In this document: piece after piece, positions 1 to 64,000 of the stretch
Position numbering within the stretch: the stretch's first letter is position 1
Layout of the letters: each line of letters begins with the position of its first letter
Sequence record: MZ477002.1
Source of the DNA: Acinetobacter phage Phab24
Strand: one strand, 5' to 3'
DNA: 64,000 nucleotides
Program-made: the position numbers and the translations under genes
Notes under the pieces: model-generated
What the model saw: only the letters and a program-made list of their open reading frames with translations
The model's database searches: none
Told to the model about the DNA's origin: nothing

Positions 1-861
1 TTGATCTGTTTCAGTAAATTGCCAATATTCAGAAACTCTTTGGATTTTATATTCAACTTGAGGTGTTCCAATTAACCCTGTATCATGAGTTAATATTGTC
101 ACAACATCTGAAGTGTCTCGTTGAAATAAGATGTCTAGTTCTTGTTGTTCTTTTATTTTAGCGTAAGGTTTATTTGCTTTATTGATAATGGTTGGTACGT
201 AGTTATCTCTAAAAGTAAAAACCAGCTCTTTAACAACCTTCGAGTTGTTTCCTGCTGTTCCTTCAGTTACAGCATGATTTGTTAGTCCAAAATCATTATT
301 AAACCTTTTAAGAAGCTCATTAAGTGTTCCATTAAAAGTAAATTTTGGTAACAATCCTAATCTCAAGTAGTCAGAGACTTTAGATTGATGTTCTTTTGGA
401 ATATTTGCTAAATCAATTTTAAATACTGCATCATAATATTCACCAACTTGAGTGATGATTGAAGCAATTGTTTTTTCTCTTCTAGATAATGATACAGGAG
501 TAAAATTATATTCTCTAAAATTAAGAGACACTTGAAATACTGTTGTGATGTTGCTTCCGTCAATATGTCTATCAACAGAAACAACGGATGCAAGAAAAAG
601 TCTCTGAGCTTTACTGTCTGTTTCTTCGTATCCAAACTTAACTTCTAGCTCACATCCTGCAACATCAATCTTATTGAAAGTTTCATCTGTCATGTTATAA
701 ATAGCAACACGACCAATAGAAGCTTCATTAACTGCATCATCAGTTTTATAGAATTCGCATTCCATATCGAATCCAGAGAATGTGACAACCTCATTTGTAT
801 TGAAGTTAAAAACATTAACTTCTAGTAATCGTCCAAACTGAACACCTTTAATGTCTGCCAC
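1..861 (-). CDS. Partial virion/tail structural protein, 3' end outside window. GTG start at 861 preceded by AAGGAG.
   Basis: Open frame from 861 down to position 1 in the frame whose codons end at multiples of 3. RBS AAGGAG sits 6 nt upstream of the GTG. Spot-checked translation of 721..780 gives FSGFDMECEFYKTDDAVNEA. The gene lies downstream of the tape measure in the late operon. The listed ORF 408..635 is a different, low-complexity frame. Confidence 0.5.
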   Translation of the reverse strand, partial: MADIKGVQFGRLLEVNVFNFNTNEVVTFSGFDMECEFYKTDDAVNEASIGRVAIYNMTDETFNKIDVAGCELEVKFGYEETDSKAQRLFLASVVSVDRHIDGSNITTVFQVSLNFREYNFTPVSLSRREKTIASIITQVGEYYDAVFKIDLANIPKEHQSKVSDYLRLGLLPKFTFNGTLNELLKRFNNDFGLTNHAVTEGTAGNNSKVVKELVFTFRDNYVPTIINKANKPYAKIKEQQELDILFQRDTSDVVTILTHDTGLIGTPQVEYKIQRVSEYWQFTETDQ

Positions 862-871
862 ATTTATCTCC

Positions 872-1264
872 TTAAATAACTAATGATTTTTTCAAATCTA
901 AATAATCTTCGTACACATCATCAAAAACACCTTTAATATAGATAATGTAATTATCTGACCAATTAAGTAGATCATCATCAATTAAGTTATCAAGCTTTAC
1001 TAATTTAATCATACATTCATGTATTCCGATTAAATCCGCATTAACATCTAAATATAATTCATGTTCTTTAAATAAAGGTGTTTGACTTAAAAGAACCGTA
1101 CCTGATGCAGTGACAATTGATAAGTATCTAGTACCTACTCTCTCGTTATACTCAAAAGTAAATCTACATGATATTCCGTCAATAACAACATCGTTGTAAT
1201 AATTTAGATTATTGAATAAAGCTAGTTTGATGATGTACCAAACATCAGTATCGTCTGTAATCAT
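872..1264 (-). CDS. Tail-associated protein (hypothetical)
   Basis: 130-aa ORF whose stop overlaps the next gene's start, in the late operon downstream of the tape measure. Confidence 0.5.
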   Translation of the reverse strand: MITDDTDVWYIIKLALFNNLNYYNDVVIDGISCRFTFEYNERVGTRYLSIVTASGTVLLSQTPLFKEHELYLDVNADLIGIHECMIKLVKLDNLIDDDLLNWSDNYIIYIKGVFDDVYEDYLDLKKSLVI

Positions 1265-2115
1265 TTAAAGTCTCCAGCTTCACGTTTAGCATCTAGTCTT
1301 GCTGCTTCTGCCAATTTCATTTTGTTTTCAGCATGTCCTGTTGCAATCGTATTAGCCTCAACTTGTCTCCTATTGATCTCTGCTTGAGTTAATCCAGTTT
1401 CACCAGACTTAGGAAGCTTTCCTTGACCAATTCCATCTTTAATTGATTTACTTTCTTTTGATAAGTCGTCAGCACCACTAGAATCTTTACCATTGCTCGC
1501 TTCTGTCGAGTTTTGCATACTCACTGTTGGTGTTGGTGAAATACGATCAATCTGTCTAACCCTTTCACCAGACTCTAATTCCCTTGTTTTAACAAGAGCA
1601 GCACGAATCTGTTTAAGATTTAACTTAGCAAATATTGCTCCTGTCGTAGCTTCGCTCTCAGATAAAACTAAGCTTGTACAAACACAGTTACTATATTCAT
1701 CTACTATGCTTTTTCTTAATTGACTTTCTTTGGAGTTAATATCCTCAACAAAGGAATTATCTTCTGAGATTAGTAATGAGAAAACAATCCGATTTAAGAT
1801 TAAATCTTTTAGTTGCTTTCTCATAATCAAATGAGCATTCTGTGCTGATAGCTGTTCAGGAGCATTAGTTACAAAATCTGTTCCATCCCAAAACAATTCA
1901 AGATCGTCATTAAACACAGAGAATCCTGTAACAATCACATCTAGATCAAATACAATGTTATTCACTAACATGTGATCTGAAACAGGAAATCCGTATTCAA
2001 CAACATTATCTGTAGTTGTTGCAGCAAGAGATTCAGAGAAAGAACGAACAGAGCTAAAAGAAATAACAGAGGATGTTTGACCATCAGAGTTTTTAATAAG
2101 TAATGTATATATCAA
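1261..2115 (-). CDS. Putative distal tail protein (by position)
   Basis: 284-aa ORF immediately downstream of the tape measure gene with an overlapping stop/start. No motif was recognised. Confidence 0.45.
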   Translation of the reverse strand: MIYTLLIKNSDGQTSSVISFSSVRSFSESLAATTTDNVVEYGFPVSDHMLVNNIVFDLDVIVTGFSVFNDDLELFWDGTDFVTNAPEQLSAQNAHLIMRKQLKDLILNRIVFSLLISEDNSFVEDINSKESQLRKSIVDEYSNCVCTSLVLSESEATTGAIFAKLNLKQIRAALVKTRELESGERVRQIDRISPTPTVSMQNSTEASNGKDSSGADDLSKESKSIKDGIGQGKLPKSGETGLTQAEINRRQVEANTIATGHAENKMKLAEAARLDAKREAGDFK

Positions 2116-4154
2116 AAGTATGTCTCCGATGCTATTTTTGCATGGTTATTACCTGCTGAATCAAGACTAAGTCTATCTACAACTTTACCATTCTGCATGA
2201 TTTCAATATAACCAAGTCTACCTTGAGAACCATATTGATTCGGGTCATAACCTATACGACCGAAACGACCACTCGTAATTTCAGACTGTAAATATTTAAG
2301 AGCTTCTAGTAGTGCAAAACTACTACCTTTCAGTTTTTCTGTTGTACCTGTACCTTGATTTGTTGCTGGAGATTGCTTTCGATACTTGTTGAGGATTCGA
2401 TCTGATTCCAGTTCACCACCAAAAAATGACATTTTAGCGTTGTTGCTCATATCGTTTGTAAACTTAGCCCACTCATATCTCATCTTGGCAATATAATAAA
2501 CAACATTCACCCAAAGCGTTTCTAGGTTTAATATCCACCAACTAATCCATGTTGGAGTTCCTTCAGCTTCTTTATTTAAAGCATTGCCAATAGCTAATAC
2601 CGCTTCGAAAGCTGTTACTAACCAGAATAATTTACCACCAAGCCTTAACACACTCTTAACGAATGCTCCGCTAAAGAATGTTGATAAACCACCGCCCATT
2701 GCTCTGACAAGTTTGAAGTATTGCCAAATCATTATGATTGGTTTTCTAAATCTAAATAAGACAAGCGACAAAGCAGCAATACTTAGTATTAAACCACTAT
2801 TACCACCACTGACTTCATCTAACCCTTTTTTGAATCCTTTCATCCATCCAATAGCTTCTTTAGTGATTTTGATTAAATCAGACAAACTATTAAATAGATT
2901 CTTCAATCCTTGATCTAAACCACCTTGTAGGATTTCGTCAGAAAGAAGTTTTAATTCGTTCTTGAATCGTTGTTGTGCTGTTGCAGAAGTATTGAGTGCT
3001 TTCTCATATGCACCACTTTCTTGAGCTAGTTTAGCTAAGTTAGCAGCCATGATAGGTAGAAGTTTAGCTGGATCAAGTTCGCCTTTCTTCTGAGCTAAGT
3101 CAAACTGCTTCTCAGTCATTTTAAGACCTTCAATAGCAGCTTTCTTAATCTCAATAGCAGCAGGTACACCACGTTCTGCCATCTGTAAGAGTTCTTCCGC
3201 TTGAACTTTACCTTTCGTAAACATCTGAGTTAATGCACGGAAAATACCTTGTTGGTCATCCGTAGAACTACCAATTGTACGCATGTAAATTGATAGGTCT
3301 TTAAACATCTTCTCTTTATCTTCAAAACCAAGACCTTTTACATCTTTAGTTGCTTGAAGCATTTTAGCGTATGCTTGACCAAACTCTGTTACATCAACAC
3401 CAACTTCTTGAGCTGTCTTCCTAACAAACTCTAAGTTTCTGCCAAACTCTTCAGCACTTGATGAAGCCATTTTAAGAACGATGTCCATCTTCTGAACTTC
3501 TCGTCCTTGTTCAACAACCTTCGCTACAGCATAACCAAGAGTAGGTAGACCACCAGCAGTAGCTACAGCAGGGAGCATAGCTCTAAAGAAACCACCACCA
3601 GCTAATAAACCTTCACTACCACCGAAAGAGGATCTGAATGAAGACCGTGGTCTTCCACCTGTAGAACCACCTCCGCTACCACCACCAATCCCGCTTGTTC
3701 TTACACCAACATTAGAGTTTTTTCTAAGTTGTTGCATTTGTCCATTAACAGCAACTAGAGCAGCTTTTGTTTCTAAAACTGTTTGTTTGTATTTATCCCA
3801 AATTGGTTCACCAGCTTTAACTGATGAGTGGATTTTACCTAGACTAAGGGTAATCCTTTTTCTGTTGTTGTCAATAGAGTTAAGAGCTGAACTTAAATCT
3901 TTAACTGATTTTGCAACTTGACTATAGCTCTCAGAGATGTCTGTGTTTGCTCTCTTTAATGAGAGCTTGTCTAACCGACTTGTTACACCATCTAAACCAG
4001 AAGACATACTACGTAGGTTAGCAGCTAACACTCTAGCGTTTCTTGCAAAGAGTGCTGTATCGCCACGAACTTCACGTAGTTTTGATTGGAATGCATCTAG
4101 TCCTTTAGTATCAACTTTAAACCCTAATGATGCGAATAAACTTGCTATCTGCAT
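2112..4154 (-). CDS. Tail tape measure protein
   Basis: 680 aa, long alpha-helical/coiled-coil composition. Contains a Gly-rich stretch (GIGGGSGGGSTGG) and a C-terminal hydrophobic segment. Sits downstream of two small chaperone-like ORFs. Confidence 0.8.
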   Translation of the reverse strand: MQIASLFASLGFKVDTKGLDAFQSKLREVRGDTALFARNARVLAANLRSMSSGLDGVTSRLDKLSLKRANTDISESYSQVAKSVKDLSSALNSIDNNRKRITLSLGKIHSSVKAGEPIWDKYKQTVLETKAALVAVNGQMQQLRKNSNVGVRTSGIGGGSGGGSTGGRPRSSFRSSFGGSEGLLAGGGFFRAMLPAVATAGGLPTLGYAVAKVVEQGREVQKMDIVLKMASSSAEEFGRNLEFVRKTAQEVGVDVTEFGQAYAKMLQATKDVKGLGFEDKEKMFKDLSIYMRTIGSSTDDQQGIFRALTQMFTKGKVQAEELLQMAERGVPAAIEIKKAAIEGLKMTEKQFDLAQKKGELDPAKLLPIMAANLAKLAQESGAYEKALNTSATAQQRFKNELKLLSDEILQGGLDQGLKNLFNSLSDLIKITKEAIGWMKGFKKGLDEVSGGNSGLILSIAALSLVLFRFRKPIIMIWQYFKLVRAMGGGLSTFFSGAFVKSVLRLGGKLFWLVTAFEAVLAIGNALNKEAEGTPTWISWWILNLETLWVNVVYYIAKMRYEWAKFTNDMSNNAKMSFFGGELESDRILNKYRKQSPATNQGTGTTEKLKGSSFALLEALKYLQSEITSGRFGRIGYDPNQYGSQGRLGYIEIMQNGKVVDRLSLDSAGNNHAKIASETYF

Positions 4155-4159
4155 TCTAT

Positions 4160-4345
4160 CTACCTTTTATTATTTTGTTGTTCTTGCTGCGCTAACATTT
4201 CTTCGTGGTTTTTCCACTTCTTATATTCGAGATATTCTAATAAGTCGTAAACATCATCAACGGTTAATTCGTACTTGAGTTTTTGTAATGTAGATACATA
4301 ATCTGTTTCAGCATTATCAAGAATAGAAATCCAAACTAAAGGCAT
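4160..4345 (-). CDS. Small tail assembly chaperone-like protein
   Basis: 61-aa acidic ORF directly upstream of the tape measure (G/GT-like position). Confidence 0.4.
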   Translation of the reverse strand: MPLVWISILDNAETDYVSTLQKLKYELTVDDVYDLLEYLEYKKWKNHEEMLAQQEQQNNKR

Positions 4346-4404
4346 AGAGAAAGTTTTTTCAATCTTCTCTATTTCAGTTTTGTTTACCCTCGTAGACGAA
4401 TCAT

Positions 4405-4800
4405 TTACGCTAGAACGCTTTGTAAATTCGTAACGAGTCTTTGAAAAGATTTAGCGTAATTTAATTTAATAACTTCAATAGTAAGAATTAAAATAGCATC
4501 GTAGTTTTCTTCAAACTCTTCGTTAAAGTTGATACGCATACCACCAACTTCAACATCAGCAATTAATTCTTTAACTAGCAATGAAAGCTCTTTTGCATTT
4601 TCACCTTCTAGTAAAAGCATAAGATTCTTACCAGCTTCTTCTTCTGTCATTTCTTCACCACCACCCATCAACCCGATGAATGGGAAAATGTATTTAGCTA
4701 CACGTGGTAGAAATTCCCAACCTTTCTCTCCACGGAAAGCGTTGATAACGTATGAGCGATCATTAATTGTTTTAATAACTTGTTTTGTCTTGGTAGACAT
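4405..4800 (-). CDS. Tail assembly chaperone-like protein
   Basis: 131-aa ORF between a tail protein gene and the tape measure (lambda G-like position). Confidence 0.45.
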   Translation of the reverse strand: MSTKTKQVIKTINDRSYVINAFRGEKGWEFLPRVAKYIFPFIGLMGGGEEMTEEEAGKNLMLLLEGENAKELSLLVKELIADVEVGGMRINFNEEFEENYDAILILTIEVIKLNYAKSFQRLVTNLQSVLA

Positions 4801-4823
4801 TTAATTTCTCCTAAAATTTATTC

Positions 4824-5363
4824 TTATTCTGGAACAATTGCTACAGGAGTGTCTAAAGAAGTTTCTAATGGATTCTCTTCTCCAATAACACTTTCTGTTT
4901 GCTCTACAGTATTGTTATTTGCATCACAGATGCCTAAAATGTATGTTCTATTTTGCCCTTCAGCTTGCATACCAATTTCAGATAAGTTTAAGAATACTGA
5001 TTTATAAACATCAACGGGAACTCCATTCTCAACAATATATGTTGTGAACCATCCTTTCTTCTTATTCTGTGTGTATGCTAATAATTGTAAAATCTCATTA
5101 CACTTAGCTGTCGGTAATATTGTTATATTTAAAGTTAAGGGTTCATGTACTTCATAATAAGTGTAATAATATTTACTGACACCTTGATCTGACTTAGCTA
5201 CTGTCTTTGGAGAAAGTGTTGCTTCAACAACACCATCTAATTCAAAACCAGCAACAACAATTCTATTCTTACTTGCATCATAAGAACGTGTTCTTCGATT
5301 AAGTAAATTATTTCCTTGAATTAAATCTTTAGCCTTAGAAGCAATCTCATTCAGAATACCCAT
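4824..5363 (-). CDS. Putative major tail (tube) protein
   Basis: 179-aa ORF directly upstream of the chaperone pair. Call is by position only. Confidence 0.4.
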   Translation of the reverse strand: MGILNEIASKAKDLIQGNNLLNRRTRSYDASKNRIVVAGFELDGVVEATLSPKTVAKSDQGVSKYYYTYYEVHEPLTLNITILPTAKCNEILQLLAYTQNKKKGWFTTYIVENGVPVDVYKSVFLNLSEIGMQAEGQNRTYILGICDANNNTVEQTESVIGEENPLETSLDTPVAIVPE

Positions 5364-5377
5364 TTGTAAAGCTCCTA

Positions 5378-5953
5378 TTAAACTAAAGTTCTCAATCTTG
5401 TCATTGCTGTATCAGCAGATTCCATAATCTTGTCTGTGAAATCACTAAAGTCAATTCCAATCAATCCACCAATCTCAATTAGTCGAATAATAGAAGCCAA
5501 CTTATCGTAAAGATCATCAACACTTCCATTACCAGCAATATTATAAGCTCCATTGTGACAAACAAATGTCCAAACAACTTCACCTAATTCTGAACCTCTA
5601 GTAACTATTGGTTCTGTCTCAAAGAAACAATCCATTGAAGTGAAGTGTAATTTACCACTCTTATCTTCAATCTCTAAAGGAATCTTTAAATCAGCACCGA
5701 ACTTCTGATAAGCTTTAAAAACCAAATGAAGCCATGTGTTAGCTTCACTTGATTGCATTACATAGACATTAATTCTATAGCTACCATACTTATCAATGAA
5801 TGCAGAATGACTACCATCCATTGCTTTTCTAAATGTAGTTGCTGGAGCATCACGCTCAATTTCAAATAAGTTAGTTGTTCCAAAACCCTCTACATTAATA
5901 CCGAAAAGTTTAACTCGCGTGGCGCTAGGAACATAACTATGTAATAAAGACAT
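5378..5953 (-). CDS. Tail/neck structural protein
   Basis: 191-aa ORF in the structural operon. Confidence 0.4.
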   Translation of the reverse strand: MSLLHSYVPSATRVKLFGINVEGFGTTNLFEIERDAPATTFRKAMDGSHSAFIDKYGSYRINVYVMQSSEANTWLHLVFKAYQKFGADLKIPLEIEDKSGKLHFTSMDCFFETEPIVTRGSELGEVVWTFVCHNGAYNIAGNGSVDDLYDKLASIIRLIEIGGLIGIDFSDFTDKIMESADTAMTRLRTLV

Positions 5954-5961
5954 ACATCACC

Positions 5962-6498
5962 TTACGCTGTTAATTGTTTCCATTGATCATCAACAACAAC
6001 ACCCAGTTTCTCTAAAGTATCTGCTGTTTCTTGATCAATTAAACCAGAACCACCAATGTGTGATTCACTTGAAGCTAGAACAATCATCCACTCACGAGTC
6101 GAAGTTGCACTACCAAACTCTTGAGTTTGAGGTCGTTTAACAAAAGATTGACTTGAGTAAATATAAGAACGACCTGATTTATCAGTAATTGTACAAGTGA
6201 AAATACCTTGAATACCTGTTAAATCTTGCTCGTCAAATCGTGCAATTCCAGATAAAACATCATTACTACGAGAGGTTTGATCTAAGCTAATAGTTGCACG
6301 GTAAGTAGTTGTCTTACGGTGTGTACGAGTTGTTACAGCATCTGGACTTTCAGTTTCAGTCCATGTTTCATCAGGGAATTCAATTGAAACAATAGAATCC
6401 TGTGAATAACCACCAATTACGTGAGTAATACCTGTAGCTGGATGGTTAATAACGATTGTGAGTGCTGATGGGATATATGAAGTAATTGGATTTGCCAT
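5962..6498 (-). CDS. Tail structural protein
   Basis: 178-aa ORF in the structural operon. Confidence 0.4.
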   Translation of the reverse strand: MANPITSYIPSALTIVINHPATGITHVIGGYSQDSIVSIEFPDETWTETESPDAVTTRTHRKTTTYRATISLDQTSRSNDVLSGIARFDEQDLTGIQGIFTCTITDKSGRSYIYSSQSFVKRPQTQEFGSATSTREWMIVLASSESHIGGSGLIDQETADTLEKLGVVVDDQWKQLTA

Positions 6499-6515
6499 AT
6501 TTTATTTTCCTTTTA

Positions 6516-7559
6516 TTAAGCGTAAACCGTGCCTTCAACAGCATCAACAAAGATAATAGCTCCAGCAAGACGAGCGCGGAATGTGATCTTAGAAAGAACA
6601 CCGCTTGCACGTTCAGCAGAAGTAAGTTTATTAGCATCTGGTACAGTGATTTGGAAAGGTGTATCATCTGTTAAAATATTATTATCAACAGCCTGATTTA
6701 AGATAGTAACAAGAACAGCTTTAAACTGATCGATACCACCATTTGTATAAAGAATTCGATTCTTGGTGTATAGTAAATTCCAGAATGCTTCACCGATACG
6801 AACTTCTAACCAAATAGAACCAAGAATTACATGAATCTTCTCACCACCAACCACGTTAGCCTTACCTTCAACAACTGAATCTTCACCAACTTTAGTGTAG
6901 TAAAGAGCATTCTTGCTGTTGAGATAACCAACTTCCGTTGGTCCAAAGTTTTCTGGAGTAAGAGTTGTAAGTGTTTTATGCAACCATAAATTACTACCAA
7001 TAATATCTACTGCAAACTTACCAACCAATGCTGCCTCTGCTGCAACAACTGCTGTATCCTTAACATAAATACCAATTGACTGCATGAGACTTTGTTCTTT
7101 AAGAACACTAAAGATGTCAGTTGTAGCACTTGTAATAGCTGCTGTGTTGTGATCACTGAATACATAAATTGCTGTTTGAGTTTCAATATATGTTGCAATA
7201 GCGATTTTATCTGCGTCATCTGTTGCATCAGTGATCAAGAAGAACCAGTCATTAACTTCTGCTTGAAGTTTTGTAATTTCTGATACATAATCTACACCAG
7301 TACCACCGTCTACGATTTTACCAACGATAACTTCACGTACTTGAGGGTTTTGAGAGAAGATTCTTTGTGCTGCAATATATGCAAAGTCTGTTGTTAAAAA
7401 ACCATCAGCTAACATAGCTGTGGTTGATTGATATCTACGGTATGCTTCCGCAAAACGTGTATGCTCTGAGAGAATTGCAATCTTTTGAAGATCACGAACT
7501 GTTTTTGTTGAAGTCTCTCTACTAATTACAACACGAACAATTTGATCAATTGTTAACAT
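6516..7559 (-). CDS. Virion structural protein (347 aa)
   Basis: Long ORF in the structural operon with protein-like composition. Confidence 0.45.
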   Translation of the reverse strand: MLTIDQIVRVVISRETSTKTVRDLQKIAILSEHTRFAEAYRRYQSTTAMLADGFLTTDFAYIAAQRIFSQNPQVREVIVGKIVDGGTGVDYVSEITKLQAEVNDWFFLITDATDDADKIAIATYIETQTAIYVFSDHNTAAITSATTDIFSVLKEQSLMQSIGIYVKDTAVVAAEAALVGKFAVDIIGSNLWLHKTLTTLTPENFGPTEVGYLNSKNALYYTKVGEDSVVEGKANVVGGEKIHVILGSIWLEVRIGEAFWNLLYTKNRILYTNGGIDQFKAVLVTILNQAVDNNILTDDTPFQITVPDANKLTSAERASGVLSKITFRARLAGAIIFVDAVEGTVYA

Positions 7560-7571
7560 TATTTTTCCTTT

Positions 7572-8717
7572 TTATTGATAAATAGTTCCTTCAACTTTAT
7601 CTACACCTAAGATAGACTGAGTTAAAGTAGCTGAAAATTTAAAAGATGCTTTATTGTTTATTCGATCAAGTTTTCTTTCTGTTATGATATAGCTTGAGAA
7701 AATACCTTGCTCTACAGAAACATCTAATATTTCTTTTATTTGATTTTCTAAAGATTGTAGTCCATAGACTGTTGCATTGATTTTTTTACTTGTATAAAGT
7801 AATTTCCACAACTTTCGTTTTAGGGCATACACTAACCAATCCAATGAAACTTGTTCATTAATGTGTATTTGTTGACAAGTCATTCCTGTACCAACAGTTG
7901 ACTTACTTGTTCCATATAACATGATTGTTGTATTGGAAAAGTTTGGTATTTGTTTTAATTCAAATGGGTCGACACGAACTAAGTTTTTATACAGCCACTG
8001 TACTTGACTTGGAAAGAGATAACCACAATATCCAATCCAAGCACCTTCTGGATACATTAACGCTTGAGATTGAGCTTCTCCTTCTGTTAAATCTTGGTAT
8101 TCTAATTGAACATCGTCTGTATTATCCCAATCAGCAACAGAACCATCATCAAGCAACCAATCTCCTGTTCCATCAGAGTAATTACCAAGCTCACCAATCG
8201 CAAACCATTTACCTTCGTCTGTCTCAACAATACTTGATGAGTCATACAGCAACCATCCATTACCAAAGTAAGGTTGATAGTAATAAACTAACTTTCTACC
8301 AGACACTTGATCGGAAACATTTTCAGAAGATGAGAAGAATTGTAGTTTTAATTCTCCAGCAATCGCATCATTAAATGCTGTTATTTCGTTAATATCTTTA
8401 GACTCAATTACTACAAAGTAGTAGTTAGAATTATCATCAGCAAGATAGGCATCAATATAGCTCTCAGAAGCTCTTTTAGAGCGCACTATGACACGTTCCA
8501 TTTGTTTCTGTGCAAATACACCTAGACAGAAGTTATACGCCTCAGAACCCCTGTCAAAGCCGTTATCAAGGAGATCTTTTAATCTATCTACAATCAGTGT
8601 TCTTGGAGCTATATCATTTTCTGTAATAAACCCAACTTGATAAAAGCCTTCTGAAGTTAAAACAGAGTTTTCAACCTTAATATCAACTTTAACAGGAGAT
8701 GTATTTATATCTTGCAT
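7572..8717 (-). CDS. Virion structural protein (381 aa)
   Basis: Long ORF in the structural operon. Confidence 0.45.
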   Translation of the reverse strand: MQDINTSPVKVDIKVENSVLTSEGFYQVGFITENDIAPRTLIVDRLKDLLDNGFDRGSEAYNFCLGVFAQKQMERVIVRSKRASESYIDAYLADDNSNYYFVVIESKDINEITAFNDAIAGELKLQFFSSSENVSDQVSGRKLVYYYQPYFGNGWLLYDSSSIVETDEGKWFAIGELGNYSDGTGDWLLDDGSVADWDNTDDVQLEYQDLTEGEAQSQALMYPEGAWIGYCGYLFPSQVQWLYKNLVRVDPFELKQIPNFSNTTIMLYGTSKSTVGTGMTCQQIHINEQVSLDWLVYALKRKLWKLLYTSKKINATVYGLQSLENQIKEILDVSVEQGIFSSYIITERKLDRINNKASFKFSATLTQSILGVDKVEGTIYQ

Positions 8718-8728
8718 AAACTCTCCTA

Positions 8729-10078
8729 TTAAGAAACATAAACTTCTTTAGCGTAAGACATTCTAGTTAATGCACTAATACTGACACTCAGACCAGCATC
8801 AGTTTCCGACAAAGCAACTTCAAGGATATAACCATTTGGTGAAGGTATGCTGTTGTCATCAGCAATTGTTAAAAGCTCGTCAGCAAATGTTCCTGAAGCT
8901 AAACTGTTAGGTAGAGTTATTGCTTTAGTATAAGTAAAACCACTAATAGGGTTTCGAATTCTTATACTAAGAACTTCCGTACTTGTACCGCTTGTTGATT
9001 TACCACTAAATGTTCCTTGAATTCTCCAACCATGTACTTGACCACTAACAGGGTTTTCAATCAGTCTACCATTCGGTGAACTTCCTCTGTTAGCATCAAA
9101 GAATCCAGCATAGTTATTCGGAGTAGCTTTAGGGTATGTGGTCGTAGGAGAAGGAACAATAGTCTGTGTAGCTGAAACAATGTCAAACGTCTTAAAGGTA
9201 TTTGCGGTAAAATTGCTTACTGTTAATCCTGTGTATGTGACTTTAACTTGTCCTGCTTGGTTAGACATAGCATCAAGCTGTGCTTGTAGTTTACCAAATG
9301 CTTGTAATACTGTATCTGTTGCAACCACGTCTGTTTTGTTAGTTAGAACTAAACCAGTTAGGGCTGTAGCTCTAACATCATTTTGATTTACAGTAACAGT
9401 TAATGCTGAAGCTGCATCTGCTGTTGAAACAATGCCAGTTGATCCGATGTAACCAACAGCAGGTTTTGTACCTGTACCACCAGTCCAATCTAATACACGA
9501 ATTACTTGTTGTGAGCTTGAGTTATTAGCAATTGCTAGAACAGGACTCCATCCAGCTTCACCAGCAACACCTTGTAAACCAATAGAACCTCTAATATCAA
9601 CAGCATTAGCAATATTATCAACAATACCAGTAGAACCAATATAACCAGTAGGAGGAGGTGTTCCTGTTCCCCCTGTCCATGCTGTTATTTGTAAAACTCT
9701 TCTTTCACCTGTTGCTACAACAGCTAGCCGTGGACTCCATCCATTATTACCACTTGTCCCTGCGTCACCTTTAGCACCTTTTAAGGAGGCTAACCATTGA
9801 GCTTCTGTTCCAACAAAGCCGTTATTTACTGCAATTTGATATGCGGATAATCCGTTTTCTCCATCCTTACCGTCTACCCCGTCCTTACCGTCCTTACCAT
9901 TTATTCCAGCAACACCTTGCTCACCTTTCTCTCCTTGAACATTCTGTTGTATCCATGATAAGAGTGTAGGTCTTTGAAGCAGTCTAGCTTTGTTATCATC
10001 AATAATTACAAAGCTGTCATTTTCGGTGAAACCAGTAGAAGGTGTTATTGGTAATTCATTTATTTTTTGTTCTGCCAT
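8729..10078 (-). CDS. Collagen-like fibre protein (tail fibre or whisker)
   Basis: About ten Gly-X-Y triplets (GEKGEQGVAGINGKDGKDGVDGKDGENG). Two internal tandem repeats of about 45 aa each end in TGGTGT(P/K)P..GYIGSTGIV. Confidence 0.7.
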   Translation of the reverse strand: MAEQKINELPITPSTGFTENDSFVIIDDNKARLLQRPTLLSWIQQNVQGEKGEQGVAGINGKDGKDGVDGKDGENGLSAYQIAVNNGFVGTEAQWLASLKGAKGDAGTSGNNGWSPRLAVVATGERRVLQITAWTGGTGTPPPTGYIGSTGIVDNIANAVDIRGSIGLQGVAGEAGWSPVLAIANNSSSQQVIRVLDWTGGTGTKPAVGYIGSTGIVSTADAASALTVTVNQNDVRATALTGLVLTNKTDVVATDTVLQAFGKLQAQLDAMSNQAGQVKVTYTGLTVSNFTANTFKTFDIVSATQTIVPSPTTTYPKATPNNYAGFFDANRGSSPNGRLIENPVSGQVHGWRIQGTFSGKSTSGTSTEVLSIRIRNPISGFTYTKAITLPNSLASGTFADELLTIADDNSIPSPNGYILEVALSETDAGLSVSISALTRMSYAKEVYVS

Positions 10079-10087
10079 ATTTCACCA

Positions 10088-10612
10088 TTAAATATTAAAA
10101 TCAGTTGTTACGTCTAAGTTGTTTTCTGAATCCTCTAGTACACCATGAGTCTCAACGACTTTAATAAATGGTGAGTAGTATTCTTCAGTTCTAGAACAGA
10201 ATAATGAAATATCAATAATTGCTCTTTTATATGGTATGTCATTAACAGGTGTGGATTGATAAATGATGTCACTATATTCAGTGATACCTAGACCATTACC
10301 ATAAAAAGCTGAAGTAACGAATGTACTTCCTAATCCAACATGAAATCTTTCAAATTCGTCTTGTTTAGTATCAGTAGCGAGTGCGTGTAAGGTTAAAGAA
10401 AAATTAACAACTTTGTTTTGTGTAATTTGTTCTATTTCTACACCATTTTTACTTGCTGTAGTTACATAAGGTTTACCACGATTGATCACATCAATAATTG
10501 TGACTAAACAATAAGGAGCTGCTGGTTCTACACCATTACGATCAGCTAAGATAAATTTAAATGAAGGTAAGCATGTTTGAAGGGATTTAATAATTGCTGA
10601 TTCGAATTTCAT
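10088..10612 (-). CDS. Neck/tail structural protein
   Basis: 174-aa ORF with overlapping stop/start to the next gene. Confidence 0.45.
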   Translation of the reverse strand: MKFESAIIKSLQTCLPSFKFILADRNGVEPAAPYCLVTIIDVINRGKPYVTTASKNGVEIEQITQNKVVNFSLTLHALATDTKQDEFERFHVGLGSTFVTSAFYGNGLGITEYSDIIYQSTPVNDIPYKRAIIDISLFCSRTEEYYSPFIKVVETHGVLEDSENNLDVTTDFNI

Positions 10613-11010
10613 TAATTAATAACTCCGACTTCACCTTCAATTCTAGGTCTCTGACTTGTATCAAGTTTGACAGCAATTGCTTCACAATGTTGACCAAAGT
10701 TACCGTAAGGCATCACAGCTTTAACTTCCCACTGAGCACCGTTGTATTGAATGATGTCTGGTTCTAAAGGGTTTTCACCATGTCCAGCTTCATATAACCA
10801 GTCATTACTACTTATCCAAATAGAGCGCTTATCTCTATCACCACTAGGAAGTAATTGTGTTTGTGTAAAGCTCCATGCAGGTTGTATATTTGCTTTTATC
10901 TCTACAATCTTTCTTGCTGCTGGAACCCATTCACCATCTACATGATCTCCACCGCCAACATCTCTTAGAACAATATGAATTCTTTTCCCTAAGTTGGTAA
11001 TACTACTCAT
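10612..11010 (-). CDS. Head-tail joining protein (hypothetical)
   Basis: 132-aa ORF, translationally coupled to its neighbours. Confidence 0.45.
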   Translation of the reverse strand: MSSITNLGKRIHIVLRDVGGGDHVDGEWVPAARKIVEIKANIQPAWSFTQTQLLPSGDRDKRSIWISSNDWLYEAGHGENPLEPDIIQYNGAQWEVKAVMPYGNFGQHCEAIAVKLDTSQRPRIEGEVGVIN

Positions 11011-11606
11011 GATGATCTCCTTGATTTAACTGCTTGCCAAAAACTTTTATAATCATCAATCTTGACATCATGTTGTTTTACGTTGTCTATATTTTGATAA
11101 AAAACCTTAGCTTTAAACGAGTTGAGCATGACTCCTGTATCATCTAACTGGAAGTCATGCCCTTTAATTCGAATGGTGATTGGTGATAATTTTTTATATT
11201 GTTGACGACTGACAGTAGAATGATAAGTGTATTCAATCTCATTAGCTAAGTTTAGTAATTGCTGATCATCTACAACACCTTCAGTAACACCTTTTAAAAA
11301 CCATCGTATATCATCATTAAAACGATATTTAACTTGGTTAATAAGCTGTCTAAAATAAGGTCTTGCGACAAAACGCTCTGTACCAAACTCTTGCCAAAAA
11401 GCAACTTGTGCAACATACAAAGAAGGTTTGTTCTTCGCTGCTGGATATCTCTTTTTCTCTAACCAACCAAATCTGATTTGTCTGTTGTGAGCTTTCTTGC
11501 AAGCTTTAATTAGGTTTTTAAATCCAGTTAAATCTTCTGTTATCTGTAAATCAACATCAACACCTTGAGCTAATTGTCTAATTCTAGCACTACTCATTTT
11601 AGCCAT
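11007..11606 (-). CDS. Head-tail connector region protein
   Basis: 199-aa ORF in the neck region of the operon. Confidence 0.45.
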   Translation of the reverse strand: MAKMSSARIRQLAQGVDVDLQITEDLTGFKNLIKACKKAHNRQIRFGWLEKKRYPAAKNKPSLYVAQVAFWQEFGTERFVARPYFRQLINQVKYRFNDDIRWFLKGVTEGVVDDQQLLNLANEIEYTYHSTVSRQQYKKLSPITIRIKGHDFQLDDTGVMLNSFKAKVFYQNIDNVKQHDVKIDDYKSFWQAVKSRRSS

Positions 11607-11617
11607 AGTAACACCCT

Positions 11618-12103
11618 CTATTCATAAAGGTATTTACAAGCTGTTTCTTCAGGCTCAACCACTGTATTTAAGAAAAAGTTACGCTTATATTTCCAGTCAG
11701 GCATCTTAAAGCCTTGACCACGATAGAAATAACTGTCAATCAAATCTAAGCGATTTTCATATTCAGCAACAGTTTCTCTAACAACTCCACCAACATAAAC
11801 TTTAGGAATATTACCTGTGAGCATTGGGTTGGTAACTTTATCTTTAAGCCATTCACGATAGTTTGTATAGCGTTCACCAAGATAGGCTTCTTCTTGACCA
11901 ACACGTTGTCTAAAACCTTCCTTAGCAAATACAGCTAGAATAGCCATACCAAGTTTCTTTCTTAAAAGTGTAGGTGAATTTCCGTAGGTGTTAATAAAGT
12001 ATTGATAACTTTGATCAGAAAGAACATAATCATATTCATCTGTATCACCAAACTCAAGACGTAGAGCGTCAATGGGATTATTTATTGGGTCTAAATCTGC
12101 CAT
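11618..12103 (-). CDS. Head-tail adaptor-like protein
   Basis: 161-aa ORF immediately downstream of the major capsid gene. Confidence 0.4.
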   Translation of the reverse strand: MADLDPINNPIDALRLEFGDTDEYDYVLSDQSYQYFINTYGNSPTLLRKKLGMAILAVFAKEGFRQRVGQEEAYLGERYTNYREWLKDKVTNPMLTGNIPKVYVGGVVRETVAEYENRLDLIDSYFYRGQGFKMPDWKYKRNFFLNTVVEPEETACKYLYE

Positions 12104-12201
12104 GTATTTTCCTTATAATAATGCGTCTCTACATTGTTTAATAACCTGTTATTAAGTTACTAAAGAATGTAGAGAGCTACGCAATGTAGCTCCCATTCCT
12201 A

Positions 12202-13278
12202 TTACGCTGTAGTCACAGTGATGTCAAGAGACATTTCAGGACGTTGCATAAATGGAATCAAATGAGATTCGATAGTCATATCTGCATGAGTATCGTCAAT
12301 AATACCAGTAGAACGAGCTACCCATTTTTGACCAACTTGGTTGTACGTAGAAGCGTATGGAGCTGGAGTGTACTTAACTTGGTAAAGACCAGAAACACCA
12401 TGAACAATTGTCCAGCCTTTGTTAGCTGCAACAGCATCAACTGCTGTACCATTCCAACGGTAGAATTTTTGTGGATATGTACGGAACACTAAGTTTTCCC
12501 AACGGAATTCACGAGAATAGCCGTATTGACCTTTTTGTTGCATACCAAGACTACCGTTAAGGACAGGTTGGTTAATTGCTGCCATACCCATACCAGTAAA
12601 CGCTAATTGGTAAAGAGTTACAAAGTCAGGGTGGTTGACAATAGCATTAAACGCTGTTTCTCCAAGAATAATCTCAACTTCAGAGATGTTACCGTTGTAG
12701 CCGTTAAGAACTTCTAACTGGTTACGTAAAGCAGTTAATGAACCAATAAGGTCTGCTGTAGGAGCTGCTGTAATCGTTGCTGTTGAACGAACAGTACCAG
12801 TTTGAGCATATTGGTCGATAGCGACAGAACCATCATACGGATTAAGTACAACACCTTGAGTAGCTGTAAGCTTAACGTATTCCATGTTAGCTGCACCAAC
12901 ATTAGCTAGACGAGTAGCTTCTTTAACAAGAGCTTCTTGGAACGAATCAGATTCAAAATTAATACCGCCTGTAACAATACCGATTAAATCTTCAACGTGG
13001 ACACCACCAGTTTCTTTGATGGTTACACCTGACATTGTTACATGCTTCTCTTTTGGTTTTTCAACCGCCATAGCATCACGCTCTGTACGTGAAGTAAGCT
13101 TGGTCATTTTAGTGACACCTTGATCCACAATTTTGTACATGTGTGCTTGAGATAAGATGCCTTGTTCTTCAAATAAACCTGATTGATCAATACGACCATA
13201 CTGAGGATTAATGACTTCTAATACCGAACCAAGATCAATCGTAGTGTTCGGGTTAATAGGGTTACGAATTTGTGCCAT
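12202..13278 (-). CDS. Major capsid protein
   Basis: 358 aa, positioned after the protease/scaffold and decoration genes (lambda C-Nu3-D-E-like order). Confidence 0.65.
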   Translation of the reverse strand: MAQIRNPINPNTTIDLGSVLEVINPQYGRIDQSGLFEEQGILSQAHMYKIVDQGVTKMTKLTSRTERDAMAVEKPKEKHVTMSGVTIKETGGVHVEDLIGIVTGGINFESDSFQEALVKEATRLANVGAANMEYVKLTATQGVVLNPYDGSVAIDQYAQTGTVRSTATITAAPTADLIGSLTALRNQLEVLNGYNGNISEVEIILGETAFNAIVNHPDFVTLYQLAFTGMGMAAINQPVLNGSLGMQQKGQYGYSREFRWENLVFRTYPQKFYRWNGTAVDAVAANKGWTIVHGVSGLYQVKYTPAPYASTYNQVGQKWVARSTGIIDDTHADMTIESHLIPFMQRPEMSLDITVTTA

Positions 13279-13296
13279 GTGTTTTAATTCCTTTTA

Positions 13297-13776
13297 TTAA
13301 GCAGGGGTGTATTGTTGTTCAACCATTTTGAAGCGGTTTTCTTTTGTAAATTTAGCATCTAATGCTGCGATAACGTCAGCAGGAAGTTGGTAATATTGAG
13401 TTGTACCAGCAACTAAGTTACCTTTCTTCAAGATACCGCGACCATCACCTTTAACGATTGCAACACCTAAGCCTGAAGCTGTTTGTGTTAAACGATCAAA
13501 GTCTTGCGCTGTAGCAGGGTTTGTAGGAAGATCACGACCAACCCATACTGCCAAGTCACCGAGAGCTTCAACTGCTGCTGCATCTGCTGGAGCTGCGATA
13601 GGAGTAGCTGTACCTGCTGCATAGTCAACTTCTAAAATTGTACCAACACGAACCACACCGCTTGTAATCGTAATGTTGAATGTTTCACGACCATAACCAA
13701 CGTCTGTGTTTACTTCGTAACCGAATACGTCAGAAGGAACTACAGGGGTTTTAAATAAATTTGTAATAACTGCCAT
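13297..13776 (-). CDS. Head decoration protein (by position)
   Basis: 159-aa Ala/Gly-rich ORF between the protease and the major capsid gene. Confidence 0.5.
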   Translation of the reverse strand: MAVITNLFKTPVVPSDVFGYEVNTDVGYGRETFNITITSGVVRVGTILEVDYAAGTATPIAAPADAAAVEALGDLAVWVGRDLPTNPATAQDFDRLTQTASGLGVAIVKGDGRGILKKGNLVAGTTQYYQLPADVIAALDAKFTKENRFKMVEQQYTPA

Positions 13777-13794
13777 TTGTTTAGATTCCTTTTA

Positions 13795-15231
13795 TTAAGC
13801 AGGTTGCTTTGTCATACGTTTTGCTGTAGCAGCAAGTTTTTCTTCAATAGATAGTTGTGCTGTTGTTGGAGCGCCTTCACCACCCTTCTCTTCTAGTTTT
13901 GCTTGTTTTGATTCTTGTTGTGTAGATAAACCTTTTACAACAATTTCAAAAGCAGAGTCTTCGAGCATTGCTGTAGATTCCAACAGTGAAGCAAGTTGCT
14001 CATTATCTTTACCAATTGCAGCTTCTAACGATGCTTGACGTTTAGCTACTTGTGCAGCTTTCTCTGAAGCTTCTTTCTCAACAACAAGAGCGTCATAGCT
14101 TTCTTGTAATGTTGCTAATTGTGTTTCTAACCCTTCTTTAGCAGCAGTTACTTCACTTAGTTGAGCTGTTACTTGTTCGTTTGATGCAACAACGTCTGCT
14201 AACTGAGTTGTTAATGTTGAAACTTCTGCTTGTAACGATTCAACTGTTACTTGTTTTTGTTCTGACATATTGTCCTCTTTAATGTTAAAAGTAGTAGTAG
14301 AAGTTGTTGATCGACTTACGCTTGATGAAACATAATTCTCAAACTCTTCTAATTCCATGATCTTATCGACTAAGCCAATTTTTAAAGCTTCTGGAGCATC
14401 ATAAACTCTAGCTTGTGTATCAATAATCTCTTGTTTAGATAGACCACGTAAATCTGAAACTGCTGTAACAAACTTTTCGTAAGTCTTTTGAACACCGCTT
14501 TGAATACGGTTAATAAATTCTTCTTGGAAGTTGCCATCTTTATCGAATGGAACTTTGTGATCACCAGCAGTAATAAATGTTCTTTCATACCCTTCTTGTT
14601 GTAGGTGTTTAGAAGGGTTAATTAGCTGAACCAAAACACCAATACTACCTACATCAGAATCTTCGTTTGCAACAATCTCATGTGCTGCTGAAGCCATCAT
14701 GTAAGCGCCTGATGCTGCCATTCCATCAACATAAGCGTATGTTTTAATTCCTGCTGCGTCTGCCATCTTGCGTAAATCACGACCAGTAGAGAAAGCTGTG
14801 TACGCCTCACCACCTCCACTGTCTATCATGTAAACAATTGATTTAGCACCAAGCTTAATTTGCATAGCCGTTGTTGCTTTAATCTTTTCGTAAGATGTTA
14901 ATTCAACACAACCATTGATCTGACCAGCTTTAGCAACAAGTGTTCCAGAAACATCGATCACACCAATGTCATTATCTGGATTAAGTCCTGCGCGTTGCTT
15001 TAATTTTTTAAGCTGTTCTTCCTCATACGAATCAATCCGCTTATCGTAATCAAACTCTGACAATAGAACATCCAAATCACTAATTTCGTGACTTACATTA
15101 AAGAATGTTCTATCGGGGTTTTTTAGATAATTGGTAATCGGTAGAATAGACTCTTCCGTGATTAATAAGGGGTTATTGAATACCTTTTCTTTTAATCTAG
15201 GAAGGTTACGCTTTGCGTTTAGTTTTTTCAC
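13795..15231 (-). CDS. Prohead protease (ClpP/S49 fold) fused to a C-terminal coiled-coil scaffold domain
   Basis: Central IDSGGGEAYTAFSTGRDLRKMADAAGIKTYAYVDGMAASGAYMMASAAHEIV resembles the SppA/ClpP-family serine protease core. The C-terminal 150 aa form a Q/E/A-rich coiled coil typical of scaffold proteins. Confidence 0.75.
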   Translation of the reverse strand: MKKLNAKRNLPRLKEKVFNNPLLITEESILPITNYLKNPDRTFFNVSHEISDLDVLLSEFDYDKRIDSYEEEQLKKLKQRAGLNPDNDIGVIDVSGTLVAKAGQINGCVELTSYEKIKATTAMQIKLGAKSIVYMIDSGGGEAYTAFSTGRDLRKMADAAGIKTYAYVDGMAASGAYMMASAAHEIVANEDSDVGSIGVLVQLINPSKHLQQEGYERTFITAGDHKVPFDKDGNFQEEFINRIQSGVQKTYEKFVTAVSDLRGLSKQEIIDTQARVYDAPEALKIGLVDKIMELEEFENYVSSSVSRSTTSTTTFNIKEDNMSEQKQVTVESLQAEVSTLTTQLADVVASNEQVTAQLSEVTAAKEGLETQLATLQESYDALVVEKEASEKAAQVAKRQASLEAAIGKDNEQLASLLESTAMLEDSAFEIVVKGLSTQQESKQAKLEEKGGEGAPTTAQLSIEEKLAATAKRMTKQPA

Positions 15232-15241
15232 TAATAACCTC

Positions 15242-16723
15242 TTATTTATTACTTAAATTATTTGCTGAAGTGTCTGTTTCACTAACTGAATTTCCTTGAC
15301 CATTTAAACCACCAGTATCACTTTCGTATCCTGACGCTGATTTTGAATCATCTTTATCTTCCACACCAAGAATCTTATCTAACTCTTCTTGAGTTAAGTT
15401 TTCATCTAAACGTTCAGGTAATCCAAGTTTCTCAGCAATGTAGTTGATGTTCTTAGGAGTTACAGCAATCAATTTAGTTGCTTTCGTTTGTTGCATTGCT
15501 TTAGCAAAATCTGACATGCTAACTTCTTTTAATGTTCCATATTTGATCTGAGGAGTCTTGGTGTCATCCCAACCATTTAATCTCCATAAATGAGGAATTA
15601 AGTCAGTATTTAAACGAGTAAAGATTTCTCTAATACGACCTTCAACCAACATAATCATCAAAGATGTCTTTGCAGTATCAATCTCATTCTCATCTTTCAA
15701 CCAGTCAGCAGATAAACACTGAAGAATCTCATCAGTTAATCGTTTGATTGTTTGTTGAATTGCTGTAATGTTTGATGACGATGCAGACATTAATTGGAAG
15801 TCATAAAGCTTACCGCCAGCACTAGATTCACCTTCTCGGTCACTTGGAAGCATCAACGATGTTTGTTGACCAACAGAAATTTTGCTGATACCATCACGTA
15901 AGACTTTAAATACTTCACTTGCTGGGTCTTCTGGATCATCAACCATATGCTCTGCTGGCATCCATAAAACAGGTAAACCATTTAAGTTTTTAGATGATGC
16001 GATGTTCTCAAGGTCTTTATACTTAATTAATTCTACCCAAACATCATACACATGAGCTAAAGGAGAAACACTTATTGCAGCACCAGTAGTTGCTTCAGCA
16101 TTAAATAGTAAGAAATCTTCTCGTGGAATACGTTTTAAATTTCCATTAATGAATGTAGATAAAGCAGACTGACTTACATTCTTTGTATTAACTGCTTGCT
16201 TGATAGCAACCAATTCTCTTCCCATATCGTCATATTCAAATTCTTCAATAGAATATTGTGGTCTGATAGGAAGTCTCTTAATACCTACTTTACCATCATC
16301 ATACTTACTACCATTCTTCAATCTTCGTACTCTGAACACCTTCTCGTGAATACTAAATCCATATTTATTCATGGACAATGCTTCACGGATAAGATCATCA
16401 AAAGTATGTGTCATGTCGTTTTGTGGTCTTGTAATACCTAAACACTCATCTAAGAATTCAGCTCTTTTCTTATGAGTAGCTGACCCATCATAAGGTTCGA
16501 TATAACGTGGTACACGTAATGCAATTAAGTAAATGGCAATAAGTGCTGATGCAATAGTGGAGTTTTTAGCCATCTCATCATAAGTATAAATACTGTATGG
16601 GAAGGTTAATTCTCTTCTTAATCCACCTCGTCTATCTAAACGAAATGAATCATAACGTCCACTATCTGTAGTGCCGACCTCTTTAGGTAAGACAAGTTCT
16701 TTTTTCGTTTTTCTTGTTGCCAT
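15242..16723 (-). CDS. Portal protein
   Basis: 493-aa ORF between the large terminase and the protease, with an acidic C-terminus. Confidence 0.65.
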   Translation of the reverse strand: MATRKTKKELVLPKEVGTTDSGRYDSFRLDRRGGLRRELTFPYSIYTYDEMAKNSTIASALIAIYLIALRVPRYIEPYDGSATHKKRAEFLDECLGITRPQNDMTHTFDDLIREALSMNKYGFSIHEKVFRVRRLKNGSKYDDGKVGIKRLPIRPQYSIEEFEYDDMGRELVAIKQAVNTKNVSQSALSTFINGNLKRIPREDFLLFNAEATTGAAISVSPLAHVYDVWVELIKYKDLENIASSKNLNGLPVLWMPAEHMVDDPEDPASEVFKVLRDGISKISVGQQTSLMLPSDREGESSAGGKLYDFQLMSASSSNITAIQQTIKRLTDEILQCLSADWLKDENEIDTAKTSLMIMLVEGRIREIFTRLNTDLIPHLWRLNGWDDTKTPQIKYGTLKEVSMSDFAKAMQQTKATKLIAVTPKNINYIAEKLGLPERLDENLTQEELDKILGVEDKDDSKSASGYESDTGGLNGQGNSVSETDTSANNLSNK

Positions 16724-16732
16724 GTCTCCCTC

Positions 16733-18262
16733 TTATGACATCTTTAATAGTTTTGCATTTACTTGTGGAAGTTCTTTCTTGGTAGCTAGAATATTGAAGC
16801 AAGCAGAAACACTATCGACCTGATCATCCTTTTTCTGCCCACTACTTCTCTTATTATCAAAAGATTCGAGTTCGTTGAATAAGTCTAAATTCCATGTATT
16901 ATCTTTAACAACTTCAACAAGACCATTCTCTGACGATGCTGCAAAAGGTTCGAAGTTAGACAACTTTCCTTTACTACTACTTGTCTTGTAAAAATAAATT
17001 GGTGTTTGTTGTTCAGCAAATAATTTTGACCAATATTTTCTAGCTAATTGACCAGCAGAAGCAGGGTCTTGTGGTAAGTAAGCTTTATACTTAGAACCGT
17101 AAAGTTCTCTGTCTTTCTTGACAATATCTCTCACAGCATATTCAACTTCACCAGCTCGTTTTCTAAATCTCTCTACATGCTCAATAATATATCTACCATC
17201 TTTTGTCTTAGCCATTAAGACACCAACTGTGTAGTCTGGATTAGGATAAGATTCACTAGGAACTGAAGATGCTAAGTCAAAACAACGCACACGACTGTCA
17301 ATAATACTCTCTGGAACACTGTTAATTAAAGGAGTCCATTCTCTTTTAAAATAACCACCATCTTCTTCACGAGCAAACCATGATCCAAATAGCATCCTTT
17401 CTTTTTCTACACGACTCAAGTTTTGGAGTTTTTGAATATAGGCTGGATCGGCTTGCAATAACGGTGGATTGTCATAACACGTAGCACCAATAAATTGAAA
17501 TTTCATTGGTTGACATAAAGACTTACCTGTTATTGGATGATTCCCATAAAGGTGTTTATATTCATTAAAAAGTTCTTCGTAGGTATTTGCCCATTTATAA
17601 TCATTTCCTATTTTTAGGAAATACCTGTAATCTCCATTTCGCTCAGGTATTGGTCTACCACCAACATTTACACCATCAATGATTGTGTTTTCTGGATATA
17701 AATAATAATCCCTAATCCAATCTAGGATAAAAGAATCTGGATCAGGGTTACACGTCAACCAAATACTAGGTTTCATTGGAGTCCCATCTAGTTCCTTAGA
17801 TAATGTACGCAAACCTTGAATAATCCATTCAACTTCATCTAAAGATAGATGCGTAGCTTCATCCACCATTGCTGCTGAAATTTGCTTACCTTGAAGAGCG
17901 TTCTTACCAGCTTGACCATCTAAACCAATGAAGTTGAAGTTTGCTCCGTGTCGTCTTTTATCACCACTCGGATGAGGAAACTTAATTTGCATCGGTTGTC
18001 GAGTAAATTGAACTCTCGAATCATACCTTGTAAACATGTTCACAGCTTCGTCAAAAGCACCACCACCACCTTTTAAGTCTGTGGCGTTTTTACGGATAAC
18101 ATAAGCGTTGAAGTTTGGGTCATGTGTCCATCTAAGGAATCTCATGAGAGAGGTGAAAGTTTTCCCACTACCTCTCGCTCCACCATAAACGATAACATCA
18201 GCGTCAGATGTTACAAACATTTCTTGTTTTTTACTGGCTGGTCTTAGGATAAAATCTTCCAA
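16733..18262 (-). CDS. terL: Terminase large subunit
   Basis: Walker A VIVYGGARGSGKTF near the N-terminus, 509 aa, immediately upstream of the portal. Confidence 0.85.
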   Translation of the reverse strand: MEDFILRPASKKQEMFVTSDADVIVYGGARGSGKTFTSLMRFLRWTHDPNFNAYVIRKNATDLKGGGGAFDEAVNMFTRYDSRVQFTRQPMQIKFPHPSGDKRRHGANFNFIGLDGQAGKNALQGKQISAAMVDEATHLSLDEVEWIIQGLRTLSKELDGTPMKPSIWLTCNPDPDSFILDWIRDYYLYPENTIIDGVNVGGRPIPERNGDYRYFLKIGNDYKWANTYEELFNEYKHLYGNHPITGKSLCQPMKFQFIGATCYDNPPLLQADPAYIQKLQNLSRVEKERMLFGSWFAREEDGGYFKREWTPLINSVPESIIDSRVRCFDLASSVPSESYPNPDYTVGVLMAKTKDGRYIIEHVERFRKRAGEVEYAVRDIVKKDRELYGSKYKAYLPQDPASAGQLARKYWSKLFAEQQTPIYFYKTSSSKGKLSNFEPFAASSENGLVEVVKDNTWNLDLFNELESFDNKRSSGQKKDDQVDSVSACFNILATKKELPQVNAKLLKMS

Positions 18263-18272
18263 TTAACCCTCC

Positions 18273-18626
18273 TCAACTGAAGTTTTCTTCATCACTCATA
18301 AAAGGACTGAACTTAGGTGCAGCTAGTGGTCTAGCATCTTCTAATAATTGTTCACCTTCGCGTTGATCCAAATCGTTTTGTACAGAAAGAGTTTTTAATT
18401 TTGATTGTTTTAAAGCTTCTTTATTAAATTCATCACGAATGATCTTATCATCCAATTTAAGAAACAACCCTAAATAATCATTTGCTAATTTAATTTTATC
18501 TTTTGCACTAATTTCTTTCGACACCAAGCCATCACGTAAAATTTGAATAGCTAACTCGACATCAGAATTCATTTTTGCTTTAATAACTTTCGCATCAAAA
18601 ACTTTATCGAAATTTCTTGCTGCCAT
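18273..18626 (-). CDS. Putative terminase small subunit
   Basis: Small ORF directly upstream of terL. Likely start is ATG at 18626 (MAARNFDK) after GAGGAA. The ORF-track start at 18650 is an upstream in-frame alternative. Confidence 0.4.
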   Translation of the reverse strand: MAARNFDKVFDAKVIKAKMNSDVELAIQILRDGLVSKEISAKDKIKLANDYLGLFLKLDDKIIRDEFNKEALKQSKLKTLSVQNDLDQREGEQLLEDARPLAAPKFSPFMSDEENFS

Positions 18627-18662
18627 ATATTCCTCGACAATAAAAAACAAAAAACCATGTAA

Positions 18663-19025
18663 TCAAAAGAAGACATGGTTTCCGATTTTACATTTTAATG
18701 TTTTCCCAAAGCGAACACCTAATCGTTGGTGGTTGAAGTATAAACTTCCTTTGGTATAATTTGTTTTCTTTGTAGAAAAGTTCTTCGCTACTTTCAGCGA
18801 TTCATCCCAAGCCTTATTTTCATGCTTAGGCGGTTTTAAAGATTGTGAACCTTTATACCAAGAAAACTGCCCTCTTTGTTTAACTACACCACAATATGAA
18901 TCAGGATAATCATTATGATTACTCCTATTGTGAATAACTTCTGCAACAGCATACTGTCCTTTAGTTGGTTCACCTTTCGACTCATTATATATAGCAATAG
19001 CTAAACATAATATAGCTTCTGTCAT
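18663..19025 (-). CDS. SleB/CwlJ-family cell wall hydrolase (candidate endolysin)
   Basis: The stretch ILCLAIAIYNESKGEP..GQYAVAEVIHNR..QFSW matches the Hydrolase_2 (SleB) signature. First gene of the late operon. Confidence 0.65.
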   Translation of the reverse strand: MTEAILCLAIAIYNESKGEPTKGQYAVAEVIHNRSNHNDYPDSYCGVVKQRGQFSWYKGSQSLKPPKHENKAWDESLKVAKNFSTKKTNYTKGSLYFNHQRLGVRFGKTLKCKIGNHVFF

Positions 19026-19678
19026 ATATCACCTTAACATTGGAGCGGAGTCACATGGATTCAAACCACTCTCTATCCACAAACTTAACTAGTCGCTTGC
19101 TTCAATACACCAATCAGGTCTCCGCATAAACTTAGATGAAGTAAATAGCTGCACAACGTCTAGTTCTCACTTAGGTTGGACTCGAACCAACAAGGGATAT
19201 TTAAACACCACTCCAACTAGAAGGAGGCAAGATTAGCTTTTTCATCTTACGTGACTATATTTTCAAGTCTGTGTATACCTATTCCACCACTACTTGAGAC
19301 TATTCACTTCTCTAAATTTACTAATATAATTCATGGACACTTGAAAATTTATTAAGAGCCACTACAATTAATTGTATCACATTCGCTCACATGGTAGTGA
19401 TACCTCTACACGTTTCGTACCCACCGTAATCTGATCATGGGTGAAATTATTATCTGTATTAACAGATGGAATGTTCAAAGATAAAGTATTAAAAATACAC
19501 CACTCTTCTACGGAGAGTCTTTATTATTATTGTTAGTAGAATAAAAGAGTGGTGTTGGAGGAAAAGGAATTATTATAATTTATTGTTATATTGTTCTTCT
19601 TGCTTTATGTTTGTACTATAACACCGCTTTGAAATCAATGTCAAGTATTTTTACAAAACTTTACAATATAAATAGCAA

Positions 19679-20383
19679 TTAATGATAAGATATTGTGTCC
19701 ATTGCTTCACAAGACACTAAAGTTGACTTGTACACATCACAAAAAAAGTTAACTAAGTTTTTATCAACACAAATATTGTTGTTTATATCGACATATTCAA
19801 AAAAGAAACAAGAGTTAACAAAAAACAAATCTTTATTCTTGATACTTTGTATGTAGTCCACTGGTAAAGACGACATATCAGAAATAAGTTTACTTCGATA
19901 TTTCTTATGACACAATAAAGCAATAAGATTGTCTTCCTCTTCTTTCACTTCGTAGTCACTAATAAATCTTGTTTGTTTATTGTAATATGTTTCACTAGGA
20001 AGTCGTATTTTTTTATTGTATTCAGGTGAGAACTTCTTAATTAGAAAATCGACATAGAACAAACAGTCAGCTTCAACACTAAATCTAGTTAACTTGTAGT
20101 GTTTTAAGTCCTCTGTTGTGCCACACTTAACCATATTCCTAAATTGTTTAACAGGAGAGTCTTTAGTGTAATGAATTTTCTCTGTTCCTTTTAGCCCGTA
20201 ATGAACATAAAGAATCTTATTGTTTTTATAAAACAGATAAACATAAAACAATCTGTCTTCTCTAACATATTCAGTATTGGATTGGTAGTAAGCATCTTGT
20301 ATTGTTAACTTACCTTGATTACTATGGAACATCTCCATAATGTCATCATGATATTTCATATTTCTCCTATTACGTATTGACAC
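19679..20383 (-). CDS. Hypothetical protein with a weak GIY-YIG-like motif
   Basis: 234-aa ORF. FYVYLFYKNNKILYVHYG resembles a degenerate GIY-(10-11)-YIG motif. Isolated between the tRNA-like region and the early promoter. Confidence 0.35.
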   Translation of the reverse strand: MSIRNRRNMKYHDDIMEMFHSNQGKLTIQDAYYQSNTEYVREDRLFYVYLFYKNNKILYVHYGLKGTEKIHYTKDSPVKQFRNMVKCGTTEDLKHYKLTRFSVEADCLFYVDFLIKKFSPEYNKKIRLPSETYYNKQTRFISDYEVKEEEDNLIALLCHKKYRSKLISDMSSLPVDYIQSIKNKDLFFVNSCFFFEYVDINNNICVDKNLVNFFCDVYKSTLVSCEAMDTISYH

Positions 20384-20615
20384 GTATTATTATATATTGT
20401 TATTATTCTATTACCAATATGTATTTCGTTTCACTCATACATATCGTTACTAATCTAAAGATTAGACACTAATGCTATTTACTTATTATACGCTATCGCT
20501 TAAAAAGAAAGTAACCAAAGAAAAATTCACTATATACTTGTCAATACCCTATGTCAATAGTTTTTACAAAACAATAACAATTTAATCTATTAATTGTTAT
20601 GAATTGTTAATTAAC

Positions 20616-20644
20616 TTGACATTGATATTTTTACTATGGTATAA
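20616..20644 (+). promoter_or_regulatory. Sigma70-like early promoter
   Basis: TTGACA, 17-nt spacer, GTATAA, about 35 nt upstream of the first plus-strand gene. Confidence 0.6.
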
Positions 20645-20679
20645 GTAATACTCATTTATATATAAAGGAAAATAAAACA

Positions 20680-20988
20680 ATGTCAAACGTAGAAACAAAG
20701 CGAATCCGACACACTAAGTATGTTCAATTTATGTTAGAAGTTGAAGAGCTTATTCGTAATGGTTGGAGTTTCGTTCCTGCTGGTAGTACAAACTTTGGTG
20801 TTCAATTAGTTGCAAACTTTCAACGATCAGTGAAACAAGAAGTAAAACCCGAAGAAGTTAAGGGTGAATTTAAGAGTGAGTTAAAACCTGAAACTACTAC
20901 TACTGATCAAGAAGTTTCTGAAAAAGCAACACCTGTAAAAACTCAAGTTAAATCTAGCGCTAAAAAAGCAGTAACTAAGGATGTGTGA
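20680..20988 (+). CDS. Early protein with a Lys-rich C-terminus
   Basis: 102-aa ORF downstream of the promoter with RBS AAGGAAAA. The C-terminal tail is K/E/T-rich. Confidence 0.6.
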   Translation: MSNVETKRIRHTKYVQFMLEVEELIRNGWSFVPAGSTNFGVQLVANFQRSVKQEVKPEEVKGEFKSELKPETTTTDQEVSEKATPVKTQVKSSAKKAVTKDV

Positions 20989-21188
20989 TTATGGATGGTT
21001 ATGGTTTAGGTTCAATTGCTTTCTGTGGTAAAGAAGGTTACGGTCTTGGTAAACCAACGACTCTAGCTAAAGAAGGTTGGGATTTTTAAGTAGGGAAAAA
21101 TACACAAGGATGTGTTTATATTGGTGTGCTATAACGAGTTAGCTGTATAATATTGTGTTGATAAGGAATTTTAATCTGGAGGTGTGAT

Positions 21189-22013
21189 TTGGGTTTAAAC
21201 AATCGAGAGTATAAAGAACTTGAGAAGTTAAAGAAGAAGAGTGGTTTTACAAAGTTATCTGTGTCTGAGCAAAGACGATTGGAGCGTTTACAAGGATTAC
21301 TAGATAATGATAAAAAGCAGGTAGCAAAAGATAAGTGGGAAAATGACCGATCTCTTAAAGCTCAACAGCTTCATATCCAAACTCTGAATGAAAACCAGAG
21401 TAAGTTTTTAAGAAGTATGCGAATGAACACAATCACAATAGGTTCTGGTTCTAGCGGTACTGGAAAAAGCTATTTAGCTTGTCGATATGCTGCTTCTGAG
21501 TTACTTGCTGGGAATATTAAGAAGATTGTAATAACACGACCATACGTTGCTGTATCTGGAAGAACAACAGGTTTTAAACCAAACACTGATATTGAAAAAC
21601 TTAGAGCTTTTGTCTTACCTATGTTGGGTTATTTGGGAGAGGTTCTTGGTGAAGAATATGTTGAGAATCAACTTCAAATGGGAGGAACAATTGAACTAGC
21701 CCCTCTTGAGAGTATTCGAGGTAGAAACTTTGATTCTGCAATTATCATCTCTGATGAAAGTTCGAATATGACGATTGGTGAGTTTCAGGCATTATCTACT
21801 CGACTAGGTAAAGATACTCGTTGGTTTTGTATCGGTGATAATGCTCAATGTGACACAAACAACAGTGGTTTGAAGTGGTTTGAAAACTTGGTTGATAAAC
21901 ATGAAATTCCTAGCATTGGTGTGGTTAAGTTTACACATGACGATATTGTACGTTCTGGTATGGTTAAAGAGCTGGTTATTGCTTTTGAGAAAGATGGTGG
22001 TTATAAAAGTTAA
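21189..22013 (+). CDS. phoH: PhoH-like ATPase
   Basis: TIGSGSSGTGKSYLACRYAA (Walker A) followed by ITRPYVAVSGRTTGFKPN, typical of PhoH. TTG start after GGAGGTG. Confidence 0.8.
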   Translation: MGLNNREYKELEKLKKKSGFTKLSVSEQRRLERLQGLLDNDKKQVAKDKWENDRSLKAQQLHIQTLNENQSKFLRSMRMNTITIGSGSSGTGKSYLACRYAASELLAGNIKKIVITRPYVAVSGRTTGFKPNTDIEKLRAFVLPMLGYLGEVLGEEYVENQLQMGGTIELAPLESIRGRNFDSAIIISDESSNMTIGEFQALSTRLGKDTRWFCIGDNAQCDTNNSGLKWFENLVDKHEIPSIGVVKFTHDDIVRSGMVKELVIAFEKDGGYKS

Positions 22014-22014
22014 T

Positions 22015-22040
22015 ATGAGGTCGAGAGACCTCTTTTGAGG
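22015..22040 (+). terminator. Rho-independent terminator
   Basis: GAGGTC-GAGA-GACCTC hairpin followed by TTTT. Confidence 0.6.
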
Positions 22041-22081
22041 TTTTAAAAATAAAAATATTTAGATTTTATTAAGGAGAAAAC

Positions 22082-22810
22082 ATGTTTAACTCAAAACAAT
22101 TAAATACGGTTTCACAAGAAGGTGTGTTTTCACCAAACATTTATGCTATTCCTAAAACATCTATGAAGTATTGCATTAGTATTACAGACAACATTTCAGA
22201 TGTTTTTATATATGACGAGGTATTAGCTATCCTAGATAATGCTGAGGAGGGAGATGAAGTCATTTTTACTATCGCTAGTTATGGAGGTCATTTAAACAGC
22301 TTGTTAAGTTTAAGGTCGTCAATTCTTTCAACGAGAGCTGAAGTCACGGGTAAGCTTGTATCACACTCTTGTAGCGCTGCTGGAATGTTATTATTATCTT
22401 GTCACAATAAAGTTGTTTATCCTAACACAACGTTTCATGCCCATAATGCAACTTATGGTGTGTATGGAAAAAGTGCAGACATTAAAGCGCAGGTTGATTT
22501 TGAAACTAAGCAGCTTGAAAGGTTAATGGTAGATGTTTACGGAGGATTTCTTGATGTTGAGAAAGAAATTCCACTTCTTTTGGAAGGAAAAGAGTTTTAT
22601 TTTTCTTCGGAAGAAACATTAGAGCGAATTATCAATCAGAACAAATACCGTGAGGAATTGGAAGCAAAACAGATACAACAAGAGATTGACGAAGCTAATA
22701 AACCTGCTGATTTATCTGATTACACAACAGAAGAACTTGAGGCTGAATTGGGATTATATCAAGAAGATATTAAAATGATTCGTACAGAATTGAAGAAGAG
22801 GTTAAAATAA
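22082..22810 (+). CDS. ClpP-like serine protease-fold protein with an acidic coiled-coil C-terminus
   Basis: IFTIASYGGHLNSLLSLRSSILS..VTGKLVSHSCSAAGMLLLSCHNKVVYPNTTFHAHNATYG aligns with the ClpP core (I.SPGG...G.AAS.G..LL..G....R...P.....H.P). The C-terminal 90 aa are an E/K-rich helix. Confidence 0.6.
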   Translation: MFNSKQLNTVSQEGVFSPNIYAIPKTSMKYCISITDNISDVFIYDEVLAILDNAEEGDEVIFTIASYGGHLNSLLSLRSSILSTRAEVTGKLVSHSCSAAGMLLLSCHNKVVYPNTTFHAHNATYGVYGKSADIKAQVDFETKQLERLMVDVYGGFLDVEKEIPLLLEGKEFYFSSEETLERIINQNKYREELEAKQIQQEIDEANKPADLSDYTTEELEAELGLYQEDIKMIRTELKKRLK

Positions 22811-22811
22811 A

Positions 22812-23360
22812 ATGTACACAATAGCTTTTTCTTATCTTATTAAATTATGGCGTGAAATATTAATTGTTGTATTTGCAATCTCATTAATTGGGATGTTAAT
22901 GCACACAGACAGTCTTAAAAGAAATTATGAGAAAAAGCTATCTGATAAAGATGTCGCTTATATTTCCTTAAAGAATGATATGTCTGCTAAACTTCTTGAA
23001 GAGCAAAATAATTCAATAAGAAAGGTTAATGAATTAAATAAAGAGTATTTAAAGTTACAGGAGAAACATAAACATGATATTGAGGAGATTTCTGCTTCTC
23101 GTGATCTGCTTGATTCCGACCTTGAGCGCTTGCTCAACCAAACCGATAAACTCGGAAGTCGGAGTAGTTCCACTGAAGGTAGTAATACCAAAACCTCCGA
23201 CAGTGTACAAGGGAGAGAATTACAAGGGTTGCGAGAGTCATTTAAAATGTGTGCAACAGAATATGCAGATATGGGAGAAGAAGCTGACAGATTAGCTAAC
23301 TCTGTGGAGATACTAACTGAGGCATGGAAAGAACTTGAACAAAAATATAACACAGAATGA
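22812..23360 (+). CDS. i-spanin (Rz-like)
   Basis: N-terminal TM helix (ILIVVFAISLIGMLM) followed by a long coiled coil. An o-spanin ORF is embedded in the +1 frame. Confidence 0.65.
   Translation: MYTIAFSYLIKLWREILIVVFAISLIGMLMHTDSLKRNYEKKLSDKDVAYISLKNDMSAKLLEEQNNSIRKVNELNKEYLKLQEKHKHDIEEISASRDLLDSDLERLLNQTDKLGSRSSSTEGSNTKTSDSVQGRELQGLRESFKMCATEYADMGEEADRLANSVEILTEAWKELEQKYNTE
23074..23295 (+). CDS. o-spanin (Rz1-like lipoprotein) embedded in the i-spanin gene
   Basis: Signal peptide with lipobox LLLVICLIPTLSAC and a Pro-rich mature part (VVPLKVVIPKPPTVYK). Lies entirely inside 22812..23360 in another frame. Confidence 0.6.
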   Translation: MILRRFLLLVICLIPTLSACSTKPINSEVGVVPLKVVIPKPPTVYKGENYKGCESHLKCVQQNMQIWEKKLTD

Positions 23361-23381
23361 ATATTATTTTATGAACACACC

Positions 23382-23410
23382 TTGACAATAGTTGGGGTGT
23401 GTTTTATTAT
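23382..23410 (+). promoter_or_regulatory. Sigma70-like promoter
   Basis: TTGACA, 17-nt spacer, TATTAT. Followed by RBS GGAGG and ATG at 23436. Confidence 0.55.
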
Positions 23411-23435
23411 GTCTATATGTTTTATGGAGGTTACT

Positions 23436-23795
23436 ATGAGTTCAATGTTAAATGCGTTATTGACTGCACACAAGAAGCATGTTAAAGCTTCTGAGAAGGT
23501 TGGAACTAAGACAAGGAAGATGAAGAATCCTAAAAAGGAAGAGTTCTTTGATTATTCAATTTTAGAGAAAGGTGGTGTTTCTCAATATACATTTACATAT
23601 GAAGACAAAAAGAAAACTTTGTTTGTTAGTTGTCATACTAGAAAGAACAACGCATTTCCAAAATATAAATTTCACATTAAGACAGCATTAGATCATAGAT
23701 TTTTTATTAAAGCTAAAGACTTTAAAACAGCACAAGCTTTAGTTGATGATTTATTTGGAGCAAAAAAGTATACAGTGAGTGGGTCAATGTTATGA
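23436..23795 (+). CDS. Hypothetical basic protein
   Basis: In-frame ATG with a GGAGG RBS. The ORF-track start at 23382 overlaps the promoter. Confidence 0.55.
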   Translation: MSSMLNALLTAHKKHVKASEKVGTKTRKMKNPKKEEFFDYSILEKGGVSQYTFTYEDKKKTLFVSCHTRKNNAFPKYKFHIKTALDHRFFIKAKDFKTAQALVDDLFGAKKYTVSGSML

Positions 23796-24211
23796 GTGTT
23801 ATAGGTAATACAAGAAATTTTGAGGAAGAATTATCAGAGATAAAGAAAGAGCATATCAATGAGAAGAAATTAATTGAGACAAATACGAAGAACTTAATTG
23901 AAAATTCTAAAGAGCTTGTTTTATTTTATATTAAACGAGAATTGATATTGGAAAATAAACCAACAATAGAAGGTGTTATACTCTATGTTTTAGGTGAAAT
24001 TTATGGCGATGCTGTCTTTAATAATTTTAAATATCATCGTAGTGTTCTTCGTTGTTTTGATGGTTCTTCAAGTATAATGGTCACATTTTTCTCTTATTTC
24101 TTAATAAGCGAAGCGAAGGTTGATTGTTATGATTTTAGAGATGGTATTATTGAAATTATTAATGACTTTGGATTTATAATTAGTTTTGAAGAGGAGATAT
24201 CGAATGTATGA
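23792..24211 (+). CDS. Hypothetical protein
   Basis: 139-aa ORF with an ATGA overlap to the upstream gene. Confidence 0.55.
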   Translation: MSVIGNTRNFEEELSEIKKEHINEKKLIETNTKNLIENSKELVLFYIKRELILENKPTIEGVILYVLGEIYGDAVFNNFKYHRSVLRCFDGSSSIMVTFFSYFLISEAKVDCYDFRDGIIEIINDFGFIISFEEEISNV

Positions 24212-24384
24212 ATTTTATTATTCTAACTAATCCAAAAGATTTCCCGTTTGAATGGTTTTATGTGTGTCAGAATTGTGGTACGTATCTTCCTATCTCAGAA
24301 ATGAATCCAAAAGATTTTGGAATATGTTCAATCGATTGTGGTATGGAAATTCGTGGTTTAAGTTATAGAGATTTTGTTTGAGGT
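24211..24384 (+). CDS. Small zinc-ribbon protein (57 aa, below the ORF-track cutoff)
   Basis: Hand translation gives MNFIILTNPKDFPFEWFYVCQNCGTYLPISEMNPKDFGICSIDCGMEIRGLSYRDFV. Two Cys pairs and a repeated NPKDF motif. Confidence 0.35.
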
Positions 24385-24613
24385 TTATATGTTGGGTAAA
24401 ATTAAGTTTCATGGGAATGGTGGGTATCCGTTCGAGCAAGCAGAGGCTCGTGGTATTCTGAATATTGATGAAGAATATGAAGTGGAGCGGTGAGTGTTGG
24501 AAGTTTTCAAAGTACATATAAGTTGGTTGGGTGTGATAAAGAATTCAATACTGTGCTTTTTGAAGACAGTCCAATCTTTGATAATGCAGTAAAACAATGG
24601 TGGGTAAATTATT

Positions 24614-24817
24614 ATGGCAAGAATTAGAACTTTACAACTTAATGGTGAGCTTGTTGATCACATTGAGATGTTGTATAAAGAAGGTAGAACTTGGAATGAT
24701 GTGGTTGCACATATTTTGGGTTATGATGATTTTAAAGATTTCTGTGATAAGAACAGTGTTTGTATTAATAATAAACGTTGTCCATATACAGAAGATATGT
24801 TTGAGGAGAATGAGTAA
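24614..24817 (+). CDS. Hypothetical small protein
   Basis: 67-aa ORF with a GGTGGG RBS. Preferred over the overlapping low-complexity frame 24597..24824. Confidence 0.5.
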   Translation: MARIRTLQLNGELVDHIEMLYKEGRTWNDVVAHILGYDDFKDFCDKNSVCINNKRCPYTEDMFEENE

Positions 24818-25281
24818 TGAGTGAAATTAAAAGAGTACATGAAAGTGTTGAAGAACTAGAATCATATTTAGGTCGAAAGTTGGATAATAACTATTCTAAA
24901 GACGCTACATATGTTTGTTATTGTAATAATGGAACTAGTATTTGGTATGAAGGAACAGATGAATTTAACCTTGAAGAAGATGTTCAGTTTGATATTAAAA
25001 GAGGTTATGTTTATTATTACGCTAAAGTAAATCAACCAAAACCTTATGAGAATTCTTTTGAGTTATTTAAGAAGTCTATTTTAGGTTGTGAGTTTGTTCG
25101 TATGCCTTATACTAAGACATATCGTCAATTTGTACATGATGTTGATATTATAAATGGAGAGACACATTTGATTGATCAAAAGGGTGTTTGTTCATTATTT
25201 AGAACAGCTAAGTTCTATCTTGATGATAGTGATAATACTTGTACTGCTGAAGAGTTTATGGATTTGTTGAAGGAGAGTTAA
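24817..25281 (+). CDS. Hypothetical protein
   Basis: 154-aa ORF with ATGA coupling to the upstream gene. Confidence 0.55.
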   Translation: MSEIKRVHESVEELESYLGRKLDNNYSKDATYVCYCNNGTSIWYEGTDEFNLEEDVQFDIKRGYVYYYAKVNQPKPYENSFELFKKSILGCEFVRMPYTKTYRQFVHDVDIINGETHLIDQKGVCSLFRTAKFYLDDSDNTCTAEEFMDLLKES

Positions 25282-25551
25282 ATGAAAGTTAAATTAAACA
25301 TTACACCGCTTCAAGTTGTTAATGGTTTTGAGATGCAAGAGATTGATAGTGTATTTGGTGTATTAACTATTCGCAGATATGAGAACAACGGTGATTGGTT
25401 TGTGTTTGCACCTTTCTGGTGGGAGCATCTGTTTAATGAAAAGTTTGATACAGCAGAAGAAGCTATTAAGTTTATTGAAATGAGATGTGAAGAATACATT
25501 AATGAGGTTTTGGGGTGGGTTGTGTCTCATGATTCGGTACAGGAGGAATGA
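25282..25551 (+). CDS. Hypothetical protein
   Basis: 89-aa ORF, tightly packed. Confidence 0.5.
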   Translation: MKVKLNITPLQVVNGFEMQEIDSVFGVLTIRRYENNGDWFVFAPFWWEHLFNEKFDTAEEAIKFIEMRCEEYINEVLGWVVSHDSVQEE

Positions 25552-25911
25552 ATGAACAATCCATGTTTCGGGTACAACTTTAGTAGTTTGGAATATTGTT
25601 TAAGTATAGAACCTTGTATTAACAGTCCTTACTATCCAAGTTTAGATGTTGTTGAGTCTTTTCAAAAAGAATGGTACGAGTATTTAGACACTGTAAAACT
25701 AAAAGGTGAATATCAACTAGATGGATTTACAGGCGTATTTGATAAAGATGTAATCATTATTCTTGACAAGAAAGGTAATAGTGTTTACAATTCTAAAGAT
25801 TGTTATAATAAAGTTATACTAAATTGTTATACTTTCGCTAGATTTGAATTAGATCGTTTAAAGTACATCATACATTTAAGTTGGAGTAAAAATGAGTTAC
25901 CACAAGATTAA
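25552..25911 (+). CDS. Hypothetical protein
   Basis: 119-aa ORF. Confidence 0.5.
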   Translation: MNNPCFGYNFSSLEYCLSIEPCINSPYYPSLDVVESFQKEWYEYLDTVKLKGEYQLDGFTGVFDKDVIIILDKKGNSVYNSKDCYNKVILNCYTFARFELDRLKYIIHLSWSKNELPQD

Positions 25912-26632
25912 AATACATAAACATAACGTTGAGAGTATATTTAAGTTACAAGAGGAATTTTTTGAGTATTTGGATGCTGTTGCTAATAATAATCCAATAA
26001 TGGCTGTTCAAGAGCTTTCTGACCTATATGGTTGTTTGGAAAACGAGATAACTAAATACGGTATGTCTATGGAAGACTTGCGTAAAATGTCGGACTTAAC
26101 AAAATCTGTTTTTACTTCTGGTTTTCGCAAAGTAACACCGATGATAGAATATTTAAAAAATAATAGTGAAAGTATTAAGTGTTTCGGTCTCGGTTTTGTT
26201 CAGGTTAAATGTGGTAATTTCAATTATAACTTTTATTCTGACAGAGTTGAGAAATTTTCAAATTATGAAGCGCCTCACAACCATCAGCAAGATTTTTTTA
26301 GTGAAATTCTAAAAGGTGAGCTGAAAGAGACTCTTTATATTTTTGAAGAGGGTAGTAATGTTGGTTTTTGTGGGTGTGGAGATAAGACAAAAACCGTAAA
26401 TTATAAATACAAAGAAGATGTTTCATTAAATCATACACAAGGAGACTTATATTTGAGATTGAAAGATGAGTATCATTCTGTGTTAGGTACTCACGGAACA
26501 GTGACTAAGGTTTACAAGATTGGCTCAAAATCTGACGCTTATGTTTTATCGGAGAATACCTTGCACAATAATATAATTGATTATAGTGTAGATCAGCTTT
26601 GGAGTATTGTAGAGGAAGTATGGAATGTATGA
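25892..26632 (+). CDS. Cupin-fold protein (putative)
   Basis: APHNHQQDFFSEILKGELKETLY fits cupin motif 1, G(X)5HXH(X)3-4E(X)6G. Confidence 0.4.
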   Translation: MSYHKIKIHKHNVESIFKLQEEFFEYLDAVANNNPIMAVQELSDLYGCLENEITKYGMSMEDLRKMSDLTKSVFTSGFRKVTPMIEYLKNNSESIKCFGLGFVQVKCGNFNYNFYSDRVEKFSNYEAPHNHQQDFFSEILKGELKETLYIFEEGSNVGFCGCGDKTKTVNYKYKEDVSLNHTQGDLYLRLKDEYHSVLGTHGTVTKVYKIGSKSDAYVLSENTLHNNIIDYSVDQLWSIVEEVWNV

Positions 26633-27155
26633 TATAGACTTAAAAGTTTTGTATAAAGCTTTAAACCACTATAAAGAACTTGGTTATAAGATGATACCAG
26701 CACCTTTACTGGTTGATAAAGATATTGTCTCTCTGACACTACCTGAAGGACGTAAAGCAAAAGAACATATAAAGGGGTTGTTTTATGTTGGTAGTGCTGA
26801 ACAATCAGCATATCAGTTATATAAAGATGGGGTTCTTAGTTCGGGTAAATACATGTTATTAACACCGTGTCAAAGAGATGAAGATATTTTAGATGAAACT
26901 CACCTAGAAATATTTTTAAAACTGGAGTTAATCTCTTTAGGTGGTGAGTATTCATCGATATTGAATGATGTTTTATCTTTCTATAATAGTGACAAATGTG
27001 TTGTTATTAATACCTTACATGGGGAAGATATATATATTAATGATATAGAGGTTGGTAGTTTTGGTAGTAGAATGTTTATGGGGGAAATTTTCTGTTTTGG
27101 TACAGGAATAGCCCTACCTAGATATACACAAGCAATTAACAGGAGTGAAGTGTAA
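26625..27155 (+). CDS. AsnA/class II aminoacyl-tRNA synthetase-like catalytic-core protein (half length)
   Basis: MIPAPLLV is motif-1-like. TPCQRDEDILDETHLEIFLKLE is motif-2-like (fR.E....H.pEF..lE). FGSRMFMGEIFCFGTGIALPRY is motif-3-like. At 176 aa it is about half the size of AsnA or EpmA. Confidence 0.45.
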   Translation: MYDIDLKVLYKALNHYKELGYKMIPAPLLVDKDIVSLTLPEGRKAKEHIKGLFYVGSAEQSAYQLYKDGVLSSGKYMLLTPCQRDEDILDETHLEIFLKLELISLGGEYSSILNDVLSFYNSDKCVVINTLHGEDIYINDIEVGSFGSRMFMGEIFCFGTGIALPRYTQAINRSEV

Positions 27156-27671
27156 ATGCATATTCAGAAGGGTAAACTTCGCTTTAACAAGCGAGAGTTG
27201 TGGAACTTAGATAAACACCTTGCTAAAGTTATTGTTGAGGGGTTACAACAGTTCAAGAGTGTTCATAAAAACACCATCCCACCACACTTAGTCACTGAAG
27301 ATATTAACCCTAAAACTGGTAGGAAGTTTTATTGGGATTATTCTAGTGAATATTGTGATGAACAATGGAAAGAGCTGTTGGATAAGATGATCTTTGCATT
27401 TACAGAACATCCGACATACTTTGATATTGAACCTTATGACTTTTATTACGATGATTTAACACACCCTGAAAAGTTTCCTGAACAAGTGTGGGAAGATCAC
27501 CCTATTTATGGTAAGATAACAGAATGGAGACAAGTATTAAAAGAAGGTGTTACACAAGAAGATGTTGATGCTTGGTGGGAACGTAGTCGAGCTTATGATT
27601 CTGAGATTAGACGTAAAGTAGATGAAGGACGAGAGTTATTCATTAAATATTTTGATAACTTGTGGGACTGA
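27156..27671 (+). CDS. Hypothetical acidic protein
   Basis: 171-aa ORF. Confidence 0.55.
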   Translation: MHIQKGKLRFNKRELWNLDKHLAKVIVEGLQQFKSVHKNTIPPHLVTEDINPKTGRKFYWDYSSEYCDEQWKELLDKMIFAFTEHPTYFDIEPYDFYYDDLTHPEKFPEQVWEDHPIYGKITEWRQVLKEGVTQEDVDAWWERSRAYDSEIRRKVDEGRELFIKYFDNLWD

Positions 27672-27701
27672 CATACACAACAGTATCGAGGAGAGTCAAG
27701 A

Positions 27702-27905
27702 ATGAATTTTGGTTGGTATGAAATTATGGATCGTATTTCTGTTATTCAGAATACGTTAGAGGATAATGTAAGAAACCATCAAGAAGCGGATGAAAAGTTA
27801 CAAGAGTTAATTGATTCTGCACAAGAACTGTTATCTGAAGCATATCAATATGCTGCAAGACAGTGGGACGAGAGTTGCAGAAATTTTGAGGATGACTACA
27901 AATGA
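27702..27905 (+). CDS. Hypothetical small protein
   Basis: 67-aa ORF. Confidence 0.45.
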   Translation: MNFGWYEIMDRISVIQNTLEDNVRNHQEADEKLQELIDSAQELLSEAYQYAARQWDESCRNFEDDYK

Positions 27906-28207
27906 GTAAGAAAATTCCATGTGAAGAAATTCAGAAGCTAAAACGAGATAATTTTTGGTTGTGTAAAGACAGAATTAAAGTTAAGAATCTTATGAGAGAG
28001 AAGCTTGATCATGTTGTTGAATTAAACAAATCAATGCAACAGATGGAGTATTGTTATCTTAAAGACTTTACAAAACAAAGAAACAAAATTCTTGATGAAC
28101 ACTCTTTGTTGATTGTTTTATACGTGAGGATTAATAAAGATATTTATAAAAATGGTGTTAAGATTATGAAACTTAGGGACGGTGTAAATAAGGGTATATC
28201 TAAATAA
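27902..28207 (+). CDS. Hypothetical basic protein
   Basis: 101-aa ORF with ATGA coupling. Confidence 0.5.
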   Translation: MSKKIPCEEIQKLKRDNFWLCKDRIKVKNLMREKLDHVVELNKSMQQMEYCYLKDFTKQRNKILDEHSLLIVLYVRINKDIYKNGVKIMKLRDGVNKGISK

Positions 28208-28266
28208 CTCTTGATTATATACTTGTTTTGGTTTACACTCTATTTATCAAATATTAGGAAGAATAA

Positions 28267-28455
28267 ATGAAAGTTTACGTTGCTGTGTGTTTCACTGAAA
28301 ATGAAGACACTAATAGTTTTACAGATTTCGAGGATGTAATTGGTGTATACATACTAAAGAATCATGCAGAGGAATCTGCTAGGAATTATATGGATAAATT
28401 ACTTGAACATACAGGTGTTCATTCAACATATCAAGTATTTGTTAAGGAGATTTAA
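28267..28455 (+). CDS. Hypothetical small protein
   Basis: 62-aa ORF with an AGGAAGAATAA RBS region. Confidence 0.45.
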   Translation: MKVYVAVCFTENEDTNSFTDFEDVIGVYILKNHAEESARNYMDKLLEHTGVHSTYQVFVKEI

Positions 28456-28762
28456 AATGGTATTTAAATTAACACCAACATATTTGTTAAACAACGGTTA
28501 CATAAAGGTTGACAGTAAGACATATTGTGAATACTGGAAGAAAGGTACTGAAATTGTTACCTTAAACACGGGTGAAGCTCTATCAGAATACAATCGTGGT
28601 TATGAAGATGCTCTAAGAGCAATTAGAGTTAACTTAGAACATTTTAAGAAAGATGTTTATAGTATTGAGATGATCTACGAAGGTTGTGATATAGATCGTT
28701 ACGAAGGTGAAAGTGAGTGTGAAAAACTTTTGTTCAGTGAAATTTTAGGGGTGAATAAATGA
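28456..28762 (+). CDS. Hypothetical protein
   Basis: Internal ATG (MVFKLTPTY) preceded by AAGGAG. The ORF-track start at 28364 overlaps the previous gene. Confidence 0.5.
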
Positions 28763-28980
28763 TTTTAATGCTAACAACCATTGGTTTAGTTGTATTTATT
28801 TGTGTAATTGTTGGTTTGGTAGCCTTCTTCCATAAGTTGTCAGATGTAGAATTGTCTTCAGCACCTTATTCTAAAATTGTGATATGGTCGTATTGGAAAT
28901 ATTTTGTTTTATGGTGGTGCATAATCTCTCCTATAGCTTTCTTTATTGCTGGATATAATACTGAGTTTTTATTTAAATAA
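28759..28980 (+). CDS. Small membrane protein (two TM helices)
   Basis: Hydrophobic segments LTTIGLVVFICVIVGLVAFF and FVLWWCIISPIAFFIAG. Confidence 0.5.
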   Translation: MILMLTTIGLVVFICVIVGLVAFFHKLSDVELSSAPYSKIVIWSYWKYFVLWWCIISPIAFFIAGYNTEFLFK

Positions 28981-29022
28981 TTATAAGGAGAAACAAATGT
29001 CTTACGGGCAAGGGGGGGTTAA

Positions 29023-29640
29023 ATGTTTAGAGTTGCGTTAATAGGAAGTCGGGAACTTGAGAAGAATATTAAATACTTTGATCAAATAGACTTGTGTTGG
29101 AAAGTGTGTTTAGCTTGTGCCCAACAAGGATATACATTCACATCTGGTCTTTGTGAGCTTGGTATGGATGGTATTGCACAGAAAGCTTACAGTAAAGCAA
29201 TGGAAAATGGATGGGTGACTGAAAAGAACTTCGAAGTTTATGTTGCTGCACAGAAAAACATTGATCGAAGTTGTTTACCTAATAAACATTTAGCTGTTGT
29301 AAGAAATCCAGACTTAATTGAAAAATCTGAGGAGATTGCCAAATCTGTTATGGGCGCATCACATTGGTCTAGATGTAATGATTGGGCTAGAGGAATGCAT
29401 AGTCGTAATTGTCATCAGATTCTTGGTTATGATTTGGAAAGTCCAGTTGATTGTGTTATTTGTTGGACACCAGAAGGTAAAATACAGGGTGGTACAGCTA
29501 CAGCAATTAAACTTGCAATGAAATATGACATTCCTGTATTCAATCTCGGTGTTTCTGACAAAGAAAAGGTAATTCAGGACATTATTGAATTTTTGAAAGA
29601 AAAAGGTGTTTATAAATTTAAGGAGAGTAATAATGAATAA
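29023..29640 (+). CDS. DprA/Smf-like Rossmann (SLOG) domain protein
   Basis: VALIGSRE...AQQGYTFTSGLCELGMDGIAQ and HSRNCHQILG...VDCVICWTPEGKIQGGTATAIKLAMKYDIPVFN match the DprA Rossmann-domain motifs (IVGSR, SGlA.GiD, RNR..., SG...T...A). Confidence 0.5.
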   Translation: MFRVALIGSRELEKNIKYFDQIDLCWKVCLACAQQGYTFTSGLCELGMDGIAQKAYSKAMENGWVTEKNFEVYVAAQKNIDRSCLPNKHLAVVRNPDLIEKSEEIAKSVMGASHWSRCNDWARGMHSRNCHQILGYDLESPVDCVICWTPEGKIQGGTATAIKLAMKYDIPVFNLGVSDKEKVIQDIIEFLKEKGVYKFKESNNE

Positions 29641-29983
29641 ATTGTCATATTATGTGATAAAGTTTTACGAGAAACTTTGGTGTTTGTTTGCTGTATCATA
29701 CTGGATACAACTATACGATGACTACCCATACTCTGCTTCGTTTGATGCTTGGATGAGACAATCCTTGAAAGAAGGGCATAAACTAGAAGTTATTGATAAG
29801 TATCATGCAAAGTTTAATGGTAGGGTACTATGGATAGGAAATGTTCCTTACGCTTCGTTTCATTTGGATGAGGAAGGAAAAACGTCGGTATCACCTGCTA
29901 GATATACAAAATACCTAATAAATAAGCAACTTAAAAAGTTAAATAAGGAGAAGAAGAAAAAACTTGTAGAGGGGTGGAAATGA
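29633..29983 (+). CDS. Hypothetical protein
   Basis: ATG at 29633 (MNKLSYY) after GGAGAG. The ORF-track start at 29606 is an upstream alternative. Confidence 0.5.
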   Translation: MNKLSYYVIKFYEKLWCLFAVSYWIQLYDDYPYSASFDAWMRQSLKEGHKLEVIDKYHAKFNGRVLWIGNVPYASFHLDEEGKTSVSPARYTKYLINKQLKKLNKEKKKKLVEGWK

Positions 29984-30249
29984 TTTGGTACGGTAGATGG
30001 GTGTCAATGTATAAGAATGGTGATAGTGTTCAATTCATACCTAAAAGTGATGGAAAAATACATATCGGTAATTTAAAAATTTTCGGAGAGTATTGTACTA
30101 GGGAACAATATGTAATAACTGATAAGGAAGGTATTGAATATTCTCCTAAAGATATTTTAATTATATCACCTTTTTCTGATTTATACAGAGAAAGACAAAA
30201 CGATTTGTATGACATTATACTCAATCATTATTATGATGATGGTGCTTGA
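29980..30249 (+). CDS. Hypothetical protein
   Basis: ATG after a GAGGGGTGG RBS. Confidence 0.5.
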   Translation: MIWYGRWVSMYKNGDSVQFIPKSDGKIHIGNLKIFGEYCTREQYVITDKEGIEYSPKDILIISPFSDLYRERQNDLYDIILNHYYDDGA

Positions 30250-30314
30250 AATGACAATTATGTTGTTTGAAGAGATAAACAGAAAATGTAATTATATTAA
30301 TTTTAGGAGATAAC

Positions 30315-30515
30315 ATGTTTGATTTAGAAACAACAGGTGCATTAGCAAAACTTTATCCAAAACTACATTCTTTACATGTACAGCTTGAAAAATTAAAAGT
30401 TGAAAAATCAGTGTTTACAGATAAAGAAAAGTACGATATACTAATTTCTGAAAAGTCATTGGAAATTGACGATGTAATTTCTGCTATTATGTGTTACGAC
30501 ATATTCGAGGGGTGA
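30315..30515 (+). CDS. Hypothetical small protein
   Basis: 66-aa ORF with an AGGAGA RBS. Confidence 0.45.
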   Translation: MFDLETTGALAKLYPKLHSLHVQLEKLKVEKSVFTDKEKYDILISEKSLEIDDVISAIMCYDIFEG

Positions 30516-30554
30516 TATGAAAATATTCACACACCAAACAGGAGAGTATTAGAA

Positions 30555-30743
30555 ATGATTAACGTAGTTTATTTGGTTTTATATGTACCTGCGGGTGGTC
30601 ATACTGGTGATACTGGTAAAGCAATCACCACAATCCAAATACCGCAAGTCAATATGCAACAGTGTTTGAAAAATGCACAAACATACGGAAATAAAGGTAA
30701 AGTCAAGGATTCTTATTGCATCGTAGGAGTAATGTCGAAATGA
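30555..30743 (+). CDS. Hypothetical small protein
   Basis: 62-aa ORF with an AGGAGAG RBS region. Confidence 0.4.
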   Translation: MINVVYLVLYVPAGGHTGDTGKAITTIQIPQVNMQQCLKNAQTYGNKGKVKDSYCIVGVMSK

Positions 30744-30949
30744 TTAAATTTATAGAAGTTGATATAGCAAATTCAGAGTCAAAAACTCTTATTAATGTAT
30801 CTCAAATTGTAAATATTGGTACGCATTATAAAAGTGGAAATGGATACATTTCATTTAATTCTAGTGGTCGTGGTGATGAAAATTACATTGAAACCAAACA
30901 GAGATATGAAGAATTGAAGCAAGCAATCAAATATTGCATGGAGAATTAA
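30740..30949 (+). CDS. Hypothetical small protein
   Basis: Internal ATG (MIKFIEVD) after GGAGTAATG. Confidence 0.4.
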   Translation: MIKFIEVDIANSESKTLINVSQIVNIGTHYKSGNGYISFNSSGRGDENYIETKQRYEELKQAIKYCMEN

Positions 30950-31176
30950 ATGAGCAAGGCAAAATTAGAATGGATTAAGGCGCACATGCCAGATGGATGC
31001 TCTCATTATGAAGAAAGTAGGGTATATGTTACTTTTATTTTTCAGAATGAGCCACATAAGAATCTAAAAGTTAAAAACCAGAATGGATGATTTAATATGA
31101 TTAAATGTCAATTTTGTGGAAGAGATATTAAAAATCATGCAATTTACTGCCCTTTGATGTATCGGAGTATTTTTAA

Positions 31177-31506
31177 ATGAAACCAGAACAGTTTATTCGT
31201 AAGTATGGACCAAACACTTTTAGGATATCAATGTCTTTCGTAAATACGGCTAAGTATTTGGTGGTTCATGATGATGAGATTGATTTTACAGATCAAATCA
31301 AGCCTCATCATGGCGATCGTGTATTTGAACGGTCCGTGGTCAAGCGTCTGGTGGAATCGGTTGATTTAGTCGAATCATGGGGTGGAATTGATGATGTAAA
31401 GCTTTATGACTTGTCTCATTGCAAAGACAAGCCTGAATCGGCTGGATACAAGTTGCTTCAAGCAATTGCTGATTACGAATCAATATATGGAGGCGGGGAT
31501 GAGTAA
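31177..31506 (+). CDS. Hypothetical protein, first gene of the GC-richer island
   Basis: 109-aa ORF. Local GC is visibly higher than the flanks. Confidence 0.5.
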   Translation: MKPEQFIRKYGPNTFRISMSFVNTAKYLVVHDDEIDFTDQIKPHHGDRVFERSVVKRLVESVDLVESWGGIDDVKLYDLSHCKDKPESAGYKLLQAIADYESIYGGGDE

Positions 31507-31744
31507 ATTCAAAAATGAAGTGAAAGCCACGCTAAAGGATTTTAAAAAGCTTTATACACATGATTGGTGGGAGATCAAAGAGTCATTTCAATTTTATAAA
31601 CAAGCGTTCCGTGACTTTGTGTATGCAACGAAACTATTACTGATGGCGTTGCTCGGAGTTATTTATTTATTTACAGCACCATTTCTAATTCCTGCTGCAA
31701 TCGTAATAAGAGTTTTACGAAAAGGAGGTAGCCATGAATCTTAA
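31498..31744 (+). CDS. Small membrane protein
   Basis: ATG after GGAGGCGGGG. One TM helix (LLLMALLGVIYLFTAPFLIPAAIVI). Confidence 0.45.
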
Positions 31745-32330
31745 ACAATGGCAACGAAGTGAAAAAATAAAGGCTGAAGCAGAGGCAGCAGCTAAGCGCA
31801 CAATTGAGCGTGTATTAAATGCAGTGAAGGAGCCAGCCATGAGTGAGTTTAAAGTCGGAGATTGGGTCAAGATGAAGGATGATTCTTCTGCGTGGATGGG
31901 TAGGGTAGAAGCTATAGAGTACAAGCCGTGTTTCGATTCAAAGTGGAACAGATATGAGATTGAGATTCTTGTTTTTGAAGATGGCAAGAAATTGGGTTCT
32001 GAGTGGGCTATTCATGTTGTTAAAGCAGCAGGTCACCGCATTGACATGCCTTCTCTGCCTGAGCCAGTAGGAAGCTTACAAGAATTGCATCCCGAGTTTG
32101 CAAAAGTCTTGCACGAGAACTTTCTAGAGTTGCTAGGTGATGAATCCAACACTGTTCAGGTGGCAAAAGATGCAATTGAACATGGTAACGACTTAGCAAT
32201 GGTGTCAATTGAAGGTGTTGAGCATGTATCTATAGCTCATGTAATCAACCCGTTTCCTTGTAAGGAATTAGGCGACGACTTCCCCATAGAAAACCACATA
32301 AGCCCGCTGTGTAAATCAAAGGATGTTTGA
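31734..32330 (+). CDS. Hypothetical protein
   Basis: 198 aa, start overlaps the upstream stop. Contains KVGDWVKMKDD (SH3/KOW-like barrel motif). Confidence 0.5.
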   Translation: MNLKQWQRSEKIKAEAEAAAKRTIERVLNAVKEPAMSEFKVGDWVKMKDDSSAWMGRVEAIEYKPCFDSKWNRYEIEILVFEDGKKLGSEWAIHVVKAAGHRIDMPSLPEPVGSLQELHPEFAKVLHENFLELLGDESNTVQVAKDAIEHGNDLAMVSIEGVEHVSIAHVINPFPCKELGDDFPIENHISPLCKSKDV

Positions 32331-32886
32331 GATGGATAAGAAAGCACTATTAGAACAGTTTGAAGCATTACCGCTTATGGTCGCAATTCTAAATGACAGA
32401 TTCATTTATGTGGATCAGACAAACGAATATGCACATCAGAATCTCGAAGATAATCGTGTGACATTAGGCTATGTAAATGGCGCTTGGTACGCGTTTCAGC
32501 ACCAGCAAGCGAAAGTTTGTTCTTTGGAAGAACAGGTGGAGGAGCTGCAAAAGCAATTAAGTGAATACATATTTGTGGCTGAAACTATTGATGAAATGTA
32601 TGTGAAAGAAGTCCAGAAAAGTGACGAGCTGCAAAAGCGGGTGGATGCAGCAAAGCAACTAATTGAAGATTTAAATAAGTGCTATCAACAAGATCATCAG
32701 AATAAATTTGAATATTGGCGTGGGTTTGCAGACAGCGCAGGAATTTTTGGAAAAAGATTAGAGCAAGCGCTCCACGGTGAATGCACACATGAGTCAGATG
32801 GCAGTTTTCTTCTTAGTAATCCACCAAGAACTAAATGCAAGAAGTGTGGTGAATTCTATTTTAAAGTACTCAAGGAGGAAGGATGA
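32323..32886 (+). CDS. Coiled-coil protein with a C-terminal Cys pair and an NGAWYAFQ motif
   Basis: 187 aa. VNGAWYAFQHQQAKV recurs as INGAWYAWQEKVKAQ in the minus-strand ORF 55656..56108. C-terminal CKKCG. Confidence 0.5.
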   Translation: MFEMDKKALLEQFEALPLMVAILNDRFIYVDQTNEYAHQNLEDNRVTLGYVNGAWYAFQHQQAKVCSLEEQVEELQKQLSEYIFVAETIDEMYVKEVQKSDELQKRVDAAKQLIEDLNKCYQQDHQNKFEYWRGFADSAGIFGKRLEQALHGECTHESDGSFLLSNPPRTKCKKCGEFYFKVLKEEG

Positions 32887-33242
32887 TAACATTTGTAATC
32901 AGTGTGCTAATCATCTATTCAGTGAGCATTACGGTTTTATTCTTCATGATGCGTGAAATGCTTCATAAATACATTCAAAGTAACGAAAATGAAGAACCTA
33001 AAACTAAATATGATTGGTCAAAAATTCCAGATGATGTGGATTGGGTGGCGACAAATGAAAACGGATTTGCGTGGGGGTATGAAGGGAAACCTTTAAGTGG
33101 ATGGTTGCATTCGGGGTTTTGGTATTGTGGAGGCAATAAAAGACTTGTATATTGGTGCAATGAAAATCCATATAAGGGAGATTGGCAAGATTCGTTGGAA
33201 AAGAGACCAGAAATAAAAGTATTTAACAGTAAGTCGATATGA
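32883..33242 (+). CDS. Membrane-anchored protein
   Basis: N-terminal TM helix (FVISVLIIYSVSITVLFFMM). ATGA coupling to the upstream gene. Confidence 0.5.
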   Translation: MITFVISVLIIYSVSITVLFFMMREMLHKYIQSNENEEPKTKYDWSKIPDDVDWVATNENGFAWGYEGKPLSGWLHSGFWYCGGNKRLVYWCNENPYKGDWQDSLEKRPEIKVFNSKSI

Positions 33243-33351
33243 AGAGTATGAATTAATGAAAAGATGAACGGATTGGTCATTTGTTTGGCTTGTTATTGCT
33301 GGAATTTGTGTTTTTATTCTTCTGGTGAAGAATTAATTAGAGGATGTCATA

Positions 33352-33597
33352 ATGAATAAATTAATTATCGTTATTTTAACTTTGATACTAACTGCATGTT
33401 CAAAGGAAACCAAGAACATATCAGAAAGATATCAACTACCAGAGGAATTGAGTGATTGTAAGGTGTACAGAATGAGAGATGAAGGAGGGAATGTTATAAC
33501 TCTGGTTAGATGTCCTAATTCAAGCACAACTACGAGTTATACAAGATCAAGCGGTAAAAGTTCAAGTCGTTATAGTAACACGGTGGTTGAAAAATGA
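33352..33597 (+). CDS. Small lipoprotein
   Basis: Signal peptide plus lipobox MNKLIIVILTLILTACSK. Confidence 0.5.
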   Translation: MNKLIIVILTLILTACSKETKNISERYQLPEELSDCKVYRMRDEGGNVITLVRCPNSSTTTSYTRSSGKSSSRYSNTVVEK

Positions 33598-33869
33598 TTA
33601 AGTCAGTAGAGTTGGCTAGAAAGAAAGGATTTCACCATAAATTTGATTTTGCAATGTCAAGAATATGGTTGACAAAGGACAGTCATGAGATGGTTGGAAA
33701 TTATGTGTTAATCCATTTCATGAATAATAAAAAGATATTTGGTGTTGATTATATAGCTTGCGAAAATCAATCCGAATTAAATAAAGCAAAATCAGATATG
33801 CTCAATAAAGGATTTAAAATTGAGTGGTGTGTGTTTCAAGATGCTTTGGAGTTTATAAGTGAACATTGA
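33594..33869 (+). CDS. Hypothetical protein
   Basis: 91-aa ORF with ATGA coupling. Confidence 0.45.
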   Translation: MIKSVELARKKGFHHKFDFAMSRIWLTKDSHEMVGNYVLIHFMNNKKIFGVDYIACENQSELNKAKSDMLNKGFKIEWCVFQDALEFISEH

Positions 33870-34147
33870 TGAAATCAGAAAGAACAAGCCATACGGTGCA
33901 ACGCATTATTGTAGTGAACCGTATATTGGGTATTTTTATTTTGATTTCCAGTGGTTTGAGTGGGATGAGCGTGAAGATTGTTGGTTATCATTGCATTTTG
34001 ACCCTAGAAAATATAGAGACATTAAACCGATTTATTAGGAGTGAAGATGGACATTGATGAGATTAAGAATTTTCGAGAGGATATTAAAGAGATTGGGGAC
34101 TTCTGCACATTCACCAATGGTAACGATTACTGGTTGAGTGCTTATTA

Positions 34148-34693
34148 ATGGAAAGAGTATTTGTTAGACCAGTGGTCGGCTTTGAGAAAGAATATGTTGT
34201 ATCAAATAGTGGTGATGTTTATTCGATTCCAAGAAAGGGGACATGGGTTTTAAAAAAACTAACACCTCAAATAAATCACAATGGATACAAGAGAGTAACA
34301 CTGACTAAAGGAGGTAAGAGAAACTACCTATTTATTCACAGAATAGTTGCAATAACATTTATTGATAACCCTTTAAATAAATCAACTGTTAATCATATTG
34401 ATGGAGTAAAATTTAATAATAATTTGCTAAATCTAGAGTGGGCTACTCAATCAGAAAACACTCAACATGCGGTTGATAATAACCTTATTCGTAGAGCAAA
34501 GGGTGAGGATATGTCTAGAGTCTTGACAGAAAGCGACATTGTGGAAATATTGAGATTAAGGTCAAAAGGTATGACTCAAAAGGAAATAGGTGTGAAAATA
34601 GGTAGACCAACCTCAACAATACAATGCATACTTAATGGTAGGAGATGGTCTCACATAACAGGGATTAGATTTGGAATAGACAAGCCTCTTTAA
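34148..34693 (+). CDS. HNH homing endonuclease (NUMOD4/HNH_3 type) with a C-terminal helix-turn-helix
   Basis: NGYKRV...HRIVA..F...NHIDGVKFNNNLLNLEWATQSEN is the classical phage HNH_3 signature. The C-terminal MTQKEIGVKIGRPTSTIQ is HTH-like. Confidence 0.75.
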   Translation: MERVFVRPVVGFEKEYVVSNSGDVYSIPRKGTWVLKKLTPQINHNGYKRVTLTKGGKRNYLFIHRIVAITFIDNPLNKSTVNHIDGVKFNNNLLNLEWATQSENTQHAVDNNLIRRAKGEDMSRVLTESDIVEILRLRSKGMTQKEIGVKIGRPTSTIQCILNGRRWSHITGIRFGIDKPL

Positions 34694-34772
34694 TGGGGCT
34701 TTTTTATAACCATTACTTGCTATAATCAATCAAATGTTTTATTCTTATACATAACACAAGGAGTATTAAATA

Positions 34773-35000
34773 ATGCTACATATAGTTTCAGATCATATAA
34801 TGATACCATCCTCCTATTATCTTGTACATAACAGTGAGGAAATGTGTGTTATCTATCATGGGGGTATTTTCTATATCACACATTATACGTTTGGTGTTTA
34901 TATGGAAATAGTTGGTATATTTGTATATGGGTGGCAAGTTATGCAAGCTTGGGATAAATTCTACAGCTCTGAAGATTTTGGGAAAAATTTTTGGAAGTAG
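34773..35000 (+). CDS. Hypothetical small protein
   Basis: 75-aa ORF, last plus-strand gene before the convergent non-coding region. Confidence 0.4.
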   Translation: MLHIVSDHIMIPSSYYLVHNSEEMCVIYHGGIFYITHYTFGVYMEIVGIFVYGWQVMQAWDKFYSSEDFGKNFWK

Positions 35001-35545
35001 GTTTTTAGAATTGGGGGTGGGGGTGTTATAGTTGGAAAATATCTGTTGTGTTTAGGAGGGGTGAGAGATACTTATCAAGAAGAGGGATGATTTTACAATT
35101 TATGTGTTAGATCATCTATATACTTTAGTGCTTAACACCTTCCGACCGCCCTCAATAATTAAGCCTTTCATATTTTAAAATATCCTATAATATCGCTTCA
35201 AAGATTAATGACTTTAATTTCACATTGCCCGTGTATCCCATGCACGGGTAGATAGGTAAGCACATAAGCTTTTAATCTTTGTTTATATCTTTTGTCAGAA
35301 ACATTCTTCTTTAGCTTTTTTATTCTTACATGTGGGGTGTTGGTTTAATTCTTTAACGATTTAAATTTAAATAACAGTGTTAAACTTTAATCTCTATTTA
35401 TTAACATTCTTTTATTTGCTCATATAGAGCTATTACAGCAATGTTTACCAATTAAGGTAGGATAGTACAGCTATATCCAATTAAAGCTTAATAAAGCTTG
35501 TATACGGCGCTATAATGCCATGTTATTTGATCTATTCTCTATTAC

Positions 35546-35582
35546 TTTTCTTTAGACAATAAAAAGCCCGCATATAGCGGGC
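35546..35582 (-). terminator. Rho-independent terminator (potentially bidirectional)
   Basis: GCCCGC-ATATA-GCGGGC hairpin flanked by AAAAA on the plus strand and ATTATTT on the other side. On the minus strand it follows the stop of ORF 35600..35836. Confidence 0.6.
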
Positions 35583-35599
35583 ATTATTTAGAGTAGGGA

Positions 35600-35836
35600 T
35601 TAGTTAGGGGTTAAGACTACAGAACCTCCTTTTTTGTCTACTCCATGACATTGGAACTCTACGTTGGATTTAGAGCTTATTTGATCTTGAATCTCTAGCA
35701 TCATCGCAATGCAATCATCTTGTTTCATGTTACGTTTCATTTCTATTTTATCAATGACTCGTGGATAATAATTTTTAGCTACTGGTGTTTGTGTAGGCGA
35801 ATAGATAACTAAAACTAAAGCATATAATATATTCAT
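35600..35836 (-). CDS. Secreted/membrane small protein
   Basis: 78 aa with an N-terminal hydrophobic signal-like segment (MNILYALVLVIYSP). Confidence 0.45.
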   Translation of the reverse strand: MNILYALVLVIYSPTQTPVAKNYYPRVIDKIEMKRNMKQDDCIAMMLEIQDQISSKSNVEFQCHGVDKKGGSVVLTPN

Positions 35837-35838
35837 GT

Positions 35839-36057
35839 TTACACCCCTTGTGAGTAAAGTTGGTTTAATAATTCCTGATTATGATTGATCTTTCGACCTG
35901 ATTTAATCACTTGTTTGGTGAAGAACAAGGACCAACCTTTGTATGTTGCATAACGTTCTACTGTTAAGAAGTCGTTGTAATACTCTACATAAGCTTCATT
36001 CAATTCAATAGCTAACTGTTTTTGATTGATCATGTTCATACTCCTTATGAAAACCAT
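35839..36057 (-). CDS. Hypothetical small protein
   Basis: 72-aa ORF. Confidence 0.4.
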   Translation of the reverse strand: MVFIRSMNMINQKQLAIELNEAYVEYYNDFLTVERYATYKGWSLFFTKQVIKSGRKINHNQELLNQLYSQGV

Positions 36058-36305
36058 ATTAAAATTAAATCATCGTAACGTATTAAGTCACGCTCTAATA
36101 TTTCTTTCACACTGCGCAAATCATATCTGTTGACATGATGTAGAAAACTTTCTAAACGGTTTTGTACTTGAATCATTTCATCAATATCAGAACGTAATTC
36201 AAATTTTCGACTAATTGTGCCATTATGACTTGTAAAGCGTAATTCTAATTTCATAGTATTGCCTTTGAGTTTTATCACTTCAATAAATTCATTATACAGA
36301 AACAA
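36045..36305 (-). CDS. Hypothetical small protein
   Basis: 86-aa ORF. Confidence 0.45.
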   Translation of the reverse strand: MFLYNEFIEVIKLKGNTMKLELRFTSHNGTISRKFELRSDIDEMIQVQNRLESFLHHVNRYDLRSVKEILERDLIRYDDLILIWFS

Positions 36306-36370
36306 AAAAAAGGATGCAATCCTATTTTTAATTATTTTTAGACAATAAAAAGCGCCAATTAAGGCGCTGC
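36306..36370 (-). terminator. Tandem rho-independent terminators
   Basis: AGCGCC-AATTAA-GGCGCT and AGGAT-GCA-ATCCT hairpins, each followed on the minus strand by a T-run. The context TTTAGACAATAAAAAGC is shared with the 35546 terminator. Confidence 0.55.
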
Positions 36371-36388
36371 AAGGTAAAGCTAGATAAG

Positions 36389-36619
36389 CTAACTTTTAAC
36401 AATATTGATTTTAGCTAACATACTGTAAGCAGGAACATCACACAATAGAAATTGCTTATGCCCCTGAGATAACATTTCAATGAATGATTCATCACATGGC
36501 TTATAGCTTTTAATCACTTTCATGTTATTGACTTTATGAGCACATATTGATGTTTTGCCTGATATAGGGCATTTGTAACGGTTAATAATTAACATTGTGT
36601 TATACCTCCTTTCAAGCAT
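36389..36619 (-). CDS. Cys-rich small protein
   Basis: 76 aa containing C..C....C......C. Confidence 0.4.
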   Translation of the reverse strand: MLERRYNTMLIINRYKCPISGKTSICAHKVNNMKVIKSYKPCDESFIEMLSQGHKQFLLCDVPAYSMLAKINIVKS

Positions 36620-36893
36620 AAATACGTTGTAACCAGATCATAACATCATTACTGTTTTCTTTAATATCTAAATGCAACATAAAGAAATCATTTAATAAAT
36701 CTTCAAAAGGTGTATCATAATCATACAACGCTTCATAGAACTCAACATCTTGTCTAAATGTGTAAATGTCCCTGTCATCTAACTCATCATTAACGGCAAT
36801 AATGTCATTAATATTACGTAATGCTATCATTTTCCAGCGTTCTGTTTGATTAACAGATAAATAGTCAATAATTTCTTGCTTAGATAATTTCAT
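36612..36893 (-). CDS. Hypothetical acidic protein
   Basis: 93-aa ORF. Confidence 0.45.
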   Translation of the reverse strand: MKLSKQEIIDYLSVNQTERWKMIALRNINDIIAVNDELDDRDIYTFRQDVEFYEALYDYDTPFEDLLNDFFMLHLDIKENSNDVMIWLQRIYA

Positions 36894-36920
36894 GATGTAT
36901 TACTCCGATTAAACTTTATT

Positions 36921-37076
36921 AAACTTGTCGTTCAATTCTTTAGCTTTTAGTTCAGCTTTGGCTTTCGTTGATTCCACATAATATGTTCTAAAAGCTTTAG
37001 ACTTAACTCGCCACACTTTTTTATTGGCTTTATTACTAAATCCTCTTTCAACATACCATAATTTAATATAGCTCAT
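36921..37076 (-). CDS. Small basic protein (about 51 aa, below the ORF-track cutoff)
   Basis: Hand translation gives MSYIKLWYVERGFSNKANKKVWRVKSKAFRTYYVESTKAKAELKAKELNDKFNKV. Confidence 0.3.
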
Positions 37077-37095
37077 TGTCTTAAATCCTATTTTA

Positions 37096-37299
37096 TCAAT
37101 TTAAATCTAAAGTTAAAAAATCAGAAGAAACTAATATTTCAGCACCACTTAACAGTTTTATCACAAAGTAGTTTGGTTCAAATGTTTTTCGCAAAATAAT
37201 AGCCTTGTGATCTAAACGTTTAAAATCTTTTGGTACACCTTTATAAATAACTTTATTGCCAACTTTATACATTTTTAAATACCTAAAATAAAGATTCAT
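37096..37299 (-). CDS. Hypothetical small protein
   Basis: 67-aa ORF. Confidence 0.4.
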   Translation of the reverse strand: MNLYFRYLKMYKVGNKVIYKGVPKDFKRLDHKAIILRKTFEPNYFVIKLLSGAEILVSSDFLTLDLN

Positions 37300-37474
37300 T
37301 TAATATTGTGCATCATACTGTTATTAATACAATGCACGTTTGCTCAGTGTTGCTTAGTCAATAAAACGTATATTTTGTCCCAGTTTAAAAGCTTGTTCTA
37401 AAGCTTCACCAACACTTTTTACGTATATCACTTGATAGTTTTCTAATGTAACTTTTAACATGTTGTTTATCCTT

Positions 37475-37843
37475 TTAAAGAGCTTGTAAAAACTTATATG
37501 AGCCGTACTTATTCCAAGCACTAAAATCATGATTCACATAACACAAAGCTTTTAGAAAATCTAAGTCTTGAACGTTTAATTTGTCATTACCTAAATTCTG
37601 CTTAACATATACATCAGCAGCTTTTTGCACTGCAACACTAAGTTTATTAAAACCGCAACCGCTTACACTAACTTGAACCATTTCTGAACCATGTAAGTGT
37701 AAATACAAGTATAATTTACCCATACCGTCTTTAGGGTACTTAACAGTCATAGTGCCTTTTTGATCGCCTTCATTGTCAATGATCACATATGCAGACACTT
37801 GATCGAAATGTTTAGAATGTTTGTCGTATACTGAAGTAGTCAT
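37475..37843 (-). CDS. Hypothetical protein, first gene of the minus-strand island
   Basis: 122-aa ORF with 500 bp of non-coding DNA upstream. Confidence 0.5.
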   Translation of the reverse strand: MTTSVYDKHSKHFDQVSAYVIIDNEGDQKGTMTVKYPKDGMGKLYLYLHLHGSEMVQVSVSGCGFNKLSVAVQKAADVYVKQNLGNDKLNVQDLDFLKALCYVNHDFSAWNKYGSYKFLQAL

Positions 37844-38365
37844 AATCTTTCCTTTAAGCTGTTAGCTTGTTTCGTTTCGATGAGTTCATAATAACAAATT
37901 TTAGAATCATTGCAAGCACTTTTTTCAAATAATTTTAAAATAATACTAAAAATAATCATAAATACATGAAAATAAAGTGAATTTAATTAGTTATTTTATT
38001 AAATCTTTTATTAGTAGCTTTGGAAAATCATTTATTTAGGTGAATTAAGCGCCGTCTTTTATCATTACTAGCAAGGAAACAAAGGATATTCACCAATGGA
38101 AAGGTTGAGATACACCCTTTCATCTTTCGTATAAATAGAAACGCGTGTGAATAACATAGAAATAATTGTAAATCAATAAAAATTACATTTCTTTACCTTT
38201 CATTCTACATAAAAATAATGTATTATATCGATAAAACCCGATATGATTTTTCACTCACCAGTATTTTCAAAATAAATTGCAAAATTCTCTAAAAATTTTT
38301 CACGCAGGCTCGTGCGAGAGGGTAATCGTTCTTTCTATAAAACAAATATAAATTCTTATATAAGA

Positions 38366-38659
38366 TTATATAAAACTAATCAAACTAAATAGTAAAATTA
38401 ACCATATAGTACACACAAACAAGGTAAAACTAACTACAATTACACCAATACTTTCTACGATATTAGGTGGTCTATAGTCCCATAGAAGGTTAACACCAAT
38501 AAAACATAAAGATAAAATACAACAAACCACGACAAATGCTGTAAATGCTCCAAACAATTCCACAATAATCTCCATAATTACTAGTTTAAGAAGAGGGAGG
38601 GGTGCCATCAAAAAGTAACGGCATTTTGTTTTACAAATCAAGAATATCATATACTGCAC
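38366..38659 (-). CDS. Small integral membrane protein
   Basis: 97 aa with 2-3 hydrophobic helices. Overlaps the upstream gene by 13 nt. Confidence 0.5.
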   Translation of the reverse strand: MQYMIFLICKTKCRYFLMAPLPLLKLVIMEIIVELFGAFTAFVVVCCILSLCFIGVNLLWDYRPPNIVESIGVIVVSFTLFVCTIWLILLFSLISFI

Positions 38660-39207
38660 GATTCAATCATTGCAGTTGCAACCCTATCATCTAGTCTGTG
38701 TTGGTACTTCTCAATCAATTGATTAACATACACTAATCTTTCAACCAAATAAACTTGATGAGCTTCCTCAACACTATCAAAATAACCTAAATGAATATGT
38801 TTTCCAAATTTACTAATAGCAGACTTAAACTTCTTCTTTCTTTTTTCTTTAAATACACCTTCGGGAAGGTCATGTTTAAAACTTCGTCTAAACATATTAT
38901 TTATTTCAGCAGGTACAAAAACACAAACATCTTCTGAATAAATAGTTCCATCACCAACAATGTCTTTATCAATAGCCCATAACCTACCACAAGGTTCTAA
39001 ATTTAAGAAACCTTTTTGTTGTTTAGCCCAATCTAAATACCAATCGTAATTCTTAAAGTTATCACTAACACTTACACCATCGTAATGTTTATCACTTTTA
39101 ACACGGTTAATCATCCCTGTCCACTGAGTATATTCTTTTCTTATAACTTTAACACCATCTACAACTTCACTAATTGGATTTTTCCATCTATTCCACTTAC
39201 CGCCCAT
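38647..39207 (-). CDS. Homing-endonuclease-like protein with an AP2-type DNA-binding domain (paralog 1)
   Basis: Conserved W..M..R...........Y.GV.VS.....Y.....W, then DKD..G.G..YS.D.C.F.P, then GKHI.LGYFDSVEEA. Shared with ORFs 51533..52114 and 56500..57012. Confidence 0.5.
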   Translation of the reverse strand: MGGKWNRWKNPISEVVDGVKVIRKEYTQWTGMINRVKSDKHYDGVSVSDNFKNYDWYLDWAKQQKGFLNLEPCGRLWAIDKDIVGDGTIYSEDVCVFVPAEINNMFRRSFKHDLPEGVFKEKRKKKFKSAISKFGKHIHLGYFDSVEEAHQVYLVERLVYVNQLIEKYQHRLDDRVATAMIESCSI

Positions 39208-40074
39208 TTTAACTCCTCATATAAAATAACACTTATCCATTATAACATATATTGTTCGCTAAGAACAATGGATATTCACATAAGTTCATATACAAATACA
39301 CATAAGATTAAAAGCAAAAGCATCTACGCTATCGCTAGATAGACACAGAAAAGCAAAAAGAAAAAGCAAAAACTATATTGTTGGTGACAACAATGGATAA
39401 ACACTATAGTCATATATAAGTACACATACAGTTATTCGTAGAATAAAGCAATAGCTATAGATTAAGAAAACAACAGATAATTGTAATTGTAAATTACATA
39501 GTAACCCTAATTAATAACGATTAGTTATTAGTAGAATTACAAAATATAACAAATTTTATTTGTTGACATATATTCTTGTAAGGTGATTAACATTCTCATT
39601 CCATTCCAATGTAATCCCCATTCCAAGTTATCACTCTTTTTAACTATGTTCTTTTGTTGTGTAAATTCTTTACACCTATTGGTTTTACTATGTTCTAACG
39701 AACATTAGTGCATTGTTGTTATACATATGATGTTATATATTTATATATGATCTTAACGATCATGATGTTAGTGATATGCATATGTTGTACACCACAACAT
39801 AATAACATTTATATTACATTGTCTCTTATTCTTCTATATTGTTGTTTTATGTGTATTTAACACTAGCAACCAATACAATAGTTATAGTAAGGATTTATTC
39901 ACTGTAATATATTAGTTACACAAAACATACAATTAAGAGTAGAGAATATAACCATAACCTTACTATCTCAAATCAATACAAACAGTAGGAATACTAACAA
40001 TTATACTATAAATATACTGCTACTATTTTTATGAGAATTTACCTATATAATATAGGGATTTTTCCCAAATTTAG

Positions 40075-40103
40075 TTGCATTTACTACAAAAACGTGTTAT
40101 AGT
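40075..40103 (+). promoter_or_regulatory. Sigma70-like promoter for the 40121 operon
   Basis: TTGCAT, 17-nt spacer, TATAGT. Confidence 0.5.
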
Positions 40104-40120
40104 CCACTTACTGATTAGTT

Positions 40121-42004
40121 TTGCAGGTGGTTATTACAGTGTTAGAAAAAGAGGAATTATCAAGTAAACTTGTTGTTAATACAGGTGGTGTTGTTGCTGA
40201 AAGTGTTTTAAATATTAAAGCACCTTACAGTAGACTTAGTGATGTAATGGATGATTTACCTGATAATGTTTATTTAAACAAGACAACTACAGGTTGTGGT
40301 GCTACTCACCTATGTCTTACCAACAGTGTAAATTATGTTGTATTAGTACCATACATTTCACTAATTAACAATAAAAAGAAAGATAAGAGTATTAAGAACC
40401 TATTCCCTGTCTTCGGTAATGTTTCCGTAGAGCAGATTGTTTGTTATTTAAATGAAAATCACAATGGTGTGTCTAAGATTATATCAACGTATGATAGTTT
40501 TCATAAAGTAGTTAGAGCGCTAGATATAGTTGACCGTATTAAAGAATTTAAAGTATGTCTTGATGAAGCACATTCACTGATATCCTTGTCAAAAATTAAA
40601 GGTAAAGTGTTTAACTATTTCTATAATCATTTTAGGAGATTTAAGAGTTTTGTTTTTGTTACTGCTACTCCTAACGATGCTGACTTATTGCCTAGTAATT
40701 TAAGTGACGTTCCGTTTGTTAGAGTTGTTTGGGAGAACTCTGTGTTAGTTAATATTAAGGAAAAACACACAGAAACATTAGCGGATTGCAACAAGTTAGT
40801 GGTTGAAGTTTGCAAACAGCATCTACTTGGTGAAGTGGATGGTAATGCTTATATATTCTATAATAGCGTACAAGAGATCGTTAGTGTCATTAAAAAGTTA
40901 AAGAAGCTCGATGGTTTTTCTGCTGAGAATGTTAACATCTTTTGTGCGTCAACAGATAGAAATAATCACAAGATTGCAAATCAGTTAGGTGTTAGATTTC
41001 TAAAAGGTGAACTTGAAGACAATAAAAAGATCAACTTCCTAACCTCTACTACATATGAGGGTTGTGATATCAACGATCCTAATGGGAGAACTTACATCGT
41101 TGTTTCATCTAAGCGGGATAGCACAGCTCTAACAAACCACATTCTTGTTCCTCAGATTTGTGGGAGGTTACGTAACAGTAAATATAAGAAGGAAGCTGTA
41201 ATGTTTGTTTGTGGTTTTAATAATGACATTTACACTCAAGGTAAGAGTCATTTCTTAAAGAAGCTAGAGGAAATGAAAGCTAAGGCTATTTACGACATAC
41301 AAAGAGCAATAAAAGCCAAAGAAGATGGTTATGAAGATTTATTTAAAGAGGATATGGAGAGGTTTGCATCATCTCCTTTTATTACTGAGGATGAACAAGG
41401 ACTACCTGTGTTAAATGAGGATGCAACAAAGCTTGAGGAGCAAACATATAGAGCGTTCAATCAGCACTGCATTACTGTTGAAAGTGGGTATGAGGTTGCT
41501 AACACAGTTAGAACGTATGATCAAGATATGTTTAGTATGAGTGATCTAACGAAACTGTTGATTGATAAAAAGGTTGATTATAGCAGATTAATGAAGCAGT
41601 ACATTAAAGCTTTAAGTCTTAATGATACAGAAACTATAAAAACAATTGAGGATTATAGTGAAGAACACAAAAGACACGTAAATGTTCTTGGTGTAGATAA
41701 GATTAAGTCCATCGGAATCAATAAGACAAAAATCTCCAATGCTTATCAATTACAATTGAAGTTTAATGAAAATAACTTCAAAATTAAAAGTCAATTGTCA
41801 GGAATAAAGATCGGGGAAAGGTACACTTTATTAGAGGTCACAGATTTGTTGCAGAAAGCTTACAGTAATCTTAATATTCCAAAGAAAGCAAAGAGTACAG
41901 ACATTAAGAACTTCTTTTCCGTTAAAGATGTTTTCTTAACAAGAAATAACAAACGAAGCAAAGGTTATTTGATACTAGACGACCTTTATAAAGAAATTGT
42001 GTAA
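40121..42004 (+). CDS. Large ATPase/helicase-like protein with a DEAH-type motif and an atypical P-loop
   Basis: NKTTTGCGATHL is Walker-A-like but lacks the Lys. VCLDEAHSL is a DEAH box. Start may be TTG at 40121 or GTG at 40138. Confidence 0.4.
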   Translation: MQVVITVLEKEELSSKLVVNTGGVVAESVLNIKAPYSRLSDVMDDLPDNVYLNKTTTGCGATHLCLTNSVNYVVLVPYISLINNKKKDKSIKNLFPVFGNVSVEQIVCYLNENHNGVSKIISTYDSFHKVVRALDIVDRIKEFKVCLDEAHSLISLSKIKGKVFNYFYNHFRRFKSFVFVTATPNDADLLPSNLSDVPFVRVVWENSVLVNIKEKHTETLADCNKLVVEVCKQHLLGEVDGNAYIFYNSVQEIVSVIKKLKKLDGFSAENVNIFCASTDRNNHKIANQLGVRFLKGELEDNKKINFLTSTTYEGCDINDPNGRTYIVVSSKRDSTALTNHILVPQICGRLRNSKYKKEAVMFVCGFNNDIYTQGKSHFLKKLEEMKAKAIYDIQRAIKAKEDGYEDLFKEDMERFASSPFITEDEQGLPVLNEDATKLEEQTYRAFNQHCITVESGYEVANTVRTYDQDMFSMSDLTKLLIDKKVDYSRLMKQYIKALSLNDTETIKTIEDYSEEHKRHVNVLGVDKIKSIGINKTKISNAYQLQLKFNENNFKIKSQLSGIKIGERYTLLEVTDLLQKAYSNLNIPKKAKSTDIKNFFSVKDVFLTRNNKRSKGYLILDDLYKEIV

Positions 42005-42028
42005 ATATAAACAGAGGAGTAGTTAAAG

Positions 42029-42799
42029 ATGAATAAAGAAGTCTATATTGTTTACGGAGTAAATGACGAAGTTCTGTATGTCGGAAAAGGTGCTTCTGGT
42101 CGAAGTACACATGCTACGAGTGGTGTTAGTCACAACAGAGAGTTAAATAAATACCTCATCGAGAAAGGTAAGGATAATATGTTTGTAAAAATATTACATA
42201 ATAACTTACGTGATTTCGATGCGACATATATTGAAAAGCTACTAATACAAAAACTCCAACCGAAGTTCAACAAAACTCTAAAAGAGAACACATACCTTAA
42301 ACACAATCTTTTTAATGGTAGTGTGTACAAGGATAAGTTAAGAGAAGAGGTTAGTATTCAATACTCACAATTCAAAACCGTTAGTGATAAGGTAATGAAT
42401 TTAGTTAAGAATAAATTACCTCATGACTACGAATTTATCATGAAGTATGGTTTTGACCTTTATGAAAGCCTTCCTGATAAGTGTTATTGTCGGTCTCTTT
42501 TGCTTTCAAACCTTCGTATTAATATTCACCTTCAAAATGTAGAGTGTTTTCATAAAGAGTTAGGTATCAAAGTACACGATATTCTACCCGATAACTTTTT
42601 ATCTGAGGGTGTGTTGAGTTACTTTGAAAAATGGTATATACCATTTAAGTTTTATCACGTAGATAGAATCGTAAAAAGCTCATTTGTAATAGATAACTCG
42701 ACAGGCGTAAATATCGTTTTAAAACGGAAGTTTGATTGCACTGAATCAGCTAAAGATTTTATGAAGAGTCCTGATTTAATAAGTGTGATGCAAGAATGA
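42029..42799 (+). CDS. GIY-YIG homing endonuclease
   Basis: VYIVYGVNDEVLYVGKGASGRSTH......N..L is the canonical GIY-(10)-YVG..R..H motif. The C-terminal region is basic and DNA-binding-like. Confidence 0.75.
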   Translation: MNKEVYIVYGVNDEVLYVGKGASGRSTHATSGVSHNRELNKYLIEKGKDNMFVKILHNNLRDFDATYIEKLLIQKLQPKFNKTLKENTYLKHNLFNGSVYKDKLREEVSIQYSQFKTVSDKVMNLVKNKLPHDYEFIMKYGFDLYESLPDKCYCRSLLLSNLRINIHLQNVECFHKELGIKVHDILPDNFLSEGVLSYFEKWYIPFKFYHVDRIVKSSFVIDNSTGVNIVLKRKFDCTESAKDFMKSPDLISVMQE

Positions 42800-42999
42800 A
42801 GTTACTTCTAAATTGGTTGCATGACTTACCTCTAGATAATGAGGACTACACACATTTTTCTGACTACTTAAATAAGTGTAAAAACACTTAACATATATTG
42901 AATAACACCCCTTGCACACTTCAATAATTATTGATATATTGTGTTCATGCAAACGCAAATGTGCGAGGGACACCCTCAAATTACAATAGGAGAAATAAA

Positions 43000-43251
43000 A
43001 TGTTTGACAGATATGTAAGTATGTGCGAATGGTGTTCAAAACCTTTCTCATCAGTCTATAAAGATGAAGTTATTTGTCACGATTGTGATAGTTTGTTGAT
43101 TGATATGGAACACCCAATCTACACAACCCCTGAGTCTCAAGAGTTGCTTACGAATGGGTACTCACCAAGTGATATTCAAAAACTTATAGAAAAAGACATG
43201 ACCTATATTGACGCTTATGCTACACTAAGAAAAGAGTGTGATAACGTGTGA
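43000..43251 (+). CDS. Small Cys-rich (zinc-finger-like) protein
   Basis: Start at the ATG after the conserved TAGGAGAAATAAAATG leader. MFDRYVSMCEWCSKPF...CHDCD. Confidence 0.45.
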   Translation: MFDRYVSMCEWCSKPFSSVYKDEVICHDCDSLLIDMEHPIYTTPESQELLTNGYSPSDIQKLIEKDMTYIDAYATLRKECDNV

Positions 43252-43305
43252 GGGGAATACCTCGAATTATATTAGGAATGTACCTTTCGGTACTAGGAGA
43301 AACAA

Positions 43306-43483
43306 GATGAAATTCACAGATAAACGTAATAGAGTATGGGAAGTATTTATTGATCGTTCGTACTTTGATTGCATTTGTGTACGATTGGTGACTGATAAGG
43401 ATTTTAATTCTAACACCTCATTCCACTTTACAACACAAAAACAAGCTGATAAATTTATTGAAAGTGTTAAAGAAAGTTTTTAA
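43306..43483 (+). CDS. Small protein
   Basis: Start after the conserved TAGGAGAAACAAGATG leader. Confidence 0.4.
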
Positions 43484-43517
43484 TTACATTGCGCCTGTTA
43501 GTATTAGGAGAAACAAA

Positions 43518-43808
43518 ATGAAAGAGTATAATGACGTTATCGCCAATGAACTCGGTATTACAAAAGAAGATATCACATATCACAAAAAACAATTCAATAT
43601 TCTTGGAGCGTTATATGTATTAAAACATCCTTATATGGTTGAAACACTTCAAAACAATCCAGAAATGTTAGAAGAAGGTGATTGTTGGTTCTGTGACTCT
43701 CATAGTGATGAAAATTATATGTGCGTTGGAAGTAGAACAGGTAAGGATATTTATTCTGTCTGTAAACATTGTTATATTATACATAATTTTATTAACTTCA
43801 ACCTGTAG
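43518..43808 (+). CDS. Small Cys-rich protein
   Basis: Start after the TAGGAGAAACAAAATG leader. CWFCDSH...CVG...CKHC. Confidence 0.45.
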   Translation: MKEYNDVIANELGITKEDITYHKKQFNILGALYVLKHPYMVETLQNNPEMLEEGDCWFCDSHSDENYMCVGSRTGKDIYSVCKHCYIIHNFINFNL

Positions 43809-43819
43809 CAGAGAATGAA

Positions 43820-44380
43820 ATGAAAGAGTATTTAGTCAAAAACATGTATGGTGATTATGTACTAACAGACCATCATTCAGGATTTAGTGTCGAAGATTTC
43901 ATCGAAGTTCCAGAAGGAGCTGAGATTCTTTATTTTGATAAACGATACAAACCATCAAATCATTTCTTTAAAACAGTAGGTGGAAACTCTTACTACAAAT
44001 ATTTAGATAGTGGTTCTAAATGGATGAAATACGATGATGTTGAGCTAAATGAATTTAAAGATAACATTGAAAATTTTCGAGTTGTGTGGCAACGAAATGT
44101 TACAACACTTGATGGTAATAACACATCAACCAAGGAGAAACTCAAATTTATTGAGAAGTGGTTGAATGGTGAGAAGATTCAATTTATATTGGGTGAGGAA
44201 ACAGATAAATCTCAGTGGTATAACCTTACTGAAGGTGCTATGCAATACATTAAACGTTCTGATATTAAGTTTCGTGAAGCTCCTAAATATGTAACAATTA
44301 ACGGTGTTGAGTTTAAGAGCGTTGAGAGCTTATTGAAGTATGTTAAGAACAGCTTTGATTTGGAAGATAGTGACTACTGA
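43820..44380 (+). CDS. Hypothetical protein
   Basis: 186-aa ORF. Confidence 0.55.
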   Translation: MKEYLVKNMYGDYVLTDHHSGFSVEDFIEVPEGAEILYFDKRYKPSNHFFKTVGGNSYYKYLDSGSKWMKYDDVELNEFKDNIENFRVVWQRNVTTLDGNNTSTKEKLKFIEKWLNGEKIQFILGEETDKSQWYNLTEGAMQYIKRSDIKFREAPKYVTINGVEFKSVESLLKYVKNSFDLEDSDY

Positions 44381-44440
44381 TCAAGGTTGGTACGATTATT
44401 TGAAGATGATTGTTAAACATTTGGAAGAATAATATTTTAT

Positions 44441-44476
44441 AAAGAGGTCGCATTTATTGTTGACCTCTTTTTTATT
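44441..44476 (+). terminator. Rho-independent terminator
   Basis: AAGAGGTC, 11-nt loop, GACCTCTT, then TTTTTATT. Confidence 0.65.
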
Positions 44477-44514
44477 GTCTGATATATTTGTTTTACATTA
44501 ACAGGAGATTCAAT

Positions 44515-44955
44515 ATGAAAATTACTGAACAAGACACACTAGCGATTAAGCAAGTATTCAAAGATTTTGATAAATTTATCAAAGATGGGACAAGCCAACT
44601 CGGTTACTTTTCAAAAACGTTTGGTCTTTGTCATAATTTGTTCGATTTAATTGAAGATAATATAACTAATAAAGATGTGCGTGGAAAAACAGAAGACATA
44701 TCAAAGTCTTTATTTAGGTCTTGGGAGCATTTCAGTGGTTGTGATTCTTACCCTGTACCGTTCCGTGAAGATCAAGAACAGTGTATGCTGATTCATAAAA
44801 TAGTTAACATGAGATATCGCACTGTAACTCCTCACGATGTAGCCTATACTTATTCTAGTAACTTATACGACAAGGCTACTGATTATGGTCGATTACGTCT
44901 TGACTTATATCAACATATTAAAGATATTATCTTTGATGTAATTAATGAGTTGTGA
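44515..44955 (+). CDS. Hypothetical protein
   Basis: ATG (MKITEQD) after CAGGAGATTCAAT. Confidence 0.5.
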   Translation: MKITEQDTLAIKQVFKDFDKFIKDGTSQLGYFSKTFGLCHNLFDLIEDNITNKDVRGKTEDISKSLFRSWEHFSGCDSYPVPFREDQEQCMLIHKIVNMRYRTVTPHDVAYTYSSNLYDKATDYGRLRLDLYQHIKDIIFDVINEL

Positions 44956-44962
44956 GGTTGTT

Positions 44963-45136
44963 ATGGATAAGCTGAAAGAAGATTACGCTTTATCATATGG
45001 AATGTGTATAGTAGTGTTTTCAATTGTAGGAATCATTGGTTTAATTATATTTTCAATATATGTCAAAATTACAGGAAACTATCCAGTTGACCCTATTTTA
45101 TTGAAACAACATATATTATCAGTATTTAGAAAATAG
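44963..45136 (+). CDS. Small membrane protein
   Basis: MDKLKEDY..., one TM helix (IVVFSIVGIIGLIIFSIYV). Confidence 0.45.
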   Translation: MDKLKEDYALSYGMCIVVFSIVGIIGLIIFSIYVKITGNYPVDPILLKQHILSVFRK

Positions 45137-45149
45137 TTGAGGTTGAATT

Positions 45150-45386
45150 ATGAAACATTATAAAACTGTAAATATGATTGTGTATCCAACTCAAGATGAG
45201 ATTACAAGAGTTGAGTATGGTGGTTATGTGATTCAAATATATCCGACAAATATATTACCACAAAATGAAATGTGCCACGCTATCATTGGTAACGAAAATG
45301 GTAATGATGTGATAATTGAAATGGATTGTTTGTTAAAATGTATTAAACGTATTGATGGTTGGAATAAAAGAGGTGTTAAGAAGTGA
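45150..45386 (+). CDS. Hypothetical small protein
   Basis: 78-aa ORF. Confidence 0.45.
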   Translation: MKHYKTVNMIVYPTQDEITRVEYGGYVIQIYPTNILPQNEMCHAIIGNENGNDVIIEMDCLLKCIKRIDGWNKRGVKK

Positions 45387-45505
45387 GTATTTTAGACTGC
45401 TTAATTGTTGCATTTTTATTGTTTCTACCAATAATTTTACATTTAATTTTTGTTGTTCGAGTAGAAGCAAAAGAAGAACGTGTTAATAAGGGTGTTGAGA
45501 AATGA
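45383..45505 (+). CDS. Small membrane peptide (about 40 aa, hand-translated)
   Basis: GTG start overlapping the upstream stop. VSILDCLIVAFLLFLPIILHLIFVV... Confidence 0.25.
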   Translation: MSILDCLIVAFLLFLPIILHLIFVVRVEAKEERVNKGVEK

Positions 45506-45795
45506 ATAGATTGCAAGCTGGTGGTTTGGCTTTATTATTAAAGACAAATAACCCGAATAATTTAATGAAGACTGTCAAGTTGATTCGATTCATAGGACAA
45601 GACGACTCCTATTTTCATGGAGTCAGAAGTGATTATTGGGAAGTTTATGGTTCGGATTGTGAAATTTACAATCCTTATAATATGCGTGTAATCCAACCAG
45701 CAGAATACCTATTACCTTTAGGTGATGAAGAAGGTCGTAAATTATACAAACTTGAAGAAGAAAAGTCGGAGAGTAAAAATGTTACAACGTCATAA
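45502..45795 (+). CDS. Hypothetical protein
   Basis: 97-aa ORF. Confidence 0.45.
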   Translation: MNRLQAGGLALLLKTNNPNNLMKTVKLIRFIGQDDSYFHGVRSDYWEVYGSDCEIYNPYNMRVIQPAEYLLPLGDEEGRKLYKLEEEKSESKNVTTS

Positions 45796-45822
45796 TGTGT
45801 TAAATTTACAAAAGGAAAATAA

Positions 45823-46362
45823 ATGAGTATATTAGAAAGAAATGATCCGAATGACGCAACACACTATTTCCCTGAAGGAACATCGGTTACTAAGTATTTG
45901 AAAATTGATGATACTATGTATTTTTTTCTATCAAGTGATAATGAATGGCGTATATCATTAAATAGTAACGAATGGTTTGCTAAAAATTTAATTGAATTAC
46001 CTAAAAAACAGGAAAGTGAGATGAAAAAAGATTATGCTAATGGTGAGATTATTGATGCTGTTGATGTACCGCGACTTATTAAAGCAGGCAAAAAGATTCA
46101 GTATCGATATAAAACAGATGACAACACACGAGCTTGGAGTGACATTTATCTTATTACTGATGAAGAAGATTTCACATTAGGTGATTTAATTAATTCCAGA
46201 TATGAGTGGAGAATTAAACCTGAGACTGCTGATATTAATCTTTTAAAACCTAAAAGTATAAAGGTTGATCCAGTTACAGGTGCAGTTGGTTTATTTTATG
46301 GCGATAATGAGGTTGCAAGAGAAGTAGCTGCTTATTTAGCATCACAATTCTATGAGTTCTAA
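45823..46362 (+). CDS. Hypothetical protein
   Basis: 179-aa ORF. Confidence 0.55.
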   Translation: MSILERNDPNDATHYFPEGTSVTKYLKIDDTMYFFLSSDNEWRISLNSNEWFAKNLIELPKKQESEMKKDYANGEIIDAVDVPRLIKAGKKIQYRYKTDDNTRAWSDIYLITDEEDFTLGDLINSRYEWRIKPETADINLLKPKSIKVDPVTGAVGLFYGDNEVAREVAAYLASQFYEF

Positions 46363-46425
46363 TATAAATATCCTCTTAACAGACTTGACATAAACGTTGA
46401 GTCTGTTTTATTATGTATATATAAA

Positions 46426-46653
46426 TTGATTTGGAGGTTAATTAATGTGGCTAAGATTGTTAAAGTATTTTCACAAAATACAGGGTTTGATGTTGAATAT
46501 GAAATTGATAAATATATTAAACGCACGAAGCACATTCCACTACAAGTTTCTTCAAGTGTGGCATTATGTATGACAGATAATTATATGCAAGAACCAATTG
46601 AGCGACACACTGTGACGATCATTTTTGAGACTGATATTAGTCAAGGAGATTAA
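46426..46653 (+). CDS. Hypothetical small protein
   Basis: 75-aa ORF with a GGAGG RBS. An in-frame GTG at 46447 is an alternative start. Confidence 0.4.
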   Translation: MIWRLINVAKIVKVFSQNTGFDVEYEIDKYIKRTKHIPLQVSSSVALCMTDNYMQEPIERHTVTIIFETDISQGD

Positions 46654-46655
46654 AT

Positions 46656-46829
46656 ATGAGTAATGATATCTGTGTATACGTTCGCCAAAGTTACAGCAAC
46701 ACATTAGTTTTCTACACTTGTAGTCAAGCTACTGTAGAATTGTTTGGTGGTATTGATAAAGTACCGTTATATGTTTGTGGCTTTTATATTAGTGTAGATC
46801 ATTTACAAAACTTTGAAGTGTTCGAGTAA
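46656..46829 (+). CDS. Small protein (57 aa, hand-translated)
   Basis: AGGAGATTAAATATG gives MSNDICVYVRQSYSNTLVFYTCSQATVELFGGIDKVPLYVCGFYISVDHLQNFEVFE. Confidence 0.35.
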   Translation: MSNDICVYVRQSYSNTLVFYTCSQATVELFGGIDKVPLYVCGFYISVDHLQNFEVFE

Positions 46830-46846
46830 AAAGGAGGGTATTACTG

Positions 46847-47455
46847 ATGATTTTTGATGAGGTATTTGAATTAATGACTGGTCATATTGATCCAGAAACA
46901 TTAACTAAATCATTAGCTGATGTACATTTAAAAGGTGTGTTTAGTTTAGTTGTTGGTGGAACAGAGAATGGTAATTTAACTCGTATCTTTATTGCTAATA
47001 AAAAGATTAAACCTTTTGATATTCAGTTTCACTCACATCGTTATGATTTAACTATTGGTGTTGTTCATGGTTGTTTTGAACATCATGTTGCACTTGAAGA
47101 AACTGATCAGTCTTACTATAACGCTGAGTCAGTTCGTTTAAAAACATATGTGTATCGAGCTCCTTTAAACGGAGGTAACGGTTTAGTAAGAACAGGTATA
47201 AGTAATTGGAGACTGGAATCTACACAATTACCAGTAGGTTCTGAAATATTTTTACCAAGTGATCTTGTTCATTCCGTATCATGCTCAAAAGGTACAATAT
47301 GGATTGTGAAGGAACATGGTTTTGTTGAAGAAAGTAGTGTTGTTTTAGGTAATTCTTTTATTACTGAAGGTTTATACAATCAACCACAACAATATCAAGT
47401 GAATGATAATTTTCAATTAGTTTTGGAAAAGTTAAAGAAATTAGTTGACAACTAA
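46847..47455 (+). CDS. Hypothetical protein
   Basis: 202-aa ORF with a possible His-rich metal site (FHSHRYDL...HGCFEHH). Confidence 0.5.
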   Translation: MIFDEVFELMTGHIDPETLTKSLADVHLKGVFSLVVGGTENGNLTRIFIANKKIKPFDIQFHSHRYDLTIGVVHGCFEHHVALEETDQSYYNAESVRLKTYVYRAPLNGGNGLVRTGISNWRLESTQLPVGSEIFLPSDLVHSVSCSKGTIWIVKEHGFVEESSVVLGNSFITEGLYNQPQQYQVNDNFQLVLEKLKKLVDN

Positions 47456-47465
47456 ATATATTAAT

Positions 47466-47502
47466 GAGATGATTATCCCAAGTTGATAGTCATCTTTTTT
47501 AT
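47466..47502 (+). terminator. Rho-independent terminator
   Basis: GATGATTATC-ccaagtt-GATAGTCATC hairpin (one mismatch) followed by TTTTTTATT. Confidence 0.55.
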
Positions 47503-47693
47503 TGGAGATTTAAAATGTGGATTTTAATTATTTTAACTAATATTTATAGTCAAGGTGTGACAGGAGCTATGACCTCTCCAAACATCACAACAGTTGAGAT
47601 TTCCTCAAGAGAACGTTGTATTAAAGCTGCTGAATTTACCAAGAAACAACCCAACATTAGTAACGCTTTTTGTGTTCAAAAGTAGGTGATATT

Positions 47694-47897
47694 ATGTGTA
47701 ATGACAAAATGCTTCATCAAATGTGTTACCACGAGAAAAGTAAAACATGGTTTCGTGTCACTAAACATGGGGAATATTTAACGCATGTTCAAAAGATAAA
47801 GCTTGGTTTGTTTGATGAAACAGAAATATTACCAGTTCATGCTTTATTACACACTAAAGATTTGAAATTTTATCCGTGGAAGGTCGGAGGTAATTAA
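47694..47897 (+). CDS. Hypothetical small protein
   Basis: MCNDKMLHQ... after AGGTGATATT. Confidence 0.4.
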   Translation: MCNDKMLHQMCYHEKSKTWFRVTKHGEYLTHVQKIKLGLFDETEILPVHALLHTKDLKFYPWKVGGN

Positions 47898-48008
47898 TGG
47901 GTTTATATGATAGACAAATTGAATCACTTGAACTTTTGATTCATAACTGGTATGATATTAAAAGTAGAGAAGATTTTTTAGTTGGTTATGATGAAATTGG
48001 AGATTTTA

Positions 48009-48380
48009 ATGGCTACATATGAAGAGTTCTTAGAACGAATTAAAGTAACTGTAAATGGGCGAGAATTCAATTCAATTAGTGATGTAAGAGTGCCATCGTT
48101 TAAATTTGCTTTTATAAAAGATGGCTATAAAATTAACCAACATCACTTATCTATTCAAGCAAGTGAATATCATTATTGCTTACCACGTGAGAACGTGAAA
48201 GAATATACACATGTTGAAATTGGTTTTCCATCATTTGAATTTAGTGAAGATTTCATTAATAAATATGCTGATGACCCTACAGAACCATGTGATACAATTT
48301 ATGGGTATGTTCCAATTGAAGAGTTGGCTTTGGAATTACATAATTTTTGTAAAAAACAACATAACGAGACAATTTTCTAG
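48009..48380 (+). CDS. Hypothetical protein
   Basis: MATYEEFL... after GGAGATTTTA. Confidence 0.45.
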   Translation: MATYEEFLERIKVTVNGREFNSISDVRVPSFKFAFIKDGYKINQHHLSIQASEYHYCLPRENVKEYTHVEIGFPSFEFSEDFINKYADDPTEPCDTIYGYVPIEELALELHNFCKKQHNETIF

Positions 48381-48390
48381 GAGATATGAA

Positions 48391-48882
48391 ATGACACAAT
48401 CGAATGAAGTAATGAAATTAGTTGGTGAATACCTTGCGGTTAAAAAGGAATATGAATCAAAACTAAGTCAATTAACTTCAAAACACATTGAAGCTTACGC
48501 AGAAATTATTGGTGAAAATCATGGTAACTTCGTATTAGTCGTTAGGGGTATGACCCCTACATTTAATGATGGTGATATTTGCGAACATAGTTATGATTAT
48601 AGTCTTGTAACTAGCCCTAATCGGTGGGGTTTTGATAACGATGACCTATACATCTATGACAGTTTCGATAATGATGATGTATATACAGAGTTGTTTGAGT
48701 ACGATGAAGAAAACAAAACAACAATTAATACATGTTACGTAAATAATAAAAGCTTTGAAGAGGGTATCACTAACTTCGCTTCATTTATTGATGATGTGAA
48801 TGATACAAACTATGAAGTACGAGTTAAGTACAAAGATGGTGTTGTTAGTTATGTATCAGAATATTGTGATCCTGATTATTAA
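48391..48882 (+). CDS. Hypothetical acidic protein
   Basis: MTQSNEVMK... after AGGAGATATGAA. The ORF-track start at 48211 lies inside the previous gene. Confidence 0.5.
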   Translation: MTQSNEVMKLVGEYLAVKKEYESKLSQLTSKHIEAYAEIIGENHGNFVLVVRGMTPTFNDGDICEHSYDYSLVTSPNRWGFDNDDLYIYDSFDNDDVYTELFEYDEENKTTINTCYVNNKSFEEGITNFASFIDDVNDTNYEVRVKYKDGVVSYVSEYCDPDY

Positions 48883-48902
48883 TTAATATATTATTAACAC
48901 AA

Positions 48903-48935
48903 GACGGGTAGCTTATGTTATCCGTTTTCTTTTGG
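48903..48935 (+). terminator. Rho-independent terminator (imperfect stem)
   Basis: ACGGGTAGC-TTAT-GTTATCCGT hairpin (9 bp with two G-U pairs) followed by TTTCTTTT. Confidence 0.45.
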
Positions 48936-49435
48936 AGAAATATATGGAACACGTAAAAACACTGTCTTCAGCAACACTTTTAAGAACAAAAAACATTCCA
49001 CTAACTTACTGTAAATATAAAAAAGTTTTATCCGAAGACCATCTCAAGTCAGTTGTTTGTAATTTCCACCCTACTATTCAGTTAATTATACATGAAATAT
49101 TAAAACATACAGAAGGATTATTTGAGAAGTATGATCACTGTTATCTTAATGTTAAAGTTCGTGATCTGAAAACTGGAGATTCAGGTGACGACCTTAATCA
49201 AGTTCATTTAGATTGGACAAATGATCCTAATCACCCTAATAAAGAAGAAACACACTTCTTATACACAAGTACAGGTGGTACAAAGTTCTATGTATATGAT
49301 GAAGTTATTGGTGAAACATTACCGAACAGTATTTATAAATATCATCGTGAATATCATCAAAGTCCGCGTGTAAAAAGTGCTTGCAAAAGAGTTATGATTC
49401 GATTATCATTTGTAGACACTTTATGTCAGAGGTAA
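48932..49435 (+). CDS. Hypothetical protein (possible HxD...H metal site)
   Basis: 167 aa. VHLDWTNDPNHPNKEETHF is weakly 2OG-oxygenase-like. Confidence 0.45.
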   Translation: MEKYMEHVKTLSSATLLRTKNIPLTYCKYKKVLSEDHLKSVVCNFHPTIQLIIHEILKHTEGLFEKYDHCYLNVKVRDLKTGDSGDDLNQVHLDWTNDPNHPNKEETHFLYTSTGGTKFYVYDEVIGETLPNSIYKYHREYHQSPRVKSACKRVMIRLSFVDTLCQR

Positions 49436-49463
49436 ATCTCATGAAACATTCTGGAGAAAGTTA

Positions 49464-49976
49464 ATGGAAATTATGTGGATCATATTATCAATTATGTTTG
49501 GAATAGTAGCTACAATCTTTGTACACGACTTTATCAATAATGATGGAAAATCAAAATCTAAAAAATCACCTATAACATTTGTAAGAACAAGGGGTTTAGA
49601 GTCTCTAAAAGCTGAATACAAAGCTAATTATCTTTGGGCTTGTAAAACATTTGGAGTGTCCCATAGTGTATTTACTGACACATCTGAAACAGAATATGGT
49701 GGTAGGTATTGGTTGTATAAGCATGTAGTACGAATAGGCGATTCATACGGAGGTAAATATTTATACCCTCATAATTTACCATTCCCAAAAACACAGATTT
49801 CTGAAACAGGACTCTGTTTTGATAAAGAAGCTCCTACTTGGGTGTATTCTTTCATGGTTGAATTTAACGAAATTGTAAACAAGGTTAGGGACTTTCACAA
49901 TTCAGAAGATATTAAACTTTACATCAAGTACGGTGTAAGTTATAAATGTCTTATGAGAAACATTATTGGAGATTAA
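49464..49976 (+). CDS. Single-pass membrane protein, tandem paralog A
   Basis: N-terminal TM helix (IILSIMFGIVATIFV). The C-terminal LYIKYGVSYKCLMRNII matches LYKKYKINYTNLLTNIL of the next gene. Confidence 0.5.
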   Translation: MEIMWIILSIMFGIVATIFVHDFINNDGKSKSKKSPITFVRTRGLESLKAEYKANYLWACKTFGVSHSVFTDTSETEYGGRYWLYKHVVRIGDSYGGKYLYPHNLPFPKTQISETGLCFDKEAPTWVYSFMVEFNEIVNKVRDFHNSEDIKLYIKYGVSYKCLMRNIIGD

Positions 49977-49977
49977 A

Positions 49978-50460
49978 ATGGTTTGGTTATTATTCATATT
50001 ATGTATAGCAATCGCTCTATTCATATGGTTTATTATTTTTAGTGGTGATAAATTGGAGACAGAGAAAACTTTACATGGTTCAACCTACGTAAAAGCAAAT
50101 AATAAAGAGAAGTTTATTCTTAATTATCAATGGTGTGTTGAAAATTTAACATTAAACTACAAGAATTTGTTTATTGATTATGAGCAATATCTCGATGATT
50201 CTAGACGTTTTGATTATTTTATTGTTTATAAACTGTCTAACTATCAGGCAACTTACTCGTTCAAAGAGTTAGGAAATCTTAATGTAAAAGTAACTAATGG
50301 TGCCGGTTATGATTGTGGAAATGTAAATGCATTTTATAACAAGTTTAACAGTAAGGTAGAAGCAATACGTAAACTTTTAGATCAACAAGATATGATTTTA
50401 TATAAAAAATATAAAATTAATTATACAAACTTGTTGACAAACATTTTAAAAAACAAGTAA
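49978..50460 (+). CDS. Single-pass membrane protein, tandem paralog B
   Basis: N-terminal TM helix (LLFILCIAIALFIWFIIF). Same architecture as paralog A. Confidence 0.5.
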   Translation: MVWLLFILCIAIALFIWFIIFSGDKLETEKTLHGSTYVKANNKEKFILNYQWCVENLTLNYKNLFIDYEQYLDDSRRFDYFIVYKLSNYQATYSFKELGNLNVKVTNGAGYDCGNVNAFYNKFNSKVEAIRKLLDQQDMILYKKYKINYTNLLTNILKNK

Positions 50461-50527
50461 TATACAAACACACAAGGAGAGAGAAATTTATTCTCCTCCC
50501 AATTTAATTAAACAAAGGAGAGACATT

Positions 50528-51211
50528 ATGTCATGGTTATCTAAATTACTTTCAGTATCATCTAACGTAGTAACTGAGAAAGCTGAAAAAGTGTTGGACA
50601 ATGTAGTAGATATTAAACGTGAAGGTGGAGCAATTATTCGTAAGATTGACGGTAAAGTTACGGCACTTCGCACACGTTTAACTGAAGCACAAACTCAAGT
50701 TCAAATGAACAAAGATGAAATTAAAACTTTAAATCAACAAGTAGCATTAATGAATGAAACAGCAGCTCGTGCCGTTAAAGCTGGTAATGATGAAGATGCT
50801 ATTCAAGCACTCAATCGTGCAGAGTTGTTTACTGAAACAATCAATAGCTTACAGCAATCTAACGATATTTTAGAACCTGTTATTGCACAACAGTTAAATT
50901 ATATCCAAACACTGGAAGCTGAGAAGCGCAGTTTAGAGACAGAGATTCGTAGAATGGCTATTGAAGAAAAAGCTTATAATTTACGCGCTGATATGTTGGG
51001 TGGTGTTGATGGAACATTTGGTTATAATATTGATGATCTACGTAAACGTGTACAGAAAGCTAAAGCATCCGTAGAAGCTAAAGAGATTATTTCTGAGAAA
51101 CTTGGTGAGAACGTTGAGAAGAAATATGAATCAGCTCCTCGTGCTTCAATTGAAAGTAAACTTGAGGCATTGAAATTACAGCATGGTAAATCAGAAACTA
51201 CTTCTGAATAA
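50528..51211 (+). CDS. PspA/IM30 (Vipp1/ESCRT-III-like) family protein
   Basis: N-terminal amphipathic MSWLSKLLSVSSNVVTEKAEKVLDN compares with E. coli PspA [25 protein letters not shown]. The rest is a long coiled coil (AIQALNRAELF..., LEAEKRSLETEIRRMAIEEKAYNLRADM). Length of 227 aa is typical. Confidence 0.6.
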   Translation: MSWLSKLLSVSSNVVTEKAEKVLDNVVDIKREGGAIIRKIDGKVTALRTRLTEAQTQVQMNKDEIKTLNQQVALMNETAARAVKAGNDEDAIQALNRAELFTETINSLQQSNDILEPVIAQQLNYIQTLEAEKRSLETEIRRMAIEEKAYNLRADMLGGVDGTFGYNIDDLRKRVQKAKASVEAKEIISEKLGENVEKKYESAPRASIESKLEALKLQHGKSETTSE

Positions 51212-51237
51212 TATTTAAAATTAAGACAAGCTTAAAA

Positions 51238-51266
51238 TTAAGACACCTTCGGGTGTCTTTTTTATT
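51238..51266 (+). terminator. Rho-independent terminator
   Basis: AGACACC-TTCG-GGTGTCT hairpin followed by TTTTTTATT. Confidence 0.75.
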
Positions 51267-51330
51267 GACAATAGTTTTATGCCATGTCATACTCTATAAA
51301 TCATCTACACTGAGTAATAGGAATAGTATT

Positions 51331-51522
51331 ATGACTATTAAAGAGTTAAATAAATTATATCTTAAATGGAATAGTGGGACTAGACAGCAGTTATTTGGAC
51401 AATATGTTTTAGCTAACTCTGTATTATCACACCATTTAACTGAAGAACAATGTAATTATATTTATTATGAGACTAACAGTGTTGTTGCTTATAATAAAAT
51501 TTTATTAATTTGTACTGACTAA
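51331..51522 (+). CDS. Hypothetical small protein
   Basis: MTIKELNKL... after TAGGAATAGTATT. Lies downstream of a TTGACA-containing promoter-like region at 51266. Confidence 0.4.
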   Translation: MTIKELNKLYLKWNSGTRQQLFGQYVLANSVLSHHLTEEQCNYIYYETNSVVAYNKILLICTD

Positions 51523-51532
51523 GGAGAAAACT

Positions 51533-52114
51533 ATGATATATGGATTTGGTGTCAATGATGTTCCAGAAAAGACATGGGATATTATTAATGGTAAACGAGT
51601 TATTAATCCATACTATGATCGATGGAAAAACTTAATTCGAAGATGTTATAGTGAGAAGTTACACGGTAAACGTCCAAATTATGTAAACACAGTTGTATCT
51701 GATGAGTGGAAATATTTTTCTATTTTTAAAGAATGGATGGTTTTGCAAAACTGGAAAGGGATGCATTTGGATAAAGATTTAATAGGCAATGGAAAAGAGT
51801 ATTCAAAAGATACTTGTTTATTCATACACCCGTCAGTAAATACTTTTATAACGGATAGAGGTAATTATCGAAGTTCAAAACTACCAATTGGTGTTTATTT
51901 AGAAAATAATGGTAAATACAAATCACACATTAACGAGTTTAATACTGGAAAAACTAGATATCTTGGAACTTTTGATACACCAGAAGAAGCTTTTAATTGT
52001 TGGTTTAAAAACAAATTAATTGAAGCTAAGAAATTAACTGGATTACAAGGTGCAGAACATCTTGAAAGTTTTTATGAACGTAATTATAATGATTATTTAA
52101 CAGGTAAAAAATAG
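51533..52114 (+). CDS. Homing-endonuclease-like protein with an AP2-type DNA-binding domain (paralog 2)
   Basis: YDRWKNLIRRCYSEK..., VSDEWKYFSIFKEWM, LDKDLIGNGKEYSKDTCLFIHP, GVYLENNGKYKSHINEFNTGKTRYLGTFDTPEEA. Confidence 0.55.
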   Translation: MIYGFGVNDVPEKTWDIINGKRVINPYYDRWKNLIRRCYSEKLHGKRPNYVNTVVSDEWKYFSIFKEWMVLQNWKGMHLDKDLIGNGKEYSKDTCLFIHPSVNTFITDRGNYRSSKLPIGVYLENNGKYKSHINEFNTGKTRYLGTFDTPEEAFNCWFKNKLIEAKKLTGLQGAEHLESFYERNYNDYLTGKK

Positions 52115-52124
52115 GAGAACAGAA

Positions 52125-52796
52125 GTGGGGAGCGACATCTGGTATAATTTTCAAAATAAACAAGGTGATGAGTGGGTTAATTTAGACCTTGACACCTCAT
52201 CAGAACTTGTTGAAACAGAAACAGGTTGGCAATTCAAAAAGAAACAATTTAGAATTGGTCGTCACTATCAATTATTTGCTGTATTAGCTGACGTAAGAAA
52301 TGGTTATGGTTTTGCTGGATGTATTACAGGTATTCCAGTTGTGCCTATTTCAAAACCACGTGGTTTGCCAGATGATATTGAAGCCGAGCGATATGACGAA
52401 GATGATGACTATTGGTATAACGATTATGGTAATCATTCATACTCATGGTTATTAGGTACTGAGATGTTAGATTGGTGGAAAACAGCACCAACTGTCACAA
52501 AGATCGGTATCCTAACCCTTGAAGATTTTCTTAATTGGGATGGTAAATCAGAATATGAAGGTTCATGGTGTGGCGGTATTAGTGGTAATGGTGTTCATGT
52601 TTATGACACACTTGAGAAAGACGATGCGTGGATAATTCGAAACTTAGACTTTAAACAATATTCACATATCACACATGTCAGAACATCTTGGCAAGTTGAT
52701 TTAAAGAATGAATTATCATATTTCTTTGACGGGATGATTAAACCTCTTGTTGATGAGTATGGTGAAATTCGTTTTGTATTTGGTTTTGATTCTTGA
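52125..52796 (+). CDS. Hypothetical protein
   Basis: 223-aa Trp/Asp-rich ORF. Confidence 0.55.
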   Translation: MGSDIWYNFQNKQGDEWVNLDLDTSSELVETETGWQFKKKQFRIGRHYQLFAVLADVRNGYGFAGCITGIPVVPISKPRGLPDDIEAERYDEDDDYWYNDYGNHSYSWLLGTEMLDWWKTAPTVTKIGILTLEDFLNWDGKSEYEGSWCGGISGNGVHVYDTLEKDDAWIIRNLDFKQYSHITHVRTSWQVDLKNELSYFFDGMIKPLVDEYGEIRFVFGFDS

Positions 52797-52821
52797 GTTA
52801 AGGAAGTTATAGGAAGTTATT

Positions 52822-53028
52822 ATGAAATTAGAGAAAGATATTCAAAAAGAGATAGATCGTCTTTGGGATGTTTACAATGAATCTATTGATAAAATGGTAG
52901 AATCTGGAACTAAAGATGAAAATGCTTGGATTATGAGCGTATGTGCCTATACTCGACTTGATGCTTTAAATTGGGTTTTAGAAAAATGTGAAGAAGGAAT
53001 ATTAATATGTATGTTGTATCGTTTGTAA
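52822..53028 (+). CDS. Hypothetical small protein
   Basis: 68-aa ORF with a GGAAG RBS. Confidence 0.45.
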   Translation: MKLEKDIQKEIDRLWDVYNESIDKMVESGTKDENAWIMSVCAYTRLDALNWVLEKCEEGILICMLYRL

Positions 53029-53216
53029 TTGGTTTATTTCTACTGTGTTCATTTCCAACAGTAGTGTCTCTGATATATATTGCTTTTCGTGAAAAAGAGC
53101 TGGATAAACTATCTAAAGAATATTCGTTAATAGGTGTAATTGTTAGTGGTTTGTTATTACAATTAGTAGTTTGTTTTATTACAGTAATGGTTCTTCTGTC
53201 ACACATTCTTGCTTGA
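53007..53216 (+). CDS. Small membrane protein (two TM helices)
   Basis: VVSFVIGLFLLCSFPTVVSLIYIAF and LIGVIVSGLLLQLVVCFITVMVLL. Confidence 0.45.
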   Translation: MYVVSFVIGLFLLCSFPTVVSLIYIAFREKELDKLSKEYSLIGVIVSGLLLQLVVCFITVMVLLSHILA

Positions 53217-53243
53217 CAAATATAAGTTAAAACATTAACATAC

Positions 53244-53270
53244 AAGAGAGCCGAAGCTCTCTTTTTATTT
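53244..53270 (+). terminator. Rho-independent terminator
   Basis: AGAGAGC-CGAA-GCTCTCT hairpin followed by TTTTTATTTT. Confidence 0.7.
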
Positions 53271-53285
53271 TACAGGAGTTATATA

Positions 53286-54044
53286 ATGTCTTTAACAAAC
53301 AATATCACTAAACAAACACCAATTCGTGTTCTGTGTGCTTTTGATAACCCTTCGGCAATCCGTCCTAAACTGACATCTAAGGCTGCTAAAGTGCTAGATT
53401 ATACGTTAGACTACTTTATACAGAACTATTGCTCTAATCGAAGCGCATATAGCTTAAAAGAAGTTTATATCGAAGAATATAACTATATTCTAATGCAGCT
53501 ATGTTTGAATGATGTGATCTCGTTATCAGATATTACTCACGGGAACGGCATTAAGACAATCACAAACATCCATGACGATTACTTAAAGCTGTGTGAACCC
53601 TCTACAATTTCGATCTTTGAACGTACAGGAATTAACTTAGATTACGAATTAGATTTACGCAACACCAACGAAGCATTTAGTCAATTGTGTGTAGATACTA
53701 ACAAAGTACCATTTGATACGTATGTATCTATTAAACTTTTACATAAACAAATCCAGTGTGCAAGACGAGGTATTGAGTTTGCTTTAACATTCTCTGATAT
53801 GAAAAGATTAATGTCTCGTAAACGTTGTTATTATTCTGGTGTTGAATTAACAGTAGATGGTTTGCATTCTTTATCTTTAGATCGTATTGACAGCACAAAA
53901 GGGTACAATAGCGAAAATACAGTTGCTTGTTCTGCATACATTAATGCGTTGAAGAATGAAGTGTTAGAAAGCAAGGTTGCTACTCGTGACATTTCACCAA
54001 AAGAATTGAAACGAGTGTTATTGAAGTTTGCTGAAATGTTATAA
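53286..54044 (+). CDS. Protein with a C-terminal HNH-like zinc-finger nuclease/DNA-binding domain
   Basis: CARRGIEFALTFSDMKRLMSRKRCYYSGVEL......SLDRIDSTKGYNSENTVACSAYINALK resembles the HNH motif arrangement (C..rG....LT..d...l....CyYtG..L......s.DRID...gY...N.v.c....N..K). Confidence 0.45.
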   Translation: MSLTNNITKQTPIRVLCAFDNPSAIRPKLTSKAAKVLDYTLDYFIQNYCSNRSAYSLKEVYIEEYNYILMQLCLNDVISLSDITHGNGIKTITNIHDDYLKLCEPSTISIFERTGINLDYELDLRNTNEAFSQLCVDTNKVPFDTYVSIKLLHKQIQCARRGIEFALTFSDMKRLMSRKRCYYSGVELTVDGLHSLSLDRIDSTKGYNSENTVACSAYINALKNEVLESKVATRDISPKELKRVLLKFAEML

Positions 54045-54052
54045 ACAACAGA

Positions 54053-54088
54053 TATAAAAAAGCCCTGCTCATGCAGGGTTTCTTTTTG
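54053..54088. terminator. Bidirectional rho-independent terminator between convergent blocks
   Basis: AGCCCTGC-TCAT-GCAGGGT hairpin with ATAAAAAA upstream and TTCTTTTT downstream. Confidence 0.7.
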
Positions 54089-54096
54089 AATAAATA

Positions 54097-54315
54097 TTAA
54101 TTTAATTTCTCAAACTGAAATCCATCGAAGTCTTCCGTACTTAGAGGCATAACAAAAAGATAACCCACCCGATTATCTTGATATTTAAACTGTACAAAGT
54201 GTTCACCAACATCCGTAACTTCATAAACAGAAGAAGAAAGGCGTGACTTAATAATATTACCTTTCTTTAGTAAGCTCCAATCTTTTAACAACGAAAGTTG
54301 CTTTTTACTTAGCAT
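54097..54315 (-). CDS. Hypothetical small protein
   Basis: 72-aa ORF. Confidence 0.45.
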   Translation of the reverse strand: MLSKKQLSLLKDWSLLKKGNIIKSRLSSSVYEVTDVGEHFVQFKYQDNRVGYLFVMPLSTEDFDGFQFEKLN

Positions 54316-54683
54316 AATTCCTCCAACAAGAATGAAATGATTTCATTATGTACATATTCTTTTTCATCTTCAGATAACTCTAAAGTCTCACCACAACAGT
54401 TTACAACTTCTAAATCATAATCTAAAGTATCTTCATCAATCTCAATCCATCCGCTACCTTCTACTCCATAACTATCTGCTCTTAAATCAACATTGTTAAC
54501 TGTTACATAGATTACCCAATCATTAGAGTTAATATCAACATAATTAAATTCAATGTTGTCTGCTGTATTACCATACTTTTCAATTTTGATGTGGTTCATA
54601 GCATTGTTCATAGTGTATCTCCTGTGTATGAATATAATATATAGGAACACAAAAAACATGTCAACATCTTTCGACATTGACAT
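54309..54683 (-). CDS. Hypothetical acidic protein
   Basis: 124-aa ORF. Confidence 0.5.
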   Translation of the reverse strand: MSMSKDVDMFFVFLYIIFIHRRYTMNNAMNHIKIEKYGNTADNIEFNYVDINSNDWVIYVTVNNVDLRADSYGVEGSGWIEIDEDTLDYDLEVVNCCGETLELSEDEKEYVHNEIISFLLEELC

Positions 54684-54730
54684 GTAAAATAATCTAAGTT
54701 AATTTTTTAGTAGCTTACCTAAAGATACAA

Positions 54731-55021
54731 CTAACTGTTAATCTCAAGGCTGTTCATTTCAGATACAAACTTCTTATTACCACACGAAAATTCAAGAATA
54801 TTTGAAATGTTAAATGATCGGTATTCTTTCTTTTCACAATCAAAGACACGAATAGTATTTTCATTTAGTTTAGATAGTTTACGTTTGTTTGGTTTTTTAG
54901 ACAGGAACTTCTTGATTCCTGTTTTTGCGAACATTGTGCGAACCTCACCGTTAGCTTTTATAAATTTAACCATAAACATGCGTGAGTTGGTTGACATAAT
55001 TAAAGATTTTAAATTTTCCAT
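54731..55021 (-). CDS. Hypothetical basic protein
   Basis: 96-aa ORF. Confidence 0.5.
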   Translation of the reverse strand: MENLKSLIMSTNSRMFMVKFIKANGEVRTMFAKTGIKKFLSKKPNKRKLSKLNENTIRVFDCEKKEYRSFNISNILEFSCGNKKFVSEMNSLEINS

Positions 55022-55059
55022 AACACGTTCCTCTTGTTGATATGATAAATATACTTGAA

Positions 55060-55251
55060 TTATTTATATTCGTCAAGCTCTGATTCTTTAAACCATAAAT
55101 TTAATGGTGTTATTTTATACCAACGTTCGTTATGGTTAGTATAACATTCACTTATAACACCAGTCTCAAGTAAATATTCTCCACAATTAACCATAACGAA
55201 GACTTGATTCTTGTATTGAATAAGTCCTTCTAGTTTATCTTCAGTGTTCAT
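55060..55251 (-). CDS. Hypothetical small protein
   Basis: 63-aa ORF. Confidence 0.45.
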   Translation of the reverse strand: MNTEDKLEGLIQYKNQVFVMVNCGEYLLETGVISECYTNHNERWYKITPLNLWFKESELDEYK

Positions 55252-55487
55252 TACAAACTCTCCTGTAAATAAGAAATATATCCATCAATAACTCTCAACA
55301 TGTTTGGTGATGTTTTAACAAGTTCTTTATCAAAACACGCTTCAACTCTCAGTGATTCCAATTTATCAAACACTTCTGTATCTGTTAAATATGAATCTTC
55401 AAGATATCCCTTTATTTTATTAAATATTGTTGATAGTTTTAAGTCAATATCTTCATACCAACAGTCAGGTGTTTTTATTTCACTCAT
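55251..55487 (-). CDS. Hypothetical small protein
   Basis: Likely start MSEIKTPDCWY. The ORF-track start at 55526 is 13 codons upstream. Confidence 0.45.
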   Translation of the reverse strand: MSEIKTPDCWYEDIDLKLSTIFNKIKGYLEDSYLTDTEVFDKLESLRVEACFDKELVKTSPNMLRVIDGYISYLQESL

Positions 55488-55659
55488 CCTCACTTTCCTC
55501 TTTAACTTCTTCAGCATTAACAACAATAGCGGTTAAATCTGGATAGTCTTGTTGTAAGTATTGAATAGCTAATTCTTTTGCATGCTCTTCACTACAAGCT
55601 GTAGTTATGGTGAAGCTGACATAACCCATTACACTCAAATCTATGTTGTAATCACTCAT
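55480..55659 (-). CDS. Small acidic protein (about 59 aa, hand-translated)
   Basis: MSDYNIDLSVMGYVSFTITTACSEEHAKELAIQYLQQDYPDLTAIVVNAEEVKEESEDE. Start overlaps the stop of 55656..56108. Confidence 0.35.
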   Translation of the reverse strand: MSDYNIDLSVMGYVSFTITTACSEEHAKELAIQYLQQDYPDLTAIVVNAEEVKEESEDE

Positions 55660-56108
55660 CCCTCAGCTCCAGATTCGCTTGCTTCAACAGCCTTACATAT
55701 GGCTTGTTGATCATCATTCATAATGTTTTCATCATCGTGAGTGTTATTTGGATGGCACATTGCTATGCCAATATGACCAATTGTTCGTTCTGCAACATCT
55801 TTCGGCACAACAACATGCGTATCTGGCACAGCCTGATCATTATTAATCTGTGCATACAAATCTTGTCTTTCATCAAGCAATTCAGTGATTCGATCTTGAA
55901 GGCGACCAATCTCAAAAGATTGTTGCACCACCTGAGCTTTGACTTTTTCTTGCCATGCGTACCAAGCTCCATTGATAAATGATTCTGCACATGAGTTGAA
56001 TGGTAAGTTGTAGAAATCACCATTAAAATGAGATTTTTCTTCATTTAGTATTTCTGCAATTTCAGACAAGTTCTCAAACTCACTTCTTAACTTATTTAAA
56101 TCTTTCAT
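55656..56108 (-). CDS. NGAWYAWQ-motif protein (paralogous to part of 32323..32886)
   Basis: INGAWYAWQEKVKAQVVQQSFEIGRLQDRITELL matches VNGAWYAFQHQQAKVCSLEEQVEELQKQL. C-terminal HIGIAMCHPNNTHDD. Confidence 0.5.
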   Translation of the reverse strand: MKDLNKLRSEFENLSEIAEILNEEKSHFNGDFYNLPFNSCAESFINGAWYAWQEKVKAQVVQQSFEIGRLQDRITELLDERQDLYAQINNDQAVPDTHVVVPKDVAERTIGHIGIAMCHPNNTHDDENIMNDDQQAICKAVEASESGAEG

Positions 56109-56293
56109 TTTAAACCCTCAGCTTTTGCATAAAAATAACCAGTAAAACAAATTTGTATTTTCTCATTTATGAACGTAGGTACTTCATTAATCCATTCATA
56201 ACTTTTATCAGTCTTTTCAAACAAGTCTGTACAAAGTTTTGACTCAAGAAAATCAAGAAGAATTAAATTAACCACTTCATTTCTAGTTTTCAT
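56105..56293 (-). CDS. Hypothetical small protein
   Basis: 62-aa ORF. Confidence 0.4.
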   Translation of the reverse strand: MKTRNEVVNLILLDFLESKLCTDLFEKTDKSYEWINEVPTFINEKIQICFTGYFYAKAEGLK

Positions 56294-56499
56294 TTCAAAT
56301 CTCCAAATAAAAAGGACACATCGTTATCGACATGTCCTTATATTATTAGATTAAATTTTATTTGTCAAATTAATTTTACAGTAACTCTTCTAAAAATGGG
56401 AAGTGTTTTAGAATCTGTTCTTTAGCCTTACGAGCAACATCAACTACTTCTTTCTGGGCTGTCCCTTCATCATCACGAACATTAATGAAATGTAGCCAT

Positions 56500-57012
56500 T
56501 TAAGAACCATGTCCCTCTCCATATCCTAACTCTTTCTGCTTAGTATACCTAAAATCACAAGCAGCAGCAAAAGCGTCTTCATACTTCTTGGTAGAAAAAT
56601 ACTTCACTTTGTTTTTACCACCTTCGACCCAACGCACACGAAAATACAAAGTACCTGAAGAGTTATAATACTCACTAACACCAATAAACCCCGATGTGTT
56701 ATTGCTCGGCTTTCTTCTGTTCTTTGCTTGCTCGCCTTTTTCAATCCAAGTACAATTACTCTTACAATAATCTCCGTTTACATCAATTCTTTCCAAAGTA
56801 AGTCCTTCTGAATATGTTGAATACATGTCGTTTTTGAATCCAGAGAAATCGGACCAAGAATCATCATAACTTATACCTCTACCACCATAACAGTAATAAA
56901 AATCGTGGTTTATGTTATCACAACGATATTTCATATTTTCCCAAATATCGTAAAACTTTGAGTTCGACATATTATGTTTAGTATTCCTCTCCAATAACCT
57001 ATCCCTTATCAA
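56500..57012 (-). CDS. Homing-endonuclease-like protein with an AP2-type domain (paralog 3, C-terminal part)
   Basis: YDIWENMKYRCDN...YGGRGISYDDSWSDFSGFKNDM and SGFIGVSEY...LYFRVRWVEGGKNKVKYFSTKKYEDAFAAA (AP2-like). Confidence 0.5.
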   Translation of the reverse strand: MIRDRLLERNTKHNMSNSKFYDIWENMKYRCDNINHDFYYCYGGRGISYDDSWSDFSGFKNDMYSTYSEGLTLERIDVNGDYCKSNCTWIEKGEQAKNRRKPSNNTSGFIGVSEYYNSSGTLYFRVRWVEGGKNKVKYFSTKKYEDAFAAACDFRYTKQKELGYGEGHGS

Positions 57013-57200
57013 ACACCCACAAGATTTCGTATTTCCAGTTTTAAAGAGTTTTCTCTAACTTCTACATTACTTCCACAATCGCACCGACAAAACCAAGCTC
57101 TATAACGCCCTTTAATCTTCTTAGTCTCATGTAAAACAAGCAATCTTCCGTATTTATTTCCAGATAAATCGTCAGTATTTTTCAAAATAAACCTCAACAA
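57009..57200 (-). CDS. Zn-binding N-terminal module typical of phage HNH-family endonucleases (possibly the N-terminal half of 56500..57012)
   Basis: GNKYGRLLVLHE....RYRAWFCRCDCGSNVEV fits the G..YG.L.V......g....W.C.CdCG motif. The stop overlaps the next start in an ATGA arrangement. Confidence 0.4.
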   Translation of the reverse strand: MLRFILKNTDDLSGNKYGRLLVLHETKKIKGRYRAWFCRCDCGSNVEVRENSLKLEIRNLVGV

Positions 57201-58270
57201 AACATCTTCATGCGTTCTTCAAAATTAAATTCATAGCAAGTGTTGTTTTTTAGTGTATGGCGATATTGAATCCAACCACGAAAGTTAGCACTACACAGCT
57301 CACCGTAACGATTACGATGAGTGACACCATCTTGCCAATTATCTGAATCTGAATATGAAATCTCCGAACCATCTAAGGGTATGTCAAACTCAAAATCTTT
57401 ATCACAGATAGGCGTAGCAACGTGTTCAGCAGGGCTTGAGTGTAACACATCAGCCTCTAGTAACCGCTTATAAATATCTTGTGATTTCTCCAAAGTCATC
57501 TCTTCAGTACGGTATGATACCGAAGCACAACGAGCAATAGAATACTTAATAGCTTGATCCAATGTCAAAGTGTTTTCAAACTTATAACCATCTGTTTCTG
57601 TCCCCGTAGTATCAACATTCCAAATATAATAATACGTGTTCTTAGGGTTGTATTGATCTTGAGAAATTTCTAAATAAGGTAAGTGGAACTCTCCACAACG
57701 TAACGTGTTAGGTACAGAGGCTTCAATAGCTTTATAAATCTTATAAGCCAGCATCAGAATTTCGGGTTGAGCATCTGGATGAATCCGTAGGTTAAAGAAA
57801 TTGTCCCAATCGGTAGCAGTTAAAACTTGCTTAACCATCTGAAACGGTTCTAACAATCGTCCGCTAATCTGCTTATGTAATTCACACTCATTATCTAGTC
57901 GTTCAACAATATGAATCATTTCATCTTTTGCTTCATTCCATAAATATAGAGCATGCAGTTTACTTTCACTATTAATTTCAACTTCAGCCGACATTCCACT
58001 CTGTTTCTTACCTAAATACAAAGGCTCGAACCCATTATCTCTAATTTGCTGAATGGCTTTTTTCAAAGTTATTGCTCGTGTACTCGAACAGTTTTTACTA
58101 ATAGCATTATGTGTGTTAATTTCAGCAAGGACAATTCGTGGAGCTTCAACTTCTAGTGTTGTAATACGAATACCTTGCTCATTAATACTATCACAAATAA
58201 CTTTAGCTGTAATATTTGTTGATCTGTTAAAAAATTCTTTAGTTAGCGACATTACCATACTCCTTTTCAA
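57194..58270 (-). CDS. thyX: FAD-dependent thymidylate synthase (ThyX-like, divergent)
   Basis: LRIHPDAQPEI matches the ThyX R..H.hAQ.EI region and HSSPAEH matches the H.S..EH region. Sits in the nucleotide-metabolism block with RNR. Confidence 0.55.
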   Translation of the reverse strand: MKRSMVMSLTKEFFNRSTNITAKVICDSINEQGIRITTLEVEAPRIVLAEINTHNAISKNCSSTRAITLKKAIQQIRDNGFEPLYLGKKQSGMSAEVEINSESKLHALYLWNEAKDEMIHIVERLDNECELHKQISGRLLEPFQMVKQVLTATDWDNFFNLRIHPDAQPEILMLAYKIYKAIEASVPNTLRCGEFHLPYLEISQDQYNPKNTYYYIWNVDTTGTETDGYKFENTLTLDQAIKYSIARCASVSYRTEEMTLEKSQDIYKRLLEADVLHSSPAEHVATPICDKDFEFDIPLDGSEISYSDSDNWQDGVTHRNRYGELCSANFRGWIQYRHTLKNNTCYEFNFEERMKMFC

Positions 58271-58562
58271 ATTTTACATATTTAGTATTATTACTAGCAA
58301 CTAATGGTAGTGTTTCAATTTCATCATTATAAAGATACATTTCCTCTACCTGATTATTTTTCTTATTAAGACGTAAAATCGTATAACAACAAATACAATC
58401 ATTAATGTAATAAACACCATCTCTGTTCGTTATTCTAGTTGAGTCAGAAACAAACCATTTCTTTCCTTTATACAGAACAATATCACCAACTTTACGGATG
58501 AACTTTTCTGATTCTTTGTATTGAAAATCACGATCATCATTATAATATTTACTTGTAGTCAT
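58239..58562 (-). CDS. Hypothetical protein
   Basis: 107-aa ORF. Confidence 0.45.
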   Translation of the reverse strand: MTTSKYYNDDRDFQYKESEKFIRKVGDIVLYKGKKWFVSDSTRITNRDGVYYINDCICCYTILRLNKKNNQVEEMYLYNDEIETLPLVASNNTKYVKFEKEYGNVAN

Positions 58563-58750
58563 TATTCATCATCCTCTTCAAATGTTAAATCATAGACAAC
58601 CTTACTATCCATCTTGTACCAATAGTCACCAAAGTCACTAGGTTTAACATTCACACCTAATTTCTCATTTAAGTAATCACAGAATAAATGTTGTGCTTCT
58701 GAATAGATTTTCTCATATTCATCAAAATCTATATAAATTTTATCTCTCAT
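58562..58750 (-). CDS. Hypothetical small protein
   Basis: 62-aa ORF. Confidence 0.4.
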   Translation of the reverse strand: MRDKIYIDFDEYEKIYSEAQHLFCDYLNEKLGVNVKPSDFGDYWYKMDSKVVYDLTFEEDDE

Positions 58751-59066
58751 TAAAACCTCCTAGATTTTCAAATATTTCCGGAAAATCTTTTTTAAGCTTC
58801 AAAACACTTTCAGAAATAAAGATATAAGTTTCCTCTTCACCGTGCTTGTATTCACTTTTATTTTCAGTAAAAGCTAAAGGTATTAATGGTGAATATACGC
58901 GTATATAATGATAACCAAATCTCTCATAAACACCGAGTTTAAGAATACATTTATATTCCTTGTCCTGAAGAATCCAATACTCTTTAATATCAACATCATC
59001 TAAAATATTATAAGATAATGGATCGACTTTATCGCTCACTAATATACTCATTACTCTATCTCCCAA
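58740..59066 (-). CDS. Hypothetical protein
   Basis: 108-aa ORF. Confidence 0.45.
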   Translation of the reverse strand: MGDRVMSILVSDKVDPLSYNILDDVDIKEYWILQDKEYKCILKLGVYERFGYHYIRVYSPLIPLAFTENKSEYKHGEEETYIFISESVLKLKKDFPEIFENLGGFNER

Positions 59067-59290
59067 TATTCATGTTTAGATTCGTCAAACTTAAAACTGT
59101 GATACTCAAATAAATTATACAATTCTTGATCATAATTACTACAGTTTATATTCTCGAAATCCTCTAATATAATACACCAACCTTCCCAACGATCTCTGAA
59201 ATCACCACCATCAATAACCTTAATTAAATCAACCATTATCTTTATCCTTAAAGTAATGAACTTCAATGGTGAAAATGTTGATACGTTCAT
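59051..59290 (-). CDS. Hypothetical protein
   Basis: 79-aa ORF. Confidence 0.4.
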   Translation of the reverse strand: MNVSTFSPLKFITLRIKIMVDLIKVIDGGDFRDRWEGWCIILEDFENINCSNYDQELYNLFEYHSFKFDESKHEYWEIE

Positions 59291-59411
59291 CGAAAGAAAC
59301 TAATGACTGATGTTTCTCAATAGCTTCTTCAACATTATCAAAGACTCCATGATCATCCAACCATTCACCAGAATCATTATACTGGTTTATAATATATCTA
59401 ATCTTCATCAT
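59229..59411 (-). CDS. Hypothetical small protein
   Basis: 60-aa ORF. Confidence 0.35.
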   Translation of the reverse strand: MMKIRYIINQYNDSGEWLDDHGVFDNVEEAIEKHQSLVSFDERINIFTIEVHYFKDKDNG

Positions 59412-59587
59412 ACCTCCCCTTTATATTCTGCACGAACACCATAAAACAATTCATCACCTTCCCATACAACATCACGATCCCATTCACCAGTATCTAAAGC
59501 AATTTCTTTTGCTTCATCTGCTGTATCAGCAGCAATATATTGATACTCAACCACTAAACGTTCAACAAGGTATAACTTCTTAGTCAT
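59408..59587 (-). CDS. Small acidic protein (about 59 aa, hand-translated)
   Basis: MTKKLYLVERLVVEYQYIAADTADEAKEIALDTGEWDRDVVWEGDELFYGVRAEYKGEV. Stop overlaps the next start. Confidence 0.35.
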   Translation of the reverse strand: MTKKLYLVERLVVEYQYIAADTADEAKEIALDTGEWDRDVVWEGDELFYGVRAEYKGEV

Positions 59588-59861
59588 TTAACTTCTCCAA
59601 AATATTTTTAACTAAACAAGCTACAACAGCGTGTTCTCCGAAATCATTTACATAAGAATCAAAACGCTCTTGCTCTTCTTTTGTAAACAAAAGATTAACA
59701 TGCTCTTCATTTTGTGTAAAGAATTGATCTAAATAACTATAGACTTCAGACATACAGTTTAGTTCTGTCTCAGACATATCTTTAATGCATTGGACTATAA
59801 CTTCTTCAGGAATATCCACACCTGAATCTGAATTAATATTATTAATGTTAAATGTACTCAT
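59580..59861 (-). CDS. Hypothetical acidic protein
   Basis: 93-aa ORF. Confidence 0.45.
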   Translation of the reverse strand: MSTFNINNINSDSGVDIPEEVIVQCIKDMSETELNCMSEVYSYLDQFFTQNEEHVNLLFTKEEQERFDSYVNDFGEHAVVACLVKNILEKLND

Positions 59862-60073
59862 TACCGAATCTCAACACTATAACCCAAATAATTCAACGCT
59901 TCTACAAGTAAGTCCTCAACGTAAAAGTCATTGTTTCCGTAACAACTACCAACAGGAATATGCTCAAAAACAACCTCACCATCAACGGTTACTCGACCAC
60001 CTTGTTCTGAACCACCACCACATTGTTCACAATCGGAATAATTAGTCATTTGTTCAATTACAATTTTCTTCAT
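59861..60073 (-). CDS. Small Cys-containing protein
   Basis: 70 aa with CEQCGG...C. Confidence 0.4.
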   Translation of the reverse strand: MKKIVIEQMTNYSDCEQCGGGSEQGGRVTVDGEVVFEHIPVGSCYGNNDFYVEDLLVEALNYLGYSVEIR

Positions 60074-60393
60074 TATTTAATCTCTCCACGAATGTAATTC
60101 AATTTACCAAGAGTCGCTACACAACGATCAATTGTAGAGCTTACACGATCATTTAAAGCTTGTAAATCCTCAAACCCTACCAACCCTACCTCTAAAGAGT
60201 AAATACGCTGTAACACTACATTAAGGCTTGAATAATAACCTACAACATATCGTGCAACTTCTCCAACACTCTTACCTTTCTGAGCAATAGTTAGCTTATA
60301 CAAAATAATGTTAAAATCATCACCATCAATTGCATAACCAACTTCTACATTCCCATCATCCAACTGAATCGGATGTTTCAGAACTAACATCAC
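60073..60393 (-). CDS. Hypothetical protein
   Basis: 106-aa ORF. Confidence 0.45.
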   Translation of the reverse strand: MMLVLKHPIQLDDGNVEVGYAIDGDDFNIILYKLTIAQKGKSVGEVARYVVGYYSSLNVVLQRIYSLEVGLVGFEDLQALNDRVSSTIDRCVATLGKLNYIRGEIK

Positions 60394-60838
60394 CTTCCTC
60401 CTTAATTTCCTCTAAAATCATTTTCAGATTCCATCTAGCATCAAAATAGTTATTTAATTGATCTTTTAATCTATCAAGATCGTCGGATTGAGCAATTTGA
60501 CTACCATCTCCATACTCATCAACAATACTCGCTACATAAAAATATGACTTATTTGTTTCATATTCTTTTATTTGCTTTGGGGTTTTATGTAGATGTTCAT
60601 AATTTGGAAAAATTGCAAACATTTCAGAATTAGATAATACAACCTTTTTCTCCAACGCTCTCATTCGAGTTCTATCTTTCAGTGATTTTTCAATATAATC
60701 TTGCAAAACCACTTCTGACGTAAAAACAGTACCATCGAATGCTTTATAAGTTACATCACCAATATGACGAACAATCTCAACATTATCCCACGGTACGAAT
60801 TCAAATCTATTCAACTTAAATACTTTCACATCCGACAT
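60356..60838 (-). CDS. Hypothetical protein
   Basis: 160-aa ORF. Confidence 0.5.
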   Translation of the reverse strand: MSDVKVFKLNRFEFVPWDNVEIVRHIGDVTYKAFDGTVFTSEVVLQDYIEKSLKDRTRMRALEKKVVLSNSEMFAIFPNYEHLHKTPKQIKEYETNKSYFYVASIVDEYGDGSQIAQSDDLDRLKDQLNNYFDARWNLKMILEEIKEEGDVSSETSDSVG

Positions 60839-60839
60839 G

Positions 60840-61076
60840 TTAGTTATCCTTAGTTTTTAAAAATTCACTCTCGATCTTTATAATACCTGATTCAAATAAA
60901 TACTCAACATCGAATTGATCTAAAACGTATTCTTCAAATAAATTATAATCTTGACTAAGATCGGACCACTTATCTCTACACTGTTCAACGAGTGTGTCAA
61001 TATAAGAGTTTAATCTATCTTTATCAACATTTGTATATAGTGATAACTTTAATTCACTCAAGCTCGTATCATTCAT
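60840..61076 (-). CDS. Hypothetical acidic protein
   Basis: 78-aa ORF. Confidence 0.45.
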   Translation of the reverse strand: MNDTSLSELKLSLYTNVDKDRLNSYIDTLVEQCRDKWSDLSQDYNLFEEYVLDQFDVEYLFESGIIKIESEFLKTKDN

Positions 61077-61238
61077 CTAGACATTCCTCATCTATTGTAA
61101 AAGGAATGTTATTAGCAAGGACAGAAATAACCAACTTACACTCTTCTTTGCTTAAATTAGCAAAACCTTCAACCCAATCTCCATCATTGAGAATTTTATC
61201 AACCTCATCTACAATTTCTAACCACCGTTGCCTATCCA

Positions 61239-61436
61239 TTAACAAAACTCCTTATTTAAGCTACAATACAAGCTGTCCTGAATACTTTCACTCTCACCTG
61301 ATACAAACATACCATCAACATCGTAATCTCGCTGTAATCGCTTATTTCGAGCTTCTACAGCACCTTTCTTAATACGTTTCTTAGCTTGCTCATATTCATA
61401 GTCAGATTTAAAATTACTTACGTCCAAACGTTTCAT
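61239..61436 (-). CDS. Hypothetical small basic protein
   Basis: 65-aa ORF with an AGGAAATATACAA RBS. Confidence 0.45.
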   Translation of the reverse strand: MKRLDVSNFKSDYEYEQAKKRIKKGAVEARNKRLQRDYDVDGMFVSGESESIQDSLYCSLNKEFC

Positions 61437-61567
61437 TTGTATATTTCCTATTTGTATTTACCTTTAATTAAATCAAGCATAATGACTCCAAATGTCATGT
61501 ATTTAACTTTTTATATTATTACCGACAATAAAAAAGATGTCAAGCCTTTTGACCTGACATCTCGAAA

Positions 61568-61801
61568 TTATTTTAAAATATTTTTTAACTCTTGAAGACC
61601 ACCTAAATAGTTTCCATCAGAGGTAATCATAGGAAAGGACTTATGCTTACCACCACTAACTTCCAAGAACTCTTTTAGTTGATAATCAGAACCTAGTGTC
61701 AGGTATTTGTAAGAAACTCCTTTCATCTCACACAACTGTTTAGCTTCAGAACACCCAGAACATCCAGACTTACCATAAATTTCAATCATCATATACCCCA
61801 C
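61568..61801 (-). CDS. Glutaredoxin/NrdH-like redoxin
   Basis: IEIYGKSGCSGCSEAK gives a CxxC active site near the N-terminus. 77 aa, immediately downstream of nrdA. Confidence 0.7.
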   Translation of the reverse strand: MGYMMIEIYGKSGCSGCSEAKQLCEMKGVSYKYLTLGSDYQLKEFLEVSGGKHKSFPMITSDGNYLGGLQELKNILK

Positions 61802-63546
61802 TAACCACTACAACTATCACACTCAAAATTAGTTTTAATGCTAGCATCCCTCATTCCTGTGTGATAATACAGACTAACAATGTGTTCCTTTAAATACGCA
61901 TAAAGATACACTTTACTAATCTCCTTACCAGACATGTTTGCAATAAATAAATTGCAACTTTGTGCTTGGGAAATATTAGGTTGTCGCTGATCAACCATAT
62001 CAATATGAACATATGGGCTGATTTCAAACGCTGTTCTAAATACCGCTTTCTCTTCTTCAGTGAATTCAGGTCTGTGTTGAATACTTCCTTTATGGTTGTT
62101 TATATCACCAAGTAACTTAGCTGTATCAACATCATCATCTCCTTTGTATAGACCTTTATCTTTCAATAATTGCAAGAAAGAAGGGTCGATACGAACAACC
62201 TCACCAGAAGGTGTTGATTGCGTGAATACATAGGCTGGTTGAGGGTTAATACCTTCAGAAACACCTCCCATAATAAGTGCAGTACTCTTAGTAGGAGCAA
62301 TTGCTGTAATATGTGTATTTCTCATACCAGTTCCAACACACCACTCTGGCTCTCCATAAATGGACGCTAACCACTTAGATGCACTCTCACCTTCTTGTCG
62401 GATTTTTTCGAAGATTTCCTCATTCAGAACTTGAGAATCAAAACCACCATAAACCAGTTTTTCATCAAGTAAAAGAGAATGGAAACCCATGACTCCATAA
62501 CCTAACGCACGACTCTTCTCTGTGAATCTTACTGCTTTTTCTAAACCTTGAATCTCCTTACCTCTACGAATGAAATCTTCAGCTACACAATCCAACATCA
62601 CCGTTCCAACAAAGGCTAAGTTGTCTGGTCTTTGACGATATTTCTTCAAGTTTTCTGAAGATAGTACACAAGTATAAGTATGGTCTTGATCAGAAAACAG
62701 AGTGATTTCTGTACAAAGTTGAGATGCTTTTATATCTAAGTTATTAAGGTGATATGCTAAAGGTTTTTGACGGTTAGCTTTATCTACAAAGAATTGATAA
62801 CCTAAGCCTACAGATGTTTTTGTGGACAACATCTTACCCCAGCGTTTAATAGCTTTCTTGTCTCCGATCAACAACTTATCACGAAAAGAGTCAGTTAAAC
62901 ACCAACCACCATTGTTACCGTCTGTTTCATACTCAAGGTAATGAACTAACTCGTCAAAATCTTCCCCTTCAATAGGGTAATACCAAGCACTCGCACCGCG
63001 TCTACTACTCCCTTGACTAATCTTTTTTGAATCATCAACAAACATTTCAGCAACAGGTTGTGCGCCTGAAGCCTCACCACCTTTCATCTTACTACCACGA
63101 GGACGGATATCTCCAAGATATACAGAAGTCCCAAAACCCTCTTTACTCAACAAAGCGTTCTGTTTTCGTGTCTCATAAAAATCATAAACACTGTCACCAA
63201 CATAACTACCACTACAGCTAACAGACTGTCCAAAGTTTGTCCCTGTGTTTGTTAGAACAGGAGTAGAAGGTGAGATAAACCCGTCAAACATAACAGAGAA
63301 GAAAGCCTCTTCCCAAGTCTTTCCTTTAAAATATTCATTGTCATCCCACCAATCAGGGTAAACATCCTTCATATACGAAGCTAATGTTTTCGCTATCCGT
63401 TTATGTTGGTCTTTTAAACTCTTACTTTCACCATTCATATATTTGGTTGAAAATAATTGCCAACCTTGTGTTGTCATCCAATCAGGAAGCACTCCACTCT
63501 TCTGCAAATCCTTTCTTTCTTTACTAAAATCTCGAACCTTAGACAC
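61801..63546 (-). CDS. nrdA: Ribonucleotide reductase class I alpha subunit (short form without ATP cone)
   Basis: 581 aa with NrdA-like motifs including QLCTEI (active-site Cys-x-Glu), PSTPVLTNTGT and a C-terminal Cys pair (CDSCSG). Confidence 0.75.
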   Translation of the reverse strand: MSKVRDFSKERKDLQKSGVLPDWMTTQGWQLFSTKYMNGESKSLKDQHKRIAKTLASYMKDVYPDWWDDNEYFKGKTWEEAFFSVMFDGFISPSTPVLTNTGTNFGQSVSCSGSYVGDSVYDFYETRKQNALLSKEGFGTSVYLGDIRPRGSKMKGGEASGAQPVAEMFVDDSKKISQGSSRRGASAWYYPIEGEDFDELVHYLEYETDGNNGGWCLTDSFRDKLLIGDKKAIKRWGKMLSTKTSVGLGYQFFVDKANRQKPLAYHLNNLDIKASQLCTEITLFSDQDHTYTCVLSSENLKKYRQRPDNLAFVGTVMLDCVAEDFIRRGKEIQGLEKAVRFTEKSRALGYGVMGFHSLLLDEKLVYGGFDSQVLNEEIFEKIRQEGESASKWLASIYGEPEWCVGTGMRNTHITAIAPTKSTALIMGGVSEGINPQPAYVFTQSTPSGEVVRIDPSFLQLLKDKGLYKGDDDVDTAKLLGDINNHKGSIQHRPEFTEEEKAVFRTAFEISPYVHIDMVDQRQPNISQAQSCNLFIANMSGKEISKVYLYAYLKEHIVSLYYHTGMRDASIKTNFECDSCSG

Positions 63547-64000
63547 TTAAATCATACCCTGCCTTATACAAAACATCATTATAACTACCATCAGAAAATA
63601 TGTCAAAATCTTTCTCTGAGAATTCCTTTTTATAGTTTCTACCTCGACTGTAGAAGTTATCGTTAAACTTAAACGAGTTCATAGAAGAATAAAACCAACT
63701 ACTGATAGTATCGCCAGTCTCATCAAAAACACTAGGATAACCTAAAGCATTCAAAACAACATTACAACGATGAGCAGCAAAAGCTTCTAGTTCTTCAGCA
63801 GACGCAAAAGGAATATCACCCTTTGAGAGCATAGCTTTGATAATCATCTTCTCATGTTCTAGAACATACTCAGCTTGAGTATAAATCTTGTCTCGAAGCT
63901 CTTGTAACTCAGCAGAACTTCTCTTCTCTTGTGATAATTGGAGTTTAAAAATCTCAGAAGCCATCTCCATGTGATGCGCCTCATCCAAACAACTCATATC
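63539..64000 (-). CDS. nrdB: Ribonucleotide reductase beta subunit, C-terminal part (5' end outside window)
   Basis: The frame continues past 64000. LDEAHHME is a di-iron ligand region-like motif. Stop overlaps the nrdA start. Confidence 0.6.
   Translation of the reverse strand, partial: DMSCLDEAHHMEMASEIFKLQLSQEKRSSAELQELRDKIYTQAEYVLEHEKMIIKAMLSKGDIPFASAEELEAFAAHRCNVVLNALGYPSVFDETGDTISSWFYSSMNSFKFNDNFYSRGRNYKKEFSEKDFDIFSDGSYNDVLYKAGYDLSV

Follow-up and report, generated by a model that had tools for sequence, protein, structure and literature searches.

A gene-free gap between divergent genes

The window, i.e. the whole 64-kb stretch of DNA analysed here, belongs to the genome (~94 kb) of an Acinetobacter myovirus in the BS46/Phab24/B9 group. 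At positions 39208-40120 it holds a gap without genes, and the genes on both sides point away from it, with an HNH homing-endonuclease gene and a cluster of small leftward genes on one side and a helicase-like operon on the other. The features of the locus, including those of an inferred direct terminal repeat (DTR), are as follows.

35132-35143, minus strand: left-border motif TTAACACCTTCC, which repeats the right-border motif in inverted orientation
35144-39577, no strand: inferred DTR, ~4.43 kb with Ab3/Ab5-type borders, homologous to the Ab5, Ab3 and B9 DTRs
38576-38646, minus strand: leader and promoter-like region of a 69-aa membrane-protein gene (38366-38575), the left remnant of the ancestral gap
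38647-39207, minus strand: HNH homing-endonuclease gene (PHROG 953 'HNH endonuclease', E 1e-42)
39239-39268, minus strand: sigma-70-like promoter of the HNH gene, TTGTTC-18-(TGT)TATAAT (PWM 9.55 bits)
39244-39312, plus strand: repeat unit R1, palindrome 1 followed by TGGATA, conserved in BS46
39309-39372, plus strand: A-rich block, five AAAGCA plus the small palindrome CTATC-GCTA-GATAG
39370-39438, plus strand: repeat unit R2, palindrome 2 followed by TGGATA
39432-39446, 39482-39498, 39512-39530 and 39548-39564, no strand: four perfect hairpins, DTR side
39457-39577, no strand: AT-rich terminal block, 19% GC, ending at the inferred border
39578-39591, plus strand: border motif GTAAGGTGATTAAC, with the Ab5, Ab3 and B9 DTR borders at or within it
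39597-39625, plus strand: three CATTCCA direct repeats, just inside the unique side of the border
39659-39675, 39690-39705, 39747-39763 and 39781-39801, no strand: four perfect hairpins, unique side (block 39659-39801)
39894-39940, plus strand: island B, a block conserved across clades and ending in TACAATTAAG
39941-40138, plus strand: leader of the helicase-like operon, lineage-specific and not alignable to BS46

The original prediction, made from the sequence alone, described a long non-coding region, and the region is indeed cis-acting, conserved and unusually long, with divergent transcription units on either side. Overlooked coding sequence, which would have spoken against this description, was not found; the overlapping ORFs of 33-85 aa, considered as hidden genes, are all interrupted in phage BS46, either by stops or through indels of 20 and 11 nt, which marks the region as non-coding. 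Across the whole region, BS46 differs from the window by indels of 21, 20 and 11 nt. A tRNA search of the region found none, and Rfam 15 covariance models gave no match inside it at E<=1; the sole match at this threshold was a chance-level L10 leader at 40363-40434, outside the region.

A gene-free gap of 0.9-1.35 kb, adjoining a leftward small-gene cluster, exists at the same position in BS46, B9, Ab5, Ab3, TaPaz, MD-2021a and D'Alembert. Ab3 and MD-2021a have kept it although they have no rightward gene there and their right side is not divergent. In BS46, the closest relative compared, the first gene on the right differs from that of the window, while helicase-type genes adjoin the gap in the window, D'Alembert, Ab3 and MD-2021a. 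Only three short blocks are common to both clades, namely the leader on the left of the HNH insertion, the border motif and island B. When IMG/VR and JGI metagenomes were scanned for further relatives, the border pattern returned nothing or chance matches only, protein-anchored IMG/VR scans returned no matches, and one 1.1-kb ENA contig is B9-like and ends short of the border. The papers on BS46, TaPaz and Phab24 mention neither the region nor terminal repeats.

The HNH gene is a lineage-specific insertion of 595 bp, with window positions 38649-39243 replacing ~108 bp of BS46, and it separates the remnant at 38576-38646 from the rest of the non-coding gap. This remnant is 82% identical to B9 gap positions 7-88 and BS46 positions 47-85, carries a leftward promoter-like site (TTGATG-17-TAAACT at 38611-38583) and leads into a gene whose 69-aa product is 98% identical to Phab24_id068. 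The promoter-like site of the HNH gene takes its -35 hexamer and spacer from palindrome 1, and its -10 lies within insertion-specific sequence. The palindromes had been proposed as operators directly upstream of this HNH-AP2 gene. BS46, which has no HNH gene at this site, retains both palindromes; this contradicts a role as operators for the HNH-AP2 protein, which therefore cannot be the palindrome binder.

On the right, homology to the relatives ends directly after island B, a candidate for a conserved rightward promoter with the -10 TACAAT. In Ab3 and MD-2021a, which lack the rightward gene, divergence begins inside this TACAAT. Further downstream, the sigma70-like promoter named in the original prediction (TTGCAT-17-(TGT)TATAGT at 40075-40103, 10.3 bits) is plausible, and it ranks 28 among all sigma-70-like sites in the window by PWM. 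The true start codon of the helicase-like operon is probably the GTG at 40139, after the Shine-Dalgarno sequence AGGTGG; alignments with proteins of the relatives begin no earlier than residue 21-27 of the 627-aa ORF.

Palindromes and repeats

All elements listed in the original prediction exist, with minor corrections to its details, and they are non-coding and non-random. Palindrome 1 (ATTGTTC-GCTAA-GAACAAT, 39251-39269) and palindrome 2 (ATTGTTG-GTGA-CAACAAT, 39377-39394) had been described as a pair of one design about 120 bp apart; both exist, and their centres are 126 bp apart, but the loop of palindrome 2 is 4 nt and not 5. The TGGATA reported after each of them is part of the exact repeat AACAATGGATA (39264-39274 and 39389-39399), which has no other exact copies in the 64 kb. 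Each palindrome in turn lies in one unit of a ~70-bp direct repeat (39244-39312 and 39370-39438); the units, R1 and R2, share 53/72 identical positions, a score equalled in 0/2000 shuffles. In the A-rich block at 39309-39372, AAAGCA is present in 5 copies compared with 0.17 expected (k-mer enrichment).

Ten perfect hairpins (stem 6-8, loop 3-5) are found at 39251-39801, i.e. in 550 bp. Simulated sequences with the dinucleotide transition frequencies of the region contain 1.96 +/- 1.4, and ten were reached in 0/1000 of them; the density is also the highest of any 700-bp stretch in the 64-kb window. Palindromes had been undercounted, with two main ones named. Three palindromes (39253, 39379 and 39691) fit the pattern TGTTS-N3-6-SAACA (P ~1e-4), and the hairpins at 39747-39763 and 39781-39801 have ATG-type arms that are similar by eye. 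The hairpin at 39548-39564 (AACAAAT-TTT-ATTTGTT), together with TTGAC, is common to Psychrobacter phage D'Alembert, where it lies beside the DTR border.

Between the window and BS46, the hairpins carry fewer substitutions than their surroundings (4 vs 10.4 expected, P=0.012). High hairpin density is likewise observed in BS46, B9 and Ab5 but is absent in Ab3, MD-2021a and TaPaz, so the hairpins cannot all be essential family-wide. A dispersed regulatory motif was also considered and rejected, as in the rest of the window AACAATGGATA, TAAGGTGATTAACA and the palindrome pattern are found no more often than chance predicts.

On the unique side, the three CATTCCA repeats start at 39597, 39602 and 39619, and three copies on one strand within 29 nt would arise somewhere in the window with a probability of ~5e-5. 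The reiterated AT-rich motifs and the GATC-TTAAC-GATC element of the original prediction correspond to ATGATGTTA at 39727 and 39762 and to GATCTTAACGATC at 39749. Four looser ATATGWTSTTA-like direct repeats (39722-39790) include both ATGATGTTA copies and are interleaved with the unique-side hairpins. Comparison with relatives, which had been suggested as a check, gave a divided result: the short repeats are kept only in BS46, the closest relative, whereas the B9 clade has other repeats, with 10-11 same-strand CACTA copies at the place equivalent to CATTCCA. A CsrA sponge, suggested by GGA motifs opposite the CATTCCA repeats, on the minus strand, was dropped, since the B9 clade has CACTA repeats instead.

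A conserved border of terminal repeats

Perfect DTRs of 3.9-5.7 kb are present in four deposited relatives from three sources. The DTR measures 3,864 bp in the Ab5 record (0 mismatches), 3,972 bp in Ab3 (0 mismatches over 1,914 bp compared), 4,915 bp in B9 (0 mismatches) and 5,719 bp in D'Alembert (0 mismatches over 3,848 bp compared). The D'Alembert repeat was called from reads with PhageTerm (PMC9331655), and a literature search found no paper documenting how the Ab3 and Ab5 termini were set. In all four relatives, the inner DTR border lies inside the gap, at (C/G)TAAGGTGAT|TAAC or its D'Alembert counterpart, and the four borders are within 10 nt of each other: ...TTTGT|CTAAGGTGATTAAC in Ab3 and Ab5, CTAAGGTGAT|TAAC in B9 and ATATGCC|TAACA in D'Alembert. 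The deposited borders of B9 and of Ab3/Ab5 are exactly 10 nt apart at both ends. The best local alignment of the window gap with the D'Alembert gap (44/58 identical) falls exactly at the border.

In the window, this conserved motif is present and unique at 39578-39591. There is no second copy of TAAGGTGATTAACA with <2 mismatches in the window, and the core AGGTGATTAAC is invariant in 8/8 genomes aligned. The packaging enzyme also belongs to the same lineage as in the DTR phages, the identity of the window TerL (16733-18262) being 98.6% to Ab3, 58% to B9 and 49% to D'Alembert. By alignment to these relatives, the DTR/unique junction of the window would lie at 39577|39578 (Ab3/Ab5 type) or 39587|39588 (B9/D'Alembert type). 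Only two 120-bp stretches of the window are more AT-rich than the block at 39457-39577. Its homologue shows 95-99% conservation in six phages of the B9 clade, compared with ~75-80% in the flanks; the block may represent the last ~120 bp of packaged DNA. Island A was tried as a sigma-70 promoter (TTGACA...TAAGGTGATTAAC) and rejected, as the sole fit requires a spacer of 19 nt and neither B9 nor D'Alembert keeps the -10.

Both borders of the Ab5, Ab3 and B9 DTRs align to the window's inferred borders, and with B9-type borders the repeat would run from 35134 to 39587. The interval contains leftward small genes and the HNH insertion, and the window displays one collapsed copy of the inferred repeat. 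The left-border motif, whose reverse complement is GGAAGGTGTTAA, sits where the left borders of Ab3, Ab5 and B9 predict (chance within +/-20 nt ~2e-4), and the only AAGGTGTTAA in the window falls within it. The inferred repeat has TTAACACCTTCC (35132-35143) and, in inverted orientation, GTAAGGTGATTAAC (39578-39591) at its ends, each core being single-copy in the window and the two copies imperfect, with a 1-nt indel between them. The window and BS46 show a good inverted-repeat relation. It is weak in B9-clade phages, it is weaker in B9, Ab3 and Ab5 than in the window, and none was seen at the D'Alembert borders.

From these comparisons, we infer with a probability of about 70% that the gap is the junction of a ~4.4-kb DTR (about 35144-39577) with the unique genome, so that the window genome would possess the same DTR as its relatives. 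Published descriptions give BS46 as linear with 94,068 bp and Phab24 as circular, neither of them mentioning a DTR. Rather than a proven origin of replication, the gap most likely contains a physical end of the DNA and the signal for cutting it. On our best reading of its layout, 39208-39577 would be the DTR end, 39578-39591 the cut zone, 39592-39940 a unique-side flank rich in palindromes and repeats, and 39941-40120 a leader.

Alternative readings

The original prediction favoured a replication origin or a major regulatory switch. As an origin, the gap would use the CATTCCA x3 and ATATGATGTTA-like x4 repeats as iterons and the AT-rich DNA as an unwinding element, with loading by the product of the adjacent helicase-like gene, and it could coexist with the terminal-repeat junction, on the junction's unique side. 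We consider this unlikely. The clustering of same-strand repeats, the low-stability, very AT-rich DNA at 39457-39576 and 39954-40053 and the helicase-type genes beside the gap in the window, D'Alembert, Ab3 and MD-2021a are in its favour, and repeats at the same place in both clades with differing sequences are as expected for iterons co-evolving with an initiator. However, 39208-40120 contains no DnaA box TTATCCACA with <=1 mismatch, and the flanking proteins offer no initiator candidate (Pfam was uninformative, and PHROG indicated unknown function or homing endonuclease). BS46 has the same repeats yet a different first gene on the right, and the best-conserved elements fall on the DTR borders, not on the repeats. 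GC skew, proposed as a check, flips at ~20, 35, 39.5 and 53.5 kb in the 64-kb window; because all four flips follow gene orientation, the one at ~39.5 kb is uninformative. With no DnaA box, uninformative skew and short repeats limited to BS46, identification as an origin was not borne out, and origin function at the gap is neither supported nor excluded.

Less likely again is a region for early transcription control only, in which divergent host-type promoters would be governed by a dimeric phage protein bound to the palindromes as operators. Promoter-like sites on either strand, genes that diverge from the gap, palindrome 1 as both the -35 hexamer and the spacer in the promoter-like site of HNH, and the TGTTS-N3-6-SAACA pattern all point this way. 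Against it, the remaining palindromes have unrelated arms, sigma-70-like sites are fewer than in shuffles (8 vs 14.1), and no repressor-like gene is adjacent, HNH-AP2 being ruled out by BS46. Further, AGGTGATTAAC and the AT-rich block, which are the most conserved elements, are not promoter-like in any relative, and Ab3 and MD-2021a retain the gap though it is not divergent on the right. Nor does a regulatory switch of the lambdoid type agree with a pattern shared by 3/10 palindromes, with two more by eye, and with the lack of a regulator gene beside them.

Structured non-coding RNA(s) transcribed from the gap, with the hairpins as RNA stems, are very improbable: both halves fold better than shuffles (z -2.4 to -3.2), stems are conserved relative to flanks in a window-clade comparison that rests on one close relative, and a B9-clade hairpin keeps its pairing despite changed arms (CTAAGAC/GTCTTAG vs CTGATC/GATCAG), but the z-scores are equal on both strands, as DNA palindromes would give, Rfam shows no match inside the region at E<=1, there is no intrinsic terminator, and BS46 has the three indels given above. 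Strand-specific RNA structure was set aside as uninformative, since both strands fold equally well.

Proposed mechanism and significance

If the gap is a terminal-repeat junction, positions 39208-39577 would be the untranslated inner end of the repeat and also the extreme right end of the virion DNA. The repeat would end in the 120-bp AT-rich block followed by GTAAGGTGAT|TAAC, with the second copy inverted at 35132-35143. Terminase or a partner nuclease may recognise the two inverted motifs on replicative concatemers, which would carry one repeat copy per genome, and cut or nick at both borders, with AAGGTGATTAA at either border as the putative cut-site element. The repeat would be duplicated afterwards by strand-displacement synthesis, as assumed for T7, T5 and K-like phages. 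The predicted cis elements are the R1/R2 tandem units, the ten palindromes and the short direct repeats that flank the border on either side; they probably have roles in packaging, end handling or DNA entry and in control of the divergent early promoters.

More speculatively, and with little expectation that both parts hold, staggered cuts 10 nt apart in the inverted border motif might be combined with a T5-like pause of DNA entry at the repeat end. The 10-nt difference at both ends of independent deposits would follow from such staggered cuts. An entry pause would mean that the small repeat genes are expressed first, i.e. a T5-like two-step infection, in an Acinetobacter myovirus unrelated to T5 and without DnaA boxes.

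If the junction is as proposed, the packaged DNA would be ~98 kb with fixed ends, not a 94-kb linear molecule without repeats or a circular one, and all repeat genes, including the HNH endonuclease, would be present twice per virion. The corrected genome architecture would concern therapeutically studied Acinetobacter phages (BS46 and Phab24-like). It would also provide a precise candidate cut-site motif for a terminase lineage without a characterised packaging signal, and in phage engineering the region is best left intact. More generally, long AT-rich, repeat-rich gaps in assemblies are easily mistaken for origins and may be collapsed terminal-repeat junctions.

Comparison with known systems

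The DTRs of B9, Ab3, Ab5 and D'Alembert share with the window a homologous position, the same border motif and terminases that are 49-98.6% identical. In contrast to these relatives, the window phage and BS46 have been described without a repeat, and the window clade has its own palindromes, repeats and HNH insertion. In T7, according to the account of Dunn and Studier from 1983, a 160-bp terminal repeat is reportedly flanked by short-repeat arrays, for which a concatemer-processing model is said to have been put forward. The window is similar in having same-strand short repeats beside a fixed border and a repeat presumed to be duplicated in concatemer processing; the T7 repeat is short and its sequences are unrelated to the window, so the comparison serves as a lead only.

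The closest analogues appear to be the border inverted repeats of K-like phages and Repeat Region 3 of T5. In Staphylococcus K-like (Twort-like) myoviruses, 12-bp inverted repeats part the terminal repeats from unique DNA (PMC6022877). These phages and the window both have a multi-kb DTR with small early genes and a short conserved motif inverted at both borders (TAAGTACCTGGG in K-like phages, AAGGTG(A)TTAA in the window), although the phage families are unrelated. Unlike in K-like phages, the border copies of the window are imperfect, with a 1-nt indel, and B9-clade phages show the relation only weakly.

Repeat Region 3 of T5, an untranslated stretch of 1.2 kb, is full of repeats and palindromes and spans the inner end of the left terminal repeat; it has been proposed to hold the injection stop signal, and in some members HNH genes are inserted between the repeat regions (Davison, bioRxiv 10.1101/866236). 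Similarly, the gap consists of ~1 kb of untranslated, palindrome- and repeat-rich DNA straddling the inner repeat end, T5 being taken by its description. Both lie mostly inside a long terminal repeat with small early genes and reach into unique DNA, both contain palindromes with direct and inverted repeats, and both are associated with HNH insertions. We also count as a likeness to the gap that Repeat Region 3 is better conserved than many repeat ORFs. The paired DnaA boxes that are a hallmark of T5, however, are absent from the gap (39208-40120), and T5 is a coliphage siphovirus with a 10-kb repeat, whereas the window belongs to an Acinetobacter myovirus with an inferred repeat of 4.4 kb; the likeness is one of layout by description, not of sequence similarity.

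Identity of the finding region

The finding region, a long gene-free stretch at 39208-40120, had been proposed as a replication origin or regulatory switch. Its best-supported identity, to which we give a probability of roughly 70% from sequence comparison, is the point where a long direct terminal repeat (DTR) meets the unique genome, together with the putative cut-site motif of that repeat. Repeat borders of relatives could be observed directly. The Ab5 record carries a perfect duplication of 3,864 bp at both ends, the Ab3 and B9 records carry end duplications of 3,972 and 4,915 bp, and the D'Alembert record has an annotated terminal repeat of 5.7 kb, which was detected by PhageTerm after having been collapsed in the Illumina assembly (PMC9331655). 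In D'Alembert the inner border falls within the corresponding gap, which has small leftward genes on one side and, on the other, a gene for a homologue of the helicase-like protein of the window.

The inner border falls at island A, the border motif zone at 39578-39591, in Ab5, Ab3 and B9 (3/3). With a caret marking the border, it reads ...GTTGTATTTATTT(G/T)T^CTAAGGTGATTAAC in Ab3 and Ab5 and ...CTAAGGTGAT^TAACAC in B9. The D'Alembert border, ...TTTATTTGTTGACTATATATTTTTAATATGCC^TAACAA, sits within the best local alignment of its gap to that of the window (44/58 identical), which takes in the hairpin AACAAAT-TTT-ATTTGTT and TTGAC. In window coordinates the corresponding border would be 39577^39578 (Ab3/Ab5 type) or 39587^39588 (B9/D'Alembert type), and the Ab3 type is favoured because the large terminases (TerL; 16733-18262 in the window) of the window and Ab3 share 98.6% identity. 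The deposited B9 repeats reach exactly 10 nt further than the Ab3/Ab5 repeats at both ends (CTAAGGTGAT on one side, AATACCAAGC on the other), possibly owing to staggered cuts, to differences in how the ends were called or to another variant of the terminase.

The outer repeat ends of Ab3, Ab5 and B9 align to ~35133-35144, in a second long gene-free stretch. Here the window reads TTAACACCTTCC, the reverse complement of which, GGAAGGTGTTAA, matches the right-border motif GTAAGGTGATTAAC with one gap. Each motif core occurs once in 64 kb, and the second motif would fall within 20 nt of the predicted point by chance with a probability of about 2e-4. We infer a window repeat at 35144-39577, 4,434 bp long with the HNH insertion counted, that has inverted motifs at its two borders; this inverted relation is weak outside the window/BS46 clade. 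The putative left border lies within a 1.1-kb gene-free convergent region (34694-35838), which also holds a bidirectional terminator-like hairpin, GCCCGC-ATATA-GCGGGC (35566-35582).

Conservation and repeated elements

Within island A, AGGTGATTAAC is invariant in 8/8 genomes and the upstream 75 nt align gap-free; TAAGGTGATTAACA has no further copy in the window with fewer than two mismatches. Across clades, the gaps of the B9 clade have only three short islands in common with window and BS46, namely island A, island B (39894-39940) and the leader on the left flank of the HNH insertion. Gap identity within the B9 clade is 75-84% overall, from which two blocks stand out, one of ~120 bp, AT-rich and ending in CTAAGGTGATTAAC (95-99% conserved), the other of ~60 bp and ending in TACAATTAG (90-96%).

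The elements named in the original prediction, including a GATC-TTAAC-GATC element confirmed within the finding region by sequence check, were all located with small corrections.

Features in and beside the finding region
38611-38583, leftward: promoter-like site
39208-39577: putative untranslated inner repeat end, with R1 and R2 (~70-bp repeat units, 39244-39312 and 39370-39438), an AAAGCA-rich block and six hairpins
39268-39239, leftward: promoter-like site overlapping palindrome 1
39251-39269: palindrome 1, ATTGTTC-GCTAA-GAACAAT, then TGGATA
39377-39394: palindrome 2, ATTGTTG-GTGA-CAACAAT, then TGGATA
39592-39940: unique-side flank, with three CATTCCA, four hairpins and four ATATGWTSTTA-like repeats
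Unique side of the finding region: ATGATGTTA, two exact copies
39941-40120: lineage-specific stretch with the better promoter-like site, 40075-40103

The palindromes are not isolated operators but the cores of the tandemly repeated R1/R2 unit (53/72 identical; shuffles scoring as well, 0/2000). The inner repeat end terminates in the window's third most AT-rich 120 bp. Ten perfect hairpins (stems 6-8 bp, loops 3-5 nt) were observed inside 550 bp where ~2 are expected, the highest density in the window, and this density differs from relative to relative. Between window and BS46 they differ by 4 substitutions where 10.4 would be expected (P=0.012), fewer than in their surroundings, which suggests constraint, as far as a single close relative allows. 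At the place of the unique-side repeats the B9 clade carries other repeats, 10-11 same-strand copies of CACTA (P about 4e-9). Island B, a candidate conserved rightward promoter with a weak -35, ends in TACAAT; homology among relatives breaks off within a few bases beyond, and in Ab3 and MD-2021a, where a rightward gene is lacking, divergence begins inside TACAAT.

One B9-clade gap hairpin (L002 2231-2248, L004 1580-1594, L007 1518-1533, L008 1373-1390) keeps its pairing despite fully changed arms (CTAAGAC/GTCTTAG vs CTGATC/GATCAG), which points to selection acting on structure and not on sequence. Its counterpart stretch in the window has been replaced by the HNH insertion.

Proposed mechanism

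Concatemers would hold one repeat copy between genomes; terminase would recognise the inverted border motifs and cut or nick at both, and strand-displacement synthesis would then duplicate the repeat. In the virion, 39208-39577 would also make up the terminal ~370 bp on the right, with 39578-39591 as the cut zone and 39592-39940 on the unique side of the border. Packaging, handling of the ends, DNA entry or control of early promoters may each use the palindromes and short repeats, as candidate sites for binding or structure.

Alternative explanations

A replication origin is unlikely, and the room remaining for one is the unique-side 350 bp. AT-richness and short repeats agree with it, and nothing further; DnaA boxes are absent from the finding region, no initiator was found, and the flip in GC skew, put forward as a check, follows gene orientation. 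The original reading as an origin or switch is supported only in part. A promoter/operator region and nothing else is less likely still and explains little of the most-conserved sequence. A non-coding RNA is a weak reading because folding is equal on both strands and Rfam has no match inside the region.

The region is non-coding as claimed, its small ORFs being broken in BS46 by stops and by 20- and 11-nt indels, and ARAGORN found no tRNA in it.

Neighbouring genes and the ancestral gap

The gene at 38647-39207 matches the PHROG HNH endonuclease (E 1e-42), is absent from BS46 and is, by this comparison, an insertion. Its HNH-AP2 product cannot be the palindromes' dedicated binder, because BS46 keeps both palindromes without it. 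To its left, 38570-38651 is alignable to the left-hand end of the B9 and BS46 gaps, and the mechanically called ORF 38366-38659 (97 aa) is an over-call of a gene for a 69-aa membrane protein, which stops short at 38575. The insertion, this alignment and the true gene end together place the original gap at ~38576 to 40138, which would be larger than the finding region and agrees with the 1.24-kb gaps of BS46 and B9.

The 69-aa gene (38366-38575; homologous to BS46 gp139, B9 AB9_157 and Phab24_id068) stands alone with a long gene-free gap on either side, and the B9 record annotates a terminator directly downstream of its copy. The gap to its left (~520 bp, 37844-38365), within the inferred repeat, holds the window's most AT-rich 120 bp (37919-38038, 13% GC), a DnaA box of consensus type on the minus strand, TTATTCACA (38146-38154), and, on the same strand at about 38073-38093, GTGAATATCCTTTGTT, in which the R1/R2 core recurs in part for a third time. 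The sequence of 37927-37989 is tandemly duplicated in phiAB441.

The first rightward gene, 40121-42004, probably starts at the GTG at 40139. It encodes a DEAD-like-helicase-type protein (50% identity to an ET-ABTNL-9 protein, 29% to D'Alembert DAL_143) and has its place taken in BS46 by two ORFs unrelated to it. The final ~140 residues recur at the C-terminus of B9 AB9_155, a protein with a weak GIY-YIG/homing-endonuclease signal. The following 256-aa ORF (42029-42799) opens, by eye, with a GIY-YIG-like motif (YIVYGV...LYVGKG) and has no Pfam or PHROG match at the thresholds applied; next to the helicase-like gene, it may encode another free-standing homing endonuclease, the second in the area.

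Relatives and known systems

The window derives from a ~94-kb Acinetobacter myovirus. BS46, the closest relative of Phab24 according to the Phab24 announcement, is the sole DNA-level match to the finding region (88% identity with gaps counted, 94.1% over 697 aligned columns) and matches the surrounding 22 kb at 92% over 53% of the length; the adjoining small membrane protein is 98% identical to Phab24_id068. Remoter members are B9, TaPaz, Ab3, Ab5/Ab7, phiAB441 and MD-2021a, and outside Acinetobacter the group has relatives in Edwardsiella phage ET-ABTNL-9 and Psychrobacter phage D'Alembert. No additional relatives came to light in IMG/VR or in JGI metagenomes. The genome is mosaic: the Ab3-like TerL is only ~50% identical to that of BS46, whereas the early region (30000-52000) is BS46-like (92%) with scarcely any match to Ab3. 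The same border motif occurs with every terminase variant despite this mosaicism.

K-like staphylococcal phages likewise have a repeat bracketed by inverted motifs, with a motif different from the window's (PMC6022877). Paired DnaA boxes are present in T5 and absent from the finding region, and for this reason the region is not filed as a member of the T5 system. In overall architecture the window's gap closely resembles T5 Repeat Region 3, a 1.2-kb untranslated stretch that lies across the terminal-repeat end and is crowded with palindromes and repeats; HNH genes are inserted between repeat regions in T5 (bioRxiv 10.1101/866236).

Follow-up and report, generated by a model that had tools for sequence, protein, structure and literature searches.

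A divergent PspA/IM30-like gene of Acinetobacter phage Phab24 and its linkage to a family of putative membrane-anchor genes

If a phage encodes a PspA-like protein directly downstream of two small membrane proteins, then the three genes may form a module that acts on the host membrane, or they may be functionally separate genes that happen to be adjacent. This question is raised by positions 49464-51266 of the window analysed here, which is a 64,000-nucleotide stretch of the Acinetobacter phage Phab24 genome (MZ477002.1). Phab24 (93,604 bp) is a lytic myovirus of A. baumannii (PMC8496359). An earlier note on this DNA had described the locus as a PspA/IM30 homolog preceded by two tandem, paralogous membrane proteins and followed by a strong terminator, and had compared the arrangement to bacterial PspA and its partners PspB and PspC.

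All three ORFs were recovered where the earlier note had placed them, on the + strand. The first, m1 (49464-49976), encodes a 170-aa protein with an N-terminal transmembrane (TM) helix that is 100% identical to Phab24_id091. Its tandem paralog m2 (49978-50460; Phab24_id092) encodes 160 aa when read from the ATG, which is the start also used in phage BS46; the mechanical ORF list begins m2 at a TTG at 49966. The PspA-like gene (50528-51211) encodes 227 aa with a pI of 5.6. Only 1 nt separates m1 from m2 (TAA-A-ATG), and 67 nt lie between m2 and the PspA-like gene. The opposite strand of this region holds nothing but ORFs of 40-61 aa. The DNA from 49000 to 51526 is 92.5% identical to that of BS46, and in this comparison non-synonymous changes are fewer than synonymous ones in all three genes, with dN/dS lowest in the PspA-like gene (0.04) and higher in m2 (0.46) and m1 (0.61). 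These ratios support the conclusion, drawn at the sequence level, that the three genes are real. The first 40 codons of m1, which encode the TM helix and linker, are effectively a different allele in BS46 (dN 0.86).

The PspA identity of the third gene is already known from the GenBank labels of its relatives in BS46, TaPaz, Acibel004, and Aci05. In PHROGs, the 227-aa protein falls in phrog_26980, which is labelled as of 'unknown function'. The PF04012 (PspA_IM30) match anticipated in the earlier note was found in part: it is collinear over the protein (residues 12-222 to profile positions 7-207 of 220), and clade members match the profile by themselves (14/19, best 1e-5, and 10/21), but the single 227-aa sequence reaches only E 0.032 and 14.3 bits, amid coiled-coil noise and below the gathering score of 33.9. 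A match to TIGR02977 is likewise collinear (residues 19-218 to positions 15-216 of 219), and scores 13.9 bits against a cutoff of 242.95. Enterobacterial PspA proper, which is the equivalog described by TIGR02977, was therefore rejected as an identity for the protein. Additionally, m1, m2, and seven neighbouring ORFs between 46.8 and 54 kb had no Pfam match, and thus no PspB, PspC, or PspF was seen among them. Because the TIGR02977 score is far below its cutoff and none of these three partners is nearby, the label 'transcription regulation protein' given to the BS46 protein is unsupported; the label derives from the binding of E. coli PspA to PspF.

Profile comparisons are more informative than the single sequence. 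Clade alignment A1, which consists of the 227-aa protein and 18 homologs (19 sequences), was compared with 1.84 billion representative proteins and gave 62 matches at E <= 1e-3, all of them 105-248 aa long and nearly all matching end to end. PF04012 proteins (best 2e-40) account for 39 of the weakest 42 of these matches. Such selectivity for PspA proteins is not expected of a generic coiled coil, and the match is therefore not of that kind. Against the PDB, the single sequence returned noise only, and the narrow A1 profile matched PspA/Vipp1 at E 0.065-0.64, with the first rank taken by a designed TIM barrel through a spurious match between repeats. The broader clade profile A3 matched Vipp1/PspA chains (6zvr, 8qbw, 8qbv, 7o3w, and others) at E 1.1e-7 to 1e-4, aligning residues 7-220 with positions 3-217. 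A comparison of A3 with a canonical PspA set by hhalign gave a probability of 99.9%, a value inflated by one clade-like target row. The clade also has invariant motifs of its own, namely DIKREG and ILxP. Where the earlier note had allowed for a coiled-coil-only match, the matches to PF04012, TIGR02977, and Vipp1/PspA instead proved collinear from end to end.

The predicted structure is consistent with this assignment. An AF2 model of the 227-aa protein (pLDDT 82.7, pTM 0.69) has helices at residues 3-84, 88-157, 168-183, 191-199, and 208-224. The predicted fold is thus of the ESCRT-III type, with a long alpha1-alpha2/3 hairpin (3-84 / 88-157) followed by three short C-terminal helices. Foldseek ranked Vipp1 and PspA structures first in the PDB (7o3w, 8qbw, 6zvr, 7abk, and 4whe), with an E-value of 1.9e-3, a probability of 1.00, and a TM-score of 0.55-0.58 for 7o3w, and TM-scores of about 0.5-0.58 for the top structures overall. 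Such modest E-values are common for all-helical proteins. Clade members share the MSWLSKL(F/L) start, in which M1, S2, and K6 are invariant. Hydrophobic residues of the N-terminal helix follow an i/i+1/i+4/i+5 pattern, and the helix can be aligned with the Vipp1 N terminus; its Eisenberg hydrophobic moment, however, reaches only 0.28-0.35, and residues 1-20 are modelled by AF2 with a confidence below 60. A Kyte-Doolittle scan found no hydrophobic segment in the protein. Overall, the A3 matches (E 1.1e-7) and the first rank of Vipp1/PspA among structures similar to the model bear out the homology that the earlier note had proposed, and the 227-aa protein is classified, from profiles and a model, as a divergent member of the PspA/IM30 family within the ESCRT-III superfamily.

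The products of m1 and m2 each have one hydrophobic segment, located at the extreme N terminus (Kyte-Doolittle 19-residue means of 2.3 and 3.1, respectively). In m1, a TM helix at approximately residues 3-21 is followed by a K-rich linker and a helical C-domain of about 130 aa; in m2, the TM helix spans residues 1-23. The m1 protein is of a 'WAC..FGV' subtype that resembles most single-copy members of the family, and m2, of subtype 'WC..NLTL', is the ortholog of TaPaz_152. Over their full length the two are 22% identical (BLASTP, E 2e-6). Their soluble domains alone give a Smith-Waterman score of 75, compared to 30.7 +/- 5.4 for 1000 shuffles, none of which reached 75 (z 8.2). Because this score lies 8.2 SD above the shuffles without any contribution from the TM helices, the paralogy of m1 and m2, as judged by alignment, is weak but real, and one HMM family takes in both. 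In a neighbor-joining distance tree, m2 groups with BS46 gp116 and TaPaz_152, and m1 with BS46 gp117 and TaPaz_153. Since m1 pairs with TaPaz_153 and m2 with TaPaz_152, the duplication is older than the split of BS46 and TaPaz. The two paralogous, N-terminally anchored proteins of the earlier note were thus found, and the TM helices, whose lack in the upstream ORFs it had named as evidence to the contrary, are present at the N terminus of both.

Topology was predicted from the distribution of charged residues. Across 34 family members, no K or R occurs in the 0-3 residues that precede the TM helix, and 85 occur in the 15 residues that follow it. Under the positive-inside rule, this charge bias, which is the whole basis of the prediction, places the N terminus outside and the C-domain in the cytoplasm, which would be the same compartment as that of the PspA-like protein.

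The membrane proteins also appear to be new, as the earlier note had surmised. A family profile search of 5.8 billion proteins found only 29 relatives, and those on longer contigs are in phage-sized contigs of up to about 90-98 kb. The family had no match in Pfam, PDB sequences, or NCBIfam, and no structural match either; the structure model of m1 was built from family alignment A6. In PHROGs, m1 gave only a 15-residue match to a TM helix (E 0.015) and m2 gave nothing. Neither protein showed sequence or structural similarity to the PspA partner families compared (PspB PF06667, PspC PF04024, LiaI, and others), and neither matched a holin or superinfection-exclusion family in PHROGs or Pfam.

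In tblastn, the PspA-like gene was found in 27 phage records, all from Acinetobacter myoviruses of 94-112 kb that belong to the BS46/TaPaz group and Saclayvirus, and many of these carry the label 'PspA/IM30 family protein' or 'shock protein A'. The annotated clade members include BS46 gp115, TaPaz_151, Acibel004 gp66, Aci05_134, and proteins of TAC1 and phiAbaA1, at 98% to ~33% identity. In BFVD, a protein of phage ME3 bears the same PspA/IM30 label, and similar folds occur in Serratia, Klebsiella, and Erwinia phages with weak E-values only. A clade-specific pattern search of 185,579 bacterial species genomes found no relative of the clade, and an A1-based pattern search found just one IMG/VR locus. 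All clade members found are from phage genomes or from phage-sized or short unclassified metagenomic contigs.

Within this distribution, the family HMM detected two members immediately before the PspA-like gene in Phab24, BS46, and TaPaz, and a single member in that position in L003, L006, L007-9, L010, L017, and Acibel004. The upstream member in L015 is a weak match (E 0.0044), and in L016 and Aci05 a member lies one gene away. L012 and L014, whose PspA-like genes are divergent, have in the upstream position a gene for a different N-anchored single-pass protein (143-174 aa). Therefore, in every related locus with upstream DNA, an anchor gene, of this family or another N-anchored single-pass type, adjoins the PspA-like gene or is one gene off. 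This holds even as PspA-like identity between linked loci drops to ~23-35%, while the genes that flank the pair vary from locus to locus. The upstream anchor genes are annotated as 'hypothetical protein' in every annotated record. No discussion of the PspA-like gene or of the anchor pairing, and no statement on a Psp system of Acinetobacter itself, was found in the literature searched. What is new is a membrane-anchor family that appears, from gene neighbourhoods, to be a conserved partner linked to the PspA-like gene, which is a modest comparative finding.

Expression signals around the genes, all on the + strand, were also examined. A Shine-Dalgarno sequence, AAGGAG (50515-50520), lies 7 nt 5' of the PspA-like ATG, and AAGGA(G/A) or AGGA precedes the start codon in all 7 aligned loci. 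The strong terminator that the earlier note had seen 3' of the PspA-like gene is an intrinsic one at 51240-51267 (AAGACACC-TTCG-GGTGTCTT plus a T run); its hairpin, with an 8-bp stem and a TTCG loop, occupies 51240-51259 and is followed by TTTTATTG, and it closes the unit. From 51265, a TTGACA sequence match resembles a promoter element for the next unit. Tight same-strand spacing, the strong Shine-Dalgarno sequence, and the terminator that follows speak for a module; the additional gene between the anchor and PspA-like genes of L016 and Aci05 speaks against one.

A further sigma-70-like promoter match (TTGACA-18-TAATAT, 10/12) is located at 50434-50463, within the 3' end of m2, and could drive a separate transcript of the PspA-like gene. 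TaPaz has TTGACA-17-TAATAT at the equivalent position. However, the conservation of this match within m2 is ambiguous, because the -35 hexamer overlaps conserved LLT codons. In the Acibel004 record, the authors annotate a promoter and a terminator flanking the PspA gene on either side. Given a promoter-like site between the anchor gene and the PspA-like gene, and the terminator annotated in Acibel004, co-expression is not required. A small hairpin between m2 and the PspA-like gene (50476-50499) was also considered as a conserved regulatory RNA. The 81-nt stretch that contains it folds at -13 kcal/mol (z -2.3), but the hairpin is present in Phab24 and BS46 only and an Rfam search of the region gave no match; the candidate was rejected.

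Taken together, these observations are consistent with a two-part phage module in which an anchor or adaptor and a PspA polymer would keep the host inner membrane sealed during infection, a tentative reading to which we assign a probability of roughly 45%. The evidence that points to a functional link between m1/m2 and the PspA-like gene is synteny. According to this model, m1 and m2 would insert into the host inner membrane in an N-out/C-in orientation, with their helical C-domains facing the cytoplasm, where these could recruit or nucleate the soluble PspA-like protein. The latter would bind the cytoplasmic face of the membrane via its putatively amphipathic N-terminal helix and polymerise in the manner of PspA, LiaH, and Vipp1. 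There is precedent for PspA acting through membrane partners in PspB/C and LiaI. The expected outcome would be an inner membrane that stays sealed and energised while the phage replicates. Possible threats to it include leaks that arise from entry or from membrane proteins of the phage itself, and host abortive-infection effectors that kill through membrane depolarisation. The conserved PspA-like protein would serve as the engine and the fast-evolving anchors as adaptors. A bolder version, built on analogy with LEM2-CHMP7 and LiaI-LiaH, is a viral ESCRT-III-type system in which phage-specific TM adaptors nucleate a PspA polymer as a counter-defence against depolarising abortive-infection effectors, with the duplicates providing two specificities; this is conceivable, albeit doubtful.

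The anchors could instead be the effectors, for instance in superinfection exclusion, injection blocking, or envelope take-over, with the PspA-like protein guarding against their toxicity or load. Bacterial PspA is induced by membrane-protein stress, and fast evolution of the anchors (dN/dS 0.46-0.61, with a dN of 0.86 in the m1 TM/linker) is typical of an arms race, as may be the retention of the tandem duplication since before the BS46/TaPaz split. However, a cytoplasmic C-domain, as predicted, is ill-suited to blocking a phage at the periplasmic face, the anchors have no similarity to a PHROG of superinfection-exclusion or other function, and their strict pairing with the PspA-like gene, kept even in very divergent loci, is more suggestive of a common function than of incidental protection. 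Effector anchors are thus considered rather unlikely. The same pairing bears on whether the genes are functionally separate and adjacent by shared ancestry of a genome block. The known carriers all come from a small number of related groups of ~90-110-kb Acinetobacter myoviruses, and in some loci the genes are separated by promoter or terminator signals, as would be expected of unrelated neighbours; yet the flanking genes vary while the anchor-PspA pair persists down to ~23-35% PspA identity, and mere adjacency is judged quite improbable.

The PspA-like protein, with or without the anchors, might also act on lysis timing by buffering the membrane against premature holin triggering and thereby delaying lysis. 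PspA-type proteins counter proton leak, and in metagenomic locus L010 a signal-peptide PF07486 cell-wall hydrolase (E 1.8e-24) is encoded directly after the PspA-like gene. No lysis gene adjoins the module in the other loci, however, and the surroundings of the Phab24 module, small genes with sigma-70-like promoters, are reminiscent of an early region. In Phab24, 27-31 kb separate the module from the spanin-like pair (22.8-23.4 kb) and from a Hydrolase_2 homolog on the other strand (~18.7-19.0 kb), and membership of the module in a Phab24 lysis cassette was rejected for that distance. A role in lysis timing is therefore regarded as unlikely. Far less probable is that the PspA-like protein is a mimic or decoy that targets host regulation or immunity, either by titrating a PspA-binding factor or by misleading a defence system. 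E. coli PspA does bind the regulator PspF. Furthermore, conjugation of a CBASS cyclase to PspA is described in Bacillus (PMC11153139). In contrast, the TIGR02977 score (13.9 bits against 243) and the lack of a known PspF-like partner here argue against mimicry, and a membrane site of action is favoured by the obligate anchor pairing and the conserved N-terminal helix. Moreover, the 185,579 bacterial species genomes yielded no clade relative, which leaves the protein without an obvious host counterpart that it could mimic.

The membrane-sealing module therefore remains the preferred reading, with a function that we infer, and the finding is best regarded as a lead for experiments. PspA, Vipp1, and ESCRT-III proteins are ancient machines for membrane repair and remodelling, and the factors that recruit them to membranes are under active study. 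Until now, PspA copies encoded by phages have appeared in genome annotations and one hypothesis paper only. A conserved phage PspA-anchor pair would offer a compact system of two or three genes for the targeting of PspA polymers, and might reveal the means by which lytic phages maintain an energised host membrane in the face of depolarising defences. Since Phab24, BS46, and TaPaz are candidates for phage therapy of A. baumannii, the module would be of practical interest if it affected host range or lysis timing.

The locus resembles several known systems in part. Compared to solved members of the PspA/IM30/Vipp1 family, which is the bacterial branch of the ESCRT-III superfamily (PF04012; 6zvr, 7o3w, 7abk, 4whe), the phage protein is alike in length (~220 aa), collinear profile, predicted hairpin fold, and hydrophobic periodicity of the N-terminal helix, and its D28 aligns with the Asp of the family 'EDP' motif, but it is only ~15-18% identical to them. 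Among phages, the virulent myovirus SeF3a (Kuttervirus), like Phab24, carries a PspA-like gene; its unrelated PspA homolog, Gp_125 (phrog_1203), is proposed to act against abortive infection by protecting the proton motive force (PMC9409062). Gp_125 belongs to another PHROG, the Phab24 protein having no match to phrog_1203 at E <= 0.1, and the accessible part of that paper mentions no membrane-protein partner (PMC9409062).

The phage locus shares with the E. coli PspABC/PspF system the pairing of a PspA-type effector gene with genes for small bitopic inner-membrane proteins. PspB is reported to be a single-pass protein of N-out/C-in topology, which is the topology predicted for m1 and m2. However, the phage proteins are about twice as long as PspB and PspC and show no sequence similarity to them, no PspF was seen nearby, and the phage gene order is anchors, then PspA. 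Since m1 and m2 match neither PspB/PspC nor any other Pfam family, the parallel with PspB and PspC drawn in the earlier note holds as an analogy but not as homology. In B. subtilis, a small membrane protein encoded upstream, LiaI, recruits the PspA homolog LiaH to the membrane. LiaI, which is controlled by LiaRS, contains two TM helices but lacks a sizeable soluble domain, whereas m1 and m2 have one TM helix each and a soluble domain, and no homology to LiaI was detected. Nevertheless, as a two-gene unit of an anchor and a PspA protein, LiaI-LiaH offers the nearest functional analogy for the proposed phage model.

Comparison of Phab24 with the related BS46 locus suggests that m1, the first of the two paralogous N-anchored membrane proteins, has a variable N terminus. 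Over codons 1-40 (window 49464-49583; BS46 locus 4464-4583), dN is 0.86 and dS is 0.52; the transmembrane helix and linker are nearly wholly unlike in the two phages, and the DNA on either side is ~92% identical. The BS46-type N terminus is also present in the search match P0025/P0026, and therefore at least two allelic m1 N-terminal cassettes are in circulation.

Several related loci carry further genes next to the PspA-like gene. Directly 3' of it, the divergent loci L014 (4707-4928) and L015 (4239-4469) encode an N-anchored protein of 73-76 aa whose two CxxC pairs resemble a zinc ribbon. In the Saclayvirus-type loci L016 (2537-3940) and Aci05 (L019; 1873-2892), the anchor and PspA-like genes are separated by an inserted gene for a protein of 339-467 aa, which has an acidic stretch and, in both loci, the C-terminal motif DGRFDVRM..DGTMVKVGE. 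In Phab24, a 14-nt perfect direct repeat, TTAAAATTAAGACA (window 51215-51228 and 51232-51245, copies 17 nt apart), immediately follows the PspA stop codon, and its second copy extends into the terminator stem. Terminator-like hairpins at window 46378-46407, 47466-47496, 53244-53263, and 54060-54081 split the small-ORF + strand block into short units. Several have a TTGACA promoter-like site alongside, and the last is bidirectional and coincides with the GC-skew strand switch.

Candidate lysis genes lie elsewhere in Phab24. An N-anchored 182-aa ORF (window 22812-23360, +) and a 73-aa ORF embedded in it out of frame (23074-23295, +), with a lipobox-like LSAC, look like an i-spanin/o-spanin pair. 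Just 5' are ORFs that we take, by sequence reading alone, to be PhoH-like (21189-22013) and ClpP-like (22082-22810). In the metagenomic IMG/VR locus L010, a PF07486 Hydrolase_2 cell-wall hydrolase gene (2536-3045) lies directly 3' of the PspA-like gene; its Phab24 homolog (window ~18675-19013, −; 31% identity, E 7e-12) is probably the phage's endolysin-type enzyme.

BS46 gp115 (BS46 locus, L001, 5528-6211) is named a 'putative transcription regulation protein', a label that appears to be inherited from E. coli PspA. The name is probably wrong, because the phage PspA-like protein scores 13.9 bits against the enterobacterial PspA equivalog model (NCBIfam TIGR02977), for which the cutoff is 243.
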